Assembly: GCA_034408725.1 (NCBI GenBank)
Contig: JAWXCN010000116.1
Span: 1 to 12,309 of the forward strand
Origin: Candidatus Hydrogenedentota bacterium
GTDB lineage: Bacteria; Hydrogenedentota; Hydrogenedentia; Hydrogenedentales; SLHB01
Reading direction: 5' to 3'
Length of the DNA: 12,309 nt
In this document: one piece after another, positions 1-12,309 of the stretch
How the letters are laid out: every line of letters begins with the position of its first letter
Numbering within the stretch: the first letter of the stretch is position 1
Program-made: the position numbers and the translations under genes
Notes under the pieces: model-generated
Told to the model about the DNA's origin: nothing
Seen by the model: only the letters and a program-made list of their open reading frames with translations
The model's database searches: none

Positions 1-1
1 A

Positions 2-1531
2 AACCAGATTCTCGTCGATTGCCAGTACATGGGCGGCGGATTCGGATCGAAATTCGACTCGGGACGCTGGGGAAGAATCTGCGTCGAGTACGCGAAGCTG
101 ACCGGCAAACCCATTAAACTCATGCTTGAACGCGATCAGGAACTCATGATCGGCGGCAACCGTCCTTCCGCTTATGCGGACGTAACCGTCGGCGCGTCGA
201 AAGACGGAATGATGACCGTTTGGTCGTCAAGTGCTTGGGGTTCCGGCGGCATGGGCGGCGCGGGCCGTTTGGGCGTGCCCTATGTGTTTGGCAATATTCC
301 GAATCGCCGCACGGTCAGCAAAGGCATCCGCACCAACCGCGGATCGTCCGCGGCATGGCGGGCGCCCGGCCACCCACAGGCCTGTTTGATCACCATGTCG
401 GCGATAGCCGATCTCGCCGCGGAACTGAAGATGGACGAACTCGAGTTCTTCCTCAAGAACGCTTCGCTAACGGCCCTTCCGCAGGTATATACGGATGAGT
501 TGAAGATTGCCGCGGACTTGATTGGCTACAAGGACAAGGCCCACCTTCGCACGGCGCTCACCGAAGGCACGCTCAAGCGCGGCCTCGGCATTGGCATCCA
601 CACCTGGGGCGGCATTGGAAACGATTCGCAATGCGAATGTGTCATCAATCCCGACGGCGCTGTCAGCGTATCGACCGGCACGCAGGACCTCGGCGTAGGC
701 ACGCGCACAGCGGTTGGCATCGTTGCCGCGGAGACCTTGGGTTTGCCGCTCGAGAAGATTCAGGTGAACATTGGAAAGAATACGTACCCGCCATCCGGAG
801 CGTCAGGCGGCTCCACCACGATCGGCGGTGTCTCAGCTTCTACCCGTGAAGCCGCCACAAATGCGTTGAACGCATTACTCGAAAAAGCCGCGCCTGCATT
901 GGGTGTCGCAGCCGATCAACTCGAAGCGCGCGACGGCAAAATTCAGGTTGCCGGCACACCGGCAAAGTCATTGCCCTGGGCCAAGGCTTGTAGCCTGCTT
1001 GGCCAAATGCCGGTAAGCGGTCGTGGCGAGAACAAGCGCGGCAAAGGCGTCAGCGACGGCACCGTGCTCGACAATCAGGGCGTCGGAGGCGTGCAAATCG
1101 CCGATGTTTCTGTTGATGTCGAAACCGGGCAGGTTTTCATCAACGAGTTTGTCGCGGTCCAGGATTGCGGCCTTATCGTTGACATGAAGACGGCGGAGAG
1201 CCAGGTGTTCGGCGCGCTCATCATGGGGGTCACGTACGCGTTGTTCGAGGAATGCATTTACGACAACACGACCGGCCGAATGTTGAACGCAGACCTCGAA
1301 TTCTATCGTCTCGCCACGCTTGCAGATGTCGGCACGCTTAAGGTTCATATGATGACGGGACCCGGCTACGACGATCGCGGCGTCATCGGTTTGGGCGAAC
1401 CGCCGGTCATTGCTCCGGGCGCGGCGATCTCGAATGCCGTCGCAAACGCCATCGGCGTGCGCGTGCCCACACTGCCGTTGACGCCAGACAAGGTGCTTGC
1501 GGCGCTCGAACAAGGAGGGAAGATCGCATGA
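2..1531 (+). CDS. Xanthine dehydrogenase family molybdopterin-binding subunit (PaoC/YagR-like), 5'-truncated by the window edge
   Basis: Frame is open from base 2 (NQILVDCQYMGGGFGSK...), so the ATG at 29 is internal. Family motifs: MGGGFGSK, WRAPGHPQ, GTQDLGVG, GASGGSTT, VDVETGQV, AVQDCG, ESQVFGALIMG, and GLGEPP with the catalytic Glu followed by AISNAVANAIG. Stop TGA overlaps the next ATG (ATGA 1528-1531). Confidence 0.95.
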   Translation, partial: NQILVDCQYMGGGFGSKFDSGRWGRICVEYAKLTGKPIKLMLERDQELMIGGNRPSAYADVTVGASKDGMMTVWSSSAWGSGGMGGAGRLGVPYVFGNIPNRRTVSKGIRTNRGSSAAWRAPGHPQACLITMSAIADLAAELKMDELEFFLKNASLTALPQVYTDELKIAADLIGYKDKAHLRTALTEGTLKRGLGIGIHTWGGIGNDSQCECVINPDGAVSVSTGTQDLGVGTRTAVGIVAAETLGLPLEKIQVNIGKNTYPPSGASGGSTTIGGVSASTREAATNALNALLEKAAPALGVAADQLEARDGKIQVAGTPAKSLPWAKACSLLGQMPVSGRGENKRGKGVSDGTVLDNQGVGGVQIADVSVDVETGQVFINEFVAVQDCGLIVDMKTAESQVFGALIMGVTYALFEECIYDNTTGRMLNADLEFYRLATLADVGTLKVHMMTGPGYDDRGVIGLGEPPVIAPGAAISNAVANAIGVRVPTLPLTPDKVLAALEQGGKIA

Positions 1532-2502
1532 ACGCGTTTGAATATGCCATGCCAAAGAGTGTTGATGAGGCCATTTCGCTGTTGAGCGACAAGCCCGGTG
1601 AATCCCAGGTCATGGCCGGCGGCACTGACCTTGTCACCGCGCTGAAACAGGGAATCGTCACGCCGAAACGGGTCGTAAGCCTGCGCCACATTGACGAACT
1701 GAATTCGATTCAGACCGCGGACGGTCAACTTCGCATCGGCGCGATGACCGCGCTGGACGACATTGCAGCCAACGAAACGGTGCAGAAAAGTTTCCCCGCG
1801 ATCATCAGTGCGATCAAGGGCATCGGCAGCCAGCAAATCACTTCTATCGGTACGATCGGCGGCGACCTGTGCCAACTTCCGCGCGATTGGTATTTCCGTT
1901 CCGGGTTCGGCCTAGTTGCGCAACTCGATGGCAAAGACCTGATCGCGGACGGCGATAACCGGTACCACGCCATATTCGGAAATGACGGCCCTGCGAAGTT
2001 CGTGAATGCGTCGATTCTCGCGCCCGCGCTCATTGCGTTGGGTGCGAAGGCGACCGTGCGCGGGGCCAGCGGCGCGACGCGCGACATCGCGCTCGAGGAG
2101 TTGTTTCACGCGCCGCAAAAATCCGAGGAGGGCAATACAACGCTCGCCGCAAATGAAATCGTCACCAGCATCGTGATTCCCGTTGGCGCGAAGAAGAACG
2201 CGCTCTATTTCGTCAAACCGCGGCACGGTCTCGACTGGCCGCTCGTCGCGGCGGCCGTCGCCTACGACGTCGAAGGTGGCAATGCGAAGAACGTGCGTAT
2301 CGTACTTGGGCATGTAGCGCCGACACCGTGGCTTTCCGAGTCTGCCGCGAAGGCGCTCGAAGGGGCGGTGCTGAACGAAGAAACAGCGGCCAAAGCCGGC
2401 AACGCTTCCGCCGAAGGCGCGTCTCCGCTCAGCCGCAACGCCTACAAAGTCCAGTTGACCAAGGTCGCCGTAAAGCGAGCCATCCTCGCAACGATCGCAT
2501 AA
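1528..2502 (+). CDS. Xanthine dehydrogenase family FAD-binding subunit (PaoB/YagS-like), 324 aa
   Basis: FEYxxPxSVDEA N-terminus, AGGTDL FAD motif, LRIGAM, GTIGGDLCQ, WYFR...NRYHAIFG, RIVLGHVAPTPW, PLSRNAYKV. AAGGAGG RBS upstream; ATGA translational coupling to the Mo subunit. Confidence 0.93.
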   Translation: MNAFEYAMPKSVDEAISLLSDKPGESQVMAGGTDLVTALKQGIVTPKRVVSLRHIDELNSIQTADGQLRIGAMTALDDIAANETVQKSFPAIISAIKGIGSQQITSIGTIGGDLCQLPRDWYFRSGFGLVAQLDGKDLIADGDNRYHAIFGNDGPAKFVNASILAPALIALGAKATVRGASGATRDIALEELFHAPQKSEEGNTTLAANEIVTSIVIPVGAKKNALYFVKPRHGLDWPLVAAAVAYDVEGGNAKNVRIVLGHVAPTPWLSESAAKALEGAVLNEETAAKAGNASAEGASPLSRNAYKVQLTKVAVKRAILATIA

Positions 2503-2507
2503 TCCGC

Positions 2508-2553
2508 GGGACAGCCACCGCCAGCGCCTCAAAGCGCTGGCGGTGGCTGTCCC
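2508..2553. repeat. Perfect 20-bp inverted repeat (REP-like intergenic hairpin)
   Basis: GGGACAGCCACCGCCAGCGC (2508-2527), loop CTCAAA, exact reverse complement GCGCTGGCGGTGGCTGTCCC (2534-2553). No poly-T tail on either strand. Confidence 0.85.
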
Positions 2554-2576
2554 CGGTCCACGGTAAGGAGGATTGC

Positions 2577-2780
2577 ATGGACATTGAATCTCCCGCCTTC
2601 GTCTTCCCGTGCAAACATATACGCTCCAAAGAGATGTACTATCAGTCATCCACGGCGGATGACGATCCGTACGCCAGCGGTATATTCTGGTGCACGCGCA
2701 CGCACGAGACCTTCGGTCCCGACGGTGAACCCGTCGAGAAGTCAGAGTGCCGCTCCGGCCGGCGTTGTTTTGAAGAGTGA
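2577..2780 (+). CDS. Small four-cysteine hypothetical protein, 67 aa
   Basis: Strong RBS AAGGAGG (2565-2571) 5 nt before ATG 2577. MDIESPAFVFPCKHIRSKEMYY...IFWCTRTHETFGPDGEPVEKSECRSGRRCFEE. It is the 3' part of track ORF 2328..2780, whose 5' part overlaps the FAD gene and the hairpin. Confidence 0.8.
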   Translation: MDIESPAFVFPCKHIRSKEMYYQSSTADDDPYASGIFWCTRTHETFGPDGEPVEKSECRSGRRCFEE

Positions 2781-2812
2781 CACAGCAGGGCGCGTGCCAC
2801 CACCGTAGACGC

Positions 2813-2842
2813 TTGCCCCAAACCGGCAAAATCGTCTATGAT
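2813..2842 (+). promoter_or_regulatory. Possible sigma70-type promoter for the DUF1326-like gene
   Basis: TTGCCC (2813-2818), 18-nt spacer, TATGAT (2837-2842), about 50 nt upstream of ATG 2894. Confidence 0.4.
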
Positions 2843-2893
2843 GTGGGTAACGAAAACGCCGCGTTAAACGCGCGCAGTTGGAGGTATGAATTC

Positions 2894-3577
2894 ATGAAAC
2901 GAATCATCGCGATTTCCGCGGTCGCCCTCGTATTCGGCGTCACGATGGCTACATCGCCCGCGAACGCAGCCAAAAGCCTCACGGGCAAATATGTTGAAGC
3001 ACGTTCCTGCGACGTGTTCACGGGTCCCTGCTTTGCAAACGGTGAAGTCGGACTCACCGGTGGCGAAGCCATTCTAACCTGGGCAGTAGACTCCGGTGAA
3101 TGGAACGGCGTATCGCTCGACGGGTTGAACGTCATTGCCGTCGTCGCCGCGGCGCACACGCTTGGCGATCCCTATCGCACCTCGCTTCCCGCCAAGTCCG
3201 TTATGATTGTCGATGAAAAAGCCAGCGCCGATCAGCGGGCCGCGCTGGTTGCCATGGCGAAGTCCCTCGCCGGTGAACTCGTAGCGGACGTCGTGACCGT
3301 AAAAACGGCCGCGATTACGGCGAACATCGGCAACTGCACGGAAACGGGTTGTGCCCGCGTGGAAGCGAAAGACCTGGTGCAGATTTCTACGCGCTGCATC
3401 AACGAAGGCGATCACAAATGCGGTGGCAATGAATCCACGTACTATGAACCGCTTACGAAAGTCTCCTCGCCCATGCCCGCGTTCACGAGTGTCTCCAGCT
3501 ATGCCGGCGACAGCCTCGGCATCACGTGGACGAACGTAGACCGCCGTAGCGCATTCCTGGGTGAATTCGCACTGTAA
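2894..3577 (+). CDS. Secreted DUF1326-like Cys-rich protein, 227 aa
   Basis: GGAGG RBS at 2880-2884, ATG 2894. Signal peptide MKRIIAISAVALVFGVTMATSPANA. Motifs GKYVEARSCDVFTGPCFANGE, GEWNGVSLDGLNV and IVDEKASADQRAAL resemble DUF1326 as recalled. Further Cys in CTETGC and RCINEGDHKCGGNE. Confidence 0.75.
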   Translation: MKRIIAISAVALVFGVTMATSPANAAKSLTGKYVEARSCDVFTGPCFANGEVGLTGGEAILTWAVDSGEWNGVSLDGLNVIAVVAAAHTLGDPYRTSLPAKSVMIVDEKASADQRAALVAMAKSLAGELVADVVTVKTAAITANIGNCTETGCARVEAKDLVQISTRCINEGDHKCGGNESTYYEPLTKVSSPMPAFTSVSSYAGDSLGITWTNVDRRSAFLGEFAL

Positions 3578-3603
3578 CGGCGCCATCGTCAGATTTGCTA
3601 ATC

Positions 3604-3645
3604 GAAACGGGTTCGGTGGCCTGCGGCTCCCGGACCCGTTTCTTT
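3604..3645 (+). terminator. Probable intrinsic terminator after the DUF1326-like gene
   Basis: GAAACGGGTTCGG (3604-3616) pairs with CCGGACCCGTTTC (3630-3642) with one G:U pair; the 3' end runs TTTCTTT. Confidence 0.55.
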
Positions 3646-3700
3646 GAAGAAAATTGCGGCCGGGCTCGTCAGCAATGAATCAAGTGAAAAGGAATTTCCC

Positions 3701-4387
3701 ATGCACCCCACGATGAACACGGGCCGCCTCGCCGGCGCAATCTTGCTCTCCTGTATCGCTGTCAACACATTTGCCGCCGACTTGACCGTAAAAATGGCCG
3801 ATGCGGAACCGCCAACGGAAATCGCCAAGGAATTGCGCGATACCCTATCGAACAAGGCCCTTCAACTCGCGGGCCCAGACGGCACAATCGCCGAATTCTG
3901 GTTCCGCAAGGAGCTTGTGCTGAGCAAAAAACCAGCGACTTCCGAAGAGGCGCTCGAGGCAATGCCCGAGGTTTCGTTTGTCGGCGCGGCAAAATACTCG
4001 AAAGAACGAAATGACTTCCGCGACGACGCCATCGATCCGGGTGTATATACCATGCGCGCCGCGCTTCAACTCAACGACGGCAATCACCTCGGCACCGCGC
4101 CCACGTCGTGGTTCATTCTTCTCGTGCCCCCAAAATATGACACGGCACTTAACGGAATTGATTCCGCGAAAAAGCTGCACGACCGCAGCCGATCCGAAAG
4201 TTCCGCGAACCACCCCTGGTGCATCAACCTGCAACCCGCTCCGGATGCGACTGGCGATTTCCCCAAAACCGGCGAGGTCGATGAGTGGAAGCTGATTTAT
4301 CTGAAACTGCCGGCGACGGTTGAAGGGACCGGAGAGAAGGTGGAAGTGACTTTTGGGTTGGTTTACGAAGGCCACGGCGAGGTTTAG
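3701..4387 (+). CDS. Secreted hypothetical protein, about 228 aa
   Basis: AAAGGA RBS-like sequence before ATG 3701 (alternative ATG 3713). Signal-like GRLAGAILLSCIAVNTFA. Globular body with EFWFRK, NDFRDDAIDPGVYTMR, DGNHLGTAP and NHPWCINL. Confidence 0.8.
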   Translation: MHPTMNTGRLAGAILLSCIAVNTFAADLTVKMADAEPPTEIAKELRDTLSNKALQLAGPDGTIAEFWFRKELVLSKKPATSEEALEAMPEVSFVGAAKYSKERNDFRDDAIDPGVYTMRAALQLNDGNHLGTAPTSWFILLVPPKYDTALNGIDSAKKLHDRSRSESSANHPWCINLQPAPDATGDFPKTGEVDEWKLIYLKLPATVEGTGEKVEVTFGLVYEGHGEV

Positions 4388-4416
4388 CGCGCGACCGGAG
4401 TTCGGGCGGGCCGGAA

Positions 4417-4434
4417 TCGTGCAATTTTTCACAA
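4417..4434. promoter_or_regulatory. Rex-like operator (imperfect palindrome)
   Basis: TCGTGCA-ATTT-TTCACAA against the Rex consensus TTGTGAA-N4-TTCACAA: right half perfect, two mismatches in the left half, AT-rich core. Confidence 0.5.
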
Positions 4435-4458
4435 TTACATCGGTCTCGCTCGTCCAAA

Positions 4459-4487
4459 TTGAACTAATTCCCGCAAATCCGTATACT
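4459..4487 (+). promoter_or_regulatory. Sigma70-type promoter of the lipoprotein-resB-ccsA operon
   Basis: TTGAAC (4459-4464), 17-nt spacer, TATACT (4482-4487), in an AT-rich intergenic region 50 nt upstream of ATG 4538. Confidence 0.65.
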
Positions 4488-4537
4488 TCTAAGGGTCTAT
4501 TGTCTCCATAAATTCCGACGACCCGAAAGGCAGACCA

Positions 4538-5725
4538 ATGCCCCACGTTACACTTTACCTCGTGCGCTCGTGCGCTTTCGCCGCCGTGCTGCTACTGGGC
4601 CTCTCCTGTGGGCAGGAGCAGACCGGTTCTCAGGAAATCACGGAAACGCGGACGCTTACGACACCGGCCGAAGCCCCGCCAGCGAACGTCAGTTCCGCGG
4701 AGCGTCTTGGCATGGTCCGGCAACCCGCAGCCAACGCCGCGGCGCAACCGCGATTCTCCTGGACAACGCCCGATGGATGGACCGAACAGCCTGCGACTGC
4801 GATGCGGGCCATTAATGTCCGCCCCGCTGGCGATCCCAATTCTGAATGTTACTTGACGCTGCTGGACGGTGGTGGCGGCGGTCTCGCAGCGAACGTGAAC
4901 CGTTGGCGCGGCCAGATGGGTTTAGGAGCAATTGATGACGCCGCCGTCGCCGCACTTCTGAAGAAGCCTCTTCTCGGCATGGACGCGACCTATGTCGAGG
5001 TCGAGGGCGTCTACGGTGGTATGAGCGGCCAACAGCAACTGCCAGACTACAAGCTCGCCGGGCTTGTCCTGGCGGCGGGCGACATGGCTGTCTTCGTAAA
5101 AATGACGGGGCCGAAGGCGGTAATAGACCAGGAACTCCCAAAATTCTCTACTTTTTGCGACTCGATCGCAATGGCAGGTCCGGCCACTCCCGAATCGCCA
5201 GCGCCAACACAGGCGCCCGCTGCAACCGCGGGCCCAGCAGACGCTGCGATGCCGGCGGACCAACCACAAATTGTTGAGCCAACGCCAACCACGCAGGCCG
5301 GTTCAGGTCTCACGTGGACCGCACCCGCGGGCTGGACGCAGTCGGCGTCACGCCCCATGCGCGAGGTATCGTTCACCATGGGCGCGGAAGGCAAAACGGA
5401 ATGTTACATGTCGAAACTTGGCAACCGCGGCGGCGGTATTGAACCAAATATCAATCGTTGGGCAGGTCAGATGGGACTCGGACCCCTGACTGCCGAAGAA
5501 ATCGCCGCACTGCCCAAGGTTACGGTGCTGGGCAAGGCAAGTCCGCTTGTCGAATTCCGCGGCAATTATACGGACATGAGTGGCGCGTCCTTTGAGGAAT
5601 ACGTCATGCTGGGAACCATCGCCGAGTCGGGTGATGCCGCCATTTTCGTCAAACTGGTGGGGCCCGCGTCTGATGTTGAGGCAGAGAAATCCAACTTCGT
5701 CAGCTTCTGTGAATCATTGAAGTAA
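4538..5725 (+). CDS. Putative lipoprotein with two tandem homologous domains, 395 aa
   Basis: Lipobox-like LLGLS-C24. Two domains of about 138 aa share WTxPxGW...MR...ECY...GGG...N(V/I)NRWxGQMGL...FVKxxGP...FxxFCxS, separated by a Pro/Ala/Thr-rich linker. Confidence 0.88.
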   Translation: MPHVTLYLVRSCAFAAVLLLGLSCGQEQTGSQEITETRTLTTPAEAPPANVSSAERLGMVRQPAANAAAQPRFSWTTPDGWTEQPATAMRAINVRPAGDPNSECYLTLLDGGGGGLAANVNRWRGQMGLGAIDDAAVAALLKKPLLGMDATYVEVEGVYGGMSGQQQLPDYKLAGLVLAAGDMAVFVKMTGPKAVIDQELPKFSTFCDSIAMAGPATPESPAPTQAPAATAGPADAAMPADQPQIVEPTPTTQAGSGLTWTAPAGWTQSASRPMREVSFTMGAEGKTECYMSKLGNRGGGIEPNINRWAGQMGLGPLTAEEIAALPKVTVLGKASPLVEFRGNYTDMSGASFEEYVMLGTIAESGDAAIFVKLVGPASDVEAEKSNFVSFCESLK

Positions 5726-5729
5726 AAAT

Positions 5730-6908
5730 ATGGGCGCCATGATCAAAAATATCTTTCGTTTTCTCTCCTCCTATGGGTTTGCGTGCGTCATCTTTGTTTT
5801 TCTCCTGTTGCTGACGTTTCTTGGCACGATGGAGCAGGTCGATCATGGCCTGTACGAAGTGCAAAAAAAATACTTCGAGTCCGTGTTCCTGGTGCATTGG
5901 TTGTTTGACGTTGTGCCGATTCCGCTGCCCGGCGTCTATCTGCTCCTGACATTGTTCACGATCAACCTGATCGCAGGCGGCATCATTCGCATCCGGAAGA
6001 GCAAGAGTACGGTGGGAAATCTCATCACCCATTTCGGAATGCTCGTCATGATTTTTGCCGGTTTCGTGAATTACACGTTTGCGCAGGACGGCCACATGAC
6101 CCTCGCCGAGAACGAAGAGTCGGCGGAATTTGTGAGCTATTTCCTTTGGGAAGTCGCCATCTCTCAACCCGTTGACGGTAAAGTTACGACTGAAGCCATT
6201 ATCCCAAACGAGGCGCTCGGATACGCGCCCGAAGGCGAATCGGCCACGTTTACCAAAAACGACCTGCCGTTCGACCTGACCATTTCGGAATTCCACCGCA
6301 ACGTCGAGGTCGTGCCGCCCGCGGTCGATCCGCGGCTAAAACCCGTCGATGGTTTTGCCGTGCGGCCACTGCCCCTCGAGAAAGAAGCCGAGCTCAATAT
6401 TGCCGGCGCCTACGCGCTGGTGAAAGACAAGAAGTCCGGTGAATCACACGAAGCGATCCTGTTTGGCGCGAGCGCAATGCCGTGGACCGTGACGGTAGAG
6501 GGTAAACCGTATCTGATTGACCTGCGCCGAAAACGCTACACGCTGCCGTTCGCAATCGCGCTGGACACCTTTCATCAGGAAACACATCCGGGCACGGACA
6601 TGGCGAGCATGTTCATGAGCGAAGTCACGAAGATCGAGAACGGTGTTGAACAGCCTGTCAAGATTACAATGAACGAACCCCTTCGCCACAAAGGCTTCAC
6701 GTTGTACCAGGCATCCTGGCAACCGGCCCAGCCCGCGCTTGGCATTCCGGAAAAGTCGACGCTGGCCGTTGTTAAGAATCCCTCCGACCGGTGGCCATTG
6801 TACTCGTGCATCATTATTACCTGCGGGCTCTTGCTGCACTTTACCTTGAAGCTTTCGAAATATCTGCGGGCCGAAAACAAGCGGCTCGCGACAAGGAAGG
6901 CCGTATGA
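5730..6908 (+). CDS. resB: ResB/CcsB-like cytochrome c biogenesis protein, 392 aa
   Basis: FRFLSS N-terminus, LLTFLGTMEQ, hydrophobic N-terminal helices with the His in GNLITHFG, periplasmic domain ending ITMNEPLRHKGFTLYQASW, then NPSDRWPLY and a C-terminal TM helix. ATGA overlap with ccsA. Start could be 5739. Confidence 0.85.
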   Translation: MGAMIKNIFRFLSSYGFACVIFVFLLLLTFLGTMEQVDHGLYEVQKKYFESVFLVHWLFDVVPIPLPGVYLLLTLFTINLIAGGIIRIRKSKSTVGNLITHFGMLVMIFAGFVNYTFAQDGHMTLAENEESAEFVSYFLWEVAISQPVDGKVTTEAIIPNEALGYAPEGESATFTKNDLPFDLTISEFHRNVEVVPPAVDPRLKPVDGFAVRPLPLEKEAELNIAGAYALVKDKKSGESHEAILFGASAMPWTVTVEGKPYLIDLRRKRYTLPFAIALDTFHQETHPGTDMASMFMSEVTKIENGVEQPVKITMNEPLRHKGFTLYQASWQPAQPALGIPEKSTLAVVKNPSDRWPLYSCIIITCGLLLHFTLKLSKYLRAENKRLATRKAV

Positions 6909-9001
6909 CATTTGTCACGAAAGCCGCCGCGCTTTTATTTTGCGGAGCGTTTGCCGCCACCGCGCAATCCAGCGCCGGAATGGACAAACCTCCGCGCACC
7001 TGGGACCCGGAAGTTGTCGGCCTGTTCGCCACGCTCCCCGTCCAGGAGAGCGGCCGGGTAAAGCCGCTCAGTACTGTAGCCGGATTTACGCTGTTGAAGA
7101 TCAACGGCAAACGAGAAGTATCGCTCCCGGACAATACTAAACTCTCACCGACCGAGTGGATGCTCGACGTCATGTTTTACCCCGAGGCCGCCGAGAGTTA
7201 CGAAGTCTTCATCGTCCACTCTTCCGACGTAATCGACGCGCTCGGCATCGAGCATGCCGGGAAAAAGAAGCGGGACCGTTATTCCTACGCAGAGTTGAAG
7301 CCTGGGCTCGAAAAGCTGTTCCAGCTTGCGCAGGAATATCAGGAACGGACGCAAGGCGACACCAAATCGCTGTCGCGGTTTGAAGGCCAAATCGTCGATC
7401 TTGCCTCCAGCGTATTCATGTATCAGAAAATCACGCATTACCTGGATTTTGGACGATACGAGTTTCAATTGCCGGAAGGTTCGGTCTTGGCCGAGGTGCT
7501 TCCAGCGCCCCGGATCACGGCCGTGCTCGCAAAAGAGACACAGCTTGGCGTGTTCGCGTTTGTGCTCGAACAAGGAATTGACAACCTGGATGCGCGGCTG
7601 TCACCCGAACAGACGAAGCAGTTGCGAGAGGCGCTGCCTCCCGGTTTTGCGACGATGGACGAGACAACGCGCGCGCAAACCGCGCAACAAATCAATGCGA
7701 TCATGGAGGACACGCGGCTGATGATGGGCCGCGCTATGGGCCTTGCGCTGTTTCCGCCCGCCAAGGGCATCGAGAACCAGGATAACTGGTTGACCCCGGC
7801 GGATATCGTTGGCCACGTTTCCCACGACCACGAAGGCGTCGCGGAACAGATGGGCATGCTCGTGGATTTGGAAGAACTTGTGCGCCAACGCGACAACCCG
7901 CCCGCGTTCATGGAGCAGCTTCAACGGTTCCACGGCGAAATAACCACCCTCGCGACCGCGCGCGGGGAGTACGCGCGGATACCGCTTGAAGTGCGGTATT
8001 ACAAGTTGGACCTTTTTTACAAAGCCCTTATCTTCTTTGTCCTGGCGTTTGTCGTGACCGCGTTTGCGTGGATGGCGTCGTCCAAACGCTGGGTATCCAA
8101 CCTGGCGACGCTGTTGTTGTTCCCTCCGGCGATCCTGCTCATTGCAGGGATTGTGATGCGTTGCATCATCCGCCAACGCCCACCGGTAAGCACGCTTTAC
8201 GAAACAATCCTGTTTATCACCGCAATTGCAGTGGTGGTCGCGATAATCATAGAACTGATGAACCGCCAACGTATCGCGCTATCCATCGGCGCTATCCTCG
8301 GCGCGATGGGCATGTTTCTGGCCTACCGATTCGAGGCACAACAGGGCACCGACACCATGCCCCAACTGGTCGCGGTGCTTGACACCAATTTCTGGCTCTC
8401 CACACATGTGACTACCGTTACAATCGGTTACTCCGCTGGACTGCTCGCCGCGGCCATTGCGCACGTCTATATTCTGGGCAAGCTGTTCAAGATTAAGCGC
8501 GGCGATGAAGCGTTTTACAAAAGCATTTACCGTATGACCTACGGGGTCCTTTGTTTCGGCCTGCTGTTCTCCACTGTCGGAACGGTGCTCGGCGGAATTT
8601 GGGCAAACGATAGTTGGGGACGATTCTGGGGCTGGGACCCGAAGGAAAATGGCGCGCTCATGATCGTGTTGTGGAACCTCGCCATCCTCCACGCGCGCAT
8701 GGGCGGATACCTGCGCGATCTGGGCGTCGCCATTGCCGCGACGTTTGGCGCAATCATCGTCGGCTTCTCCTGGTGGGGCGTGAATCTGCTCGGCGTTGGC
8801 CTGCACAGCTACGGTTTCACAAGCGGCATCATGAAATGGTTGATCACGTTCTACGTGATCGAACTCGTCGTCGTTATGTTTGGATTCTTCGTCTGGTTCC
8901 GCCAAAAATTCGCGGCGCCCGTCACGCCTCCGCGGCCTGTATCCGAACCTGCCCCGGCAACGCCCCGGAAAAAGCAGCTCCCGGCAAAAGCGCAGGAATA
9001 A
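6905..9001 (+). CDS. ccsA: Cytochrome c biogenesis protein CcsA/ResC with a large N-terminal extracytoplasmic domain, 698 aa
   Basis: AAGGAAGG RBS, ATG 6905 overlapping the resB stop. LPVQESGRVKPLST, RPPVSTLYET, VLDTNFWLSTHV, WWD motif GGIWANDSWGRFWGWDPKEN, ILHAR and GLHSYGF; multiple TM helices in the C-terminal half. Confidence 0.95.
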   Translation: MTFVTKAAALLFCGAFAATAQSSAGMDKPPRTWDPEVVGLFATLPVQESGRVKPLSTVAGFTLLKINGKREVSLPDNTKLSPTEWMLDVMFYPEAAESYEVFIVHSSDVIDALGIEHAGKKKRDRYSYAELKPGLEKLFQLAQEYQERTQGDTKSLSRFEGQIVDLASSVFMYQKITHYLDFGRYEFQLPEGSVLAEVLPAPRITAVLAKETQLGVFAFVLEQGIDNLDARLSPEQTKQLREALPPGFATMDETTRAQTAQQINAIMEDTRLMMGRAMGLALFPPAKGIENQDNWLTPADIVGHVSHDHEGVAEQMGMLVDLEELVRQRDNPPAFMEQLQRFHGEITTLATARGEYARIPLEVRYYKLDLFYKALIFFVLAFVVTAFAWMASSKRWVSNLATLLLFPPAILLIAGIVMRCIIRQRPPVSTLYETILFITAIAVVVAIIIELMNRQRIALSIGAILGAMGMFLAYRFEAQQGTDTMPQLVAVLDTNFWLSTHVTTVTIGYSAGLLAAAIAHVYILGKLFKIKRGDEAFYKSIYRMTYGVLCFGLLFSTVGTVLGGIWANDSWGRFWGWDPKENGALMIVLWNLAILHARMGGYLRDLGVAIAATFGAIIVGFSWWGVNLLGVGLHSYGFTSGIMKWLITFYVIELVVVMFGFFVWFRQKFAAPVTPPRPVSEPAPATPRKKQLPAKAQE

Positions 9002-9053
9002 CAGTTCGCCGCGGGTCCACTGAAACCGCCTCCTAAACGTACGCACGCTGTTC

Positions 9054-9069
9054 GTAATCCTCCGGTAAT
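9054..9069 (+). promoter_or_regulatory. Candidate OmpR/PhoB-family tandem binding site GTAAT-N6-GTAAT
   Basis: GTAAT at 9054-9058 and 9065-9069 (11-bp period), about 80 nt upstream of the first gene of a block that encodes an OmpR-family regulator. Confidence 0.35.
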
Positions 9070-9149
9070 GTTCGTTCGTGCAAACTGCACGGAATCAACT
9101 CCGGCGTTTTACCTCGGTGACCGGTACTGGCCACCGCAAAAGGAGGCCA

Positions 9150-9902
9150 ATGAACATGCGCCCAAAGCTATTCAAACTGGTTCAGGCAGTATGCGCTGCG
9201 TCACTCGTCACATTGGGCGTCTTCGTCCTGCCGGGATGTCCGACTGACACGCCCACCGCGTGCGAGTGTCTGCCGACAGCCTACAATCCAGTCATCGATC
9301 CTGAAAATTTTGTCAAGAACATCGATAATCCCTATTTCCCTCTGGCGCCGGGGACGGTGATGACCTACGAAGCCCAAACTCCCGAAGGAACGGAGGAGAT
9401 CGTCGTAAGGGTGTTGAAAAAGAAAAAAACCGTCCTGGGTGTAACCTGCACCGTCGTGCGCGACACGGTTAAGCTCGAGGGTGAAGTGATTGAAGACACC
9501 TACGACTGGTACGCCCAGGACAAGGACGGTAACGTCTGGTATATGGGTGAGGCGTCGATGGAGTTTGAAAACGACATGGTCGTCAGCACTTTTGGGTCTT
9601 GGGAAGGCGGCGTGGATTGCGCTAAACCAGGCATCATCATGCGCGCGACCCCGAAAATAGGCGAGAGCTACCGGCAGGAGTATTATCCCTGCGTCGCGGA
9701 AGACAAGGCCAAAGTGGTTTCGCAAACGGAGACCGTAACCGTGATATACGATACCTTTGACGATTGCATCGAAACCGAAGAAACCACTCCGCTCGATCCC
9801 GATGTGCTGGAAATGAAATTTTACGCACCCGGAATAGGGCACATTCTTACGCTCGATGACGGCGAACGCGCCGAAGAACTGATAAGTATTACGACTGAAT
9901 AA
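9150..9902 (+). CDS. Putative lipoprotein of unknown function, 250 aa
   Basis: AGGAGG RBS at 9141-9146, ATG 9150 (or 9156). Lipobox VLPG-C. Motifs IDNPYFPLAPG, EDTYDWYAQDKDGNVWYMGE, SWEGGVD, PGIIM, YRQEYY and KFYAPGIG recall a widespread uncharacterised family. Confidence 0.85.
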   Translation: MNMRPKLFKLVQAVCAASLVTLGVFVLPGCPTDTPTACECLPTAYNPVIDPENFVKNIDNPYFPLAPGTVMTYEAQTPEGTEEIVVRVLKKKKTVLGVTCTVVRDTVKLEGEVIEDTYDWYAQDKDGNVWYMGEASMEFENDMVVSTFGSWEGGVDCAKPGIIMRATPKIGESYRQEYYPCVAEDKAKVVSQTETVTVIYDTFDDCIETEETTPLDPDVLEMKFYAPGIGHILTLDDGERAEELISITTE

Positions 9903-9931
9903 TTCCCACCAACCATTAAGGAAACCGGAAC

Positions 9932-10684
<753 letters not shown>

Positions 10685-10732
10685 AGCCCGGACTGGCGGC
10701 CGCGTTATGATGGTGTGGCAGAGGCTACATCC

Positions 10733-11407
10733 ATGCGCGTTCTGTTGGTAGAAGATTCGAAGCGCCTGCAGACCTACATTGCGAAAGGTCTGCGGGCCGC
10801 CGGCTGTGTGGTTGACGTCGCAATCGATGGCGAGGAAGGTCTGTGGCTCGCGACCGAAAACGAGTATAACGTCATCATTCTCGATCTTATGCTTCCCAAA
10901 ATGGACGGCATATCGGTTTTGCGGCAACTGCGCGCGCACAAGCGCAAAACCCACGTCCTCATCCTCACCGCAAAGGATACCGTGCCGGACCGCGTCCATG
11001 GTCTGGAGCAAGGCGCCGACGACTATCTCGTCAAACCGTTCGCGTTTGAAGAGCTGCTCGCGCGCACTCAAGCCCTCGCGCGGCGAAGCTACGGAAGAAA
11101 GGATGCGCGCATCGCCATCGGAGATGTAACCATTGACACCACGCGCCGCACCGTATCCCTGAATGAAACGTCGCTCGATCTTCGGCCGCGCGAGTACGCA
11201 TTGCTGGAGTTGCTGGCGCTTCGACAGGGCGAAGTCGTCACGCGCACAGAAATTGAACAGCATATCTACGATGATCTCGCCGAGCCGTCCAGCAACGTCG
11301 TCGACGCGGCCATCTGTATTCTTCGCAAAAAAATCGACGCCCCCACCGGCCCGTCGCTCATCCAGACAAGGCGCGGTATCGGATATGTGCTCGAGGGGCC
11401 GCCATGA
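10733..11407 (+). CDS. OmpR/PhoB-family DNA-binding response regulator, 224 aa
   Basis: GAGG before ATG 10733. MRVLLVED, ILDLMLPKMDG (phospho-acceptor Asp), LILTAKD, GADDYLVKPF, and winged-helix SNVVD...LRKKI...IQTRRGIGY. Confidence 0.96.
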   Translation: MRVLLVEDSKRLQTYIAKGLRAAGCVVDVAIDGEEGLWLATENEYNVIILDLMLPKMDGISVLRQLRAHKRKTHVLILTAKDTVPDRVHGLEQGADDYLVKPFAFEELLARTQALARRSYGRKDARIAIGDVTIDTTRRTVSLNETSLDLRPREYALLELLALRQGEVVTRTEIEQHIYDDLAEPSSNVVDAAICILRKKIDAPTGPSLIQTRRGIGYVLEGPP

Positions 11408-12309
11408 CGCGATCCATACACGGCCGCGTTGCGGCGGGTGTGATGGCGGGCCTTTTCGTGGTGCTTACCCTTTGCGGGTCTGCGCTGTACCTGTATGTGC
11501 GCCACGCGCTCACGGCCAACTTCGACGATGCGCTGGCCGGCAAAGCGCGCGCTTTTGCCGCGCTAAGCAAGCAGGACGAAGAAGAGTATGAGGCAATCGT
11601 CATTGGGCTCGATCAGTTACCGCAGTCCGCGCGTGAAACCGTGCTTCGCGCGCTCGATAGCAGTTCCATCGAGGACCTCGAACAGATCACGCATGAGGGC
11701 CGGCTGTTTTATAAGGTCGAGACCATCCGGCGCGGCGTGGAAAGTGAATTTCTCGTGTCGGGCGATGGCGTATACCTGGGCGTATCCGACGAGTTCGATT
11801 TCGCATTTGACAAGGCGGCATTGCCGGAGTTTCAACCCTCGTCAAAGGCCGAGTATTACCATGTGTGGGACGAAGACAACGATACGGTGGCGAAATCACC
11901 TTCGCTTGGCGAAGCCGCCCTTGCCATTCCCCATGCCGTTGCCACGTCTCCCCGGACCTACAATATCACGCTGCCCGATGGCCGATCGGGCCGGGCCATC
12001 GCTCGACAATTCATCCCGCGTAGCGATGGCCCTGGCGAGAATGAACCGCTTACGCTGGTCATGGCCCAATCACGCGAAGGCCTCGACCAATCGCTGCGCG
12101 TCGTTCGCACGGGTCTGTTGATGGCCGCGGTGCTGACCGCGCTCGCCATCATTGCCGTGGTGCGGCTATCCGTGCATGTCGGGTTGCGCGCGCTCAATAC
12201 TTTGGCGTCGCAAGCGGCAACCATTGATGCGGACACGCTGGCGTATCGTTTTCCGGCGGACGGGATGACGGCTGAACTCGCGCCCATTTGCGAGCGATTA
12301 AATGAATTG
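11404..12309 (+). CDS. Two-component sensor histidine kinase, N-terminal 302 aa (3'-truncated; not in the ORF track)
   Basis: ATG 11404 overlaps the regulator stop (ATGA) and the frame stays open to the window end. MTRSIHGRVAAGVMAGLFVVLTLCGSALYLYV (TM1), extracytoplasmic loop, LLMAAVLTALAIIAVV (TM2), then HAMP-like GLRALNTLASQAATIDADTLAYRFP...AELAPICERLNEL. The HisKA and ATPase domains would lie beyond the window. Confidence 0.88.
   Translation, partial: MTRSIHGRVAAGVMAGLFVVLTLCGSALYLYVRHALTANFDDALAGKARAFAALSKQDEEEYEAIVIGLDQLPQSARETVLRALDSSSIEDLEQITHEGRLFYKVETIRRGVESEFLVSGDGVYLGVSDEFDFAFDKAALPEFQPSSKAEYYHVWDEDNDTVAKSPSLGEAALAIPHAVATSPRTYNITLPDGRSGRAIARQFIPRSDGPGENEPLTLVMAQSREGLDQSLRVVRTGLLMAAVLTALAIIAVVRLSVHVGLRALNTLASQAATIDADTLAYRFPADGMTAELAPICERLNEL

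Follow-up and report, generated by a model that had tools for sequence, protein, structure and literature searches.

The window that we analyzed is a stretch of 12,309 nucleotides that forms an entire contig (C116) in the genome of a Candidatus Hydrogenedentota bacterium (5.17 Mb, 92% complete). Its forward strand opens with a gene for a PaoC-like molybdenum cofactor subunit (2–1531; Pfam MoCoBD_1 and MoCoBD_2), the 5′ end of which is cut by the contig start, followed by a gene for a PaoB-like FAD subunit of 324 residues (1528–2502; Pfam FAD_binding_5 and CO_deh_flav_C). A perfect 20-bp palindromic hairpin (2508–2553) lies between the FAD gene and a short open reading frame for a protein of 67 amino acids with four cysteines (2577–2780). 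The same strand continues with genes for a cysteine-rich, putatively secreted DUF1326 protein with a signal-like N-terminus (2894–3577; Pfam DUF1326, E = 6.7e-14) and for another protein with a signal-like N-terminus (3644–4387, putative start codon). The latter product matches no family in Pfam or NCBIfam, and its gene usually follows that of DUF1326. In Hydrogenedentota and Verrucomicrobiota these two genes accompany the small gene, and they are also found at locus L017 (6001–7682). The remainder of the window encodes a 395-residue protein with a signal- or lipoprotein-like N-terminus (4538–5725), ResB-like and CcsA-like proteins of system II cytochrome c biogenesis (5730–9001), which are kept only in the closest relative of this locus (L001), and, at 9932–12309, a PepSY protein ending in a long Asp/Glu tail plus a two-component pair made up of an OmpR-type response regulator and a sensor kinase. 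The 395-residue protein contains two internal copies of a unit of about 130 residues that share the motifs TWT.P.GW, ECY and N.NRW.GQMGL, with no Pfam family above cut-off.

The short reading frame had been singled out in the initial annotation as a four-cysteine protein with a strong ribosome binding site, WCxxT and FGPDG motifs and no signal peptide. Each of these features could be re-read at its position. The frame runs from ATG at 2577 to a TGA ending at 2780 (67 codons), and a Shine–Dalgarno sequence (AAGGAGG, 2565–2571, forward strand) stands 5 nt before the start codon. The cysteines are residues 12, 39, 58 and 64 (C-x26-C-x18-C-x5-C), WCTRT occupies residues 38–42 and FGPDG residues 46–50. 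The N-terminus, judged by eye, is polar and devoid of any hydrophobic stretch, consistent with a protein that carries no signal peptide.

We then asked how widely this protein, which is encoded by a single-copy gene in its own genome, is distributed. A word-indexed search with its sequence (P0001) found 20 relatives of 66–88 residues (E = 3.6e-32 to 5e-18), and HMMER, run exhaustively against 1.84 billion representatives, returned 238 clusters (50% identity) at E ≤ 0.001, with 25 of the 238 cluster representatives reaching E ≤ 1e-10. In an alignment of 21 close relatives (A1), all four cysteines, the stretch RSKEM (16–20), W38, FGPDG and R62 are invariant. Among 142 diverse members (A2), C39, G47, C58, R62 and C64 are still invariant, and conservation is 90% or higher for C12, K18, W38, T42, P48 and D49. 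Given these relatives and the conservation of the cysteines, the open reading frame is a real gene, far beyond chance; the initial annotation would have given up its proposal for a protein devoid of homologs or of conserved cysteines, and this protein has both. The small protein also changes at about the same slow rate as the FAD subunit: their respective identities to the window sequences are 78 and 79% at L001, 61 and 68% at L002, and 58 and 52% at L005.

None of this connects the protein to a known family. P0001 matches no Pfam or NCBIfam model, the 142 members gave only scattered Pfam matches, all at E ≥ 0.003, and a profile search of the PDB for sequence relatives returned nothing meaningful (best match: the zinc finger of APLF, E = 0.13). 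The sequence of P0001 is free of any CxxC knuckle. With neither a matching family model nor a paired CxxC or CxxCxxC motif, it falls outside the ferredoxins, rubredoxins and zinc ribbons, in agreement with the initial remark that its cysteine spacing resembles no ferredoxin or rubredoxin. Pfam and NCBIfam likewise place it outside the TorD/DmsD and NapD families of Tat chaperones, and the XdhC_CoxI and XdhC_C domains of Pfam are both absent. Searches with P0001 or A2 found no fused or longer forms of the family, a result that carries little weight. Look-alike clusters in the ESM Atlas are all unnamed and are commonest in Planctomycetota and Acidobacteriota. Sampling of 201 genomes from the phylum of one carrier (G135) found the gene in G135 only, with at most 28 candidates scored per genome, a depth at which misses are possible. 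Among the matches listed, the data sets that hold the DNA are microbial-mat metagenomes, with no RNA set among them. At the least, the analysis places several hundred clusters for which Pfam and NCBIfam have no model in a secure gene neighborhood and gives them a role that can be tested.

The hairpin upstream of the small gene has a fold energy of −60.9 kcal/mol (z = −8.7), and no T-run follows it. It is a copy of a REP-like palindrome that is repeated over the genome: as a query it matched 69 times (E ≤ 1), on many contigs and at most sites on both strands. L001 contains a different hairpin at the same place (5921–5953). Since the palindrome is repeated genome-wide, we dropped the idea that it acts as a specific regulator of the small gene. 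It could uncouple the expression levels of the FAD and small genes.

The enzyme encoded upstream was assigned from its FeS, molybdenum and FAD subunits. The full-length ortholog of the molybdenum subunit in L001 has PaoC as its closest solved relative (5G5H_C, E = 3e-61); the subunit scores 197 bits against a cut-off of 1180 bits for the NCBIfam PaoC equivalog, and by that model is therefore not a PaoC ortholog. The best PDB matches of the FAD subunit are 5Y6Q_B (E = 5e-40), PaoB (5G5G_B) and HcrB (1RM6_B). Another contig of the same genome (C20) begins with the 5′ part of the operon that the window lacks, encoding the FeS subunit and the N-terminus of the molybdenum subunit (L177, L189). The FeS subunit, of the 2×[2Fe-2S] type, carries the twin-arginine motif SRRGFLK. 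Across related loci, SRRxFLK occurs in 44 of 49 FeS subunits; four others have their N-terminus off the locus and one could be read only to RR, so that every FeS subunit with a readable N-terminus carries a Tat motif. The gene order is thus FeS-Mo-FAD-small. On C20, and likewise in L001 (192–1855), genes for an XdhC-type chaperone and a MocA-like cytidylyltransferase are divergent from the operon; the L001 locus, which is 78–87% identical, shows the same arrangement of operon and divergent genes. XdhC and/or MocA genes lie within the flanks of 13 of the 29 genome loci described below. Because the molybdenum subunit is nearest to PaoC, the FAD subunit is nearest to 5Y6Q_B, PaoB and HcrB, and the FeS subunit has a Tat motif, the enzyme is predicted to be a Tat-exported, PaoABC-like molybdo-flavoenzyme with the gene order FeS-Mo-FAD.

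A second operon for a xanthine oxidase (XO) family enzyme with a Tat signal is present in the same genome, on contig C77 (L187, 30–3970). Its order is FeS-FAD-Mo, its FAD subunit has all four cysteines in a loop discussed below, and no small four-cysteine gene is found nearby. This operon serves as an internal control for the specificity of the small gene.

The association of the small gene with the enzyme was examined in two sets of loci. The first consists of 29 genome loci from Hydrogenedentota and Verrucomicrobiota, together with single bins labeled Nitrospiraceae and Methylomirabilota. Some bin labels (among L011, L014 and L028) look wrong: L011, labeled Nitrospiraceae, is essentially the same locus as L009 and L010 from Hydrogenedentota, and L014 comes from a bin labeled Akkermansia muciniphila with a genome of 7.3 Mb. 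The second set consists of 80 metagenome loci from a distant subfamily, 30–45% identical to P0001. The scan used a sub-alignment of 10 sequences (A3), so the 80 loci sample a portion of the family that is recognizable by the pattern HLR[SH]K[GA]MY. The gene for the FAD subunit lies directly upstream on the same strand in 27 of the 29 genome loci; the exceptions are L017 and L015, the latter located where its contig begins. Among the 80 distant loci, 76 have the FAD gene directly upstream and four are truncated by a contig start, which leaves 76 of 76 evaluable loci. The projected gap between the two genes has a median of 28 nt in the first set (n = 27) and 51 nt in the second (n = 75), with a maximum of 287 nt. 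In 135 genomes from the phylum of the window, 32 contain both the small gene and the FAD ortholog, one contains only the small gene, four contain only the FAD gene and 98 contain neither. The linkage of the small gene to operons of the xanthine dehydrogenase family is therefore near absolute; its absence had been named in the initial annotation as grounds for rejection.

Conservation on the downstream side is of a different kind. DUF1326 is a frequent downstream neighbor in Hydrogenedentota and Verrucomicrobiota and follows the small gene in 25 of the 29 genome loci, but in only 4 of the 80 distant loci, where the next gene is mostly convergent or unrelated. These observations define FeS-Mo-FAD-small as the conserved unit, and DUF1326 and its neighbor are a lineage-specific addition to the operon. 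Three genome loci (L006, L008 and L013) have the FAD and small genes in the absence of DUF1326.

A few genomes break the pattern. Three genomes of one genus (g52: G044, G045 and G048) keep Mo-FAD-DUF1326 with a spacer that holds no small reading frame, and a fourth genome of this genus has a divergent copy of the small gene. Because three genomes keep the cysteine-poor enzyme (see below) in its absence, the small protein is not indispensable. In G136, the small gene is grouped with DUF1326 and the gene after it on a different contig from the Mo-FAD operon. G118 (96% complete) encodes a divergent family member beside an NrpR-like regulator gene, and the FAD query used here detected no ortholog in this genome. 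This orphan member (L188, 4601–4888, contig C19) has RLRE in place of RSKE and lies near a glutamate dehydrogenase gene.

The initial annotation had described the upstream FAD subunit as lacking its cluster cysteines. Alignment with 5Y6Q_B and PaoB bears this out. Both proteins have an insertion loop with four cysteines, which we take to bind a [4Fe-4S] cluster. The corresponding loop of the window protein comprises residues 108–162 (1849–2013, forward strand), and the four ligand columns hold D120, V130, L138 and A156. This former [4Fe-4S] loop is nonetheless the most conserved stretch of the FAD subunit: the nearly invariant columns of the FAD alignment (A4) cluster at 109–162. Among 103 unique FAD subunits from loci with the small gene, 101 are without the full set of loop cysteines. 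In 97 of these, one loop cysteine is kept, the first (RPRCWY). Three have no cysteine at any of the four columns, all from the genus of the window, and one further row of zero cysteines contains masked letters and is unreadable. The remaining two (L163 and L166) keep all four loop cysteines and also carry the small gene; in L166, all four align with the cysteines of PaoB and 5Y6Q_B.

The position of these two sequences bears on the order of events. In a quick maximum-likelihood tree, rooted on a single long-branch outgroup (the C77 paralog), L163 and L166 are sister to all 84 cysteine-poor rows (SH-aLRT 83). Since they combine four cysteines with the small gene and branch basally, the small gene appears to predate the loss of the loop cysteines. 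The most economical order would be that the small gene came first, three cysteines were lost once, and the last cysteine was lost in the genus of the window. It follows that the small gene did not arise to repair the loop. It may have made the loop cluster dispensable, and redundancy followed by loss is allowed by this order. The initial suggestion that the small protein supplies in trans the center lost from the FAD subunit thus survives in part: 101 of 103 FAD subunits are cysteine-poor, as it would have them, while L163 and L166 keep four cysteines alongside the small gene.

Structure predictions gave leads of limited reach. AlphaFold models of P0001 (pLDDT 71.8) and of the distant member P0135 (pLDDT 79.6) consist largely of coil and contain few short strands, a composition often seen in small metal-knuckle proteins. 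Foldseek against the PDB gave nothing at E ≤ 0.001 for the P0001 model and no rows for the P0135 model. When the P0001 model was compared by VIA-align with 48,161 chains, only two reached Z ≥ 2: 9o8u_F (Z = 2.1) and 2y8n_B (Z = 2.0), with 38 residues aligned in each case. Both are HiPIP-like [4Fe-4S] small subunits. The better P0135 model found 0 chains at Z ≥ 2. A separate VIA re-scoring of three PDB chains found none at this level. Since the match was not reproduced with P0135 and the cysteine motif differs, we treat it as a lead and assign no fold. A prediction of the pair of FAD subunit (A4) and small protein (A2), run with neither controls nor the Mo and FeS chains, gave ipSAE values of 0.00 and 0.00, which speak neither for nor against contact between the two.

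Taken together, these observations lead us to propose, with a probability of roughly 45% for the explanation as a whole, that the small protein belongs to an undescribed family of about 65–75 residues, made in the cytoplasm and built around a four-cysteine center, and that it is a dedicated, metal-holding fourth subunit that is co-exported with one clade of PaoABC-like enzymes. The four cysteines would hold a putative metal center, either an Fe–S cluster or a single Fe or Zn. The protein would bind to the enzyme while both are still in the cytoplasm, with the FAD subunit as its probable partner and the conserved former [4Fe-4S] loop, or its vicinity, as the probable site, and would then leave with the enzyme as a fourth subunit by the Tat "hitchhiker" route. 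The proposal builds on synteny, the position at the end of a four-gene operon, co-occurrence across genomes, the conserved cysteines, the lack of a small gene in the C77 operon and in E. coli paoABCD, the Tat signal of the enzyme and the similar evolutionary rate of small protein and FAD subunit. From such sequence patterns we infer that the protein binds metal, where it docks, that it is co-exported and whatever redox role it may have. The initial annotation had arrived at an extra subunit or electron carrier; the homologs, conserved cysteines and operon linkage that this view calls for are there, and the role itself stays a conjecture from sequence. Several findings count against a fourth subunit: the protein matches no metal-binding family or fold and has no CxxC knuckle, the gene is absent from three g52 genomes, separated from the enzyme genes in G136 and orphaned in G118, a hairpin precedes it in the window, and no fused form was found.

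The main rival, which we consider unlikely, is a cytoplasmic, enzyme-specific factor for assembly or Tat proofreading that would retain the FAD subunit or shield the Tat signal until cofactor loading is complete, remain in the cytoplasm and not belong to the mature enzyme. A protein devoid of a signal peptide, encoded in operons that are all predicted from the motif to be Tat-exported, would suit such a task, and the dispensability in g52, the separation in G136 and the hairpin in the window would be expected of a sub-stoichiometric helper more than of a core subunit. As discussed in PMC4273604, it is common for the gene of a Tat substrate to be accompanied by that of a dedicated chaperone. 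Against a helper of this kind speak the lack of any match to TorD/DmsD, NapD or other families and the fact that no gene of this kind accompanies the other Tat-exported XO-family enzyme of this genome. Four invariant cysteines are not a feature of any signal-binding chaperone that we know of. A variant in which the factor is a chaperone for the molybdenum cofactor is unlikely because this role is already filled by XdhC and the MocA-like protein encoded next to the operon; for the same reason we dropped the idea that the small gene replaces paoD. Tied more closely to the fourth-subunit proposal, as a narrower case of it, is the possibility that an Fe–S cluster of the small protein functionally replaces the lost [4Fe-4S] cluster of the FAD loop as the point of electron exit or entry. 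We regard this as quite unlikely. The 101 cysteine-poor FAD subunits argue for it, as does the C77 operon, which has the PaoABC gene order, four loop cysteines and no small gene; the branching of L163 and L166 beside the 84 cysteine-poor rows fits a scheme of small gene first, redundancy, then loss, and the only two chains at Z ≥ 2 for the P0001 model were both HiPIP-like. However, this match vanished with the P0135 model (0 chains at Z ≥ 2, 0 Foldseek matches), and C-x26-C-x18-C-x5-C differs from the CX2CXnCXnC pattern given for HiPIP-like subunits in the accessible part of PMC12358834. The small gene also coexists with an intact four-cysteine loop in L163 and L166, the enzyme persists in its absence in one genus, and the basal branch has an SH-aLRT of only 83 in a quick tree with one long-branch outgroup. 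In its fullest form, which we rate equally low, a Cys4 Fe–S protein of new fold would ride through Tat on FeS-Mo-FAD and replace the loop as the electron exit from the flavin, after which the loop cysteines were lost once and early; the complex would be the first four-subunit enzyme of the XO family.

Two further explanations detach the small protein from the enzyme. It might work with the secreted DUF1326 protein and its neighbor, for example in the handling of a metal such as copper, with only an indirect tie to the enzyme. DUF1326 follows the small gene in most genome loci (25 of 29), and in G136 these two genes and the next form a unit of their own away from the enzyme genes. Yet DUF1326 is found in so few of the distant loci (4 of 80, compared with an upstream FAD gene in 76 of 76 evaluable ones) that we hold this partnership to be highly improbable; L006, L008 and L013 have the FAD and small genes and no DUF1326, genus g52 keeps DUF1326 and loses the small gene, and a signal-like N-terminus is seen on DUF1326 but no export signal on the small protein. 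Scarcely credible in our judgment is a free-standing regulator or stress protein of zinc-finger-like type, whose place after the FAD gene would be historical. The divergent member beside the NrpR-like regulator in G118, a genome in which the query used found no FAD ortholog, is the one case that favors it, set against more than 100 strictly syntenic loci from at least two phyla and from distant subfamilies. Neutral persistence cannot explain a placement that is so strictly kept.

If the small protein is a true fourth subunit, the XO family would gain a new architecture, the Tat hitchhiker route a fourth passenger, and nature an example of one redox module exchanged for another. The enzymes concerned form a cysteine-poor sister clade in Hydrogenedentota, Verrucomicrobiota and other uncultured lineages, in which the small gene almost always directly follows the FAD gene. 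A literature search found no paper on a small cysteine-rich partner of XO-family enzymes and none that links DUF1326 with molybdenum. To our knowledge, the physiological electron acceptor of PaoABC-type enzymes and the role of their extra [4Fe-4S] loop are unsettled.

Among known systems, the small four-cysteine subunits that sit beside a large enzyme, such as MASS gamma (9O8U) and HPAD gamma (2Y8N), offer an analogy in form. The accessible text of PMC12358834 describes these HiPIP-like accessory subunits of glycyl radical enzymes as proteins of about 7–9.5 kDa with four cysteines that sit on the large enzyme, which requires them for soluble expression as opposed to any known electron transfer. 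P0001 does not follow the CX2CXnCXnC motif stated there, the two groups share no sequence similarity, and the partner, a glycyl radical enzyme, is unrelated. Two solved FAD subunits frame the comparison for the loop. No solved structure matches the FAD subunit better than the medium subunit of the aldehyde oxidase from Methylobacillus (5Y6Q), with residues 1–321 aligned; the difference is that 5Y6Q_B has four loop cysteines where the window subunit has none. HcrB of 4-hydroxybenzoyl-CoA reductase (1RM6_B, E = 4.6e-23) is likewise an XO-family FAD subunit that has this insertion loop. We take HcrB to be cytoplasmic and its loop to bind a [4Fe-4S] cluster, and we know of no small Cys4 partner for it.

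The closest overall counterpart is PaoABC from E. coli with its chaperone PaoD (5G5G and 5G5H). The molybdenum subunit is nearest to PaoC, the FAD subunit and PaoB align over their full lengths, the FeS subunit bears a twin-arginine signal, and a gene of the XdhC/PaoD type lies nearby. In E. coli, PaoB and PaoC have no signals of their own and are exported piggyback on PaoA, as reported in the accessible part of PMC4273604; a fourth subunit would, on our proposal, travel in the same manner. The differences are equally clear. The E. coli genes are arranged as paoA-paoB-paoC-paoD, that is FeS-FAD-Mo, as opposed to FeS-Mo-FAD in operons of the window type. The XdhC gene is divergent instead of standing last as paoD does, and a profile of the small family finds no match in paoABCD of E. 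coli. The enzyme is therefore like PaoABC, but it departs from it in the four loop cysteines that PaoB has, in gene order and in the place of the PaoD-type gene, and its operon adds a conserved fourth gene, that of the 67-residue Cys4 protein.

Follow-up and report, generated by a model that had tools for sequence, protein, structure and literature searches.

A Candidatus Hydrogenedentota contig, JAWXCN010000116.1, ends within the gene of a sensor histidine kinase whose periplasmic sensing loop includes a segment that resembles a repeat of a secreted protein encoded just upstream. The question is how a domain like one of an accessory protein came to be nested in a kinase sensor, and what it may do there. 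The whole contig, 12,309 nucleotides, was analysed and is referred to as the window; the nested segment is referred to as the insert.

Gene layout and upstream box

The genes and domains concerned, all on the forward strand, are as follows.

9054..9069, +: box GTAATCCTCCGGTAAT (GTAAT-N6-GTAAT), predicted as a probable site of an OmpR-family regulator
9150..9902, +: gene X, predicted lipoprotein; signal ends in LPGC; no named family
9932..10684, +: accessory protein (250 aa), secreted and acidic; signal peptide, then the units R1, R2 and R3 with an acidic linker after R1, then a poly-Asp tail
10031..10204, +: unit R1, accessory residues 34-91; corresponds to the insert as its free form
10271..10450, +: unit R2, accessory residues 114-173
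10466..10624, +: unit R3, accessory residues 179-231; then the poly-Asp tail to 10681
10715..11407, +: OmpR/PhoB-family response regulator, 230 aa; 4-base overlap with the kinase start
11404..12309, +: sensor histidine kinase, cut by the contig end after 302 residues; includes TM1, the sensor in the periplasm, TM2 and the beginning of HAMP
11503..11589, +: PDC-type sensor, first helix in the periplasm, about residues 34-62; ends in the acidic QDEEEYE, directly before the insert
11590..11790, +: PepSY-like domain nested in the kinase sensor, residues 63-129; core 69-126 at 11608-11781
11791..12090, +: PDC-type sensor, part after the insert, about residues 130-229; Pfam 2CSK_N over 132-229

The end of the window is a four-gene envelope-signalling module, made up of lipoprotein X, the accessory protein, an OmpR-type regulator and a membrane histidine kinase. 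Since the contig ends there, the kinase is known only to residue 302; full-length relatives are 539-575 aa in length and have HAMP, HisKA and HATPase_c domains. The response regulator matches Pfam Response_reg (99.8 bits) and Trans_reg_C (75.7 bits), and its best NCBIfam match, TIGR01387, scores 238.7 bits, under the cut-off of 279.2 for that family.

Modules with a secreted PepSY protein and a two-component system are described and widespread (PMC12714742), although the survey given there concerns proteins with a PepSY domain and nothing else. The genes of the window have the layout of DbfQRS-like loci, i.e., a small secreted PepSY protein within a few genes of a kinase and a regulator, on one strand. 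As far as the sources describe them, DbfQ-DbfR-DbfS of Vibrio cholerae and BqsPQRS of Pseudomonas aeruginosa likewise encode a secreted PepSY-type protein immediately before their OmpR-type regulator and kinase, and in DbfS and BqsS, too, two membrane helices flank a small periplasmic sensor. Similar as well is the element ahead of the operon, a direct repeat with 5-bp halves set 6 bp apart; the halves are TTAAG there (the BqsR box is TTAAG-N6-TTAAG, PMC4358008) and GTAAT here.

The GTAAT-N6-GTAAT box lies ~80 nt ahead of gene X, with which the module begins. It is found once in the window, against 0.01 matches expected, and is the sole match in the 5.17-Mb genome. The exact box is present upstream of the module in all five of the five insert-bearing loci and in G100, and with one mismatch in G092; the kinases of G100 and G092 lack the insert. 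It is also present at most other related loci. The box is a probable, putative site of an OmpR-family regulator, and its conservation upstream of the module points to autoregulation. The four-gene module is thus probably autoregulated, as predicted from this box, and the same conservation supports the idea of a feedback control of the accessory protein.

The open reading frame of gene X begins mechanically at 9078, and the ATG at 9150 is preceded by AAGGAGG. A Pfam search up to E 5 gave no match for its product, and a sequence search for solved relatives found none. In the protein Atlas it falls with unnamed lipoprotein clusters only, with DUF3108_like as a weak lead. Homologues of gene X adjoin the module in G032, G114, G092 and G080 and in three metagenome loci, and in G001 the gene X domain is fused to an R1 unit.

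The accessory protein and the kinase sensor

The accessory protein scores above the Pfam cut-offs for both PepSY_like (32.0 bits, cut-off 28.3) and PepSY (30.9 bits, cut-off 24). Its structure model (pLDDT 80.3) resolves into three units of helix plus sheet, and residues 95-104 form a disordered linker. R1 has structural matches to 4hbr_A (Z 9.3) and 4fr9_A (Z 9.2), entries that are also matched by the kinase insert. It is the sole Pfam PepSY match across the whole genome, and PepSY genes sought in the same genome as an outgroup were not found beyond R1. The protein is extremely acidic. Its three units, acidic linkers and poly-Asp tail set it apart from DbfQ, which is described as a single PepSY domain. 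It bears a likeness to LanP and UipA, which are described as small, secreted or membrane-anchored, strongly acidic PepSY-unit proteins with Glu/Asp-lined sheet surfaces; however these have two units rather than three, the metal binding known for them would be a putative property of the accessory protein here, and a kinase-borne copy is not part of their description.

The model of the kinase sensor is of higher confidence (pLDDT 91.5, pTM 0.77). It has long helices at residues 5-53 and 225-272, and aligns across the insert with the sensors of CusS (5ku5_A, Z 8.5, 125 residues) and PhoQ (1yax_A, Z 8.7, 103 residues). The Pfam 2CSK_N profile is found in the window kinase at 32.8 bits (cut-off 23.2) and in all nine insert-bearing kinases. 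Thus in profile, and in a PDC fold between two membrane helices, this is a sensor kinase of the 2CSK_N/PDC type (as CusS, PhoQ and QseC), and the model shows a predicted periplasmic sensor with the CusS/PhoQ-type PDC fold. CusS and PhoQ (5ku5, 1yax; 2CSK_N, PF08521) share with it the order TM1, sensor, TM2, HAMP, HisKA and HATPase_c, but the kinase here has a 67-residue extra domain, placed after the first helix and ahead of the first strand region. The match to 2CSK_N is accordingly split, with the best stretch, residues 132-229, corresponding to profile positions 47-135.

Within the extra domain the model places a strand at 64-66, a helix at 74-84 and strands at 88-97, 100-109, 112-119 and 124-127, in blocks with pLDDT >=90. 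This predicted arrangement, one helix on a four-stranded antiparallel sheet, is the PepSY/PepSY_like fold. The model of residues 63-129 superposes on 4fr9_A (Z 9.5, rmsd 1.5 A, 66 residues), 4hbr_A (Z 9.2, rmsd 1.7 A, 67 residues) and 3u1w_A (Z 7.9, rmsd 1.6 A, 68 residues, 24% identity). The Bacteroides PepSY_like/BLIP-like proteins (4fr9, 4hbr, 3u1w; PF11396) and PepSY (PF03413) have the same helix on a four-stranded sheet, with an rmsd of 1.5-1.7 A over 66-68 residues; however the Bacteroides proteins are free, or in tandem in secreted proteins, and the unit here is nested in another domain of a kinase. In the modelled structure a complete R1-type PepSY-like domain is shown nested after the first helix and acidic loop of the PDC sensor.

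The domain is less readily recognised by sequence profiles, and in most members it is under the Pfam cut-offs, unlike PepSY_like and PepSY proper. A profile scan of the kinase loop, proposed as a check in a preliminary description made from the sequence letters, stayed under the curated cut-off: the insert of the window alone matches Pfam PepSY at E 0.041 (14.6 bits, under the cut-off of 24), and a PepSY match is absent from a scan of the whole window kinase. At E <=0.01, PepSY is found in two of the nine insert-bearing kinases (best E 5e-6) and PepSY_like in one. The assignment to the family also has a basis in homology, as the domain is 43% identical, with no gaps, to R1, which passes the family cut-offs.

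Alignment with related kinases shows ~70 extra residues (roughly 56-129) in 8 of 15 sequences, and in a larger alignment the extra segment is present in 10 of 21 rows, with one sequence present twice; the remaining kinases are without it. At the insertion site the relatives that lack it, including more distant ones, have acidic low-complexity loops. The segment is therefore not integral to all related sensors, and its description as an insertion in a PDC-like fold stands.

Two features of known metal sensors were also looked for. In a comparison with the heavy-metal sensor kinase family TIGR01386 (cztS_silS_copS, cut-off 292.55 bits), the window fragment scores 39.6 bits, the full-length relative P0006 172.2 bits and the non-insert relative of G100 203.3 bits. 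The coverage in the latter two is only from TM2 onward, all scores are under the cut-off, and membership in the family is not supported. The RExxE iron motif of BqsS was not seen in the sensor of the window on inspection by eye.

Kinship of the two copies and distribution of the insert

Residues 69-126 of the kinase and R1 align without gaps, with 25 of 58 identities and 33 of 58 positives (BLASTP of the pair, E 3e-15), and 20,000 residue shuffles, run as a control, gave 4.2 identities on average and 13 at most. Identities in the window are 43% for the kinase copy and R1, vs 37% for R1 and R3, 22% for R1 and R2, and 19% for R2 and R3. In three other genomes with both genes the kinase copy is also closer to R1 than the repeats of the accessory protein are to each other. 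The mean identity of kinase copies is 37% to R1, 26.4% to R3 and 22.5% to R2. The preliminary description had reported the gap-free match and this order of similarity, and both are borne out; its coordinates and translations are exact as well, with 11608-11781 encoding residues 69-126 of the kinase and 10031-10204 residues 34-91 of the 250-aa secreted protein.

A pool of about 640 units, from the best 150 of 1616 hits in a search of 1.84 billion proteins, was used in a further BLAST comparison. For eight of nine kinase copies the best non-kinase match is the R1 unit of an accessory-type protein; the exception is G114, with a generic repeat protein as best match. Judged by sequence similarity, the kinase copies sit nearest R1-type units.

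Kinase copies from different genomes group together, and a single clade of kinase copies is not rejected (p 0.286). In a tree of the units, R2 units and R3 units each form their own group (93/85 and 100/98), and in a tree of 106 units the group of kinase copies with R1 has a support of only 80% SH-aLRT. It should be noted that the alignment has 58 columns, and a kinase and R1 clade is absent from the best tree, though not rejected (p 0.11). A sister position of the copy in the window to R1 of its own neighbour is rejected (AU p 0.0046). At the DNA level the kinase copy and R1 are 54% identical, and third codon positions, equal in 21 of 58, are saturated. Because the sister pairing is rejected and third positions are saturated, one old event, which may have gone in either direction, is indicated and not a recent local duplication; the nested domain appears to result from this one event, with joint inheritance of both genes thereafter. 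The proposal of a local domain capture is thus retained in part. The domain belongs to the R1 type found in the protein next door and is inserted in the sensor, but the domain phylogeny does not support a copy taken from the present neighbour.

The insert is carried by ~12 kinases and two fragments, and all named records are from Hydrogenedentota. The order accessory-regulator-kinase is found in five of five insert loci with context, and also in G100, G092, G044 and G080. G100 and G092 have the two closest non-insert kinases, and in both an R1-R2-R3 accessory protein is present. R1-R2-R3 proteins also occur outside the phylum (P0124, P0143, P0165 and P0152). The insert-bearing rows form one group in a quick kinase tree, with a support of 39; in a careful tree they do so in only 10% of bootstrap trees, and the non-insert G092 pairs with an insert-bearing row. 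It is possible that the insert was gained once and then lost in some kinases, or that its origin is older. A profile of the nine kinase copies found nothing at the site in G100 and G092 that could be a remnant (best E >3, elsewhere in the proteins).

R1-type units were also sought in other kinase families. No kinase core was found among the best 150 of 1616 hits, which include two N-terminal fragments of the same kinase family. Word-based searches gave further members of this family only, and the protein Atlas, which does not include small clusters, gave only ordinary 2CSK_N/CusS clusters.

Possible roles of the nested domain

What appears to be new here is a partner-type domain inside the kinase; PepSY proteins with two-component modules were already known. 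A literature search found no characterised kinase with a partner-type PepSY domain inside its sensor, in agreement with the preliminary description. The published accounts of DbfS and BqsS do not give these kinases a PepSY domain of their own. In PMC10434189 PepSY genes appear in expression tables only.

The best explanation overall, towards which we lean on balance, is that of a PDC sensor in which the nested R1-type domain would be a tethered partner-type module that couples the accessory protein to the kinase. Its mechanism, docking or decoy, is putative. The docking reading has a precedent in DbfQ, which is reported to bind the sensor domain of DbfS with a Kd of 30 nM and in a 1:1 ratio, biasing DbfS to phosphatase (PMC12714742). 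For PepSY/BLIP-type folds the binding of partner domains, whether in cis or in trans, has also been proposed (PMC4282423, citing Das 2010), and YycH and YycI control WalK in Bacillus subtilis (PMC4282423). In the latter system, too, extracytoplasmic PepSY-related accessories control the kinase of the same operon. However they are described as membrane-anchored, acting via membrane helices and belonging to Gram-positive bacteria, and the account does not describe a domain common to kinase and accessory. By analogy with DbfQ, the free PepSY protein would bind the kinase sensor and set the balance of kinase and phosphatase, and by analogy with the same model system the built-in copy would be a tethered partner-type module. 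The nested domain may provide the surface that couples the acidic, probably cation-loaded accessory protein to the kinase, above all through the loosely tethered R1. Like domains could pair in this coupling, or the accessory protein and the cis copy could compete for the PDC core. The input is likely to be a periplasmic cation or envelope charge stress. In DbfQRS and BqsPQRS, as they are reported, binding, signal and output were measured, whereas all three are inferred for the module here. A complex prediction with the kinase sensor (34-232) and the mature accessory protein (30-232) gave a score of 0.00 against a mark of 0.32; controls were not run, and it counts neither way.

Charge differences between the copies bear on this coupling. 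Residues facing outward were assigned from strand alternation, which is inferential. At position 97 eight of nine kinase copies have R/K/H vs E in six of six R1, at position 104 seven of nine have K vs E/D in six of six R1, and at position 95 they have I/V where free R1 has glutamate. Acidic R1 positions are thus basic or hydrophobic in the kinase copy; the preliminary description had pointed to such changes, and those at 97 and 104 prove to be conserved switches. Net charge is nearly alike in kinase copies and R1 (means -5.1 and -6.1). Residues conserved in kinase copies specifically are R109 (8/9), K104 (7/9) and L117 (8/9). The changes at 95, 97 and 104 would be better explained by a protein contact surface that complements R1 than by a repeat of the same cation site. 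Both copies may still have a cation site in common, because the kinase copy keeps E93, E106, E113 and E115.

These shared glutamates are part of the case for a receptor and decoy, in which the kinase copy and free R1 bind the same small ligand, most likely a metal cation, and the induced accessory protein titrates it with no protein contact, which would turn the kinase down as a negative feedback. Also in its favour are the acidic loops at the insertion site in the kinase and its relatives, the extreme acidity of the accessory protein with its linkers and poly-Asp tail, and the report that acidic PepSY proteins (LanP; UipA as cited there) bind lanthanides, uranyl and iron (PMC9988556). In addition, induction of the accessory gene by the system is probable, given the conserved regulator box in front of it. 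We nevertheless consider the receptor and decoy doubtful. The invariant or nearly invariant R1 glutamates 95, 97 and 104 are replaced in the kinase copies, so the putative site differs; the studied module of this kind acts, in the account of PMC12714742, by direct binding; and non-insert kinases keep the same accessory protein, which needs no kinase-borne copy to act. An independent second sensing module, i.e., a two-lobed sensor like a double-Cache with its own signal and only common descent with the neighbour, would account for a domain that is well ordered and conserved (16 invariant columns among four kinase-copy sequences, a mean of 44% identity among nine). The best whole-model matches in Foldseek are tandem PAS and dCache-type chemoreceptor domains (nine at E <=0.001, best 5.7e-5). 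However with rmsd values of 8-15 A and low TM scores the dCache likeness is one of general layout only, and retention of an R1-bearing accessory gene in all five insert loci with context makes separate sensing improbable. It would be most surprising if the domain were a tolerated passenger, a spacer with no signalling role: the site is indeed a variable low-complexity acidic loop in relatives, and the close relatives G100 and G092 presumably function with no insert, but 12 or more diverged kinases (31-60% identity) have retained the domain, some of its residues being conserved specifically in kinase copies, its protein sequence is conserved although third codon positions are saturated, and its fold is predicted with high confidence.

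Within the favoured reading of a coupling module, a more specific form is put forward tentatively. As a tethered pseudo-partner, the cis copy would occupy or mimic the docking site, cation-loaded R1 would compete or pair with it, and the ratio of free to tethered domains would set the balance of kinase and phosphatase.

The organisms are uncultured and the practical weight of the finding is modest. However communication between accessory proteins and sensor kinases in the periplasm is understood for few systems only, and for the module of a PepSY protein and a kinase direct binding was established only in 2025. The insert-bearing kinases and their close non-insert relatives with the same accessory protein are a ready-made comparison, which could reveal the place on a PDC sensor at which the PepSY unit acts, and could tell whether like domains form pairs. 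Since Pfam recognises PepSY in only two of the nine members, nested accessory-type domains in sensors may be under-counted. If the tethered pseudo-partner is true, it would document the evolution of a two-component sensor that took its accessory protein into itself, and the reversals from E to R/K at positions 97 and 104 would be a record of the switch from ligand site to interface.

The module and its genes

The window is one complete contig of 12,309 bases from a draft genome of 5.17 Mb. The last four genes of the window, all on the + strand, form the module, and they are listed with the two domain copies compared here.

Genes of the module and domain copies
9078-9902, +: open reading frame of gene X, likely start at 9150; predicted lipoprotein of an unnamed family
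9932-10684, +: accessory gene; secreted, very acidic protein of 250 aa with three PepSY-like repeats (R1, R2, R3)
10031-10204, +: R1 core, accessory residues 34-91
10715-11407, +: OmpR-type response regulator
from 11404, +: membrane histidine kinase, 302 residues until the contig end interrupts the gene
11608-11781, +: core of the kinase insert, residues 69-126

The 5′ side of the module has ResB-like and CcsA-like cytochrome c assembly genes, a DUF1326 gene and molybdenum hydroxylase subunits. Two open reading frames between the DUF1326 and ResB-like genes, 3644-4387 (247 residues) and 4538-5725 (395 residues), gave no Pfam match, and homologues of them did not turn up in the related loci that were fetched. 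A metagenome contig, L036, carries a module identical to that of the window (100% across the matched part). It terminates at the last base of the window contig, and thus the remainder of the kinase gene cannot be recovered from it. Gene X has no Pfam family; in the Atlas it belongs to a widespread unnamed lipoprotein family, with DUF3108_like as a weak lead.

A PepSY-like domain within the kinase sensor

The preliminary description proposed that the periplasmic loop of the kinase holds a copy of the neighbouring R1. Its translations of both stretches are exact, and BLASTP returns the same ungapped match, 25 of 58 identities (E 3e-15); with shuffled residues there were at most 13 identities in 20,000 trials. 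The kinase copy is indeed closer to R1 (43%) than the accessory repeats of the window are to each other (22%, 37% and 19%), and the same ranking is found in three further genomes. The DNA of the two window copies is identical at 94 of 174 positions, and at 21 of 58 third positions.

That the segment is an insertion is also borne out. The 2CSK_N Pfam model is split, with its best stretch at kinase residues 132-229 (profile positions 47-135), and about 70 residues (roughly 56-129) are extra in 8 of 15 aligned kinases and in 10 of the 21 rows of a second alignment, in which one sequence is present twice. In the same alignments, kinases without the insert have the first periplasmic helix joined directly to the EFxF...LPEF region. 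An acidic low-complexity loop follows this helix (residues 55-63, window 11566-11592); it is common to insert-bearing and insert-free relatives, and loci L023, L029, L028, L039 and L040 have it at the same site. In one insert-bearing kinase, P0012, the loop has about 35 Asp/Glu/Asn residues and lies immediately N-terminal to the PepSY-like domain.

The AlphaFold2 model of the kinase (29-row alignment; pLDDT 91.5, pTM 0.77) displays long helices at 5-53 and 225-272 and, between them, a compact unit at 63-129 followed by the remaining sensor strands. The unit consists of a short strand, a helix (74-84) and four strands. In an exhaustive structural comparison of residues 63-129 of the model, PepSY_like/BLIP-like proteins rank first: 4fr9_A (Z 9.5, rmsd 1.5 A over 66 residues), 4hbr_A (Z 9.2) and 3u1w_A (Z 7.9, 24% identity). 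Free R1 matches 4hbr_A (Z 9.3), 4fr9_A (Z 9.2), 3u1w_A (7.7) and 4exr_A (7.2). The rest of the sensor, aligned across the insert, matches CusS 5ku5_A (Z 8.5, 125 residues), PhoQ 1yax_A (Z 8.7) and other PDC or Cache sensors. In Foldseek the whole kinase model matched sensors with two modules (tandem PAS, dCache), and they superposed poorly. Profile recognition of the insert is weak: in Pfam the window insert alone reaches E 0.041, and among nine insert-bearing kinases PepSY is recognised in two and PepSY_like in one. A Z around 8 can reflect a common arrangement; here the modeled insert is firmly assigned as a PepSY-like domain, because its rmsd is low, the matches cover the whole domain and its sequence ties it to R1.

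Distribution and history of the nested domain

Of the phylum's 135 genomes, 14 encode kinase relatives at E up to 1e-20. In four (the window's genome, G032, G116 and G114) the insert is included in the match, which begins past it in the other ten. The four other genomes of the window's genus have no match at E 1e-20, except for a distant non-insert kinase in G001. Database searches added insert-bearing kinases of 539-575 residues (P0007, P0009-P0012, P0175, P0177, P0178) and N-terminal fragments with the insert (P0049, P0071), for about 12 distinct kinases and two fragments of a single family. An insert motif scan over 185,579 species genomes returned Hydrogenedentota records only, and all named records among the relatives found are Candidatus Hydrogenedentota.

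The order accessory gene, regulator, kinase is maintained in all five insert-bearing loci with enough flanking DNA, and gene X precedes the accessory gene in three of them. Among non-insert kinases, G100 and G092 are accompanied by a complete R1-R2-R3 accessory protein, G044 and G080 by an R2-R3 protein, and G001 by R1 fused to an X-like domain, with the X part behind the R1 unit (L026:3724-4878, - strand). No accessory-type gene was found within the stretches fetched for G028, G064, G037, G059 and G060, all non-insert; the non-insert G045 locus is interrupted by a contig end. In G080 and L038 gene X lies 3′ of the kinase.

When four inserts were combined into a profile and run against 1.84 billion representative proteins, 1616 proteins matched at E 0.001 or better; the R1-like unit is the building block of a large secreted tandem-repeat family. 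Secreted proteins with 2 to 13 tandem copies of the unit make up almost the whole of the best 150. Among P0024-P0173, one protein has 2342 residues and 13 matched stretches, and some, such as P0040, are membrane-anchored at the C-terminus. From the best 150, 612 units were cut. Among about 640 units compared, the best non-kinase BLAST match is an R1 unit for eight of nine kinase copies, from operon accessory proteins or from proteins likewise built as R1, acidic linker, R2, R3 (P0124, P0143); the G114 copy instead has a repeat of a generic four-repeat protein as its best match. The own neighbour's R1 ranks 2, 42, 18 and 14 for four kinase copies, among 374-393 units.

In a tree of 32 units, R2 (93/85) and R3 (100/98) form separate groups, and the kinase copies fall among R1 units, eight of nine together (91/94); the tree is weakly resolved because it has 58 columns. 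A quick tree of 106 units places the kinase copies with two R1 units (SH-aLRT 80), separate from 49 of 60 generic units. The AU test does not reject a single clade of all kinase copies (p 0.286) or of kinase copies plus R1 (p 0.11). Local capture, as first worded, is not supported: a sister relationship of the window kinase copy to its own neighbour's R1 is rejected (AU p 0.0046).

With insert columns excluded, the kinase tree groups nine insert-bearing kinases with G100 and G092 (91/84). Nothing is resolved within this group: only 10% of bootstrap trees unite the insert-bearing rows, and the long branch of G092 joins that of an insert-bearing kinase. No remnant of the nested domain was detectable in G100 or G092, and acidic loops at the insertion site also occur in relatives more distant than these two. 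We read this as a single old event in which the ancestor of this small group of kinases acquired an R1-type unit within a variable acidic loop, with transfer in either direction between kinase and accessory protein; zero to two losses may have followed.

Probable regulator box and proposed coupling to the accessory protein

A direct repeat, GTAATCCTCCGGTAAT, lies 5′ of gene X at 9054-9069. GTAAT-N6-GTAAT occurs once in the window (0.01 expected) and once in the whole 5.17-Mb genome. The box, with a consensus of about GTAATCTTCCGGTAAT, is found without mismatch 5′ of the module in the other four insert loci and in G100, with one mismatch in G092, and recurs in most other related loci. It is probably the binding box of the module's regulator. 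Some non-insert relatives have a second box just 3′ of the kinase gene, and genes behind boxes in non-insert relatives code for a glycosyltransferase of the ArnT/PMT_2 type, a protein with a LAB_N (lipid A biosynthesis N-terminal) domain and membrane metallophosphoesterases.

Box copies and boxed neighbour genes
Box copies: L020:2287, L021:4691(-), L022:5815(-), L037:3341, L023:4813(-)
Boxed neighbours (LAB_N, PMT_2/ArnT-like, metallophosphoesterases): L043:3360-4073, L043:6327-8207, L024:7058-7999, L033:364-1557(-)

PmrAB- and BqsRS-type systems regulate envelope remodelling. The boxed neighbours hint that this kinase family may likewise govern lipid A modification or envelope remodelling.

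Nine kinase copies and six R1 units have a similar mean net charge (-5.1 and -6.1), and several positions switch consistently between them.

Residues of kinase copies and free R1 units
95: kinase I/V 7/9; free R1 E 5/6
97: kinase R/K/H 8/9; free R1 E 6/6
104: kinase K 7/9; free R1 E/D 6/6
109: kinase R 8/9; free R1 variable
117: kinase L 8/9; free R1 Q 4/6

E93, E106, E113 and E115 are common to both. Judged by how strand residues alternate, these positions would lie on the sheet face opposite the helix. The accessory model shows a disordered acidic linker (pLDDT <50 at 95-104) between R1 and a contiguous R2-R3 pair. The accessory C-terminus (window 10625-10681) is a run of 17 Asp/Glu, DDDEDDDDDDDDDDDDD, then EN; its relatives have shorter acidic tails, some His/Asp-rich (P0143, P0152).

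DbfQ, a secreted single-PepSY protein whose gene lies 5′ of dbfRS, binds the sensor domain of DbfS 1:1 with a Kd of 30 nM and shifts DbfS toward phosphatase activity (PMC12714742). Neighbourhoods of PepSY proteins and two-component genes are described there as >60-fold enriched across phyla; the survey, as presented, was restricted to PepSY-only proteins, so kinase-borne copies could not appear. In the bqs operon bqsP is first, and activation is via TTAAG-N6-TTAAG (PMC4358008). PepSY/BLIP-type folds are proposed, in the summary of PMC4282423, to bind partner domains of the same or another protein. Lanthanides are bound by an acidic two-PepSY protein (PMC9988556), and UipA is cited there as a PepSY protein that binds uranyl and iron. 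Openly accessible literature on PepSY together with histidine or sensor kinases and two-component systems yielded no kinase in which a PepSY domain is embedded.

The anatomy, with a PepSY-like domain of partner type lying inside a PDC sensor, is well supported, as are its old origin and conservation since, and the constant linkage of nested-domain kinases to the accessory gene. Ligand titration by the secreted protein is the main rival as a mechanism and appears rather unlikely. We favour, by analogy and as somewhat probable when taken whole, a mechanism in which the nested domain would couple the kinase to its acidic accessory protein.
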